Assembly: GCA_024704765.1 (NCBI GenBank)
Contig: JAKMXF010000333.1
Location: forward strand, 62,001-126,000
DNA length: 64,000 nt
Direction: 5' to 3'
DNA from: Oopsacas minuta
Taxonomy: Eukaryota; Animalia; Porifera
This document shows positions 1-64,000 of the stretch, piece by piece. Both the position numbers and the translations under genes were made by a program. Position 1 is the first letter of the stretch; each line of letters starts with the position of its first letter. The notes beneath the pieces were generated by a model. The model was not told the DNA's origin, did no database searches, and saw only the letters and a program-made list of their open reading frames with translations.

Positions 1-920
1 GGATATGATATACAAATTCCTACATTAAGCTGATTAGAGTTGTGCACACATATTGGAGGTCTTTTGCAAACGTAATGTTAGCACGTTGTGAAGTTACTAG
101 TTTGCATGCCTGGAGCAAGCAATTCTCAGTCTTCAATAACCGTTTTAAATGAGAGTACTTCTGTTTACCAATTTCAAGCTGGTAAAGAAGGAAGGTTGCC
201 TTATTCTGGTAAAGCTAATAAAGAATTATATGAACTTAATGGTCTAGCTATATATTGAACTTAATGAGCTGATATACCTAGCTGATTGGGGTAACTGTCG
301 TATGCAAGTTGTTACTTTTGAAGGAAACTGCGTCACTTATTTTGGAGAAGACATATTTAGAATCCATTTGGCGGAGCATAGTAGTAACATAAGATCACGT
401 CTTAGTTACGGACTAAAGGTAGCGAGTACTGATACCAGAGGATCAGGAGAGGAGGAGCTAGATTAATCTACAGGACTCTGTACAGACTATAACGGAGATC
501 TGTATATAGCTGATAGTAGCAATCACCGAGTTTGTATTTATTCAAATGAACTTAAATTCCTAAATTATTTGGGTACTCAACAGCTGATTACCCCTATAGA
601 TGTTAAAGTAACTCCAAACAGCATTTTAGTGTTAGACAGGAGTCCAAATTGTGTCCACTTCTTCTCTAGAAGTGGACACACCTAATAACTCGTGTGCTAC
701 TCAAGGGTGGTCGGATATGGTTTATAACCCATTCTTCTTCTGTTTGGACCCATCAGTGAATATTCTCATTACCGATTATTCCTGTGACGAAATCAAGATA
801 CTCTCTCCTTCAGAGGGACTACTAAATGATATAGCGGAGAGAGGGTGTGTAAGATGGGAACTTAATCCTCCACCTGGTATTTTTCTCTCAATTTGGAATT
901 ATATTTATTTCATCAAGTGA
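1..920 (+). pseudogene. Degraded NHL-repeat (beta-propeller) gene, 5' end probably outside the window
   Basis: Manual translation gives NHL repeats (NELIYLADWGNCRMQV; GSGEEELD*STGLCTDYNGDLYIADSSNHRVCIY; PIDVKVTPNSILVLD; MVYNPFFFCLD..NILITD). There is an in-frame TAA near 463 and a frameshift near 680. Confidence 0.75.
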
Positions 921-1928
921 TATGATTATTATTAATAATATTTAGTTATTTGTGTTATCATCAACAAATATTTAGATAAAATGACATAAATCCACATTCC
1001 AAATTTCTGTTTAGTTGCCAGGTTTATATTCATATATTAGTTTTTCACACCGTGGGCAATAATGTCTGACACTAATTTTCCTGTTTCGACAATGACACCA
1101 GAAAATGCAAGGTAAACAAATCCAAATACCAAGTAAACAAAATAATCAACAAACACAAATAAACACTATACTGGACATCACACAGCCTCTTCTATAATTT
1201 ATAAATGTGAAAACGTGTTTGCCACAAATTGGACACAAAACGAATTGGCTTTTATCCTCCAGTTCTGTCAAATCTTTTGGCAGGGGTCCAATAATTTGGG
1301 CGGGAGGGGTGTAGTACTATTCCTGTGGTTCAATATGAATTCTTTTAAATTCGTGTCGCCATGATGGTGACACACCTCGAACTACTTTTTATTTCGAGCT
1401 CACTCTGTGGTAACTTAACTTCCTTATAAGGAAATTTCCTTGATAATAGCTATGACACAATGTGGCAAAGAGTGGCTGTTCAAATGATGAACACGTTACA
1501 AAGGTGAAATATGAAAACCGCTTTATGGTGGTGAATAACACCATGAGTCAAGAGCATAGTCCAATAAATAACAATTGATAATATGGATCTAAACAGCTGA
1601 TAAATTTCAACATCCAATCTCACATATATTTATTGTATAGATATGTTTTCCTATTTTTTATTTGTTTGTTTGTTTGTTTCCTGTAAATTATATTAAATAA
1701 GATTTACTTTCCTTCAAAATAGTATAATTTGTTTTGTTGTTTGTTTTCGATTGTTTGTTTGTTTGTTGTATATCTATCAATATAATTTATCTAGGACAAT
1801 TTGTTATTGTCTTAGCCCTCTGTCATTATGTAACTGGGACTATAAACAGTAGACTCCGCTTAATAGTACCACCGGTTAATCGGTCCAAATGCCTCTGGTA
1901 CCGATGTGGCCCTATAAAGCGGAGTATA

Positions 1929-3241
1929 CTAGGTTGTCCAAAAAGTTCGCGGAATTTTATCCCTAGTTTGTGTTATATACACTCTATCAATTAGCCTATT
2001 GTTTCGATTAATTCTAATATCCCTTATCTCAATTATCCTAACTTTTGTAATCAAAAAGTTTGGTTTAGGTATTCTTTTAGCATCATTTACGATTGTCGTA
2101 TTTTTTTCTAAAATGGAAAACTCAGAAGATGGGAAACGATATATCATTTGGTTTCTCTGGAAACAAAATAAAAGTGGAAGCGAGATTCTCTACGAGATGG
2201 AAAAGGTTTATGGTAGTAAATGCCCTGGTAAATCGATGGTTTACAAATGGATTGACAGATTTAATGATGGGCATTCAACTGTTGATGATAACCCAAGACC
2301 TGGCCGTCCGAAAACATGTTCCAACCAAGAAAATATCAAAATTATATCAAACATTCTTGATAAAGATAGGCGTGTGACTCTGCGGCAGTTAGAGGAAGAA
2401 TTGGGGATGTCAAAATCAATACTTGATAAGATTCTAACTGAACAATTGGGAATGTCGAGAGTTCTTTCTCGTTGGGTTCCCAAATTGTTATCTGAATCTC
2501 AAAGGATTGAAAGGGTTCGTGTTTGTCGCCAGCTCTTACGGATTTCTAAGAAGGAGCCAAGGTTCTTTGATCGTTTAGTCACAGGGGACGAGACTTGGTT
2601 ACATTTTTATTAGCCTAAAACAAGTTTACAGACGAGTCAATGGAAGCGTAGGCATGAAGCAACTCCTATTAGACCCAGAACCGTCGCATCAGCAGGTAAA
2701 CGGATGGCAACAGTTTTTTGGGACACAAAGGGAATAATCATGATTGATTGGTTACCTAACAAAGTAACAATAAATACTGAATACTATGTTCAAGTTCTGA
2801 AGAAATTGTGCGAAGCTATCAAGTCTAAGAGGCGTGGCAAGTTGAGTTCTCATGTTTTGCTTCAGCATGATAATGCTCCAGCCCATACCAGCAGGCGAAC
2901 TTTGGATGAAATTCAACATTTAGGGTTCGAATTACTCCCACATCCCCCATACAGCCCAGATCTAGCGCCCAGCGACTACTGGCTTTTTTCAGAAATGAAA
3001 AGACCACTTAGAGGTAAACGTTTCAGCGATTTTGGGCACCTTAGGTCCGCTGTAAATTCATGGATTCAAGGTACCCCTGAAAAATTCTTCACCACAGGAA
3101 TAAATAAACTCCCATCAAAATGGAAGAAAGGTATCGGGGTTAAGGGTGAATTTATTGAAAACTATGAACAATAATTAGTTGAGTATGATCATTGATAAAT
3201 AAAATATATTTGCAATTCCGCGAACTTTTTGGACAACTTGG
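1929..3241 (+). mobile_element. mariner (DD34D) DNA transposon, 1313 bp, non-functional
   Basis: 28-bp TIRs (ctaggttgtccaaaaagttcgcggaatt; 2 mismatches between ends) with TA target duplication at 1927-1928 and 3242-3243; internal transposase. Confidence 0.95.
2113..3174 (+). pseudogene. mariner transposase with a single nonsense codon
   Basis: HTH, WVPKLL, VTGDETW, QHDNAPAH and YSPDLAPSD motifs with D34D spacing. In-frame TAG at 2611-2613 replaces a conserved Glu (HFY*PKT); the frame continues into the 2704-3174 ORF. Confidence 0.93.
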
Positions 3242-3635
3242 TACTGTATTTCAATTGGTCCAGATTTTATAAAATATTTTGTTCACACTTGTGGGTACTA
3301 AGGACACATTTATTGAAACAGGAACTTACTTTCGAGACTTGTGAAATTGTTAATATGGTTAAACTCCATCTCTATTTCCCCTATTTTCCCACTGTGTAGA
3401 GAGTAAGTTGCACACAGATAACAGAGAAAGATCCAATTAGCTCAATTCTAAGTAATACTCTACAGTAGATGCTCTCTCAAAATATTTTCTGGGAAGAACC
3501 TAATAAGTAGGATTTCAATTTCCTAAAGACTTGATCAATCTCCTAATATCCGTAATTGAGGCTTTGTTTCCCACGGGCAATATACTAATACAATTGTGAT
3601 GATCTATTTAGGTGCTCAATGCTAGTGATTTAATA

Positions 3636-4940
3636 CGAGGGTCAGTCCAAAAGTTTTGTCGTACAAAGGTTCTATTTTGTCTCCAATCAAATAAATACAA
3701 CACTATATACTTAGATATGTATAATGACTCTACTATTAATTTGAGCTATATTCAACACTTATTTCCTGAGTAACGCTATTTTATCCATAAGCCTATATAC
3801 AGATTTTATTATTACTGAATGGAACTGGAAAGAAGGGATTTTAGAGCCATGATGTTTTATGACTTTATGCGCAAGATATCAGTGGAGCAGAGTCATGATA
3901 ACTTGGTGGAAGCTTTCCAAGATCAAGCTCCATCTAAGCGTACAGTGGAGCGTTGGTATCTAGATTTCAGGAGGGAGAGAACGTCATTACAAGATGAGGC
4001 TAGGTCTGAGCGACCTTCAACCGCCGTCACCCCAGAGACTATTGCTGCTGCGAGACATTAATCAGGGAGGATAGCCGCATTAACTATGAGCAGTTTGCTG
4101 AGACCCTAAAGATCGGGAAAGCCGCCATCAATACTATTCTACATGATTATCTTGGTGTCAGAAGGCTTGCGGCCCGATGGATCCCTCATAATCTCTCTGA
4201 AATGCAATTAGAGGCAAGGGTAGAATGGTGCAAGTTTATGCTCAAGAAATTTAAAGGAGGAGAGTCTAAACGAGTGTACGACATACTAACATGTGATGAG
4301 ACATGGATCTATCAGTACGATCCGGAAACAAAGCGGCAATCTTCAATCTGGGTGTTTCCTGGCGAAGATCCCCCTGTTAAAGTTCGCCGGGCTCGCAGCG
4401 TTGGGAAGAAGATGGTGGCTGCTTTTTCTGTAAGACTGGCCCAGTAGCAATAATTCCTATCGAGGATCGTCGTACCGTCAATGCTGATTGGTACATTAAC
4501 AATTGCCTGCCCAAGGCTTTCGAAGCTTGGAGTTCTCGTCGCCCTAAGACTGGTATCAGAGGACTTCTCCTTCACCACGATAATGCATCTTCACACACAG
4601 CAGCCAAAACATTGGACTTCCTGGCTGAAAATTCGGTCCAGTTGGTATCGCATCCACCTTACAGTCCAGATTTAGCTCCATGCGACTTTTTCTTGTTCCC
4701 AACAATCAAGGAAAAGACCCGTGGAATAAGGTTTGAGAGTCCTGAAGAGGCTCGTCTGGCATTTGAAGAGGCCCTTTGGAGCCTGCCAGAGGAAAAATGG
4801 CATAGTTGTTTCGACAGTTGGTTTCATCGTATGCAACTTTGCATAGATTGTTGTGGTCGTTACTTTGAGAAACTGTGAAAGTTTGATTAAATTTGTTATT
4901 ATATTTTTTGTGTACGACAAAACTTTTGGACTGACCCTCG
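3636..4940 (+). mobile_element. mariner (DD34D) DNA transposon, 1305 bp, non-functional, different subfamily from the first
   Basis: Perfect 30-bp TIRs cgagggtcagtccaaaagttttgtcgtaca with TA at 3634-3635 and 4941-4942. Confidence 0.95.
3819..4878 (+). pseudogene. mariner transposase with two 1-bp frameshifts
   Basis: WIPHNL, LTCDETW, HHDNASSH and YSPDLAPCD motifs (D34D). Frameshifts near 4057 and 4428 join ORFs 3819-4061, 4202-4447 and 4612-4878. Confidence 0.92.
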
Positions 4941-7309
4941 TAGTGTTCCACGAATTCATATTATCCAACAATTACATGTGGATGAGCGTCTAAAATAGTT
5001 GTTATAATTTTTTTCACCACAGCGTCCATATCCTATGAACAGCACGAAGTTGTTTATCTTATTCACTGAACTACCGACAATAGGATTATCATATGTATTG
5101 TTACTACCATTCTCTTTTTCTTCAAAAGGGTTAAGTTTCATAACCTGTTCCTGTTTTACATTTGAGTTCATACATTTATCAATGGAATATCGTTTTGTTT
5201 GTATTTCTCCTTCACATACTTTAAGGGCTAATTCCTCCCAATTGCTATCACTCACATTTTCTTGTTCATTTTCTCCCAGGAATGTTCCATTGACAATTCC
5301 CCAATTATTTCACGAGTCCTACGTACCTCAGAAATATAGATTATCCCAACACAAATAACAAGGAAGGACAGGAGCAAGTTCAGTATGATATCCTTGATGG
5401 GAGATAATTTGAGCTTCAAGTCTGTTATATTTCGTATTAGAACTAAAAGCATCAGTGAGAATGTACAATGTTGTCAAGTAATTAGACTATAGTATATGAA
5501 TTTGTATCTTATTAACTAAATTTGCATATTTTGCAAGTCGTAATTCCTACTTGGGGAGGCTGTACGAATGTGCCTAGATAAGCTCAACATGATTTATTCA
5601 ATGAGATTATGAAGAAAACTAACTATATTGAGGATACGAGATCCGAAATGACAGACGGAAGCCAATTTAAGTACAATACACTATAAATCCCGGGTCTGTA
5701 TCTAGGACAGTATAAAGACTACGTACAAGTCATTGGATATGTTCAGGAGTTAGACATGTCCCAGAAGAGGTTGTAATGCCAAAATCAAGGTTTGGTAGAT
5801 ACTGATATTGATTACAATCTCAGATATCGATACGTTATATCGGAATTTGCCAGATAAGATAAATATGGCTTCAATATTTCGAATACAGAAACTATCGAAA
5901 CTATCGAAATATAGGTGGAGTACCGAAATACCGGAACGAAACAGAGTATATCGTGAATTATTGGGAGATATGAGAATACATATGGAAATTCATTTAGATA
6001 TTTGTTCGATATATTTTTGTTTTGGATATTCCCGATATCGATATTTGCAAATTTTTTCATATCTGATTTATCCAAACCATGCCAAAATATGTAAATAGCC
6101 TAAAACTATCCGAATTTCAGCTCCACATGAGATCCACCCGAGCATGCATGCAGGCGGATCAACAGGAAAATTGGTTCATTCAGAGAAAAGAAAATGACTA
6201 AAGTCAAATATGATAGAAAAGAAAAAGTAATCTACATTAAACTATTAGCTAGTTTATACACTGTAGCGGAATTACATTGAGTAAATATTGAAATAATGAC
6301 AATAATGGTAATATTCGTGTAGTCAAATAAGATGCGGGTGGCTGAAACACGTTTCCAACTAACAGTGGCCTTACAAACGCCAATCCATTATTAAAAATAG
6401 AGAAATAAGTATATCAGGAATTCACGGTTTTACCTTTTACGTCGTTCATTACGATAGAATAGGTTTCTATGCAAGATTCAATAATTTAGTACTATTACAC
6501 AATTATTGGTTCAAATTTCAAAACTTTATTTCTAGGAGGCTAAGCACTGGTTAAAATCGACGATGGTTTTCATGGTTCAAAGAAATTTTTTAGGATGATG
6601 GGGAGGTCCCAGAATTTCATTGGGTCTCCTCTCGAATTATTTCACAATGTATGAAACCCTTTCGATAACATAGCAACTATATATCTTTAGTCTATCTCAG
6701 CAGAAGCGAGAAAAGAAGCAGTCACAAACAAAAAACACTCGAGGGAACTGAACAATTACGAAGCTTTGCTAAGATCACGTAGGTTCTTTCGAGAAAATAC
6801 GAAGACATCAGCTACTTCGGGAATGGATTAATTACTCTGTATAATGAAGATCTGATCTCTAATCCGAAATTATCCATAAAAAGAATGTGCAATCGTATAT
6901 AAAGATATACTGTGATAATTATTATCTGGAAAAATATTCTCTAGCGCAACAAAGAGCAGATACAGCATAGAGTGTAGTCAGAATGAATTTGGACCTCAAA
7001 TATCTTTTTGTATATTTCTCTTTAATCAGTTAATTAATGGTGGTATCGTTACGGTATAAATAGTGTTTGGTATTCAATTTGGTTATAAAAATTCTCGGGC
7101 ATTACCCTATCCTCCTGTGTGACACCCTTATATATGCAACTAATGCAAGCTTCTTAGAGTTGGTCCGGTTAGAACCTGACAAACCGAACCATCTCCTATG
7201 ACCATGATATATCACCGACTCACCGAGAAAGCCTAGATTCATATTCATGTTAAAATACTATTTTCATAACGCTCCTTTGATATATTATGATAGTAGCTTA
7301 GTATAGCTA

Positions 7310-8707
7310 ATGGATATACCTACTGTTCCAAGTGAATTTGTTTCCCGAAAACTACTCGACCCTCTTACATTGTTGGACATAGAATTACCCGAGATACTCC
7401 ATGCTCTGCTACCAACTGAAGGTATCAAGGAGAGGGTCAAGATAATGTTGGGAGTGGATTCCATTTTCTTATATCGCAAGAATCACGAGGAGGCGATCCA
7501 TGAAACCAAATCCTATGAATTTGATATCATTGATCTACAGATACAAATAGAACCGCATGAAGGGTTAGGCGTCACTATAATTGGAGAGCAACCTGTTAGA
7601 GTCAGCAGAATATTTCCTGACTCCCCAGCTGATTTATTTGGCGTAAAGGGAGATGATATAATTGACTCTATAAATAATGTTAATATTTCCCAGCTAGATC
7701 ATGATACTGTTGTTAAGTTTCTGAAGAGCCTTTCTGGAACAGTAACACTAACAATTCTACGTACCAAACTACTCAACTCAATTCAATCAATATGGGAACA
7801 TTACTTGTCTATCCCTCTCTTGCATGCGTCCGTAAGCTTGTATAAATCAGGCACTGTGGTCAGGCTTAATAATGGATTTTCTATTTGTAGCGCTGACGGC
7901 GAGAAATGTGTCATAATCTATTGCGATGATAAGGAAAGCACAGAACTACTTTTGTGGGTAACTGCCCTGAAGAAATCCTTACTAGAATCAAATTTAGCTT
8001 ATACTGATGGGTTAAATCGGCTAATACCGAGAGATGAGTCAGTTTTGGTTACTGGCTTTCTCTTTGAGCAACTACATCCCTCTCCAAACCTCTCTTATTG
8101 GGAGAGAAAATTTGTTGTTTGTACTCAGAGGGAGATCCTGATATATTCCTCTCCTCCGCCAGATGGCCATTCTTGGGAACAATTCGATACTAAACTAGAT
8201 CTAATGACAACAACATTTCATATTCTCAAAGAGAGAAATGATTTGAGAACAAATTCATTTATTCTGCGGTCTGGATTTGGCACACATCATATTCTGTCAG
8301 CTGAAACCTGGGATGATTTAATGATTTGGGTTAATGCACTATGTAGCTCTACACCCAAACTAGTTGTTATGCATCCTTTAAAAAGGTATACAGGCATTTG
8401 GAAGAAAAGAAGGATCGTGTTTGAGATTAATTTTTCACTTTCCAGCATTCAGCTCTTAGACTATATAGACAACATGGTGATATACAGTTGGCCGTTTTCT
8501 ACAATTGAGTATACCAAAGAATCTCTAAACAGTTCTCTTGTTATCCGCTTTATCGAGTCATCTATCCCTGAACACCAGCCATCATCTATTCAGGTCCAAT
8601 TAGAGAACATTCCTTCAGTTATCCACACATTACGGTCGTTCCTCTTAACAAAGTTGTCAGCGAATGAACCTAAATACGTTCAGACATTTACTCTCAATGC
8701 CTTTTGA
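7310..8707 (+). CDS. SNTG: Syntrophin (gamma-like): split PH1-PDZ-PH2-SU, single exon, 465 aa
   Basis: PDZ (EGLGVTIIGE..VSRIFPDSPAD..DIIDSINNVNI..HDTVVKFLK) is followed by LSIPLLHASVSLY, W..ALKK and GFLFEQL..RKFVVC..ILIYSSPP, as in gamma-syntrophins. Confidence 0.8.
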   Translation: MDIPTVPSEFVSRKLLDPLTLLDIELPEILHALLPTEGIKERVKIMLGVDSIFLYRKNHEEAIHETKSYEFDIIDLQIQIEPHEGLGVTIIGEQPVRVSRIFPDSPADLFGVKGDDIIDSINNVNISQLDHDTVVKFLKSLSGTVTLTILRTKLLNSIQSIWEHYLSIPLLHASVSLYKSGTVVRLNNGFSICSADGEKCVIIYCDDKESTELLLWVTALKKSLLESNLAYTDGLNRLIPRDESVLVTGFLFEQLHPSPNLSYWERKFVVCTQREILIYSSPPPDGHSWEQFDTKLDLMTTTFHILKERNDLRTNSFILRSGFGTHHILSAETWDDLMIWVNALCSSTPKLVVMHPLKRYTGIWKKRRIVFEINFSLSSIQLLDYIDNMVIYSWPFSTIEYTKESLNSSLVIRFIESSIPEHQPSSIQVQLENIPSVIHTLRSFLLTKLSANEPKYVQTFTLNAF

Positions 8708-9924
8708 TTCGTTGTATTTCTACGCTATTATATATTATATGTATACCATCATTTCATTTATTCTAGCTAAATACATTTAGAATTATAAACATTATTTGCC
8801 TTGTACTACTTAGGGTAAACGGATATTTCGTCGCTAGGTGATTATTGTGTATTTCGTTCAGTATTTGAACTGTAGTGAAGAAATTTGCCTTGGATTAGTG
8901 GCAGGCTTGATTAGGGACTTCGCCAAGATTTTTCACCTAGGGAGCTGCAATGAAATTACCAGGGGGGCACGAATTTACCATGGTGCAGGACGAGGGGCTA
9001 AGTGTTTTCACAGGTTTAGCAGAAGGCATGCCCACTGACAGATCGATAAATTTCTTGTTGGCATAATCATCCAGCTGAAACTTGGGTCTGGGGCGCTGTA
9101 AGTTACCATTGAAGTCGAGGCTTAGCCCCTGGACAACAAGCTATGACATGAATTTCCTTTCTACTGTCACGTAGGTTTGAATCTGCTAAATACATATTTG
9201 GTTTGGAATATTTTCGGATTGACTTTGTGCTTTGCTTATATGAATTTGATTGATACATTTGATCTGGGTAATACTAGAAAAATAGTACTTAGGTCCATAG
9301 ATCAATACGTACAATATATGTCCCTAATATTAGGTGAAATTACATATTATTGTGGGTAAGATGCGAGCGAAGGGATCCGAAATTTCCAATTTGCAATTTG
9401 AGTCATAGGGGCATGCCCCCCCATCACGAGTTTACAAGGGGCATGTTCTTGGTCACGAGATGTTACTAAGGGGCATTGCCCCCACGTGGCGACGCCCCTG
9501 GGTTTGATCCTAGATGTTGTCAGGATCTCTGACTACCTCAGGTTGTTGGATTGGGTCTTTGGAATCGATATCTACTTGCTAAATTTGATTTTGATTGGAT
9601 TTGTTATGAATATCGCTTAAAATTGATATTTTCTCTAATATCATAATTGATCTTCTCTGGATCAAATATATCCAACCAAGACCGGGAATACTATAATTCG
9701 CAACACCGACACGCTCTAAGGGACCTAATGGCGAGTTAATTATATGGCCTAATCTGGTCCGGCGGTTTCTGAAAAGTGTCCCAATTTGAAAATATTGGTG
9801 GTAAATTTAATAAATTCTATTAATTATATTCTGCTACGATATGTTCCTGCGACGAAGTTTTCGCCAATCACAACTTAGTACGTATCTTTACAATGTGGGC
9901 GGAATTGTAACAAACTAGGTTCTC

Positions 9925-10460
9925 GCTCATATCTTTACTCGAAAGGAGTGTTGACCTTTTAGAAAAGTTTATACCATGCAGAAACTGAAAAAATATCTTT
10001 ACAGTATTGTGAATTAATTGTACGGAGGGTAATTGCATGATGACATGGCACAATTTGTGGCGCAGGTAGGGATAATGAACCCATTTGTTATGGATTTGCT
10101 AAGTTACTGATTCCTTTCAAACACATTTTTTTTGCAAGAAGACACAGTGATCCACAGTTTTATTTATTATACCTTTGAAAATGGTACAATATCTTCTAAG
10201 ATGCTGATCTATTCCCAATGTCTAAAAAGAAAAACTGTGGCTCACTGTCTTCTTGCAGAAAAAATGTGTTTGAAAGGAATCAGTAACTTAGCAATCCATA
10301 ACAAATGGGTTCATTATCCCTACCTGCGCCACAAATTGTGCCATGCCATCATGCAATTACCCTCCGTATGATTCACAAGAATGTAAAGATATTTTTCAGT
10401 TTCTGCATGGCATAAGCTTTCCAAAAAGATATAAGACTCCCTTCTCCAAAATATTTGAGC
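9925..10460. repeat. Fold-back inverted repeat (MITE-like), ~200-bp arms, ~70-bp spacer
   Basis: 9957-10161 is a near reverse complement of 10231-10428 (e.g. catggcacaatttgtggcgcaggtagggataatgaacccatttg), with weaker similarity outward. Confidence 0.85.
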
Positions 10461-10613
10461 GAAATTTCACAGCTACTTACAGTCCTACACTATTATGCTA
10501 GTAGATTTCTGAACCTTTTTTATAAAATATTTAGCCAGAAATTGGTTGTAGATGCAATGGAAGGGTAGTTCAGTCATGCTAATTCTGGTGCTAAGGGCAA
10601 AGGTATTCATAAC

Positions 10614-10673
10614 CAGAGGCGTAGTTAGGCCTTCGAAGGGTGCGGCAAGTGTCGCACCCTAGCTACACCTCTG
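10614..10673. mobile_element. 60-bp hAT-type micro-MITE
   Basis: TIR cagagg(c/t)gtag(t/c)tagg; 8-bp flanking repeat ttcataac (10606-10613) / ttcatagc (10674-10681). Confidence 0.6.
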
Positions 10674-10859
10674 TTCATAGCCTATACCGTATGTTTTATT
10701 ATTAGTTTTGTGCTCTGATATTTTCTGAATTTTCTAAATACAAGTTGAGCAACTACCTGTATATATAGCATATTCCCTCATTTATTCAATTTTCTAACTT
10801 TGTATCCTTTTTCTGTTTATCTGTTAAATATTTTTTAGCCACTCAAATTCCGTTGTGAT

Positions 10860-12035
10860 ATGTCTACTGAACAAGAAGCAGCTGTTATAGAACAAGAAGC
10901 AGCTATTATAGAAAAAGAAGCAGCTGTTATAGAAAAGGGACCAGCCAAACCAGAAGCTGCAGTTATACCGCATGAATCAGCTGCTATGAAAGAATCTCCA
11001 GACAATGGTCAGGATTCAACACAATCTGTACATACCAATACTAGTTTTACAGATCCACATGATGGCACTATCTATGAATGGGACAATGTACAGAGGGGAT
11101 GGTTTCCCAAGATCAATGAAGACATGATAGCAGCATATACAATGAGTTATGGTTCCTGTCAGGCACAGGGCAATCTCAAACAGGAAGCAGACAAACCTCC
11201 TACCCATGGAGTTTGTAAGAAAAGAGAATTGAGAGAAGAGAGTGACCCGAGTAAAGATATATCCATTAAGAAAGTGAAAAATGAGACTCCTGCATGGTTT
11301 GAAGTCGAAGAGAAACAGAACAAACATGTGTATGTCAGTAATCTCCCCTCCAACACTACAGAGCAGCAGTTCATTGAATTAATGCGTAAATGCGGTGTAA
11401 TAGCAGAGAATGATGACGGGAAACCCAAGATAAAACTATATAGAACTGAAGATGGAGAATTGAAGGGAGACGGATTATGTACATATCTTAAGGTAGATTC
11501 TGTGCCTTATGCAGAGCTCATATTGGATGGTTATGATATGGATGGGCACAAACTGAAGGTACAGTCCGCACAGTTTCAGATGAAGGGAGAGTACGATGCC
11601 TCACTGAAACCTAAGAAAGGGAAGAAAAACAAGAAAAATAGAGCTGACAAATTGGTGAAATGGAAAGATCCATTCTATGACAGACCTAAACATGAGCGTG
11701 TTGTAATAGTCAAGAACTTATTCACCACGAAAGAGATAGCAGCTGATCCTCTACTGGCTGTACAAGTGAAAGAACAGATTAAGACTGAGTGTGAGAAGTG
11801 CGGTAAGGTTAAAAGGGCTATCCTCGCAGAGAGACATCCTGAAGGAGTAGTTTCTGTTATGTTTTTGGAGCATTCAGATGCAGACAAATGCGTACAGATG
11901 ATGCACCATAGGACATTCGGTGGAAGAGTGATGGATTGCAGTCTGTGGGATGGAGTGACATGCTACGTAACTGAGGAGACTGAAGAAGAGCAGAAGAGTA
12001 GGCTAGAGTTATGGGAAGATTATCTCAAAAAGTGA
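10860..12035 (+). CDS. HTATSF1: HIV Tat-specific factor 1 / Cus2 splicing factor (RRM + UHM), single exon, 391 aa
   Basis: DGTIYEWD..RGWFPKI, VYVSNLP..MRKCGVI..KIKLY..GELKGDGLCTYLK and ERVVIVKNLF..HPEGVVSV..RTFGGR are characteristic of TAT-SF1. Confidence 0.93.
   Translation: MSTEQEAAVIEQEAAIIEKEAAVIEKGPAKPEAAVIPHESAAMKESPDNGQDSTQSVHTNTSFTDPHDGTIYEWDNVQRGWFPKINEDMIAAYTMSYGSCQAQGNLKQEADKPPTHGVCKKRELREESDPSKDISIKKVKNETPAWFEVEEKQNKHVYVSNLPSNTTEQQFIELMRKCGVIAENDDGKPKIKLYRTEDGELKGDGLCTYLKVDSVPYAELILDGYDMDGHKLKVQSAQFQMKGEYDASLKPKKGKKNKKNRADKLVKWKDPFYDRPKHERVVIVKNLFTTKEIAADPLLAVQVKEQIKTECEKCGKVKRAILAERHPEGVVSVMFLEHSDADKCVQMMHHRTFGGRVMDCSLWDGVTCYVTEETEEEQKSRLELWEDYLKK
10869..10931 (+). repeat. 3 x 21-bp coding tandem repeat (E[QK]EAA[VI]I)
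   Basis: gaacaagaagcagctgttata / gaacaagaagcagctattata / gaaaaagaagcagctgttata. Confidence 0.9.
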
Positions 12036-13554
12036 ATTATATATTGATTCAAATTGTATGTAGAATCATTTTTTGTTGTTTTTATTAAGAAAAGATGTGA
12101 CATGCGTATAGAAAATTCTATTTTGACAATAAGCTTACTCCAATTCAATTCAGTAATTTGTAACTTATAATCTCCATTCTATAGAGACCATTATGATGTG
12201 CTGATTACCATTATATTATCAAAATACAAATTATTGTGACAAATAATTATAGAACGTTTAGCTTTTAATATGGATTGTTGGTAGTTACTCATTGGTTTTA
12301 AAATTTGGGCAACGGGGTGGTGTTTCATTACTAATTTCAATACTTGATAAGTAGGGCATTAGTAGATTACGAAAAATGTATCTCCGATCTCAATCATGAT
12401 AGTATTTTACGAATGATCGCCGATCCGATATCAATCGTTTTTGTAATCATTTCTTATTAAGCAAAATGAATCAATGAATCAAATTTTGTATCAAATTCAA
12501 ACTTCCTTCTCATAGTGTGGCAAAATGGCGATTATGGGGTAATAGGTACTTACACTGAAGATATATGTTAAAATGTTGTCATATATAGTAAATCGACACT
12601 AGATTTCAACAATGGCACCAAATTTTAGCTGCACTTCTGGAAATGGGACTATGACGTAATCTTTGGTATTTTGATATAATTAATAATTATGGTTCAAGAA
12701 TAAATGAGTTCTAAATTTTGAGTGTTGTATACCAGCCAGCTCTATTTATTGATAAACTTGAATAACAATGCGTATACTGAATTCATTTATGCATTGGATA
12801 CTTCATAAAGTGATACTAATGAATTAGAAATACAGAAATTATAGAATGTTATGCGAAAATAAAATTCTTCTGAATCGGTATGCCCCTTACACTCAATGTC
12901 AAAGAAAAGTATAAGTTGGAGCCTTTGTACGAGTCTAAAGATTATAGAGAATGAAAATTAGAAAGATATACTATGCGAAATTGTCAACTATTCAACCCGA
13001 AATTATTTGCATTGTAAGATCGGGGACCTAAAAGGTAGGTCAAGGAGCTGAAATATGGAAAATAGACGGCTAAAACTGCTTGAGAATGAGAAATAAAGAT
13101 TTAATCTGTTTTACAAACGAGTTAAATTAATCACATAATACATACGAATACTGAGAAATGCCATTGAATTAACAAAAATCCAGGAATGCTGAAATATCGC
13201 AAAGGTATTTGAAGAATAAATATATTTGTGGTTTTCAGGTTTTGATATTTCAAATTTTAGTCTAAGTTTGATACTTTGGTTAGACATGTTATAAGTTCAT
13301 TAATTAACTAATAATAGCATATTTCTAGGTTTGAAATAGTGTAAAATCGAATGCACACAATAATTTTGGTAAATAGCGAAGTCAAATTTTCACCTATTAC
13401 CGCATAGTTCCACACTGTGCTTCTCTTCTTAACATTATGGTAGTGTATTTTGAATATAAACTTATGTTGCTTTTATCTAAAATTATTTTCCCTTTTGCAA
13501 CATAACATCTGAATATGATCTAATCTATTATTACTGATTAAATAAAATTATTAT

Positions 13555-14039
13555 ATATACGAGCCTTTGGCTCGTCGCTTCGCGATAAACTCGGCACATT
13601 GCGCCTCGAGGTATCCAGTCGTTGAAAGCATGTTTCTACCACAATATTGAAATTTGTATACTTTATGTACCTAGCAGTAAACAAATATTCACAATATGTT
13701 GTTTGCAATAACATATTTGGACTCAGCACACTTGATTACCCCAGTATAGTCATTAAAAGTATGTTTCTACCTCAAATTTGAAATTTGTTTACTTTATATT
13801 CATAAAAACAGCAATAAATTTACATATGATTAATCCAAAAGTGTGAAAATCGGATTCAGCATGTTCGATATGTTTAGTGAAGTTTTATTGAATTCTATTT
13901 ACTTCTTTCATAAACACGATAAATACATTGTTTTGCAACAATTTCAAAATTGCATACCGTAAATCCTTTCCTTGACAACGGACAAACAAACAAACAAATA
14001 AACAAACAAATAAACAGACAACAACAATTGCGATTTAAT
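13555..14039 (+). mobile_element. Non-autonomous dispersed repeat, Helitron/DINE-1-like; copy 1
   Basis: 5' hairpin acgagc-ctttg-gctcgt, then cattgcgcctcgaggtatcca, a shared core (catatgattaatccaaaagtgtg..cggattcagc), a (CAAA/GACA)n tract and caattgcgatttaat. Homologous to 53431-53823 and 61681-62160. The class is inferred from the architecture. Confidence 0.5.
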
Positions 14040-14059
14040 CATTCAATGCTTAGCTTAAG

Positions 14060-14296
14060 ATGGGGATTAGCTTTACTCAGCTCATTATTCTCGGCTTCTT
14101 AGGGGCTTGTTTATTTATTGGACCAAAGAAAATAATTCCCAGAATTTCAGAGACTTTTAGAATAACGAAGCAAGTTTTGGATGAAGAATCAACTAAAGCG
14201 GGACTGGATATGGCTAATAACGGTAAGGACACTAAACCTGATGCAACTGCTCAAGTAACTAATAAATCTAAAAGTGAAGAGAAGAAGGAGGAGTAG
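14060..14296 (+). CDS. tatA: TatA/TatB-family twin-arginine translocase subunit-like protein, 78 aa
   Basis: MGISFTQLIILGFLGACLFIGPKK aligns by eye with E. coli TatA [24 protein letters not shown]: N-terminal TM helix with polar Gln, hinge Gly and KK. A short amphipathic segment (IIPRISETFRITKQVLDEE) and a charged disordered tail ending SKSEEKKEE follow. Confidence 0.7.
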   Translation: MGISFTQLIILGFLGACLFIGPKKIIPRISETFRITKQVLDEESTKAGLDMANNGKDTKPDATAQVTNKSKSEEKKEE

Positions 14297-14856
14297 AATT
14301 TAGATCGTTTAATTTGAATATTTTCTAGTCATAAGATTAATGTCAACTAGTAGAATCTCAGTAATTAATTACAATTGATAGCCTTGTTGAGATTATTAAT
14401 CCACCAGTAATTGAAGTTAATATTTACTGAAAATCAGCGTCTGCTGAAATACTGAAACTTCTATGAATAGTGTAACTGGCTTGCATCGCTTGCTAGATCT
14501 CTGCGTATTATTCAACAGCTAAATTGTATAGAGTTATGAACTCTATGCTACAGAATATACTCATCACTAGAGTCATGACGTAGGGACATTTGTTACATTA
14601 TGGGTTACCTGTGATAGAAATTTCAAACTCCTATCATTCATATTAGCTGAGCACTTGTTAATATTGTCTTTTTCGAAAATCCAAAAGCCGACAATGATTT
14701 CATAATTTCAACATATGTGTGAATTCAAACTTGTCTTAGCCAGAACCATAATGACCCTGTACACAAAATCAGCTCTGTAGGTCTTCCAGTTCCTTCAATC
14801 AATTCTAGACATACAACATAAACATATACTACACAGACATATATACATACAGATGC

Positions 14857-15508
14857 ATCTGTATATTTTGATCGAATTTTAAGTAGAACTTTGATCAAAT
14901 TTTCTTATGTCGAACTTTGATCGAATGATGAAAAAGGCAAATTTTGATCAAAGTTCTACTAAAATGTCTCCAGTCATACTTTGATCGAAAATGGGAACTT
15001 TGATCGAAAATGGAGAAAATACAACAAAAAAATCCAGCGACACGCCATTTTACAAAGATTAATAGTAATCAGTCCAAAAAACTCCATCTAATCATAAAAT
15101 AGCATAAATTCCACATTCACTTTATATTTTATTAGTTAGAAAGAGTACCATTGGGAGAGGATTAGGGATTTATTTCGCTACCTTATGGCTCTGGGAGTAT
15201 TTATTTGTGTTCGTTATTAGCTACTAAAGGATGGGAGTGTGGAATTTATGCTAACTTTATGATTGGATGGAGTTTTTTTGGATTGATTATTATTGATCTT
15301 TGTAAAATGGCGTATCGTTGGATTTTTTGTTGGATTTTCTCCATTTTCGATCAAAGTTCCCATTTTGATCAAAGTTCCCATTTTCGATCGAAGTTCCCAT
15401 TTTCGATCAAAGTTCGACTGGAGACATTTTAGTAGAACTTTGATCAAAATTTGCCTTTTTTATCATTCGATCAAAGTTCGACATACAATTCGATCAAAAT
15501 ATACAGAT
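14857..15508. mobile_element. Fold-back element with ~265-bp TIRs containing 19-bp subrepeats
   Basis: Arms about 14857-15120 and 15234-15508 are reverse complements. The unit ttttcgatcaaagttccca occurs about 4 times in the right arm and about 2 times in the left. Confidence 0.85.
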
Positions 15509-15924
15509 CCGTTGTACATGCCACAAACATTCCATTATAGCCTGTATACTACTCCAATTGTTCCATTTGTAGAATTTTTGTAAGAACAATTTCCCATCCA
15601 AATATCCTTTGAATAGAATATTACTAATATCAAACAATATTCTGTAAGTTTGTGTTTAAGAAATTGTATCAGTGTTGTAAATACAAATCAGTTTAATATC
15701 ATACAAATTAGCACTTATCGACAACAAAAAGATGTGAAATTCCTTAGAAAGTCATTGTGAGGAAATATTTACAAGCCTAGAATAGATATGAATAGGATAT
15801 AGACAAAATGTGATTAAATATGTACAGAAGTAAATAATTACAGCAGACACCTTAATAGAATAATGTAAAACATAACTTAACAATCAGCTGACGTGATTAT
15901 GAGTTCAGATGTGAGGGTATCTGA

Positions 15925-17698
15925 TCACACCTGTGGAGATACTTTGGTCACTTTGAAGGGTTTTGGAGAATATACTACTGAGTGAGAAAGTGGGTTTTCT
16001 ATGACGGTAGATTCATTGGCTTTCTCCTTGTCTAATTCAGCAATTGTAGGATTATACCCAGGAATCTGTTTGGGTGAATATGACCATCTCTTCATAAAGA
16101 AATAGAACAAGGGTACTATGAATATCAGGACAAGCAATACGAGTAGAACGAAAACTACAACACCGAATATGACGAGAATGAATTCAGTCTTACCAAAGTT
16201 CAAGATTTGAGGATTCACAGGAGTGATATCAATAGATTCACAGTCACTCCTGTTAGTAGTGGATATGTTGAATCCATCAAAACATGAGCAATTAAATGAC
16301 CCAATTATGTTATTACAATTCTGTTCACAACCTCCATTATCTACCAAGCATTCATTCATGTCATTACAGAACGTTTCATAGAGTTGATACAGAAGATGGT
16401 TGTAACTGTACTTATCCACCAGAACGTGCCTTCTACAATGATAGTAGTTTCGTATGTTCAGACATAGATGAGTGTGAAGACAGTAGTATTACATGTCAAG
16501 GTAACTGTACTAACACGCTTGGTTCCTATAGATGTGATTGTCACGATGGATTCATTAATCTCAATACCACGTATTATCCCCAGGACATACTATTGAATGA
16601 TTGAAGCACTGATAACTGGGGTTACTACAGTTTACATAAAGGCTGGGCTCGTCTACTTGGAGGCTTGGATTTCCTGAGCAATCATTGCTTGAGTCTACAT
16701 ATATTCGGATGCTATACTCGTTTTGTAATATTGAAATCCATTCCATTTCACAGGTGCAATCAAATGAAATATCTCTCATATTTATAGATGATAATTTTGG
16801 GAATTGTTGAAAAATTTCTGGATTCAATAACGCAGGATCATAATTACGTATGTCTATTTCTGTAATGCTCTTCGCTACAGTTAGAGTCGATAAAGTAACT
16901 GATGGATTATTTTTCAAGGATATTTCTTGTAAACCTTCCAGACCGACGAAAGTATACTTTCCAACTTTGGTTATGTCATTACTTGACAGATCCAGATATA
17001 CAAAATTCAGTAAACCCAGGAAAGTACAGTCATTTAACTCATTGATCATATTGCCTTCAAAACTCAAACGTATTAATCTGTTTGTTTCGTTAAAAGAATC
17101 GGGCATTACTTTTGTTATATTTCCATGTTCCCAAAAATATACAATAATTTCTCTAGTCCCCCTATGATACTCCGATCTATGACACCATTTCCTTCCGTTA
17201 ATGATGATTCGAATACTCGTATGTCTTCTAAATGTATATTCTTAGTGAAAAATGGCATTAACTTTGATCCTAATTGATCCGCGTAGAAGTACTCCATGTT
17301 CGGGAAATATGTGAAAAGTCGTTATGATTGATGAATACTTCATTGCCGTTAAATACTATACCTACAATATTGGAATTTATCAAAGAAGTTTCAATATGGC
17401 ACGGTGTGAGGAGCTCATTATTCACAACCAAAGTATCTATATTGCTCGGTAAGCTTAGATTCAATGTAGCGCCTTCTCCCCTTGGATGATGTTAATATTG
17501 AGGGAGACCTTATTTCCTTGAGGACATTCGTACATTTTTGTTGTATTGCATCTGTGTTTGTCCACGAATAAGACATACATAATGAAATATATCATCATAG
17601 CAGGTTATTTCGCTATTCTCACAGTTGCCTTTGACCAGTACAACAAAACAATTTAATATGAGTATTACAAGGATAATTCCCTTGTTAGTTGATATCAT
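15925..17698 (-). pseudogene. LRR-EGF-TM receptor paralogue B (frameshifted, with internal inversion)
   Basis: Fragments 17510-17698 (signal peptide), 17270-17464, 17115-17297, 16561-17106 (LRR/LRRCT) and 15925-16379 (EGF, TM, tail) are colinear with 18114-19895. At least 3 frameshifts; 16380-16563 is inverted. Confidence 0.9.
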
Positions 17699-18113
17699 CT
17701 TAGAAGTTGCAGAAATGTTTATGCTTTGCCCACCCCTCTCTTAATTTATATTAGATCCTAGTATGGATTATGTATTTGCATATATATTCTACACGTATAG
17801 TGTGAACACATGTAAAATATTTGAAAAGTATTTTGTATTAGAAGAAAGATAACTGTTTTGTACTTGTGAAAGTATATTTGGAATTCACATGGTATCATTA
17901 GTTTTGTATATTCAACAGAATCTTATTTTCTTTATGATAACCTTATTGAAAAATACTACCAAAGTTATTGTAACACATAGCTACTGACCTGGATTATTTA
18001 TATTGGGTAATAGACAACAGTAAAGTAAATACAAAGACAAGTAGATTTACAACAGACAAACTAATTCTTATGTTACATCAATAATCAGTTGATGGGATTC
18101 ACACTTCAGAGTT

Positions 18114-19895
18114 CTAGATATCTGTTCCAATTTGTGGAGATACTTCATTATCTTTCAAGGGTTCTAGAGATGCGCCTCCTGAATCAAAAAGTGGGTTTTC
18201 GATAACGGTAGGATCTTCGGCTCTGATTTTATCTAATTCAGCAATTGTAGGATTATAACCAGGCTTTTGTTTAGGTATATGTAACCGTCTCTTCAAATAG
18301 AGACAGAACAAGAGTACTATGAATATCAGGACAAGCAATACGAGTAGAACGAAAACTACAACACCGAATATGACGAGAATGAATTCAGTCTCACCAAAGT
18401 TCAAGATTTGAGGATTCACAGGAGCGATATCAATGAATTCACAGTCACTACTGTTAGTAGTGGATATGTTGAATCCATCAAAACATGAGCAATTGAATGA
18501 ACCAATTATGTTATTACAATTCTGTTCACAACCTCCATTATCTACCAAGCATTCATCCACATCATTACAGAATGTTTCATTGAGATTAGTGAATCCTTCA
18601 CGACAATCACATCTATAGGAACCAAGCGTGTTAGTACAGTTACCTTGACATGTAATACTACTGTCTTCACACTCATCTATGTCTGAACATACGAAACTAC
18701 TATCATTGTAGAAGGCACGTTCTGGTGGATAAGTACAGTTACAACTATCTTCTGTATCAACTCTATACCACGTATTATTACCAGGACATACTATTGAATG
18801 ATTGAAGCACTGATAACTGGGGTTACTACAGTTTACATAAAGGCTGGGATCGTCTGCTAGGAAGCCTGGATGTTGGATGCATTCGAAATATTCATCTACT
18901 ATTCCATAAATTCCAAAAGCTTCTAATTGTGAGATCCATTCTGTTTCGCATGTACAGTTAAAGGTGATGAAATGCAAAACAAGATATCGCAATTTCGGGA
19001 ATTGTTGGAATATTTCGGGGGATAAAAGCGATGGATTGTAATGAAAGAGAAGAATTACTTCAATTCTTTTCATTAACGTGATTGTATTTAGTGGAAAAGA
19101 TGGATTATAGTTGAGATTTATGAATTGTACGTTGTCTAATCCGATAAATGTGTATTCACCTACAGTCGTTATATCATTATGAGCAAATGATATACGCATC
19201 AAATCTTCTAGACCCTCGAATGTGCAGTCATAGAGCTCATGTATTTCATTCCCAATTAGTATCAGTACTTCTAGTGATAAGGTATCGGTGAAAGCATTTG
19301 GCATCAACTTTGTAATTCCTCCGTATTTCCATATAAATACATGCAATATGAAGAGGCCTCTTAACATGGTTTCATCAATGACACGATCGGATTCTTCCTC
19401 AATGTTCGAGCGATGAACATCAATTACGCGAAGAAACATATTTTCTGTAAAGAATGGCATGGATTTTGATCCAAGTAGATCCGCTAGGAAATATTCCAAG
19501 TTTGGAAAATATGTAAAGAAGTCGTTATGATTGAGGAATACTTCTCCATCGCTGAAATATATTTCAATCAAATTGATGTTTACTGAGGACGTTTCTATGA
19601 AACATGGCGTCTGGAACCCATTGGAAATTTTCAAATGCTTTATGTTGTTAGGGAGTGAAAGGTTTAGAGTAGCGCCTGCCCCACCACCTTTTATCTTAAT
19701 TTGCAGACCCGCAAAGTTCCCTTGAGTACATTTAAAAACTTGCTCTTGAATTACTTCTTTGTTAATAGTGCGTATGTTGCAAGATATATTTGCCTCATTA
19801 CAATTAGCACAGAATACTTCATCAGTGCCACATATGTCGTGACCAAAAATTCGCCAAAATCGTATTATGAAAAAAAGTAAGACTATTTTATTCAT
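18114..19895 (-). CDS. LRR-EGF-TM receptor paralogue A, intact single exon, 593 aa, no TIR
   Basis: Signal peptide; LRRs (LEVLILIGNEIHEL, LMRISFAHNDITTV); LRRCT-like FNCTCETEW; two calcium-binding EGF domains ([23 protein letters not shown]); TM FILVIFGVVVFVLLVLLVLIFIVLLFCLYL; ~60-aa tail. Confidence 0.9.
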   Translation of the reverse strand: MNKIVLLFFIIRFWRIFGHDICGTDEVFCANCNEANISCNIRTINKEVIQEQVFKCTQGNFAGLQIKIKGGGAGATLNLSLPNNIKHLKISNGFQTPCFIETSSVNINLIEIYFSDGEVFLNHNDFFTYFPNLEYFLADLLGSKSMPFFTENMFLRVIDVHRSNIEEESDRVIDETMLRGLFILHVFIWKYGGITKLMPNAFTDTLSLEVLILIGNEIHELYDCTFEGLEDLMRISFAHNDITTVGEYTFIGLDNVQFINLNYNPSFPLNTITLMKRIEVILLFHYNPSLLSPEIFQQFPKLRYLVLHFITFNCTCETEWISQLEAFGIYGIVDEYFECIQHPGFLADDPSLYVNCSNPSYQCFNHSIVCPGNNTWYRVDTEDSCNCTYPPERAFYNDSSFVCSDIDECEDSSITCQGNCTNTLGSYRCDCREGFTNLNETFCNDVDECLVDNGGCEQNCNNIIGSFNCSCFDGFNISTTNSSDCEFIDIAPVNPQILNFGETEFILVIFGVVVFVLLVLLVLIFIVLLFCLYLKRRLHIPKQKPGYNPTIAELDKIRAEDPTVIENPLFDSGGASLEPLKDNEVSPQIGTDI

Positions 19896-20241
19896 TTTGG
19901 AAATTTTAAGTTCGTTTCATTAGTTTTATACTTTTGATTTATTAGTAATATTTGCTTGGAGTCTCTACCTAATCAACAGGTTTACACTTGGTAATCTAAA
20001 CAATTTGTTTAATCCAAGAAAATCACTTATTGGGCTTTTGTCCTTGTAAACAATATTTTATTCAGCTCTTACGTGTTTTACATTATCACAAGTGCCCAGC
20101 AGTCCTATAGATTTAAGTTCAAACCATATTTTTAGCATTTACAGTTGATATTTGATCTAGTGAGATTTAATAGTCCTTGGATCATACAGTATACAATATA
20201 TATTGTATGATCCCTTGAGGAAGTAATAGTGTAAATTCATA
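19896..20241. promoter_or_regulatory. Putative bidirectional promoter between head-to-head paralogues A and C
   Basis: Only 346 bp separate the two divergent ATGs. This rests on geometry alone; no motif was identified. Confidence 0.35.
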
Positions 20242-22281
20242 ATGAAATCGATTAGCAAGGTATTTATCTTATTTATATTCGTAATAAAATGCTTGCTCGT
20301 TTCTAGCCACGATGCACCTGTGTGTGGGGATTCTATAGTCACGTGTTCCTTAGATGGTGATGAGCTAGATTGTGAGATTCGGGGACAGGATTCCGAACAA
20401 ATACAACAAACAATCTATGAATGTTCGTAAGGCAATCACGAATATCTTGAAATCGAGATACGGTTATGTGGTATTGGTGTTACATTGGACATAGATATCC
20501 CTACAAACGTAAAAACTTTGAAAATTGAGAATAATTTCAGTACAACTTGTTTCGTCGAAACTTCGATAATTAATGTTGATGTAACCAAAATCATTTTTGA
20601 CGAAAATGAAGTATTTATCAACCACAACGACTTCTTTACATATTTTCCAAACTTGAGATACTTCTATGCAGATTTCATAGGATCGAATTTGATGTCATTT
20701 TTCTCCCAGAATGCATTTATTCAAAAAATTGAAGTGGATAACTCTTTAGTTGTGCAAGAGTCAAGTCGTGTCATAGATCAGACAGTTGTAGGGTCGTTAG
20801 ATAATTTGGAGAGGTTTTATTGGGAATCTGGTCGTATTACAAAATTAATGCCGGATTCATTTATTGGAACATACATATTAGAAAAATTGAGTTTGTATGA
20901 CAATAATCTCCAAGAATTAGGCGACTGTACTTTTGATGATTTATATAATTTGTATTCAATAAACTTGGCTGGGAATAACATAACAAAGGTTGGAGAGTAC
21001 ACATTCATTGGAGTGGATATCTTACAACGTGCGTATCTAGATGATAATCCATCCTTTCCACTGTCGGCCCTCACGCTAGCGAATACAATTGTAAAACTCG
21101 ACGTCGATCATTACAATCCAGCACTTTTGAAACCTGAAATTTTTCAACAATTTCTCTACCTATCATATCTGTCACTGAAATACATATCATTCAATTGCAC
21201 CTGTGAAACAGAGTGGATTTCCACATTATGTGGTCATAAAATCTCCGTTAATTTAGACTCATTCAATTATTGCCCAGGAAATCCAGGAATTCAAGTAGAT
21301 GATCCTAACCTCTATGTTAATTGTAATAACACCAACCCCAGTTATCAGTGCTTCGATCATTCAATAGTATGTCCTGGAGATAATACGTGGTATAGAGTTG
21401 ATACAGAAGATAGTTGTAACTGTACTTATCCACCAGAACGTGCCTTCTACAATGATAGTAGTTTCGTATGTTCAGACATAGATGAGTGTGAAGATAGTAG
21501 TATTTGTGAGAACAGCAACTGTATGAATATCATAGGTTCCTACACATGTGATTGTAATGAGGGATACTTTAATCTCAATGAAACGTTCTGTAATGACGTG
21601 AATGAATGCGGGGCAAATAATGGAGGTTGTGAACAGAATTGTACCAACACCAACGGTTCATTTGTATGTTCTTGTATCCAAGGATACACTGAAAATGGAA
21701 CAAAATAGATTGACATAGATGAATGCGAGGTAAACAATGGAGGTTGTGATCAGAATTGCACTAATGCAATAGGAAAGTATGAATGCACTTGCTTTGAGGG
21801 ATATTCTATGCAAGGACTCTTGTGTGCGGATACAAATGAGTGTGAGGAATCAAATGGAAATTGTCTCCATAATTGTAACAATTCAATAGAGTCTTTTGAA
21901 TGTTCGTGTTTTGATGGATTTGTCATTTCCTCTACAAACAGTAGTGACTGTGAATCAATTACTGCAGGTTTCAGGATCTTGAACTTAGGTGGGACTGAAT
22001 CTATTCTCGTTACATTAGCTATTATTTTTCTCATCCTAATAATATTCTTTGTGGGGATAATTCTTGTAATTCTGTTCTGTCTCTATGCTAGGAGCCAGTC
22101 ACGCAAACCAGTACCGAAACCAGTGGTGACTACTACAAAACCTACAATTGCCGAATTAGACAGAATGAAATCTATCATTATTCAAAACCCACTTTCTGGA
22201 TTAGAAGGATTCTCTTTAGAACCCCTGAAAGACCCTAAATCGGTTCCAGATGTTGGGGTAGATACTCTGACCCCGAATTAG
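20242..22281 (+). pseudogene. LRR-EGF(x4)-TM receptor paralogue C with two in-frame stops and no frameshift
   Basis: ORFs 20242-20430, 20485-21708 and 21808-22281 are all in one frame (680 codons). TAA at 20428-20430 lies where paralogues have Gln (C.QGN). TAG at 21706-21708 replaces an EGF Cys (NGTK*IDIDEC). Confidence 0.88.
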
Positions 22282-22695
22282 GGATTACATCTACAGATTG
22301 TTAAGTATATTCTATAAATAGAATGCTTTAGTTATACTTCTTGTAGTTATAAGATTGTATTAGCATATACAGTTTCACACTTTTTTATTCTTGCTGAATT
22401 TCTTATCAACCAATGCTATATAGTAATTAGTGCCAAGAATCAGTGGAAAATAATCTGTGCCCATGTATGTGATAGCTGTATAGGCAATACTTTCATGATA
22501 TATTGAAATAATGAATATTTGTGGTAAATGTACTTACTCGAGTGGTAGTGGCAATTTGAGAAAATTACTGTTTGTCTAACAGCTAGGAAAGTGTGATCTC
22601 AGAGCTTTTTATATGATACTGTTATAATTGACCACACTGACTCTTACCCAACGCGATATTGATTTTCTTCCAATAAACAGGTTAGTTAGGCTAAA

Positions 22696-23070
22696 ATGAA
22701 CATATGTGTACTTTTTCTCATATTAAGATTTTGGGTCATTACAGCTCACGACATATGTGGCAATGAAGAAGTGACATGTTTTAGTCATAGCTATTATGAC
22801 GGTATAACTTCAAATTCGCATTACTGAGAAAGAATTAATTCAAGAGCAAATTTTTGACTGCGCTAAAGAGCTGTTTACGCATCTGAAGATTCAAATAAGG
22901 GCTAGTGGTGGAGGCGCAACGCTGAATCTTTCTCTCCCTGTTAACATAAATTATTTGAAAATTTCAAATCGCTACCAAACACCATGTTACATAGAAACCT
23001 CTTCGGTACGTGCAAATTTATATTTCAGCGATGAAGAAGTATCCCTTAATTGTACTTGTGAGTATCAGAT
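22696..23070 (+). pseudogene. LRR-EGF-TM paralogue D, truncated remnant with internal deletion
   Basis: MNICVLFLILRFWVITAHDICGNEEV..ELIQEQIFDC..GGGATLNLSLPVNINYLKISNRYQTPCYIETSS closely matches the N-terminus of A, then jumps from FSDEEV directly to LNCTCE. End coordinate approximate. Confidence 0.8.
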
Positions 23071-25050
23071 CACAGGGTGCATAGGATCTATATGTAAAGA
23101 CCATACTTGCTTAATTATTCATTGTTATTGTACAAGTACGCTAGTTCTTAATCGAAGAGGATGGTATTGTGATGGGAATTTGTCCCTTTGAAAATTGGTT
23201 TAGAAGGTCCAAAATTCCACGAAAACTTTGGTCCTAAGACCATTTTTTCATGGGAAATTGGCCCCTTGGACTAAGTCTTTGGGACCAATCTTCCAGCGAC
23301 GGTACATTATATAAGTCCGAAAATTCTGTATTTTATGCTTTTCATGGCTTATTCTGCTGACTAAACTGGAGCAATGACGTCAGTTGGATATGATTTAATT
23401 GTCACGAAATTTTGGTCAGGGAACCAACATTTTTCATGCTACTACTTTGGAATTTTGATCCCCCTGGTCACTTCCGGTACGCTGGGGTACCGACTAATAG
23501 TAATACAAATCGCTGATAAGGGCGATATCTTAAAGTTCCACCCCCCTACTATAAATGAAATTGGGAGTTTACTGTCCGCGCCAGGAGGAATTTGGCTAAG
23601 TAGGAATTCCTACTATATACTTAACTCAACCAATTTGTAATATTTTTAGTACAGCTCATATAGGGAAATGCCCTAATAGCATGGACGATCTACAACGTTG
23701 ATACGTCTCCCCGTAAGTCCTTCCTCCCTGCCATGCTAAATCTAGTAGTCCGATTTACATGAAAGTTGGTACATATATACATTTGGATCGTAAGTGTATT
23801 CCCAGAAGCTATTTCAGATCAGAAACACTGTCGGATTATAGAGGTCTTCCGAATTATACTGGTGTCGGTTTATGCAGTTATTCTCACGCCTCTCTGCATA
23901 TTATTCAAAATGATGCTTTAAATTTTGTTTGAATGGCTAGTTAGGGGTAATCTAATATGAGAATCCCAATTTACGCTTTTTCAAATCTATATCTATTCAT
24001 CATATTATTAAAATTTCACATCTTAGCCATACATTTTGATACGATCCTATGATAAATAATTTTCCTTTGGATAGTGTCAGATATGCCGTACGAGAGTATA
24101 GTCACCTCCGCTTAATCTGGACACCGGTTACACAGGGGTACATCATTTAAAACAGTGCTACCATGTATATATTTAAGTGATTCTATGTATGTGTTTGGAC
24201 CACTCTTCTCTATGTGAATATTTTAGTATATAAGTAGTAACAACTTTGATTCTACATTTTGCCAAAACCAGTATTTCCTAACTGTTATTAACTGTCAAAT
24301 GTAGTAAGAAAAACGATGGGAATATATGTAAATCCCACAATATTTAGATATAGGGCCCCTACCCGAAGGCAAGTCTCCCTACCTCTCAGAGGTTGGTCTG
24401 TGTCTTTGGAAGCGGTATCCAGTTGCAAGTAAGGATTTTGATCGAATTAGCTAATAAAAACTCATAAATTGTAGTATTGATGGATTTTATTCACTATTAC
24501 TGTAGTTCCGGATTTTGACTAGGATTGGTGTCAATATAAGTATATATCGCTTCAAACATACAGACAGACATCTGAGGGCTACGTAGTGAGAACACTGAGC
24601 AACATCCAGGAGCAAATTTACACCAATACAAAGTAAAATTCTCAACACAGGACCGAGGATCCCCATAACACTAGCGTCCCTGTACCACTAGCGATTTACG
24701 GCCTCCCGCCCACAAAACGCTAGCGATTTCGCCCCTACCCGTCTCTATATCGCTAGTGTTTTAGGGACTGGGATTCCTAAATCGCTGGATTCCCAAATCG
24801 CGCTTACACCGAGTTTACTTTCACAAATGTATGCCAATATAGGCGAGCCTTAGGCAGCTACGCCGCCTAATTAGGCTATATGACATGCTTCCTCGTGATG
24901 GTGATCTCTAGAATATTTTCGATCTTCAGTGTCCAAAAGCTTAAATGTCCATTTGATATTCCTCAGGGCAAACGTATCCGTTCCGTATATAGGGTAATAA
25001 GAGTATTCCCAATAATTTAATTTACAACATTTATGCCCTAGTGTTAATTT

Positions 25051-26208
25051 ATGTCAGATCCTCAAACAAGAAAATTCCTATCAGATCTGCAGAGGAAGAA
25101 TGACAATAATCAATGCTTTGAGTGTGGTACTCTAAGTCCTCAGTGGGTATCTGTTTCCTACGGCATATTCCTGTGTCTACAGTGCTCCGGACTCCATCGA
25201 GGCCTCGGGGTACATCTAAGTTTTGTACGATCTTCTTCCATGGATAGATTCAAAGAGAGAGAACTGAGAGCTATGAAGTTCGGAGGAAATCGCCAACTCA
25301 GTGACTTCTTCGCATTAAGTTCTGACATTACGTCATTAATGAGCTTAAAAGAGAAATATCTTAGCTTGTCAGCTGCTGTGTATAGAGACAAGATACAAAC
25401 TCTATTAAATGAAGAAGTGTGGAACGAAAAAGAGAGCAGAGAGAGAATTGGTTATATCTGGCAAGATAACCTTATTAAAAGTCAGGCGCCTGAAATTGCA
25501 GTAGAACCTATTCAGTACAAATACCAAGACGATATACACAATAATGAGAATTCAAATGCTAAGAATGAACATGAACATGAACATGAAACTTCTAAGTTTA
25601 TCGGGTTTGGTAATCCAAATTATGAACCTAAACCTGACCAGTTTTCTGAGTTTATGGATGGCACTATGTCTACTCTATCCCTGGGCTGGAGTAAATTCAG
25701 TGATACCGCTTCTACGTTAGGGTCTAAGGCTTCTGAGCAGACGAAGAACTTAGGAACTACTCTCAAAGAGAATATTGTGAAACCCACAACTGAAGGCATG
25801 TCTCATATGTCTAACATGAGTAAAGAGGAAATGTGGGGTAACTTCACGTCTTCTGCTACCAGTATGGCTAGTTCTATGAAAGACTATGGAAATAAGAGTT
25901 TGGTGAATGTTAAGAGCTATTGGCAGTCACTTACACAAGATGCAGACTTAGATAACAACGAGCATTTTAAGGATGGTAACCATATTTCTGATAGAGAGAT
26001 ACAGGTGGAAACACCTGTGACTAATCAGGTAACTCAAGATGAGGATAAGACAACTGATTTGCTTATTGACCTAGCTATTGAGGATGATTATACAAGTAAG
26101 ACTGAAGTAATGAATAATTCTAGTTCAAAAGAACGCATAGCTCGCAAGAAAAATAAACCTGTGGAATCAAGTGGATGGGATGACGACTGGAGTGACCATG
26201 TCTGGTAG
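25051..26208 (+). CDS. ARFGAP1: ADP-ribosylation factor GTPase-activating protein 1, single exon, 385 aa
   Basis: ArfGAP zinc finger [40 protein letters not shown]; ALPS-like region ([11 protein letters not shown]); C-terminal WDDDW. Confidence 0.93.
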
Positions 26209-26432
26209 GTAGATTGCTGTATCATATTATTATTCTTGTAATTAATCTGCTACTCAATGTTCTGAAGTATTAACTAGAGGACCAATTCATATTTCTTTAT
26301 TGTTATTTACGACGTAATTGTGTTAGGAAAGTTACACAAACAAAATGCACTTGTGTTACTAATACTAAATGTTTTAGTGCATACTATTAATTGGATAACA
26401 AATGTTAACTTGTTACATAGCGGGTTATCAAA

Positions 26433-27587
26433 ATGCTATCTCGTGAATGTGTCCGATTCCTGCGAGCTCTCCCTCACAAATTCAAAGTCTGTCAAATGTC
26501 TACAGAATCTCTAACCAAGAGCCAGTACGGAGGCAGACACACCGTTACACTAATACCTGGGGATGGAGTAGGACCTGAACTAGCCGCTAGTGTTAAAGAG
26601 ATATTCAGAGCATCTAAGGTTCCTGTTGATTTCGAAGAGGTTATAGTGAGTGGAGTGGTATCCACCAAAGAGCACACACTGACTGAAGCATTATCTTCCA
26701 TTAATAGGAATGGAATAGCTCTGAAAGGAGTGCTACACACTCCACTGGATACTGGTGCTATTGAGAGATCTCTCAATGTACAAATGAGACTCAAGCTTGA
26801 TCTGTTCGCTAACATTGTTTATTGCAAGAGTATTGCAGGTGTCGATTGTGTTGCTCCTAACTTAGATCTAGTTATAATCCGTGAGAACACTGAGGGTGAG
26901 TATAGCGGATTGGAGCACGAGAGCATACCAGGAGTTGTGGAATACCTCAAGGTAATCACTCGTCAAAAGTCGCTGCGTATTGCTAAGTTTGCCTTTGACT
27001 TTGCTAATCGATACAACAGAAAGCTCGTGACTGCGATCCACAAGGCTAACATTATGAAGCTGACTGACGGGCTCTTCTTGAGATGCTGTGAAGAAGTCTC
27101 CAAATTATATCCTAACATTAAATTCAATCACGTTATAGTGGATAACTGCTGCATGCAGTTGGTGACTAATCCATATCAGTTCGATGTGATGGTGATGCCT
27201 AACCTCTATGGTAATATAGTCAGCAATATAGGAGCTGGTCTGATAGGAGGAGCAGGTATAGCACCTGGAGAGAACATCGGGAATAACGCGGTTATATATG
27301 AACCGGGCGCTAGACACACCTACAAAACAAAAGCCTTCCAGAACGTGGCTAACCCCACAGCAATGCTGCTCTCTTCTACTCACATGCTCAAGCACTTAGG
27401 CCTAGGCAGCTCAGCTAACCTGATAGAGACCGCTATATACCGGGTCTACAAGAACACTGATATACGGACCATGGATCTAGGAGGTGATTCTACTATGTCT
27501 GGGTTTGTGCAGGAACTAGGCAACCAGATAGAATTTCTCATGGAGAATCCTGCAGAAATCCGGGATAGAACAGATCCGTTTTATTGA
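26433..27587 (+). CDS. IDH3B: Mitochondrial NAD-dependent isocitrate dehydrogenase non-catalytic subunit (beta/gamma type), 384 aa
   Basis: Arg-rich presequence; YGGRHTVTLIPGDGVGPEL, LDLFAN, EGEYSGLEHES, RIAKFAFDFA, HKANIMKLTDGLFL, VMPNLYGNI, GARH..NPTAMLL. It mixes beta-like and gamma-like residues, so the subunit identity is uncertain. Confidence 0.85.
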   Translation: MLSRECVRFLRALPHKFKVCQMSTESLTKSQYGGRHTVTLIPGDGVGPELAASVKEIFRASKVPVDFEEVIVSGVVSTKEHTLTEALSSINRNGIALKGVLHTPLDTGAIERSLNVQMRLKLDLFANIVYCKSIAGVDCVAPNLDLVIIRENTEGEYSGLEHESIPGVVEYLKVITRQKSLRIAKFAFDFANRYNRKLVTAIHKANIMKLTDGLFLRCCEEVSKLYPNIKFNHVIVDNCCMQLVTNPYQFDVMVMPNLYGNIVSNIGAGLIGGAGIAPGENIGNNAVIYEPGARHTYKTKAFQNVANPTAMLLSSTHMLKHLGLGSSANLIETAIYRVYKNTDIRTMDLGGDSTMSGFVQELGNQIEFLMENPAEIRDRTDPFY

Positions 27588-27825
27588 TATCTCATTACGA
27601 TTATAATTACACAGACACAAACACATCAAAATACTAACCAATTTTCTAGAAGCTTCTGGTATTATTCAAACTATATAACATGCACCCTATTATTATGTGA
27701 TATACAATAAACTGGAAATACCTTATTTTAGGTATCTTAATTGTTGGATGAAATTCGTTTATGGAATATCTATATCTAGGATATATGTACTGAATGTCTC
27801 AATGATTGAATTTATTTAATTTGTG

Positions 27826-28562
27826 AATTCTATAGTTGTCGATAATATGAAACTGGTATAATTTCAACCGAATACATGTAAATTGATATGCGAGAATTCA
27901 CAAAAGCCACATTTGTGAAGATCAACAACTCGAAGTGACGTCATCTACTAGCGTAATTGGCAAATATGTATTAAAAATGTTCCATCTCTGAAACCATGTA
28001 GAACGTTGACTCGATAATCGTTACAATTATGGTCAATTCAGCATAGCCAATATATAGTATACACCCAACTTCCCATACCCTTATGATACATTTTGATATG
28101 ATATCTCTTACTAATATGACGTAATCATGATTATTCCCCATATATGGTCATTTTTGAGATTACGCAATAATCTTGAGAGATATCCTATCAAAATATATCA
28201 CAAGGGTATGGGAAGTTGGGTTATACTATATAGTGGATATTTGCAAAACATGTGACATCCATAGTCTGTGCGATAACTCAGAACGTGCTAACTATATCAT
28301 GAAAAACTGCTTACATTTTGTACAGAAACAGTCTTAGATCATTTGGTATTTCAACATTTTGAACATAGATTAATAATTAACGTTCTATACGGTTTCAAAG
28401 ATGGAGCAGTTTTCATATATATTTGCCAATTGCGCTAACAATTGACGTCTCACTTCGATCTGAAATTTTCACATTTGTGGATTTTGTGAATAATTACATA
28501 TCAATAATACATTTATTCGGGTTAAAATATACCAGTTTCTTATTATCGGCGATTATAGAATT
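27826..28562. repeat. Two nested inverted repeats (long-TIR MITE carrying an internal palindromic element)
   Basis: Outer arms about 27826-28008 and 28378-28562 (aattctat..gataat..gaaactggtata). Inner arms 28051-28108 and 28175-28232 (tatatagtat..cccaacttcccatacccttatgata..ttttgata). Confidence 0.8.
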
Positions 28563-29012
28563 TCCCATCAAAATATCCACTTCCTCTTATCATTGATCCA
28601 GGGAAAATTGACTCAGTGATCAGGCCTTATCTTTAGTAGGCTATGGAATTAGACTCAAAATATGTCGATAACTGATAATAATGCATTTTGAAAACTCCCA
28701 TTATTTGAGAGATCATCAAATTCCACTTACAATTCTATTATTTAAGAGTGAATCTGCTCATTCATCTTGGTAATCTACTTTCTGATTGAACTTGCACCCG
28801 CCTGTGATTTGATATATAATTAAAACTATCACAATATTAAATTCAAGAGTGAATCAGTCAATGGACTGATCTATCAGCTCACCACCACCAATGAAATACG
28901 ATAAATATCCTGAATGTTAATGTATCTCTGCCTTACTGTATCTGATGTATCTGATTACAATAATGCAAGAACAATAAATTGAGTAATTCTGTTATATGAA
29001 ACAATTTGAAAT

Positions 29013-32000
29013 ATGATTACTGCATTTATTCTCATCTGCTGTTTTGTGAGTTCTGCAGTTGCTCAAACCTGTAATGATCCACTACTACAATCTTATAGTC
29101 CTGTTCAATCGTTTGTAGACAGAATACTTGCGAATAGTTTGACCACTGTTATTGGACCTGACAGTCTGCCTCTGCTAGACAGGGACTCTTATTTCATCGG
29201 AGAGTCGCCTAACAACGTTACTACCATCATAGAACTGAATGCTCCCACTGCAGATCTCCATGGCAGCTTCTGGTTAACAGGAATAACTTTAATACAAAGA
29301 CCTATAGATTCAATTGCCAGTGCTTACAGCTGCGCTAGTGATCCGTCTGTTGATATACAGCTATTCTTGCTGCAGTATAGTAAGAACGGAATCTGGTATA
29401 ATTTAGAGTATGACAATGCTCCTCTAGGTCTGTACAGTTTCGAAGGAGTTACAGCTGCAGAGGAAGCTGAGATTAGAGTTGCTGTTGTACCAACTGTAGT
29501 AGACTCAGTTAAGGTATGTGTATTAATCTAATAACAATTACTCTGTCTAGTAATTTATATACAATACACCCTCGGAAATGTCAAAATAAATTGTTTGGAT
29601 TAGCGAAATGCATTGAAACAATTCTATAGGATCTAGGAGTAATTTTTAGTATAGCTCCTATAGGGAGATCCCGTAATGTTATGGACAATGTGCGAGCCCG
29701 TCCGCGCGAATTTCAGAGCTCGAAAGTAACTAATTCACAGATCTATCATATGATTAATCATATTTTCACACCTTTTGAAATATTAAAATTATGCTAGAGA
29801 TTTCATTTTAACTACTAGTTAGGGGTAATCCAGTATCTATATTTCAAATTTCACATTTTTCAAATGTATTTCTACATGATTTATCATATGATTAATCATA
29901 ACACAAACAAATAATCCTGAGTTGCACTCCTAGTCTTTCGGCTGTACATAAAGTTGTAGAAACGATGAAAGGCTGCCAACATGTGTAAATGCTATAATGT
30001 ATTTGACCGCAGTAGAATTGTATTCTATTAGTTATTTTTGAACATTTTATAACATTTCCAAAAGTTATCTAACGTTATTAACGGATTAGCTAGGGTCTAT
30101 TCTATCTACAAATGAGACTTTTAGTACAAATATTTTGACTCAATCAACGACAAATATTTCCATTTTTTTCTTATTTCTCCTTTTATAATATACTTTTCTC
30201 AGAGTTGATTTAAGAATAAATAAGAGCTAGAATTGTAAAATTTAGAGTATATATATACACGTATAATTGGCCCACCTTCCATTTTTATCATATCTAATGG
30301 AATCTTTGCAAATCTCGAGAAAAGAGACTAAATCCTGCATGCTGTTGTATTCAGTACACTAAAACTCGGATAAGACTTAGAAGATGGTTGCAATACATAT
30401 ATTGAGATATGAATGTTAACTCAGTCAACTCCCCGTTATATAGAACAAAGATATATTGAAAATCTCCGTTTATCTCGAAGTCTGAAATTGTACAAATATG
30501 GTCCCAAACTATTGAAGTAACAATTATTCATTGGTACACTCAGTTATTACGTACGACTTCTTTCAAACCAAAAATTTGGTTCCCATTCCCTATACTACAC
30601 TACATTCTATATTTGGATAAGAAGTATTTTCGGATTGTACGTAAATTTTTTTTTCGAAGTTGTACTTCTGACCCCGGTTATAAGAACATATTTTACTACT
30701 CTCAAGGGCGTCCTAAGCGATATCTATTGTATTATATTCACGACATACCAGCTATCTATAAGAACATTATTTACAGTTCCCAACGATGATCGTTTAACCG
30801 GTATCCATCGTATTTGGAAATTGAATTCAATTACTATGATAAACAGGTAGTTTATTTAAATGAGTAATACTTTAGATTTCAAAGTACTATCCAGGCATAT
30901 CCAGATTCTGTTTCCAATTCGAGCTGTACGGATGTGAGGCGACTACACAATTAACTCATCCAGATATCCTCCAGTACAATATGCTTCTCCCCAATGCTCG
31001 GTCAGGTCCCCTCAACCAATACGCATTCTCTGACCACAAGTATAATGGAGTCTGTTCTAAGGGGATATGTACAGGTGGAGTGGGATTACTGACTGATGGC
31101 TATATTGGTAAGAATATCTTTTGAGTATTGCTATATACTTATAATATAGTATTTATTGTATTATTTTAGAATCTTCAACATATACTGATTACTCCAGCTT
31201 CACTGGATGGGACGGTAGCAGTACTTACAGCATTACACTATACTTACATTCTATCTATACGATTAACGAGGTAATCTTGTATGGAAGTCAGTGGCTAGCT
31301 CTGCCTGTGGACTCTAAATCACCTGACTACGTTACCGTTAATGGACAGCGATTTAAGGTTAGGACCACACCAGCAGCTAATGAAGCTGACTTTAGTTACT
31401 TTGGCAATGGAGTCTACTACATATCTATCCCTGTCGTGACAACAGCAAGTCTATTAGATATTACATTTGAGGGTAGTTCATACTACAGTCTGTTATTAAG
31501 TGAGATTGAGCTGATTGCTGATTCTGGTAGTAGCATGGGAGGTAATGTACAACTTAGAGAACAGATATACTATTCTAATGGTAGTACTGTTGCTCTGGAG
31601 CCTAGTACTATTTATTCACCTGAGAATCAAACAGTTAATCAGTCATTGCTGAATCAAACGTTTCCTACTTTACCAATTCTATCTTTAACAACTAATGCAT
31701 TCACTAACGCACAAATTGAGAACTCTACTCTATTTCCTAAAGTTCAAAATATCGTTATTTCCCTATCTATAGCTACTCTATTGCTATTCATTGCTGTCGT
31801 ATTCCTTCTGATCCTATCAATCATACTGTGTTGTATGCTAATGCAACAGAAACATAAACCAAAAGGGAGAAGAGTTATTTCTGAGTTAGCAACTAATTCA
31901 GTAATGAACAACATACACTATAACTCAAATTCTACACAATCTCACTTTGCTACGAATCCGCAGTTAGAACAAGTAGCCTATGAGACTATTACTAGTTTTG

Positions 32001-32182
32001 AGGATCCTTATGTTCAAATGAAACCTCCTGACAGCACCAACACGAATCTTCCTGACTCCACTCGATATAGCGTTGTTATGAAAGATTACAATCATCTCAA
32101 GCCTCAGCTATCTCCTCCTACATCTGTAAAACCTGATAGCAATAATTTTCCAGTTCCTAGTCCACTCTACAAGATTAAGTAA
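29013..32182 (+). CDS. Discoidin-domain-receptor-like type I membrane protein without kinase; 3 exons (29013-29513, 30876-31107, 31170-32182), 581 aa
   Basis: Signal peptide; discoidin motifs TCNDPLL, FLLQYSKNGIW and FCFQFELYGC; DS-like motif KYNG..CTGGVGLLTDGYIG..FTGWD; TM IVISLSIATLLLFIAVVFLLILSIILCC; Tyr-rich tail. GT-AG introns of phase 0 (1362 bp) and phase 1 (62 bp) keep the frame. Confidence 0.8.
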
Positions 32183-32554
32183 TTGAATTGTAAGTATAAA
32201 TGGATTTGAATTTAAGCGAATATATCTCGAAAGTCCATGTCTTGTATCTAATGTGTGTATGTATATGTATATGTATATGTATGTGTGTATATTGCTATTT
32301 TATTGATCAACACAGTTAACACATAATTGTTATTATAAGCCTCAAATTACTTTTCGGTTGCTAAGTTCTTGCGCTTCAAAACCAGGCAAGTCACCACGCG
32401 AGGGCATAGGAGGCAAAAGCCCCCCCTGGAAAACTCGTGCCCTGGGGCATACACCCTTGGCTCAAATTGAAAACTATAAAATTTCGGCTCGCCTCGCTCG
32501 GATCTTGCCTCATATATTATGCAATCTCATATCACCGCGGAGATTCCCGTCAAT

Positions 32555-32745
32555 ATTCTTTGAGCTCCCACATCATTACTCCAAGGGCTAGAATAATCTA
32601 AACTTTCTGAACAAATTGCAAACCAAACGTTATTTCTTGAGATGGGTTTCGCTCCTGTACCTTACTGATTGTTTGCAGGACCATAGACCCTCATTGGAAC
32701 TTGATTTTCACCAGAATTCAAGGCCATGCGACGTCACTGCCCAGT
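32555..32745 (+). repeat. Dispersed repeat, homologous to ~54690-54860
   Basis: Both loci share catcattactccaaggg..aaacgttatttcttg..ccatagaccctcattggaacttg. Confidence 0.75.
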
Positions 32746-33766
32746 TGGATTGGATGGTTAAAAAGATCTTGCGACTTACACTATCTCATTCTAAAATCAA
32801 CCTTTTAAAATACTTAAAGTTACATTATAACTTTAGTCAAATTCGTAGAAAGATGTTAATTGGATTGAATTTATAAATACAAATAATATACTAAATAGAC
32901 TCAATGATCAACTTACTTATAATACAAAATATAGGTAAGTTTGTTCATAGACTAAGGTTGATATACTGTTTGGAAATTGAGTTTAACTTTCATCAATACA
33001 CAAGTCCATGCACTGATCACGAGCTGAGGAAATATAGACTGGTTTGAAGGGTCCAGCGGGTCCCCCAACCTGTCCAGGCTCTGTGCGATCACAGTCCGCA
33101 TGTGCGGCTATCCGGTTCGTGAATACCTATATTTATCTATTATCTCATTTACCCATTGGCTGAAGCCCCACTACTTTTCTGGGCAAATGCGAGTATTCTA
33201 CTCCTGTCTTCCTATAATCTCTATATATTTATATTGTTCCGGCCTGATAATACAAACTTCATCTGTTCCTACTTCCTATTCAACTATCTATTACTACCTA
33301 TATTATCCAGATTATACAAAATCCTAATTTTTCACGAGTCCAAACGAGCTTGGATAATCGAAGTTAATTATGTTTCTCTCACTATTCTGTCACCATAAAT
33401 TCTTCTAGTGATGTCTCCCAATTTAAATATTTTAATTTCGGTTCCCTTCTAGCTTTATTAATAGGATGATGACATTAATTTCACTTATCTCTGGTAAAGT
33501 AGGAGAAATTGCTCCTGGCGTTACAAAGTAAATGATTAAATTGAAAATCTATGTAGCCAATGAGCTATTAGGTTTATTAATATCTAATTTCTAAGAGAGC
33601 AAAATTTCAGATATTTTTCTGGTTATTTATCCCTTGTGATATTTTACCAGAAATTCTATATTGTTATTATGTAATTCATATTTGTAATCAATTAATTGAT
33701 TTTCTAAGTATAAATTTAGATAATCGACTTTAAGTTTCAGTATTCACTACTAAACGCCTAAGTATA

Positions 33767-34858
33767 ATGAACAAAAGCTTTCATCAGGGTACCAACATTA
33801 TTCTTTTCACTTTTACTATCTTCAATTTATTGGTATTAGTATTTTCGCTCATTTATATTATCAGATCATACCGTCACAACCTTAAAGAGATAAAGTTTTA
33901 CAAAAATAATCTTATTAATCCTTTTGTGCGTTTTAACACACTTTTTAACTACAGAACCAAGTTAGAAAAAGATCTCTTACTCGGTATTATAATTCTTTTC
34001 GAATTTATCGTGATCTCATCATTACTAGTTAACATTGGTATTATTTCAATCGCTCGTGAAATTCAATTGCCAAATGAACGTAATGAATTGTGTAATGAGA
34101 CAATAGTGGAATTTTATATTGATCTTTGGATTTTGGATATATTTCGTTATCCATGGTTATCCTTTTTCCCAATCATTTGTGTATTGTTCTTTCTGACTGT
34201 TATTACGTTGTCCACTTACCTAACCACTTATCTGAGTAGACGTTACCATGGTTGTTCCCTTGACAATCGAATCAAATGGAAATATATATTGTGGTGGTGT
34301 TTTCAAGCTGGGGTGTTGTTGTTGTTGTTGTGTCCCATACAGTATATACGAGCATGTTTAGGAGCCATAAGTTCGATTTTCTTGCTCATAAACTGGATCA
34401 TACTCTGTCGGGAGAGTGTAAAACTTTCTAGAATAATTAAGTATGTTGTTGATGGGATTAAGCGTTTCGAATATGATGACGTCAGATACAGAGAATCGAA
34501 TACAAGCTCTAATACTTATAGAATATTCGTTTTTCTCCACATTTTAAGCCTATGTAGTATCATGATCATAGTCTTTGTACTTTGCTTTGAGTATACAATC
34601 CAATATTTTCTTCTATTCAACTGTTTCGACCTCTCCAATTATTTTCAAATTACTAAAGAAGTTTCGAAAGTAATATCATCATATTCACATGTTTATTCAC
34701 CATATTTATTATATATTACTCTTTGGATATACGAATTATTGAACACACTTCCAGTTGTTTTCCTCGGCTGTATATTCCTTACAAGATATTGTCGGAAGCA
34801 GATGAATTTAGCCAAATATGACAGACAATTATCTCGCCCATTTATTCCCAAATCATAA
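33767..34858 (+). CDS. Orphan seven-transmembrane protein (GPCR-like topology), single exon, 363 aa
   Basis: Long ORF with seven hydrophobic segments, short N-terminus, Cys and an N-glycosylation site (LCNET) in loop 2-3, and a long basic loop between TM5 and TM6. No canonical DRY or NPxxY motif. Confidence 0.65.
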   Translation: MNKSFHQGTNIILFTFTIFNLLVLVFSLIYIIRSYRHNLKEIKFYKNNLINPFVRFNTLFNYRTKLEKDLLLGIIILFEFIVISSLLVNIGIISIAREIQLPNERNELCNETIVEFYIDLWILDIFRYPWLSFFPIICVLFFLTVITLSTYLTTYLSRRYHGCSLDNRIKWKYILWWCFQAGVLLLLLCPIQYIRACLGAISSIFLLINWIILCRESVKLSRIIKYVVDGIKRFEYDDVRYRESNTSSNTYRIFVFLHILSLCSIMIIVFVLCFEYTIQYFLLFNCFDLSNYFQITKEVSKVISSYSHVYSPYLLYITLWIYELLNTLPVVFLGCIFLTRYCRKQMNLAKYDRQLSRPFIPKS

Positions 34859-35636
34859 TTCTTTATTACTCGGATAAGACGTATCCCACTACCCTACGGG
34901 AGACATTAAGTACGTACTTACTGAGGTCCTCTTATCAGAATAGAAAGTGTATTAAAATGAATTTACAAGAAGAAGTACGTATTAACCGAGTGTATGTCTT
35001 ATCTGAGTTTTGCTGTGTTTTATATGACTGTGTTTGGAATTATATTAATATATGACTGTTAAACATACATGAATCAGACTACCATATTAATTCTATTTCA
35101 GGCGCTACATAAATACATTCGTGTTCCATGGGGGCCATAATTTGGAACCATTGGCATAACTATATAAAAAGATACATGGCTACTTACTACTGACAACTAC
35201 CGTATTCGTATTCGTTCTAATTCAGACGCAGTTCTAGGTTAAGCGCCTCTGGCGGGTAGAGGGGTTTCTCTGTCCTATTGAAAGGTGCCCTCGACAGAAT
35301 AATTATTTTTGGGGCGCTCACATAGCTCACATAATTAGAGCTTATAGATAGAGTTGCACTTTGTCAAGAATCTGGGGTGAGAATCGGGACTAGTGGTTAG
35401 AATATCTATAAATCAGTAGTATTATGCAATCATGTGACATTTGTAAATTTATCTACTTGCTTGGTACTCAGCGCTTCGTGCCTCGAATTTACTAAAGTAT
35501 AAAATTGCAAATTTGAGTTAATAAATTACTATTTCAACTATTTGTTTACTTTATATTCATAAAAACAACAGAATTTCTATAAGAGAAACTTGAATATGCG
35601 AAATTCGGATTCAGCGTACTTGATTACCCCTATATA

Positions 35637-36261
35637 TAGGAGCGGCGTCAGGACAAATTTGGGGGCTCAAGCCCCCCGTAATTTCAGGAGATAAAAATAT
35701 AGAAATTTTTGACAGAACTTGCTTAGTCTTTGCTTTGTTTGTTTTAAAAGTTGTTTTTCTAGATGCCTGGCCTAGTTTAGCTAATATTCCGGCTAACTTC
35801 TTCGAGACTCTTGTTTCTCACTCAGTTTATGAGTCGTGTTATATATTTTAATATTCTTTAAATTTTACTTACGATGCTAGATTTATTTTATTAACTTAAT
35901 TATGTCTTTGGATGGCTATTTGGCAAAGCTCGATAAACTTGTTTGGTGCTAAATCTCCTTGCCCAGATGATTCCATTGATTCAGAATCGGAGGAAAGTGT
36001 TATACCGTATATACCTGGTCCTTCTGATATCCTCAATTTTGACAAACTTGCGCAACCATTGTTGACAAATTTCCTAAGCGTGAAGGCCGTTCTTTTCAGC
36101 AAATTGTATTTAGATTTTGCCTTGCTTGAGTATTCTCAAACGAAGAATTTTGTCAGTTGTGTTGAATACTTTAATTGATATTCCGAGCGAGCTTGGTCCC
36201 CACGAAAAAACGTGTCGTCAGGCTCAGCCCCTCCGTTTGCCAAATCCTGGCGCCGCTCCTA
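35637..36261. mobile_element. 625-bp non-autonomous hAT-type element inserted in a copy of the Helitron-like repeat
   Basis: 17-bp TIR taggagcggcg(t/c)cagga; 8-bp TSD cctatata / cctatatt. The flanks rejoin into the repeat seen uninterrupted (reverse strand) near 63340-63390. Confidence 0.8.
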
Positions 36262-36719
36262 CCTATATTACTGTTTAGCGCAAGTCTATAAGTATATTTC
36301 GAGATTTCAACTATTTGTTTACTCTCTATTCATACAACAACAATTACATTTGCATATTAGGTGTCCCAGTTTCCACTTTTTATAACAAGAATACTGATTT
36401 TATCCAGAACAACAATAAAATTTGTAAATTGTTTGCAATTAAATAGGACCACTCTCCACCGTCCACTCCTGAATCATAAATGGAGCATGCTCCAGGTCCC
36501 GCTCCTTTAATGCTCTGCCTTTTGCACATGTGCTCTGTACTTTTAAATACTGTAGGACCAAATTTCCATGGAATCATCGATCCTGTGGATCATTTTCCAC
36601 GAATATTTTGGTCCCTCGTATGGAAAAATGGTCCATAGGTCCATACTTTAGGCAAGCTCTTGGCTAATCCTATCTGACAAATGGCTCTTGATCCTATCTG
36701 ATTCCAACTATAATTTCAG

Positions 36720-37957
36720 ATGAATTTTAGTTCGCAAGTGGAACACTTGCGTTCGGAGATAACTTCTTCATTCTCTGAGCTGATTAAACTCCTACAGGAG
36801 AGGAGAGATCTCTTGTTGCGTCAACTTGATAGCTTGTCTATAATTCCTCAAATCTTCCCTCAGCCCTCTAATTCAGAAGAAGTTAAAAAGTCTCCTCTTT
36901 CTGATTCAGGCATGCTTGGTAACGTAACCCCTCAACAGCTGTGCGAACTGAAGTTCAACTTAGACCCTAATCTGACTGCTTGTCTACATAACATAGGTCT
37001 CATACAGGTCACTGTAGTGGACAACCTAATGCTCCCTATTAATAACGTTATCAGGTCTCAGCGGGACGTGTACTCTCCTTCCAAGTTAAATACACATTAT
37101 AGCTAATTTGTTACCAGTCACTCTGTTCTTAACTTATTTTCTTATTGTGTTTATAGGTATGCTGGAGCGGAGAAAAGTTATTCGTATTAGATTATGGGAA
37201 CAAGCGTGTAGACGTGTTTGATAAAGAGGGAGAGCTCCAAAGTAGTTTCCTGCTACGAATAGAGATAGCTAGTAACGAATTAATATGTTTTGCTGCTTCT
37301 ATTGACTACTTGCTGCTCACAAGACAGAGCAGTGACATTGTTACCTACTACACACATAATGGTACTCTATTGCCTGGGTTACCTTACCACCTGGAAGATC
37401 CTGTCAGCATGGCTGCATGTAGAGAGATGGTAGCTATTGTGGATAAATCTTCTCATCATGTTTTGTTATTTCCTCAGTTTAGTGACCGTGTTACAATGAT
37501 AGGCTCTGAGTCTACCAGACCAGGACAGCTGTATAAACCTGAGGACGTAGCATTCACACCTGACAATTGCTTGCTAGTACTGGACCACAAAAACCCCTGT
37601 CTACACTTGTACGACATGAAGGGTCACTATCTGACTAGTTTCGGCTGCTCCTTGGTGGGTTTTGATATAACTCACCCTTCTTGCTTCTCAATTGATCATC
37701 AAGGGGTTGTTCTACTGGTACACAAACGTTCCAAGAAAGTTACCATATTCAATCCTAACAGGACCTTGGCTTACAAACTGCGTGTCCAGCCTGACGCTAG
37801 CTTATCTATCCATGGTTATCTTTTCCCTAGTAGCTGTGCTCTACAGAGGGATCTACTGGCAGTAGCTTATGAAGATAATAACATCGTAGGAATATGTAAT
37901 ACTGCTTCTTTTAAGAAGGTATTTATTCATGAACTCTGTTTGCCAAAGTTAAAGTAG
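36720..37957 (+). CDS. Coiled-coil + NHL-like beta-propeller protein, probably 2 exons (exon 2 from 37157)
   Basis: Exon 1 has a coiled coil (EITSSFSELIKLLQERRDLLLRQLD). After ttatag at 37156 the frame reads VCWSGEKLFVLDYGNKRVDVF..GQLYKPEDVAFTPDNCLLVLD. The donor site is ambiguous (about 37007-37070). Confidence 0.65.
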
Positions 37958-38299
37958 AATTATATTTTGGAATATTCTGTTTGACAGAAAGTGTTGTAGC
38001 ATACTTAGCTAAGTGTTCCCTAATATTTATATATTTTAATTAAACTATGCGATGCATACTGTGCTTCTAAATTATCTCGGAAAGTTATATTATTGCACTT
38101 TCGCAGATATCATCTCTGATAAATCTACAGTTGACGTCATCGGGACCGAAATCTTTATTCACTCATAGCATTCTATACAGTAAGGCAATGATAGTCAATT
38201 GAAATTTTGGACCAGGGACAACGATAAATCACAGTGAATTTACAGTAGAACTCGGTTAAGACGGACTCGGCTTAAGACGTACTAAATTATTCTTCCCAA

Positions 38300-40159
38300 A
38301 AGGACAATTATGTTCGACTGCCACAACAACTGCTGTAATGTTTCGAAAGTCACCTTTACCTCGATTTACGTCGGGTAAAGGGACCATTACTGTATCCCCA
38401 ATATTTGCTTGTTTGAATCGTTTTCTAGATTGCTCGAACATTTTATCAGCCTACTCTCCTTGTATTCTTTTCGCACCTTTTCGCTGCTGCGTAATTTGAT
38501 TCGCTTGATGACATAGTCTGCATAATACAGCTGAACCAAATCCTTCTTCTTCACTTCCATTATTTACAGAACATGGTGGTATAGCATGGCAAAAAGCCCA
38601 CAAGACATACAAGTGTGCGCTCCATTGGATATTTGTTGACATGATACACAATTATAGTTTGATATTTCAGATTGTTGAGTGATTGATGCTGTGCCTGGGG
38701 CTATATCGTCTTGTCCTAAATTCTGTTGCTTCGAATATTCTTCTTCTGAGTTCAAAATTTCTTTTAATTGCTCTTCAGTATCTAGGATAGAAGAGGTATC
38801 AATTGTGAGGTTGGTTGAAACGACTTCTAGTTGTTCTGAACTTAAAGTTTGTCTCAATTGCTCTTCAGTCTCTAGAATAGAAGCTGCATCGATTGTGAGG
38901 TTGGTTGAAACTACTCTTAGTTGTGGTCTTATCCCAAAAACAACTTCATAGGAGTCCTTCCAATTCCTAAGATAGTTCAAATATAAATGCATACATACTA
39001 TTTTATTGTACATATTTGTTATAATTATTGATCTTAAATATCAAATAATACCTGTATGTAGTCTTGTGTTAATTTCCATTGGACGAATCTAAGTCCTTCT
39101 GACCATTTGGTTGATTTTTCGTCACGCATCTATCAAGCAAGTATTTCTTCGACGCTCCGATTTGCCCTCTCGACTGAGCCTCGTGACTGGGAGTGTCGAG
39201 GTTTTCCGTGGACTATTCGACACTCAGGCCAGAGATTTGTTACTTCCTTCACAATCTTAAAAATGTAGCCAAAAGGTGTGAAAATAAGATTAATCATATG
39301 ATAAATCTATGTCTAGGCTGATAATATTCATTCTACACAATTTAACATACCTGATTCGCAAACTCACGGCCATTATCAGACTGTAGAATATGAGGTGCCC
39401 CTTTATCACAAAAATATCAATCAGCTGTTAAGCTACCCCTTCTGCACGTTTCGATTCTAGCGCTTTTAATGTTACAAACTTAGTAAGATGATCTTGATAT
39501 GTCATAATATGTTTGTACTTGCCGTCTGGTTGGCTTTGCATATCAATGAGGTCAACCTTGATAGAAATAAGTTAATACAAACTGGAGTTATTTCTCCGAT
39601 TTACATGTCCAGTTCATTATACTTGCAGAAAACAATGCTTCACTAGTCGGATTTTTGCAGCTGCAATGTGAAATTTGATTGGATAAACAATATACCTCAC
39701 CTGGCATCTCGAATTGAGCTGATTGCTAATGATTGGCTTGACAACAAGAGATTTTCTAACTTTACTTTTCTTGAGCTGGCATTTTTCCCAAAGTTACAAA
39801 TAGGTACAAATATGTTCTCTCGTAATGTTTGCATAATCTTCTGACAATTTATGTTCCATGAGTATTTTACCACTATGTCCAGTTGACAAGTGAGCTGCAT
39901 GTATAATATCAAATAATTCCTCAAAGAAAACGAATTGTTGCTGCGATGCTTGTTTCTTAAGCATTTTGATTATGATACCATCAACTTGAATTTCCAAAAT
40001 TTCGAATTTTTTCACTAGTCTATAATCCTTTGGATTTTTTTGAATACTTTTATCTTCATCTTGGCTTTGTATTCGCTCTATTGTTGCTTGATAATCATCT
40101 TTGGTGAAAAAAGTCATGTTCCCTGCTTTATTCTTCACAGCTTCAGCTATTTTATTCAT
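38300..40159 (-). mobile_element. Ginger/KRBA2-SCAND3-type DDE integrase transposon relic with three spliceosomal introns
   Basis: HLSTGH zinc-binding motif, RCQ|VDLIDMQ, YQDHLTKF, LQSDNGREFANQ|, HSQSRGSVERANR, TPYEVVFG, Cys-rich finger and GDTVMVPLPDVNRGKGD. GT-AG introns at 39557-39700, 39256-39350 and 38967-39051. Contains stops and frameshifts; truncated at 38300 by a CAGTAG MITE end. Confidence 0.85.
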
Positions 40160-40490
40160 GAATATTTCCCGTGTTCATTTGGTAATTGGGCTATATTCTG
40201 GAAAGTATGTTTATTCAGTGTTCAAGTATGCAATACAAGTTTTAGCTATGCACATGGCCAAATATAAAGGGTCCAAGGGAGACCACATAAAGTTGAAGTA
40301 CTTGGTTCAGAAGGACCACTTACGAGGTAGATTGTCCGACCTGAATGCATATAGCGGAATCTACTATGATAGAATATCCTATATCCACGATCAGTTTGCA
40401 TGAATTGAATTAATTAAAAGTCGCATAATTATTACGAGGCACTCTAAAACTAGTATTATGCATATTGACTAAGAAAGTAGCATTTTGCAT

Positions 40491-40582
40491 TAGGGATGGG
40501 ACGGAGCTCCGCGTAACTTTTCAGCTCCGTCTTTACATCCGCATCCGCGGATGTGGGAAATCTCACATCCGTCCCATCCCTA
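40491..40582. mobile_element. 92-bp hAT-type MITE
   Basis: Perfect 15-bp TIR tagggatgggacgga and perfect 8-bp TSD ttttgcat (40483-40490 and 40583-40590). Confidence 0.9.
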
Positions 40583-41068
40583 TTTTGCATAATGCCCAAT
40601 TTCTCATACTGCCCATAACATATACATTATAACCATTAATGACAATCAGAAATATTTAGGTTATGAAGATAGTTATGTTATTCTAAAATCTCTTTACAAA
40701 TAGAGTTTATCCTAACAAATTGTAAGATAGATACAATCGTTGGACTGTGCCAAGTGTGTAAATACATATGTTCATATACGTATGATAGACTTGAGATATG
40801 ATATTCTGGGACCTTCGATCCAGGTGCGTATCAGGGAATTATATCCGCTCTGGCAAATATTCAGAAACCAATTAAGCTCGTTATTCCACCAGGAGCGGCC
40901 CAATTCGCAGTAATGGCGAATATGTGCCGTCTCTTGTCCTAAGCTATTCTACTCCCTCATACAGGCCTATCTACCCCCCTGGTCCCTGGTATCTTCTGAT
41001 ATGGAACAAATAACTTTAATCCTGGGTATTATTGTTTATTTTTGAAATAATTTACAGTTTCAAGTTGA

Positions 41069-42004
41069 ATGGCTACTTCTGGTTCAGCTGGAGAACCTAG
41101 TTTTGACCTTCAAGTTATTCAGATACAAAATGAAATTTGAGGCTCGTTTCTGTGAATTGACAGATTATCTGAATAAGAGGAAGAACGAACTTTTGAGAGA
41201 ATTGGATGAAATCAACCGAATATACAAACAAGAAAGAAACAAACATAAACAATCTATCTCCGAAATTGAAAAAGCACTCAAATTCATTGGGAATAATTTT
41301 GAATCTTTAACCATGAAAGGTACTCAAACTGAAATTATCAAAAGTTTAGAACAAAAACAGAAAGAAATAAGATCTGAATTGAAATACAAGCATATTTCAT
41401 TTGAATTTGATAATACACTATTAGATATGATTAATAGATTTGGTAAGATTAGTGTTGTTAATTCAAGTTACTCATGTCTACCAGTTGTAGATTATAAAGG
41501 TAAAGTGAAACCAGTAGTGAGTGTAGGGACTGAAGGTAGTGGTGAAGGACAATTCAGCTATCCATGGGGAGTTGCTGTTGAATACAGAACAGATAACATC
41601 TATGTAGCAGATAAATGGAACAACAGGGTACAGGTATTCATTAAAGATGGCAAATTCTTGTTCTATTTGGTGCTGATAAGATGAAGTCCCCTCTCTATAT
41701 TACTATTGATATAGAGAGAGTATTTGTGAGTCAGTATGGAACAGGTTGTTTGTTGGTATTTGATTTGAAAGGAAATTTTATGAAACAAATAGGTACTCCA
41801 GGTAGTGGAGAAGGACAATTCAACAGTCCTTATGGTATTGGTATCAATGTAGATAATGTAGATATTTATGTATGTGATTACTCTAACAACAGAATACATA
41901 TATTCTCACAAGATTATTCTTACAAATTTCAGTTTCGAATTGTAAACATTAAACACTTGCTTCCTATTTCGGTCTATATATCTACAATCAAATTGGCTTT
42001 GTAG
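41069..42004 (+). pseudogene. Coiled-coil + NHL-repeat (TRIM-NHL-like) pseudogene
   Basis: ATG at 41069 (MATSGSAGEPSFDLQVIQIQNEI), frameshift near 41148, coiled coil, then GTEGSGEGQFSYPWGVAV..NIYVADKWNNRVQVF. A second frameshift near 41665 precedes GSGEGQFNSPYGIGI..IYVCDYSNNRIHIF; truncated afterwards. Confidence 0.85.
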
Positions 42005-42994
42005 GCCCAAAACTTGTAAATCGGTAATAAATGCTATACATATCTTCATAACTCTTCATAGCGACCTCAAGTTATTAAGCTGAATTCAGTAAGTTAAATT
42101 ATTACTATAGGTAATACACTTATCAAACTCATTATTATACGAATTTGTGTATTGATAGATATTTGGAAAAGATACTCATTAGAAAGAACCAGGATTGTCT
42201 TGGTCGTAAACCAGCCATGTTTGAAGCTGAGCGTAAGCGTTTACTTCGCCAAAAACGAATCTCAGGAAGAAAAGCTAGAGGGTCTTCAGAAACAAAGGAG
42301 CCGACAAGCTATTTCGAGAGCTTCCCAAATCTGATTACTAGACCTCTCAGCGCTTAAAGTACCAGCGAGCTCTTCAAGCCAATCTCAAACTCAGAGAATC
42401 TGAGGATAGATCCGCTGAGCGTCTGTATTTCATAAATTTTGTTTAGTTTGTGTGTTGTAATTATTGTATGGAAAATTAAATTTCTCTTGTTTACATATAA
42501 TAAATACTACTTTGAGCATGCTCAAAGTAGTATTTAATACCTCCTTATTCAGTATTATTGAATCAGCTTAAATGTAGGAAAATACTATACGAATGTATTT
42601 CCCTAAAAATGTTTCCAATTTTTGAACTTGTTATTATTTAACACAACGTGGACTATGAGATGAAATTATCCAAAGTTGACTGGGTGGGGTAAGAAAAGAC
42701 CCCAACTTGTGTCGTATTGACGGAGTGGGGTCTATTTTAACCCCACATAGTCCACAAAATGTTAATCATATGTGTGTTCGTATAAAGTTTCACTAAATCT
42801 TCCAATATTTAGGAAGGACCCTAATGAGGGATATTGCACGAGGGCACCAATGTCCTATGACCGCTACTGATTAGTATATACCTTAATTAATAGTAAAGAA
42901 TTTTCAGACTTTCGTGTTAATTATTATCAATTGATGTATGTTAACTATCAAAAATCGTCTTGTACGAGTAAATCAGTATTTAAGTTTGTACATA

Positions 42995-44308
42995 CAGGGT
43001 GCGTTTTAAGTTCTGTCCCATCTTTATGTTTTATTGTATTATCTATATTCTAAGCATATCCTTAATACTACTATGTTGATTCTTTTACTATATTGTTTAG
43101 CTAGCACCTATACCTATTATACAATACACCATTCTCACGTATTAGTATTTTCATTTGATGGAACACGAAAGGTCAGCTATTATTGAGTTAGCTAAAAATG
43201 GCAAGACTCAGAAAGAAATTTTGAAGTTGCTCAATATTCCCGCTAATAGACGTAAGTTTGTCCATCGTACGATTCGGAGGTACAACGAGACTGGGGAAGT
43301 TTGTGACAAAGCAAGAAGTGGTCGTCCCCCTTCAGTAACGACTCCAGCACTCCAAAAGTTGGTGCGGGAACGTATCCGTAGGAACCCACGGCGTTCTATG
43401 AGGAAAATGGCTCAGGAACTCAAAGTATCAGAGTCTTCAGTACGGAAAATTGTGAAAGTGAACTTAGGCATGCGTTCATTCAGAAGAAAGAGAGTTCACT
43501 TCCTAAGTGAGCAAGTAAAGGTCAAGAGGCTTCAAAGATGTAAAGGACAATTACGTAGGCACGTAAATCATGATATTAAAAAAATTGTATTCTCCGACGA
43601 AAAGATTTTCACCATTGAGGAAGCTTTGAACCCTCAAAACGACAGGATTATATCACACAAGTCATCTACTATTGATCCAGATCTGAAGTACGTTCCTCGA
43701 GTCCAAAAACCACTTTCAGTAATGGTTTGGGCTGGAATATCGGCTGTTGGTCGGACGCCACTAATTTTTGTGCCAGCAGGCGTAAAAATAAACTCGACAA
43801 CTTATCGTGACTTAATTTTAGAGCCCATAGTGAAGAACCTTAGCCAAACCATGTTTAATGGTGGGTCATTTGTATTTCAACAAGACGGAGCACCAGCTCA
43901 CACATCAAATGTTACCCAAACCTGGCTTCAGAGCAATATTCCATGTTTTATTGAGAAAGAGCAATGGCCTCCATATAGCCCAGACCTGAACCCAATGGAC
44001 TATTCGGTATGGTCCATTCTCGAAAGCAGAGTCTGTGCTAAATCTCACAAGAGTATAGACTCTTTGAAGCGAAAATTGCGAGAAGAGTGGGAGAAAATAC
44101 CCCAAGATGTACTCCGTGCTGCAGTTGAGGCCCTACCTGGCAGGATATCAAGTGTCATTCATGACAAGGGAGGTTATATTGAGTAATCAGTGCGATTATG
44201 TAATTGTATTGATCATAGTAAACTGGTATAAAAGTTTAAATAGTAAAAGATCTATTGTAGTAAAGTTATGAGGATTTGACTATGGGACAGAACTTAAAAC
44301 GCACCCTG
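42995..44308 (+). mobile_element. maT/Bmmar1-type (DD37D) Tc1/mariner element, 1314 bp, structurally intact
   Basis: Perfect 27-bp TIRs cagggtgcgttttaagttctgtcccat; TA TSD at 42993-42994 and 44309-44310; uninterrupted transposase ORF. Confidence 0.95.
43158..44186 (+). CDS. DD37D transposase, 342 aa, intact
   Basis: HTH (RSGRP), VFSDEKIF, FQQDGAPAH and SPDLNPMD, with 37 residues between the 2nd and 3rd Asp. Confidence 0.93.
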   Translation: MEHERSAIIELAKNGKTQKEILKLLNIPANRRKFVHRTIRRYNETGEVCDKARSGRPPSVTTPALQKLVRERIRRNPRRSMRKMAQELKVSESSVRKIVKVNLGMRSFRRKRVHFLSEQVKVKRLQRCKGQLRRHVNHDIKKIVFSDEKIFTIEEALNPQNDRIISHKSSTIDPDLKYVPRVQKPLSVMVWAGISAVGRTPLIFVPAGVKINSTTYRDLILEPIVKNLSQTMFNGGSFVFQQDGAPAHTSNVTQTWLQSNIPCFIEKEQWPPYSPDLNPMDYSVWSILESRVCAKSHKSIDSLKRKLREEWEKIPQDVLRAAVEALPGRISSVIHDKGGYIE

Positions 44309-45078
44309 TATATTCCTAGTATTTATTCATACACTTACATTTTCAGGCGAATACCTAGAAGCAGGGCAAAACTCCCCTGGACTTTGTAAGATTTCCTTAA
44401 ACACTTTTCTAAGTGCGAATCCCTATAATTTCGGCTCGCTCGCTACACACGCTCGTAAGGATGTATATTGGCTTGTGCGGTAAAGTGACTGTAAAATCTT
44501 CAGAAAAAAATGGATGATATCAGATTATTTACATTTATACATACTAACAGGCTATGTCTTTTGCCAACCCTGCAAAAGTTCTCTAGTTTGCCCCAAGCTG
44601 ACTATAGTAACTAATCTAAAGTTGGCCCGGTTGAAATCTGATTACCGCACCATCTCATATGGTCTGTAAATTCATTAGAAAATAGTTTTGCAGTCACATA
44701 GAATTATGGAATAGTGATATGTTAGTGTACTGAACTATTCTATTAGTCTATAGTGAATAGTTTCTAAATCACACTGACCTGTTTGCCTAGTGAACGTCAT
44801 TTGGCCAAAATTACACTCATTAATATCATGTAAAACGTTAATATCGCATCTTTGATTTCGAAGTTAATACGTATACGAAATCAATTAAAGAGATTTGTAA
44901 AATATATAACATTTGTCGTTATAAAGTTAACAAGTTTTTGAGTGACAGGTTTATGCGATTTATAAACTTTCACTATACACCATGGCCGTAGTCATCTGTC
45001 TGGTCCGGTTTCAATCAGAGTACCATTCACATTATACTGGACTACAGTTATATTATTAAATATTTATAGCAGATTATT

Positions 45079-45861
45079 ATGGACACATCTCCATCAGATC
45101 TGAGTAGACAACTCCTAGAAAGGAAGCAGTTGCTACTCAGTAAGAGAGCTAATATTAGGAATAAAGCTTATACAGACAATAATACGTGTCCTACAGATGG
45201 ACATATATCTACAGCCGCAGCTAATGACACTAAAAGAATTAAAAGATCTAATCGGGATAAGAAGCTAGCTAAGAAAGAGTCTAAACGCCGCAAACAGGAT
45301 TTAGAAGATGTCGTCACTCGTCCTGGCATAATATATCTAGGACATATCCCTCACGGATTCTACGAGCAAGAGATGAGACAATACTTCTCTCAGTTTGGTA
45401 GAGTACAGAGCGTCCGTCTATCCCGTTGTTACAGGACAGGACGATCCAGAGGATACGCATTCGTAAAGTTCCAATGTGATGAAGTAGCTAAATTAGCTGC
45501 AGAGACAATGAATAATTATCTGATGTATAGCAGACTATTGAAGTGTCAAGTTGTCTCTGGACATAAGAACATGTTTAAACGTAGTAGACACTGGAAGAGC
45601 CAGACAGAGAGGGAGGAGGCTATGAGACAGAGATACAATACATTACAGAGTGTGGGTAATGATCAGGCGTACAGGAAGAGAATTAAGAATATTGTGAGGA
45701 GAGAGAATAAACTAAAAAGAAAGTTAAAAGAGGGAGGCTACTTGTTTGAGTGTGCTTCAGTCTCTCAGCTGATTAGCAGTAAGAAACTAGGAGTTATTCC
45801 TTCTCACAAGAAGTTCTATAACCCTGACTCAGATAAGAGTGATAGCGAATTTGAGATATGA
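45079..45861 (+). CDS. NIFK: MKI67 FHA-interacting nucleolar phosphoprotein / Nop15 (RRM), 260 aa
   Basis: PGIIYLGHIPHGFYEQEMRQYFSQFG..VRLSR..TGRSRGYAFVKF..VAKLAAETMNNYLM..RLLKC. Confidence 0.92.
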   Translation: MDTSPSDLSRQLLERKQLLLSKRANIRNKAYTDNNTCPTDGHISTAAANDTKRIKRSNRDKKLAKKESKRRKQDLEDVVTRPGIIYLGHIPHGFYEQEMRQYFSQFGRVQSVRLSRCYRTGRSRGYAFVKFQCDEVAKLAAETMNNYLMYSRLLKCQVVSGHKNMFKRSRHWKSQTEREEAMRQRYNTLQSVGNDQAYRKRIKNIVRRENKLKRKLKEGGYLFECASVSQLISSKKLGVIPSHKKFYNPDSDKSDSEFEI

Positions 45862-46231
45862 ATACAGTATTTAGAGATATACAATTATACATCTATCTAT
45901 TCTATAGAAATTTAAATAACTTACTGAAATTCAACTTCATTAATATAAATAATAGTCTTCGGGATTCAGAACCTCATAAAAAGTCTGACGGATTATAATT
46001 AGCAGCCCATCGTCTATGGAAGTCTGTATAATATGAGAAGTAAGAGCTCTACAGTCGAGCACTTTATACGCTCTTGTATATTTACAAAATTGTCTAGATC
46101 CATAATAACGGAGGGTATAAATCTTGAATTTGTTAATTGCATCGTGAGGCTATGCCATCCAAAACCTACCTATGACATGTTCATTGCTTTCACCCTTTAG
46201 TTTTTGATTTATTGATATTATATCGTCTGTA

Positions 46232-46927
46232 ATGCTTTTCATCTTACCAACTCTCCTCTTACTGCAAATACTCTCTGTTACAAGTTACAGATACGACTAT
46301 CCGTCTGGAACAACTCTCCCCATTTTATCATTAGACATGTTAGCTAGCTTTACGCTAAACTCTACACATACAGTACACCTACAAGCTAACACTAGCTTTC
46401 TTGTGTACCACACTTCTGACAACTTGTCTATATCCTTCCTTCTGGAAGAATCTACTCAATCAAGGTTCACATTCCTATTCACCAGTGAAGTAACAACCTG
46501 GAAACTATCTGGAGCTAATTTTTTCTACATATCCAATGGTACAGAGATTAGTGAGGAGAGAGACCAGTTGCTCATGGAGTTAGGTGACAGTCTACCCATT
46601 CCCTTACAACGCAATCATTCCTACTTCTGTGAGGTTCCCTTTTCTCACTCCTCTGATAGCTTCCTATCAAACGTAGAAGTGAGTAGAATTCAATTCCAGA
46701 TCTTTCAACCTTCCTCTGAATTCAGTGAGCCTCAAGTGTGTCTAATTGCTTACAATCAATACTTGATTCCTACTCTTTTCGCTTTTTCTCTTTTATTATT
46801 TCTTACCATAGTAGTTATAATCAATGGAGTTTATCATAGTATAAGGAAATATGGGAATAAAATACTGAAGAAAAATGTGTACTCTGTAATTCCTCTCAAA
46901 GATACAGAGACAGAAACTACCAAATAA
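46232..46927 (+). CDS. Type I membrane glycoprotein with a single LAMP-like luminal domain, 231 aa
   Basis: Signal peptide, N-glycosylation sites, SYFC..IQFQIF..EFSEPQVC (resembles LAMP SYxC..VQAF..FG.A.EC), TM starting YLIPTLFAF, tail with YSVI. Confidence 0.55.
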   Translation: MLFILPTLLLLQILSVTSYRYDYPSGTTLPILSLDMLASFTLNSTHTVHLQANTSFLVYHTSDNLSISFLLEESTQSRFTFLFTSEVTTWKLSGANFFYISNGTEISEERDQLLMELGDSLPIPLQRNHSYFCEVPFSHSSDSFLSNVEVSRIQFQIFQPSSEFSEPQVCLIAYNQYLIPTLFAFSLLLFLTIVVIINGVYHSIRKYGNKILKKNVYSVIPLKDTETETTK

Positions 46928-47609
46928 TGGATTTGTTATGTTTATTTTATTTTAATACTACAGCTGTTAATTACTGATGTAATTCTATTTTGAGAAATAT
47001 AAATTCTTATTGCTTAACTACAGAAGAGCTAGTTAATACGAACAAGGTTAAGACTTAACTCCGGATAAGGAGTACGAATTTATCACTCCCCTAATGTACG
47101 TATTAACGAGACTTCTAGGCACTGTACTACTGTGGTTAGTAAGGGTAATGCTGTTTGTTCTACTCGTTCCAGTGTCTGTAACTTTGTGTTGTCTGGACAG
47201 ATTTTGATTAATCAGCGCAGGACAAATTCCATCTACTTTGATGTTATAGTATAACTTTTTCTTTGTTGTATTTACTTGTATTTATGTCTATACGTCAACC
47301 AAACAATAATTCACTAATTTTAATTACAAGTAGTATATCTTTTTGAAATATTTAGAAGTTGGCACTGCCTTGGTACTCAATACTTAAGTGAATATTTGAA
47401 AGTATATAGAACTTCTTAACTATGATAGTGCATGAAATTAAAGTCAAAGAAATCCACACGATTTTGATAAAATCGCATTAATTTCATTGAGCGTTAATAT
47501 TATTTCCTATAACAATGATATTCCGATAAAGGAATGAGAAATAACTATTATGTAATTTATTATACATTCTGGTTACATTTTCACAGTAGAATCTAGATGA
47601 ACTTTTAAG

Positions 47610-48863
47610 ATGGCATGTTCATTCCAGCCTCTTACCTATGAAATCTTAAGTAGGGGAGAAAATAAACCTGGCTTGGCTCTCATCCTTGATCTAACTGGTG
47701 GAGATGTTCCTTCTAAGGGTGTGAGTGAAAACCTTAAATTATTTCAGGAATTTTTTATTTTTGTCAACCTTCGTGTAAATGTAATAAGTATTAACTCACA
47801 GAGGCTATTACGCTCCCGCTTACAATCTCTTACTCACCCTCAACTTCATTCACAAGGATTACAACAGAATCCCTCTAACCCAGTACTGTTCAAAGAAGAT
47901 TCATTGTGCTTCATAGGATTAATTGCAGGAGGAGATGAGACGCATACTCTGTTTAATGGTGAGTATATTAAAGATGTTGATCTGGAGAGATTCCTGAATG
48001 AGGATTATTGTACAATATTGAGAGGAAAACCGAAATTATTTCTTTATTTGAAATATTTCACTCAAATACCAGATCATGTTGTACCAATTGATTTGACACC
48101 TACAACTACAAATTTTCAGGATACTTCAACTGATTACGAAACGGAGGGAGATGTTTCTTCATCAACTAATCTTAATATGTTCTCATATTATATTTACGAT
48201 TTCGGGTTAAAATCACTGCAAACAGAATCCTCAGGTTCTTTAGCTCTATGTAACCTATTACCCGCCTTCAAAAGATATGGAGCTGATAATGATATCGTTA
48301 CTTTCTTCAGAATATTCCTTGGAGAGATGACTGAGCTTCAAAATGAGCTAGTGAAAATGAATGATATAAGTTATCCAAGTATCTGTATCATGATGAGGAA
48401 TCGTTTGAGGTATGATCTGTTCCTCTCACAGCTTAGAGAACAGACTGACGAAGAGCAAGAATTAGAAAGTGTTCTTTCTGATCACCTTTCTAATCAATGC
48501 GAAGTTTCTTCTGTTCCATTTATGACTCCAAATGAATCTCCTCAGTTACAGATTGATCAGAATACGAATTCAGCCTCAGCCAAAGCAAAATCTTCTCTCA
48601 CAATGAAATCTAAAGGCCTTAAATGCGATTCATACTCTAGAAACGTCAATATTTTCAGAATGGGAGAAAAAGTTAGAAATACAAGGCCTAATAAATTTCG
48701 CCCTAACCAGGCAGCTTACTGTTCCATGAAATTTTCAAGAAATCATTATTCTCCTCAATACAAGAAGTTGGCAAAGAGCTCAATATCCAATATCATTCCT
48801 AGAGCAAGGAGAAAGCAAACTGATAATACTTCACCTCAAGTGCATTCTAATTTGCAGATCTAA
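47610..48863 (+). CDS. Caspase-fold protein lacking catalytic His and Cys (pseudo-caspase), 417 aa
   Basis: YEI..GLALIL, CFIGLIAGG (at the VCVLLSHG position), CTILRGKPKLFLYLKY (at C.SL.GKPKLFIIQACRG), and a small-subunit-like SGSLAL..YG..DI..LRYDLF, followed by a Ser/basic C-terminal extension. Confidence 0.75.
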   Translation: MACSFQPLTYEILSRGENKPGLALILDLTGGDVPSKGVSENLKLFQEFFIFVNLRVNVISINSQRLLRSRLQSLTHPQLHSQGLQQNPSNPVLFKEDSLCFIGLIAGGDETHTLFNGEYIKDVDLERFLNEDYCTILRGKPKLFLYLKYFTQIPDHVVPIDLTPTTTNFQDTSTDYETEGDVSSSTNLNMFSYYIYDFGLKSLQTESSGSLALCNLLPAFKRYGADNDIVTFFRIFLGEMTELQNELVKMNDISYPSICIMMRNRLRYDLFLSQLREQTDEEQELESVLSDHLSNQCEVSSVPFMTPNESPQLQIDQNTNSASAKAKSSLTMKSKGLKCDSYSRNVNIFRMGEKVRNTRPNKFRPNQAAYCSMKFSRNHYSPQYKKLAKSSISNIIPRARRKQTDNTSPQVHSNLQI

Positions 48864-51522
48864 GCCTGTCTATTGAACACTAAAGTGTGTTTTCAAAATT
48901 AATTGAACAAACTTAAGTTGCTTACTACATTTCTTTCTTAAAGCAATTCATAATTTTATATTTTACATTATTTGGGTTGAATTTTCACTCAAATTACTTA
49001 ATATTTTCATTTATTCTTTGAATACCTGTAATATTACATTTATTTGTATAAAAATTTTTAAAGAGGGATTGAGATCCCTATTTCGGCTTTGTTGGTGTCA
49101 TAACGGACTGGAGCTTCTCAATAGATCCATGTGTAGGCTAATCCACATGGGTGTAAATCCAGGGGGATATATCTCCAGTTTTAAAGGATCGTAGTAGAGT
49201 ATGTTTGACTGTATTTAGTGGAGTTTCTTCCTTAGCACTAGTAGGTGCAACCAAAAGACTCTTGGCATGCTATGCAAAAAGGCATAATTCAGCGAGAGAG
49301 ACCAACCAATATATGATGTTAGGGTTACATCATGTGTATTATATGTTACCGGACCTTGTCCGTCAATTGCCTGACCAATATTTATATTGAACTCATCTAG
49401 CGCATCACACATGAAAACGAATAGTTATCTTATTACATAGGTGTTGTCTCAAATGGGATTTCGAAGATTGCAAAATATCCACTCAATTTTCCAATAATAA
49501 TACGAACTACTGCGCATGGGTCTATGTTTTGGGAGTGCTTGTTCTCTCAAATTAATTTCGCATATAATTGATAATATAATAGTAATCAGGGGCATATCTT
49601 GAATGATATAACATACTGACAGTAGACTAAGATTGATCAATTAGGGGAAATATGCATGTATCCATAACCTGTGGTACATATGAATTCAGCGATCTATAGT
49701 CATTTACTGTTTAATCGTCGAGTTAAAAGGCATAAATGCATAAAGCTATAATAGATTGATTATAGGTATTTTAGAACCTAATTTGTATCAATTTGAAGCA
49801 TGTACGATATTCCCTCGGAATTGCCAACTTTGCTGGACTGCTGATCTAACTCTAAATTGCTGCTTAATTTCCTATAATAATTAATTGATCAGAAGATGAA
49901 TCTTCAATTCTACAAGTGACAATTCGTGCAGGAGGCAAACAATCGGCAAAGGTACATGGGCCATATACGCATGTACTTAAATATGTTAAACGAGACAATA
50001 CTAACATCGATTTGATCATTTTTGCAGTCGGCAGATTGTGAGATGTAAAGATACAATGTGTAATAGCATGAAAGATCATCACTATATATGATTAACAGTA
50101 TTATTCACTAACCATCATTGAATATTTTCAATTTGTTTTTATGATCATCTTTCAAAAACACCTAATATAATTTACAATTCGTCAATAAAATATCGACAAA
50201 ATTTGGGGACTGTACGTCCCCTTGCATACGCGTACGTCACTTCTACCAATAGTTGAAGATTATCCAAACTTGGTATTAAATGGTTAACCAACATTTATTA
50301 AATTCATTAGCATTTTTGATTATGTCCTTAAATAGTTCGGGTCTCCTGTTTATTATACGATTATATTATACTTTAGATTTTAATATAAACTGTTGATTAG
50401 GTTTGGTCTCTGATTGTTAATCAAAAGATCCAGCTCTCTATGATAAAAGATGTATTCCTATCTACTAATTAATATCAAAAATAAAAATAGGATAAATTGT
50501 CATCAACTAAATGAATTTCGTTACTAATTAATCTTTCGAGCTTTCTTGTGTAACCACCCATAACCCCACTACAATATTGTGGGGATATATTGCTATTTGA
50601 GTTTGTCTTGACAGATTCTTGATGTATTAGCGTGAATGCTACCCTCTTCGATTTGGATTCGTGCAGTATCTTTTGCTCCGCTATTTATGTTGTGAGGTCA
50701 GATTTTCTTAGATTAGCCTTATTTAGCCCTGATTGTTGTTCAGGTGTCTTCTACTGGGTAGGGGATTGGTTCACTTCATACCCAAGGAAATCTTCTGGGC
50801 TAGGACAGAATATTCTTTGGTGTAATGTCTAATGTGGCCTTCGGTGCCGTAACTACTACTCTAATAGGAAATGTGAATCACTATATAATCATTTCTAAAT
50901 CAATGCAATAGTTTATACAAATTTCGGATCTAAGATATTGTTGAATACATAGGAAGCGTGAAATACCACGTGTCCGGACGGAGCACAAATTTTGGGACGT
51001 GCGGGCATGAGATGCAAGTATAATACTTTAGATGGCCTAAATATATTGCAAAAGAAATAAATAATTTGTCTGCACAATCTGTTTGCAGTTATAAAAAGTG
51101 TTAATAACTACACACAAAGAGTTTAAAGCTACTGTCTTAAGTGTTTCTATGTCAAGTCGAAACTTATCAATCACATTTGTAATTTTAGAAATGTAAAGAT
51201 AATTCTAAGAACAAAGATTATTCAGTGCATATTTTACCATCTTGTAGAGTTGAACTAATCAATTTTTCATGCCAGAAAGAATGTAATAGATAATTAATTG
51301 AATGGTCAAAATATACTACATACAAACTTCGCCTATAAAAACCATAATACATACCGTCCACCGTGCCAGTTTCTGAGGAATTTCCGAATAAGAAACAAAT
51401 AATTTATTTTACATGGCCTGGTGTAGACAGGTCTGGATTATGGTATATCGTGGACAAAATTCCTGGATACGTCCTTGTTGTATTATGTAGTTCACGAATC
51501 AGCGTACTCTGTTACCCAAATA

Positions 51523-52445
51523 CAGTTAAGGGACAAAAGTATTCGACCACATAAATATATTGTCATAAATTGCATACTCCTTCCCGCCCCTATAAATTGT
51601 GTAGTCTATATTCGTATCTGCAATCTAGTAAATTGTATAGAGTAACATATGTTTTTCAAGAATTTCAAAAAAATATTTTCGATTTACACTTTTTGAAGGT
51701 GTTAATTATTAATAATTATTAGATTATTATTGATAATCAAAATATGTGGTAATTCAAAACCTATTAAGAATCTATAATTTCTGACTTGATATTTGAATTC
51801 TACATAGGCGAGTTACCCCAGAATGAAATTTCCAATGGGATTGAACAATTTTTACCAAAGTTATAGAAGAATTTCAATTTGTGTCATTTGTGCTACCTTT
51901 TGCCCAAGGTGGCACAAGTGGCCGCTACCAAGGGATTATTTTATAATTCAAGGGTTAGCATAGTCATATCATTCGAAAATACAACTTTGACTTATACCTC
52001 CTAAGTCCTAACCCTAGTTGATTTCCTTGTAGTGGCGCTTATTCCTGCCACCTGTGCCACTTTTTGAAAAAAGTGGCACAAGTAGCACAAATTGAAATTC
52101 TTCTATAACTTTGGTAAAAATTGTTCAATCCCATTGGAAATTTCATTCTGGGGTAACTCGCCTATGTAGAATTCAAATATCAAGTCAGAAATTATAGATT
52201 CTTAATAGGTTTTGAATTACCACATATTTTGATTATCAATAATAATCTAATAATTATTAATAATTAACACCTTCAAAAAGTGTAAATCGAAAATATTTTT
52301 TGAAATTCTTGAAAAACATATGTTATTCTATGCAATTTACTAGATAGCAGATACGAATATAGACTACACAATTTATAGGGGCGGGAAAGAGTATACATTT
52401 TATGACAATATAATTGTGTGGTCGAATACTTTTGTCCCTTGACTG
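51523..52445. mobile_element. 923-bp non-autonomous Tc1-like element with ~361-bp TIRs
   Basis: Ends cagt(t/c)aagggacaaaagtattcgaccac flanked by TA; arms 51523-51883 and 52086-52445; no ORF. Confidence 0.9.
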
Positions 52446-53430
52446 TATAGAAGATGCCGGATATAAGAACACCGGTTATACGAACATGCTGGTTATAAGA
52501 ACGCTAGCTCGATTAACCGAATCTTTTGTATTCCACTCAGAGATGCAGCGGTACAGGCCGGTCCGCTTATTCTCAAGTATGGTCTGGACCGATACATCAT
52601 TCTCGACCGGTCCATCGGTCTAGAACTATTCATAATCCTCGATTGGACAAACGATGCACATACGTAAAAAATACGAAGCTAGAATAGGATAAGTTAATGA
52701 AATTTCCTGTTTCGAAGAAATTTCATTAAATTACTTAGTAATTATTGTCAGTGTTGAATCTCTGAAGTCTCTTTATTATGAAAATCATTTTTGTACCGTG
52801 AAAGTTACCGTTCAGAAAAACAATGACGGTCCGGTCCGATCCATGAAATTCCTGGACCGCTGCAGCACTGAGTTTCTACTCAATTGGTTTTTGCCGGATA
52901 TCAGAACACAGATTTGGAATATACCAGATATAATAAACATCTTCTGGAAAGAGGTTCTCTTGTATTGATGTATAACATAGCCGGAAATACGATAAATTTA
53001 TTTATAAGAACATTTTTTGCTGTCCCCAAGTGTGTTCCTATAAGCGAGATCCATTGTATACGACATGCCGGATATAATAACATTATATGCAATTACCGAC
53101 GATGTCTAGTAGCCCGTATTCCCCGATTTATAATTTGAGATGCAAATGTCCAACGACTGTCTTTAAATGCTATTTGATTATTATATTATACCCTAAGGTT
53201 GTTGGTTGAATTGAAAAATGTAAGAATTTTTCTTCTGATAAAGTGCCCCCCTGACAAAATCTCGTGGCTTGGGGCAATGCTCCCCCTGGAAAATCTCGTG
53301 CCTCGGGGCATCCCTTGAACTGACTTCATTTTCGGTATCATTATACATAGTTGATAAAATAACATAAAACACTCTTCAACACAAAAAAAATCAGCGTTGA
53401 ACAGTGTAGTGGAAATAGTTATGATTTAAT

Positions 53431-53823
53431 ATAAGACGAGCTTTTGGCTCGTCGCATTGCGCCTCGAGGTATCCATTATTCTCCAACTTGACGGCCCCTT
53501 TGAGTATTATAATATAGATATATTTAGACCAATGTAATTCACAAATATACGTATATGGCATATATATTATTGAATTATTTTGTAAGATCGACCCCCTTTG
53601 TAGCCGTTGAGAGTATCTACGTAAATTTTGAGATTTTGCTAATTTGTTTCCTTTATATTCATAAAAACAAAATAATTTACATATCAACGGACAACCAAAC
53701 AACAATGCGATATTCATACTCAACATACTCGATTACCCTTGTATAGTTGTTGAAAGTATTATTAACCTCAATTTTAGACTAACAAATACAAACAGACAAC
53801 AATTGAGATTTAATAATATAGAT
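53431..53823 (+). mobile_element. Helitron/DINE-1-like dispersed repeat; copy 2
   Basis: Perfect hairpin gacgagc-ttttg-gctcgtc, then cattgcgcctcgaggtatcca; ends caaacagacaacaattgagatttaataatatagat. Confidence 0.5.
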
Positions 53824-56800
53824 GTTTTCCAACTACATCTAGAATAATCAATTCACTAACTTGATAAATTTTCATTTACATTCATTTAAATAGAATTTTT
53901 ATTTAAATGGGCTTAAATATTATTGCGCGGTAATATTCAATGGTAGAATACAGGGCACCGAACTTTCTAATAAATGAACAATTTGGAGGCCCAAGATTGC
54001 CAACCTGCCAACTGAGTTGGGTGCCTATGCGGCATATTGGGAAAATATTTGATCCACATTTCGTGGCCTGAATTTAAAATTAAGGAATTCAATTGTCATG
54101 CTTTGTAGTGGAAATCGATACCCATGGATATAAATTGTGTTCCATTTCATAGTTGTACTTTGTGATGCGATAATTAGCAATATAATAGTTGCGAATTCAG
54201 TGTTAGTAATCGTTGAAAATAAATACTAATAAAGTAATCACAAGAATACCATATAAGTCTCTTATACGTTATACATACGTATATTCAAAGTTCTCATTGA
54301 CAATGACCGCATGAGACAGTGGAAGTCCTGCAGCAGAAACCTGTAGCAAGATGGAATCAGGAATCTACGTCTACCCAACAGAATTATCGGCCAAATTATC
54401 AGTACCTCCAAATTATCACTACCTCCAAATATCACCATGTCCATTATCATTATATACAATAAACACAATAAACATAATATATCTAAATGGACTAAATTGT
54501 GTATTTCAAAATGTTTTGTTCGATATTTATAGTGGAAAAGGTCTTTGCTCATTGCGATTAAAATCTGTTTTATCTTAAAGACACGAGACAAATTTTTCTT
54601 TTCAGGGTTGAAATTATCACTATATCGTATGTAAAATTGACTGGGACACTCATGAAGAGAGCGATTAAGGCCTGACCTCCCCTCCCCTCCCAATATTCTT
54701 CGAGCACCGACATCATTACTCCAAGGGACCAGAAGTCAACTTTCTGGACAATTACAAACTAAACGTTATTTCTTGCGATGTGTTTTGTTCCTGGACTTTA
54801 CTGATTGTTCACAGCGCCCATAGACCCTCATTGGAACTTGTTGCCCACCAGATTGAATTTGTGCCGCACCTAGGGTCGTAGATCCGTAATTTTTCTGGGG
54901 GGATGAGAATTTATAACTAGCACATTTCTACATATGACGAATATGAATATGCCATTACACATTAATGCGGATTCTTGCATATATTTCAATGAGTAGGAAT
55001 AGGGAATGACATCTCAGATTCATATCTTTGAAAACATACTCGAGAACAGTGTAATTTGAATATAACAAGAGGATAATCTGCTGTAACTCAAAAGATTTTA
55101 GACGCCCCTGGTTATACGCAACTAGAAATTTATTGATCTGCCACTGGGCTTGCCTCCTGCTAAACCCGTGGAAATGCCTTGCCCCCGGGTAATTTATTTG
55201 TATCCCCTAGGTTAAAAATCCTGGCGTCGTCCCTGTGCTACGGCCTTGTTATGTAGCAGTTGAGAGCTTGTTTGTAAGATTAATTTTGAGATTTGAATGA
55301 TTTGATCAAATAAAAGAAGATAATTTCCTTAACATCCAAGATATAATTTCTAAAGTTGGATATTCGTATATACGTATTTACCATATACGATGTAACATTG
55401 TTGCATGTTACAAAAATATTGGCCTTCAAATTTCAAAACATATTTTCATGCAACAATGTTGCATCGTGTATGGTGGTGGGCTTAATAAGTGAATACAATT
55501 TAATAGTATTTAAATAACGTATCTCCTTGGATAGTAGCCGGGGCGATTATTAATTTCAAGCCCCTTAATTGTCCCACTTTTTTGTAGTCCAGTCTAATAC
55601 AAATATGCTATGTCCCACGGTGTCCCGCTAAATTAGTGTCTTCCGTCCTCGCTTTTTTCTTCACTCAGGTTAGCAAGTATAATTTAGCCTAACTAACAGT
55701 AAATATTCCAATATACAGGGAATCATTATTCTTTTTAGGTGGTTATGAGTTCAAACGATTATTCGAGGGGGTGAGGGCTACATTAGGCCTCTGCGTGGGT
55801 CGTGATGTGGGGCCCGAGCCGCCCCCACATTGAACGTTATCTGAACTGCCCCGCATCGAAAATTATAAATTCGGGTTACAAGGGTACTATCCAATTAAAT
55901 ACGGTAGTAATTATACACATACACTAATTTCGATTAGATACCAAGAATCACAAACATGTTGGTATGTGTATATACTAGTTGCTTAGTTACAGGATGTTAG
56001 TTCTATAAACAAACACACTCCTTAGTATGCATAAATAAACTGCTTCTATATAGTTGTTGTCATGTTATACAAAGTATTTACTCCATTTCTTATCTTATGA
56101 TTTCTCTGTCCACTTCATTTTTCTGATATTTCCGTTATTATTTGTTATTTGTTTGCTTATTATATTTGTTCTTTCCAGATAATTAGCAAATTATCTTCAA
56201 TCTACAGTTGTTTACTATTATATTCTTCAACGACTTTATTGCAAGCTATTTTTGCTATTTTCTCCCTTTTTTTATCATGCGTAATCGAAAGGGTACAGTA
56301 GCTACCCAACTCGATCCATTTTCTGACTTGAATTATTCCAGCAGATTGCCTAGACGTTTTTCAGGCTCTCATTCCTATTCATCAAACCGGTGAGCTAAAT
56401 TTATTTTATTTGCATAAATAATACCAACGGTGTAATTAATATAATCTCAACCAAACTGTTGAAATCTCCTAAATTTACAAATATTCATTCAAACGTGTCC
56501 AGATCTTTGGCTTCCATCGCAATTTGAGTTTTTTTCAATTCTTCGACTCCAGAAAACTAATAATTCATGAACAATCATTCTACTTTATGTTCTGATTTTA
56601 TAAATTGATTTTCTTTCTAGTTCATTCTTCCTATTTGTATTCATCTTACTATTTATTGGCCTCCTCACATCAGGTTGTTTATTTTCATATGCTAAATATA
56701 TTTTGAATTGTTTATTTTCTTAATTAACATATAATTCGTTTATTATTTTTCCATACAATATACCCTCGTCGATCCAAACTGTGCATAGTGCAATTACTAA

Positions 56801-57615
56801 AGTGAATTTAATTGACAGATCATACCTAAGATATACGTACACAAAATCCTGAATCTGCATAAATGTACAAACTTATCTGAATCTTACTTGTCTATATTGA
56901 GCCTCTGCTGTAATTTTTGGAATGTGATGAACTTTTGATGATAAACTGCAATATATATTTTATACTATTCTAATGTGAAATATTTCTACTAAGTAAAACA
57001 TTACGTATGCGGTATTTTGTGTTTACATTCATCAAAGCCTGCATTCCTGAATTTTAACTCCAATGTCTACACTCTACAGTGCTGTTTAATAAAGTGTTTT
57101 CATTAATCCGACTTTCAGTTCGCAATACTAGTTCTGCAGTTATGCGGATTAATAAGGGTATACTATTTTTGTATTAACAATAGTGCCATCTATTCATCAC
57201 TTTACTAAAATACATATATTGACACCTTTTAACAAGAAGCTTACTTTGTAATTATTTTAATTTGGAACATGAAACCTGAAACAGCTTAGACTTATCCTAT
57301 AATTATAGTGCACTTACTTTGCTTATTAATTACAACAAACCTAAGCAATTATTTAAGAATTCGATTTGTAGTTACTACCCAATTTTAATCTATAGCATTT
57401 ATACTCCTCGTTTCCTCAACAATCCATTCTAATTGATCAATACAAGTATGTAACTCAATTGACTGAGATTTCTATAGCTTTTAGCAACTTTTAGGTTGCA
57501 ATTATTATCCTGTTATTTTTAATCAAATGTGTACCAACGTAATTGTATTTCGTAAATATATCAGAATTTATTAAAACAATAACTGAATGTTATTGTTATT
57601 TACAAATGCGAATTA

Positions 57616-57773
57616 CAGTAGAACTCGTCTTTAGGCGTACTTTTCTCAAAACCGGATTATCAATTTTATGCTAATTATATTAGGAAATATTTAGATAAGA
57701 GTACTTCGAAGTACTTCGGTTAGTCCTTCTATTTTTTGTTTCCCGAGGTGTACGTCTTATCCGAGTTCTACTG
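57616..57773. mobile_element. CAGTAG-type MITE, 158 bp
   Basis: 12-bp TIR cagtagaactcg / cgagttctactg with TA on the left. Related ends occur at 38241, ~34868 and ~47055. Confidence 0.7.
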
Positions 57774-60700
57774 AAATTTCTCCAATTCATGTATTGCTGT
57801 ATTCCATAGTCAAATTAGATTCTAATCTGCAAGAATTATTGTATTCATTTCATTACCAAGGAGATTTATTTGTTGACAAAGTCTTAATATATACTTGGTT
57901 GCTAGGCAATCAATGTAAACAAATAGCTATAAATAGGATTCAGTTTTCTAGAATATTCCTTTATTGCATAAGCGCTCAGACGACGCAATAAAGGAATATT
58001 CGTTATCGTATTCTATTTTGAAATTGAATTTCGCAATTCTATGTTTCCGCATACTTATGTACCATATTACCTCGAATACCACCCTGGGCGATTATACATT
58101 TCAAACCACCTCGTGAACGAATTTGTAAACACGTTAATTCTATAAAATTGTAGTTTGATCTGAGATAAGTATAATCGATATATTTAATAATACTTAAGAG
58201 TGGTCAGTACGACAAAGAAATACTATTCATTATAAACTTGTAAAGTTCAGGGATTTGGCTAATGGCTAAAACTGCTTGATATGTAGTTACTAACCGCTGT
58301 TACATCGTACGTAAGTCTTCATAACATAATCATACTTATGTGCTTATGTGTCTTTATCCTAACAAATTTTAGATAAACCAAATATAGGGGAAATGACGTT
58401 TCACTGTAGGCAATTATCATTTTTTAGGAGCCTCATCGGGGGGGGGGGCTATTATTCACAAACTTGCCGTGGAGATGAAAAACCCATCCGTATCCATATC
58501 CGTATCCATAGCCAGGCCATTTTTACATGGATATTCATGGACACTGAATGATTTTTCTAAACCTGGGTCCTGTTGCTGTTGGATATCCGTAGATGCCCTA
58601 TAGCCTAGACTCCTTCTTGCTACAGGTATGCTGGTGGAATTCCACTGTGCTCATGCCACTCATTTTTATCCATTTCCGTAGGTCATATTGTGCCACACAA
58701 ATGTTTTGGAACAATATCCACACGAGAGGTACGACACGTCTTATTTTCAACTAATTAGCATTCACATGATTTTTGTTGTGAGATCTCTGTACATCTATGT
58801 AGAAGTGTAAATGGTAGACTTATCTCAGAATCTTGAAATAATTAACTTAGATTGATTTAATGGAATTCCATATATATACTTTTGTGAAATTGATCAGCTG
58901 ATTTATGAATATTCAGTAAATTTGACTTTTCTTACTAAACAAATACTTGAAATATCGAAATATACATAGAGACTTGCTCTTAACGGCTATAATGAGTTAA
59001 CAAAGTATGCTTAATCCGAATATCGCATTTTTAAGTTTCCCATATGTAAATTTGTTGTTGTTTTTATGAATATAAATAATCAGATAATTGTAATCTTGAA
59101 ATAATCGTAGACACTTCCTCTCATCAGATATATAGGGATAACAAAATTTGATTGTTAATTCAATATTTCCCTAAATTTCAGACTTACCAACCCGGAATGA
59201 TTTCATCCTGATTTCGTTATAATATGCGTCGTGACCCTTTAATCCCGAATTCATTTATTTTCTTTCGATGTTCTATGTATTACAGATTTCCCTTAAGCTA
59301 AATGACACGCGAAAATCTGTTAAGACTTAATTGTCAGTGTTTCCTCTAAGAGACCCTGCTATTCTTCGGATTTATTCCCTTTTCAGGGCTATAACCCCCC
59401 TAAAAATTACATTTTGAGCGCTTCCCCCAGGAATTTGTAATCCTTACCTGACGATATTAGGATTGAGTCTGTCTATAGATAAAAGCTCCCGAACTGTTGT
59501 CTGTATGCCCTCCTTCATGCCTTGCTACTTATCATTTGGAGGTAACACTGTCACTTGTGGATTTTAGCTGTATATATCTTCATTGAAGATTCGTAGCAGT
59601 TTGGAAGAAAATCTTCACGAATACCTGGGGATATCCCCGAAAAGGCCCGTAGTTTATTACCTGTATTCCAAATTCGGCTTTGGGTATTGTTTCCTTTTAT
59701 AAAATCCTTCAAAATTGGGCTCTTTTGGTCGCCACACTCATTGAATGCATCTTACATACGTTTACATGTAAAATTTCCTTTTCCTCAATCAATTCCAGAT
59801 ACTAAATTAATCAATTGAATATTGTTATACGTATATAATTTCTATTTCCGTAGACAAGTATAAGTTTCATAATATGAACATACGTAATATATTTATAGTT
59901 GGGTTCCCTTTTCCACTAACAATTATCGTAAATAAGGCTCTCAACCTGGGAACTTTCAAAGTCGAGACTTTTGATTTAGTCCAGGGATTTTCTTGAGTGT
60001 GCAGACGCAAAATCGTGTACACACGACGAGATCGTGACAATTGAGAGCCCAGGAAAAATCCTTTTTTCTACCGCTCTCTCACTTTCATTTCAGCACTACA
60101 CCACTAATATTGACACCCACCAATAGGTAACAATAACAATCATACTTTCTTTCACAATTTAGACTCTTAATTCTGTTGTATATAGTCTATCCAATCATTA
60201 TCAGAATTATTTAACCAGGAATTTCTGCCAGACTGAGACAATTAGAATAACAAATTTGGTCCAAAATATTTATTACTGATTAAAATTATTAGTATTAAAT
60301 ATTTTGCCTAAATTTGTTCATCAAAAAGTTGTGTTTTATATACATATGCGTAGAATAATCGCATTTTCCCAAAAGAGTAGGGAGCCGATACTGGAGATTC
60401 AGCCAATATCAGTGTTCTTTCTAAGGAATCATAATTTTTTCATTTTAGAACTTACCCCCTGGGACTTTCGCTCAAAATTCGATACCAAAAGATATTTGCC
60501 CGAAATTTGATCATATTTGTCAGCTTAATTTTGCTATTTCTACGCTTATGTATATATGCACTAACCGAGCAAAATTATTTCATTAAAAACTAAATATTCA
60601 ATTACTTATCTTGTCAATCCGGCGAATATTTGAATATCTATACAATAACACACCTGAAAGAACTATACGTGTATAACTGTGTTAGTCAACATCATCCCCA

Positions 60701-61680
60701 TTAAATCCCTGATATCCTTCTAATTAGATATTTTCTAGATACAGTTTGCTCATTAAATAGATAACGAACTAATTACATATTCAATTCCAAATTCCACAAA
60801 GCTCAAATGAGATGGAACACTTCTGATAGCATATTTGAATTATACTAGTATGTATTACCCCTGCATGAATATTTCGAACTCTTTAGAGCATAACTCATTG
60901 ACTTATTAGCACTTTAACATTTGTGCCACATGTGGCAGAAGTGGCACATCACTAAAATATTGGCACCAGAATGGATATAGTATGAAAATCATTTGAGATT
61001 CACTAAACTCACTTGTAAATATTTGTATAGTTGGAAATATGTCTCAATAAATCTCCCTTGGTATTATGTCTCAATAGCCTCCTGAAAAATTAATTAAGGC
61101 AATATTCACGGAAACACGACAGCTCTTATAATTTCATTTGTGACAATCAGCAACAGCGAGGCGTGTATGAAATGTTCAATAATGAAGACTACTTCTTCAT
61201 TATTGATGAACAACGCGTAGTAGACGAAACAATTCGACTTTCTTTTATTATGCAATTTATTAAGTTGAGCGAAATCCATTTCGTCAGTTATTCGTCGCAT
61301 GGAAATTTGTCGCCGGAACATACGTCATTTATGTCATTTTGAGTGACTTTTGACTTGTTTGGAGTGGGTATTCACCCTAATTATTTCCTATACGCCTGCT
61401 CGCATGTTGTTTGTGCTGTAAGGAGAGACAGCTGCTTTTGCTGGCAACCTCTATATTACTATATATTCTTCAATTTCTGTAATAATTTTTTGCGTGGCTA
61501 CTTGCTAGCTAACCCACTTGCACTTTCTGTATCCCATCATTAACCAAAATAGGAAAAGTCATACCTACAAGTAAAGGCTTTGTCTATTGGTATTTCCCCT
61601 TAATTTGATACATCCTATATTTGGATGATTTTACTAAGCATCTTTCGGCGACAAATTTTCAGGAATTTCTTTTTAAATAT

Positions 61681-62160
61681 AACGAGACAACGGCTCGTGG
61701 CTTCGCGATGAACTCGGCGTATTGCGCCTCGAGGTATCCACCATTCTCCAAATTGACACCCCTTTGAGTATTTAAATATAGATATATACTTAAAACAATG
61801 TAATTCACAAATATACGTTTATGGCATATATGTTATTGAATTATTTTGTAAGATCAATCCCCTTTGTAGCTGTTCAGGCCCAGTATCTACGTATTTTTGA
61901 GATTTGGATAATTTGTTTACTTTATATTCATAAATACAACAATAAATTTATATATGATTAATCCAAAAGTGTGTGTGAATATCGGTTTCAGTATGTTCGA
62001 TATATTTAGTGAAGTTTTATTGAATTCTATTTACTTCCTTGATAAACACGATAAATACATAGTTATGCGACAATTTCAAAATTGCACATCGTAAATCTTT
62101 TCCTTGACAACGGACGAATAAACAGACAAACAGACAACAATTGAGACTTAATAATATAGG
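61681..62160 (+). mobile_element. Helitron/DINE-1-like dispersed repeat; copy 3
   Basis: gcttcgcgatgaactcggcgtattgcgcctcgaggtatcca start, shared core, ends acagacaaacagacaacaattgagacttaataatata; colinear with 13555-14039. Confidence 0.5.
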
Positions 62161-63039
62161 TTAACCCCTCCCATTAATGTGTTTTCAGGCGATTCCAAGC
62201 ATTGGCGCGGGTTTTAGGAAACAAAATTGTTTCTCTTTAGTAGCAGCAATTTCCCATGGTGAGCCTGAGGGCTCTCCATGGGAAATTGCTGCTACTTCTT
62301 GTCTAAATTTCGGTCCCCGCCTCAAAACTTGGGGATCCAAACCCCCAGGTACCCAAACTTAGCACCTATTATTCAATTTACTCATTCTGATGTGTATTCA
62401 CTTAAATTGACTTCGCTCAAATGGGATTCGCTCAAATGGGATTCGCTCAACTGAGTTTCACGAGTTATACAGGTTGTTCTGAGCACGCTCCTAGCTTTCC
62501 TCCTCTCAAAATTTCATACGCCTAAATGAGTAAATTAGCGTTATGGTATTGGGAGATATCTTCAACTTTTAAGCTCCTAAATATCTCTTGTATTCTTCTA
62601 GAAATTAATTAAAACCGCTAATCATCCATAATTCTTAATATATTAATACACGTTAGACAATTTCAAAGTTGTGAAAATGTATCCAGCATATACATCTAAA
62701 TGATTAATCATATATGTATATGTATACAGGCGCGCCACCATGAGGAGTGGCAAAGCGGGGGCAGTTAATTTTGAAGGGGGCAGTTTTTCATGCAATCATA
62801 TCTAAATACAGGTCCATAACCACCCAAACGCTGCTAAATTCTAGTTTGTGACGTTTGACTCGTGCTCAATCGGACTGCACAAAGTATTGTGTCGTCGGCC
62901 CTGATATAACCATATACATAATATCCAATTAAATGAAGAAACTTTCATTTTACATCACTTAATTCTTCATTGAATATCTCATGTACATAAAATTACATAT
63001 GAGAAACTTTGGTTCCTGAGTATAAATATGTGTTCATCG

Positions 63040-63475
63040 TGTTTATCAAGGATGTAAACAGAATTCTATATAACTTGATTAAATATATCCAACATGCTGA
63101 ATCCGATTTTCGTACTTTTGGATTAATCATATGTAAATTTATTGTTGTTTTTTAGAATATAAGTAAACAAATAGTTGAAATCTCAAAATATACGTAGAGA
63201 CGTGCTCTTAACAGCTGCAATGTGGTAACCAAGTTAGCTGAATCCGAATTCCGCTTTCTCAAGTTTCTCATGAGCAAGTTAATTGTCGTATTTATGAATA
63301 TTAAATAAACAAATAGTTGAAATCTCAAATTTACTTAGAGAATTGCTCTCAACAGAAATATAGGGGTAATCAAGTACGCTGAATCTGAATGTCGCATTTT
63401 CATGTTTCTCATATGCGAATTTTTGTTATTTTTGTGAATATAAAGTAAGCAAATAGTTGAAATATATATTTTTAT
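63040..63475. repeat. Cluster of partial copies of the same repeat core in reverse orientation
   Basis: aaacaaatagttgaaatctcaaa and gctgaatccga recur three times. Confidence 0.7.
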
Positions 63476-63585
63476 TTATTCATTTTGCAATGTTTATACT
63501 TTGCCAAATTCGAGGTACAAAGTGTTCGCAACCGCGGTCAGTTCTTTTACTATCCCAAAACTTATTAATACTTCTGAGCTGAACT

Positions 63586-64000
63586 ATGATATTTATAATG
63601 TTAATAGGGTGTCAAGCTGTTTCTCTAACCAGCAGCACATTGGACTTGAACATCGGATTCCTAACTCTAACCTTTGACGGTGATATTAATGATACCACGG
63701 CTGATTGTACCAAAATTAATATCCAACAGAGAAGTACTGGCGGAGTGGTTATTCCTTTAAGCAACTCGTTTGTAGCAAACAGTCTTTCTACGACTGAACT
63801 ACTTTGTGATCTTGATATAGACAAGATAACTCTGCTGAGGAATCCTAGCGTTGCAACTCGTATTAACAATACATTTATCAATGTTCTTGTTGGTGCTAAT
63901 ATCGAGGATACATTAGGCATACCTGTTCGTGTACCTATAATGTCTACTTTACCAATAAATGATACTACGAATCCATCTCTTGATCGTTTTCTGTTATTTG
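63586..64000 (+). CDS. Partial ORF of an extracellular repeat protein (LDLNxGxLxLxF module), running off the window
   Basis: Open frame not in the ORF track: MIFIMLIGCQAVSLTSSTLDLNIGFLTLTFDGDINDTTADCTKINIQ..NPSVATRINNTFI..DTTNPSLDRFLLF. It starts at ATG 63586 or at a splice acceptor at 63607. Confidence 0.7.
   Translation, partial: MIFIMLIGCQAVSLTSSTLDLNIGFLTLTFDGDINDTTADCTKINIQQRSTGGVVIPLSNSFVANSLSTTELLCDLDIDKITLLRNPSVATRINNTFINVLVGANIEDTLGIPVRVPIMSTLPINDTTNPSLDRFLLF

Follow-up and report, generated by a model that had tools for sequence, protein, structure and literature searches.

The locus lies in the window, the whole 64,000-nucleotide stretch of DNA analyzed here, which comes from the glass sponge Oopsacas minuta (assembly GCA_024704765.1, contig JAKMXF010000333.1, 301 kb). 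Translation of open reading frames (ORFs) gave an ATG-initiated, complete single-exon coding sequence (CDS) of 78 codons plus a stop at 14060..14296 of the plus strand. The predicted product looks like a 78–amino acid (aa) single-pass membrane protein. Since an in-frame TAG lies just upstream of the ATG (14051-14053), the protein can carry no N-terminal extension or presequence unless splicing supplies one, and it begins with the hydrophobic segment. The original prediction had read this ORF as a stand-alone subunit of the TatA/B type, a candidate relic of a mitochondrial twin-arginine translocase (Tat), and the layout on which that reading was based (Q7, an F19-I20-G21-P22-K23-K24 hinge, a helix, and a charged tail within 78 aa) is present. 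The features of the locus are as follows:

14051..14053, plus strand: in-frame upstream stop TAG, 9 nt 5′ of the ATG
14060..14296, plus strand: TatA/B-like CDS (ORF, orthologs, purifying selection, RNA-like coverage)
14078..14080, plus strand: Q7 codon, polar residue at the N-terminal end of the transmembrane (TM) helix; nearly every family member has E or Q here
14081..14119, plus strand: residues 8-20, 13-residue apolar stretch of the short TM helix (alignment, AF2)
14120..14131, plus strand: hinge G21-P22-K23-K24, with Gly21 as in E. coli TatA and TatB
14126..14179, plus strand: residues 23-40, amphipathic net-positive helix (18-residue hydrophobic moment 0.56)
14180..14188, plus strand: residues 41-43 (D-E-E), an acidic patch that follows the amphipathic helix and has invariant E42 and E43 in sponges
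14189..14293, plus strand: residues 44-78, charged and poorly conserved tail (pLDDT below 50)
14363..14386, plus strand: putative 3′ end, weakly indicated by AATTAA at 14363-14368 and by an RNA-like contig whose end at 14386 is adapter-tagged

Upstream of the gene lies an HTATSF1-like RRM ORF consisting of a single 391-codon exon (10860-12035; PF00076, E = 7.6e-14), and downstream are EGF and LRR ORFs on the minus strand (15925-17106), so that the placement between HTATSF1 and an LRR cluster given in the original prediction is correct. Its description of AT-rich, host-like surroundings is likewise borne out: GC content around 14060-14296 is 0.30 to 0.32, matching the remainder of the window, and the window ORF list contains no tatB- or tatC-like ORF nearby. 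The GenBank gene calls for the contig contain nothing between the RRM gene and the EGF gene. The ORF (7201-7437 of L090) is therefore unannotated and missing from the published O. minuta gene set.

Four public sequencing runs from one sample contain the locus, and the type of each run was assigned from its coverage pattern alone. In three runs, depth was flat and DNA-like (21 to 49 over 14146-14342), at the single-copy level over the TatA/B-like ORF and continuous with the flanks. In run X4, depth over the same interval was 38,567, ~1000-fold higher than in the DNA-like runs; it reached thousands over the RRM ORF, was 0 in flanking intergenic bins, and returned to 0 by 14540. The kind of run being unrecorded, X4 was read as RNA because of this pattern, which is consistent with the RNA-seq library described for the O. 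minuta genome project. The coverage strongly indicates, short of proof, that the TatA/B-like gene is transcribed, apparently at a high level. The AATTAA at 14363 could be its poly(A) signal.

A very high-copy interspersed repeat is located directly 5′ of the gene (13555-13950), with a word depth of 2e4 to 3.7e5 in the DNA-like runs compared to ~50 for single-copy sequence. Partial copies of this repeat are found at 35540-35615, 53448-53684, 59007-59085, 61670-62092, and 63028-63454. Between the interspersed repeat and the ORF, there is an (AAAC)n-like simple repeat (13974-14024). Together, these two elements hide the 5′ end of the TatA/B-like transcript.

Orthologs and the holozoan family

A search of 5.8 billion proteins revealed five orthologs of 71 to 84 aa, which are 66 to 71% identical to the window protein and are encoded on contigs of 0.8 to 2.4 Mb. 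When 1.8 billion representatives were searched exhaustively with phmmer, one further ortholog with 58% identity appeared. Over the sponge orthologs, identity ranges from 58 to 76%, residues 1-48 are near-invariant, and residues 10-24 are invariant. Pairwise comparison with three glass-sponge orthologs over codons 1-48 gave dN/dS of 0.04 to 0.13 at dS of 1.1 to 1.9, i.e., near saturation. The window shares with at least three other glass-sponge assemblies (L001, L002, and L087) the position of an HTATSF1-like RRM gene 5′ of the TatA/B-like gene. Thus, the orthologs in related species that the original prediction called for were found, and 14060-14296 is a real nuclear gene of O. minuta, under strong purifying selection across glass sponges that are deeply diverged from one another. 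The downstream neighbor varies: ArfGAP or RCC1 genes occupy this position in other glass sponges, and the EGF/LRR cluster does so in the O. minuta window.

Exhaustive and profile protein searches extended the family to proteins of 66 to 122 aa from glass sponges, eight choanoflagellates (including Didymoeca, Diaphanoeca, Hartaetosiga balthica, H. gracilis, Bicosta, Stephanoeca, and Microstomoeca), two ichthyosporeans, and one environmental eukaryote; two environmental contigs are among the sources. The ichthyosporean members come from Creolimax and Sphaeroforma arctica (XP_014160378, annotated as “hypothetical”); the Sphaeroforma gene spreads 122 codons over 2.2 kb and therefore contains introns. 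The family consensus is MP(L/I)G(F/L)GE..(I/L)G.VGA..F.GPK(K/R)..P(K/R).AET.K.AR, with little or no variation among members at G12, G15, and A16. The searches of 1.8 and 5.8 billion proteins yielded no bacterial, other-animal, fungal, or filasterean protein at E ≤ 0.1, and opening the length limits to 67 to 213 aa revealed no longer kin, presequence-bearing forms, or bacterial bridge. These protein searches found no family member in Oscarella or Monosiga, the holozoans with documented tatC; since small ORFs are easily missed in proteomes, this absence is weak evidence.

The environmental member P0011 has a 30-residue Arg/Ser-rich N-terminal extension with zero acidic residues, which ends where the other members start. 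Its ORF begins 8 nt after a Cmc1 gene (contig L088). A metagenome scan with P0011 returned only L091, its own unspliced counterpart, and one spurious locus, L092.

Overall, the family is conserved, nuclear, and previously undescribed. Later reviews, up to September 2026, contained nothing further on holozoans, and targeted full-text searches returned no report of the family. Because the O. minuta ORF is missing from the annotation and the Sphaeroforma member is only “hypothetical,” the family is invisible to routine proteome-based surveys.

Comparison with TatA and TatB

To the profile check proposed in the original prediction, the family gave a mixed answer: Tat models were consistently at the top, but the scores were low. 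The window protein had no match in Pfam, and its sole match in NCBIfam was TIGR01411 (E = 0.025, 14.1 bits compared to a cut-off of 53.9). TIGR01411 was the only match for four of the six sponge proteins. Among the 11 non-sponge members, TatA/E or TatB was the best of 18,950 NCBIfam models for nine (P0007, P0009, P0010, and P0014-P0019), with alignments that always begin at residue 3. P0008 matched only Tat models, more weakly and from residue 30-31, in keeping with its N-terminal extension, while P0011 had no NCBIfam Tat match. The best NCBIfam score in the family was obtained with TIGR01410 tatB (E = 3.6e-5); P0019, from Microstomoeca, reached 24.2 bits with this model against a cut-off of 56.5, and 20.0 bits with Pfam PF02416, whose gathering score is 21. 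None of the tested members passed the curated cut-offs of PF02416, TIGR01410, or TIGR01411.

When the family profile was compared to all Protein Data Bank (PDB) sequences, the TatB homolog 9e02_F ranked first (E = 3.3e-5) and chloroplast TatA 7b7o ranked second, both aligned N terminus to N terminus. TatA and TatB reference profiles were built from 70 and 74 distinct sequences, respectively, taken only from tatABC loci of Enterobacterales and Vibrio and therefore narrow. In hhalign, the family core matched the TatB profile with a probability of 90.1% (E = 1.6e-6, score 36.5), with residues 3-25 placed on TatB residues 4-25. One hundred shuffles that preserved the helix/hinge/amphipathic layout scored 16.1 ± 3.7, with a maximum of 25.6, and none reached 36.5 (z = 5.6). 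Likewise, none of 100 shuffles of the first 26 columns did so (14.1 ± 3.4; z = 6.6). The TatB match thus exceeds what a hydrophobic helix followed by charges would produce. In an ESM-Atlas protein language model search, which we treat as a lead only, PF02416 families made up 82 of the 100 nearest clusters, with a top score of 0.87. Two other matches were set aside. A single-sequence phmmer search of the PDB returned only designed helical repeat proteins, taken as spurious, and Pfam YMF19 (plant ATP8; E ~0.06 in two members) was considered noise, given that atp8 is present in O. minuta mtDNA and Tat matches dominate. The aligned Tat-like core spans about 22 to 45 residues; with ~25 to 45 alignable residues, phylogeny cannot resolve an alphaproteobacterial origin.

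A structural model obtained by AF2 with the family alignment contains a helix at residues 5-20 (pLDDT of about 85), a break at G21/P22, and a helix at residues 22-55; only the first helix is modeled with good confidence, pLDDT being about 61 for residues 21-40 and 59 on average. A Foldseek search of the PDB with this model gave 0 matches. In VIA structure alignment, all Z values were ≤3.4, with TatB 2mi2 in 8th and TatA 2lzs in 11th place among generic helices, i.e., without discrimination.

Features common to the family and bacterial TatA/TatB/TatE (PF02416; TIGR01410 and TIGR01411) are a G-x-x-(E/Q) at the N terminus, a very short apolar helix, a hinge in which Gly21 precedes Pro and Lys-Lys/Arg, a basic amphipathic helix, and a variable tail. 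The polar residue and hinge of the family (E/Q7 and G21-P22) correspond to Q8 and G21 in E. coli TatA and to E8 and G21-P22 in TatB. The helix of TatA/B proteins has only 12 consecutive hydrophobic residues, a length described as strictly conserved and mechanistically important (PMC9424591). The apolar run is 12 residues long in E. coli TatA and TatB, compared to 13 in the sponge/holozoan family (residues 8-20 in the window protein; 13 residues in 14 of 18 members); E. coli TatA variants with one additional hydrophobic residue are tolerated (PMC9424591). The hydrophobic moment of the amphipathic helix is 0.45 to 0.58 in the family, 0.44 in E. coli TatA, and 0.55 in E. coli TatB. An acidic patch after this helix, described for TatA (PMC9424591), is likewise present in sponge members, with D41-E42-E43-S44 opposite S44-D45-D46-E47 of E. 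coli TatA in the hhalign register, and the family size of 66 to 122 aa is similar to that of TatA. The original prediction had also stated that the conserved Phe is lacking. In the hhalign register, E. coli F39 is indeed opposite T36; three residues before T36, however, the family has an invariant F33, so the statement is only partly right.

The family also differs from its bacterial counterparts. Its hinge reads GPKK-I-I-P instead of the canonical GPKKLP, with one extra residue between KK/KR and Pro, and its genes lie in eukaryotic nuclei without an adjacent tatC, no tatC being known in Oopsacas. The N terminus and the Gly-Pro hinge resemble TatB and plant Tha4, while the size and the acidic patch resemble TatA; the family cannot be assigned to one or the other. 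Overall, the profile, shuffling, and alignment results indicate that the family is probably a divergent relative of bacterial and organellar TatA/TatB. What is new is thus a probable nuclear holozoan variant of the TatA/B kind whose Tat homology falls below curated thresholds. The original prediction is partly supported: several independent sequence tests agree on a TatA/B-like product, and the gene is a genuine nuclear gene of an animal.

Proposed mitochondrial origin, TatC, and alternative explanations

The complete mtDNA of O. minuta (KR709158) encodes 14 proteins (atp6, 8, and 9; cob; cox1-3; nad1-6 and nad4L) and no tatC (PMC4520895). Among animals, tatC has been reported only in Oscarellidae (PMC5633667, a review by the group that discovered Oscarella tatC). 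Within Holozoa, a mitochondrial tatC is on record for Monosiga, for Oscarellidae, and for Sphaerothecum, an ichthyosporean, and filastereans lack it; none of the species with documented tatC is among those in which a family member was found. Amoebidium, a sequenced relative within Ichthyophonida, has no tatC (table in PMC7027106). The original prediction had suggested a nuclear-encoded partner for an animal mitochondrial TatC. O. minuta is not an oscarellid, and since its mtDNA lacks tatC, this part of the prediction is unsupported for O. minuta. It is quite unlikely that the family protein works with a TatC in this sponge, and about equally unlikely that a TatC has been overlooked there, either nuclear or divergent beyond recognition. 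Action without TatC, or with another receptor, is more likely than action with an overlooked TatC. A relic Tat function in O. minuta is possible, but it would need an unrecognized TatC or a TatC-independent mode.

Where related subunits are encoded has been surveyed before. According to Petru et al. 2018, mitochondrial tatA and tatC are found only in mtDNA, with tatA never found in the nucleus; opisthokonts including Oscarella are classed as TatC-only; the occurrence of nuclear TatB but never nuclear TatA is “a mystery”; and TatC-only systems failed to complement E. coli (PMC6251230). Compared by description only, the mitochondrion-encoded TatA of jakobids, cryptophytes, and ochrophytes lacks a presequence, as the sponge protein does (PMC6251230). 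It would be the same organellar protein by descent, whereas its genes are mtDNA-borne and always accompanied by tatC (PMC6251230). That a nuclear gene can provide mitochondria with a subunit of the TatA/B type is known from plants, in which a nuclear-encoded mitochondrial TatB (Carrie et al. 2016, as cited in PMC6251230 and PMC8662606) and a dual-targeted TatA (bioRxiv 10.1101/2020.04.06.026997) have been described. As these accounts describe them, the plant proteins have a greater length and targeting peptides and act beside an mtDNA-encoded TatC, whereas the window protein has 78 aa and no extension. In the same accounts, nuclear mitochondrial TatB is reported from plants, stramenopiles, and cryptists, not from opisthokonts.

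TatA/B homology, together with restriction to eukaryotes that have tatC-keeping relatives, points to a nucleus-transferred descendant of mitochondrial TatA/B. The explanation we somewhat favor, taken as a whole, is that the window gene is a real nuclear holozoan relative of TatA/B of mitochondrial ancestry whose product has a TatA/B-type role in the inner membrane. A TatA/B gene of the mitochondrial ancestor would have been transferred to the nucleus prior to the divergence of the holozoan lineages. The protein would reside in the mitochondrial inner membrane, its N terminus facing outward and its amphipathic helix lying on the matrix side; such a location is, in our view, slightly better than an even guess. 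The P0011 extension and the Cmc1 adjacency provide a thin hint of mitochondria. Family members from sponges, choanoflagellates, and ichthyosporeans lack a presequence. The internal targeting signal of Bcs1 consists of a transmembrane helix and a basic amphipathic helix, and presequence-less family members have the same two-element arrangement; by this targeting analogy, which implies no sequence relationship, the two helices could serve as an internal import signal. Once inserted, the protein may oligomerize and thin the membrane, which would correspond to the TatA/B-type step in the passage of a folded protein, the Rieske Fe-S protein for instance.

Several other explanations of the gene have to be weighed. 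Recent bacterial horizontal transfer, which the original prediction had offered as its second reading, or assembly contamination, including a chimeric contig, could be suspected, as the nearest named families are bacterial. The ORF, however, is located on a 301-kb sponge contig between animal genes with host-like GC; the same upstream neighbor is kept in four sponge assemblies; DNA-like depth is single-copy and continuous with the flanks; and searches of 1.8 and 5.8 billion sequences produced eukaryotic relatives, intron-bearing or transcript-derived, with zero bacterial matches. Family distribution and synteny thus exclude contamination and recent bacterial transfer, leaving them a negligible probability. 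A secreted peptide precursor, in which a cleavable signal peptide precedes a basic amphipathic secreted peptide, would fit the 13-residue hydrophobic core after a short N-region, which has the length of a signal peptide. Signal peptides evolve fast, whereas here conservation peaks in the hydrophobic segment: sponges show no variation at residues 10-24 with dS > 1, G12, G15, and A16 are conserved across Holozoa, and the C-terminal “mature” part is the least conserved. We therefore regard this possibility as very improbable.

Convergence is harder to dismiss, though still unlikely. The protein would then be an unrelated small membrane protein, e.g., a signal-anchored protein of the mitochondrial outer membrane or the endoplasmic reticulum. 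Signal anchors, too, typically combine a short helix with basic residues after it; moreover, every Tat match lies below curated cut-offs over a short aligned stretch, and the structure searches were uninformative (0 Foldseek matches; VIA Z ≤ 3.4). Against this, four independent resources each rank Tat first and do so in one constant register, the hhalign score is 5.6 SD above layout-preserving shuffles with 0 of 100 reaching it, and the hinge Gly (21) and polar residue (7/8) occupy the positions that they have in TatA/B. A somewhat more likely alternative, which we nevertheless do not prefer, accepts descent from Tat and assumes a changed function: the protein would have no Tat translocase role in Holozoa, or at least in glass sponges, and could instead be a small subunit with a structural or assembly role in a different mitochondrial membrane complex. 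It differs from the explanation favored above only in denying translocation-type activity. Strong purifying selection and apparently high expression in a sponge whose mtDNA lacks tatC speak for such a change, as do the presence of members in Ichthyophonida, whose sequenced relative Amoebidium shows no tatC (PMC7027106), and the position of one member next to the gene for Cmc1, a cytochrome oxidase assembly factor. Yet, what the family has retained is exactly the set of features linked to the Tat mechanism, namely a polar E/Q ahead of a very short apolar helix, then the hinge and an amphipathic helix, and no result implicates another complex.

If the favored reading of a TatA/B-type inner-membrane protein is correct, then in choanoflagellates and ichthyosporeans, the family would be the missing partner of mitochondrially encoded TatC in TatC-only systems. 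The family sits in holozoan groups where mitochondrial tatC persists. The failure of TatC-only systems to complement E. coli left open whether such systems work, and the family offers a concrete candidate, identified by sequence, for the missing subunit. In a more tentative extension, which we consider possible but hold to be less probable than the explanation it builds on, holozoan TatC-only systems are two-component systems with a nuclear TatA/B subunit, and glass sponges, in which TatC was lost, was relocated, or diverged radically, have since kept this subunit over hundreds of millions of years. If true, this would imply either a TatC-independent TatA/B activity or the first nuclear or cryptic mitochondrial TatC, and it would contradict the statement in the field that no nuclear transfer of TatA ever took place. 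The strong selection on the gene of a glass sponge with no known tatC is a separate puzzle, which bears on the replacement of Tat by Bcs1 in Rieske assembly.

A last observation concerns the gene order around the environmental member. On the plus strand of L088 (50-561), the Cmc1 gene is followed by the TatA/B-like ORF, and a convergent Pkr1 gene is located at 697-1260 on the minus strand. Clusters of the Pkr1 neighbor span fungi, diatoms, and plants, and we do not claim P0011 as a fungal family member. L088 is a spliced, transcript-derived contig and L091 is its unspliced counterpart; Cmc1 and the TatA/B-like gene may therefore share a bicistronic transcript.
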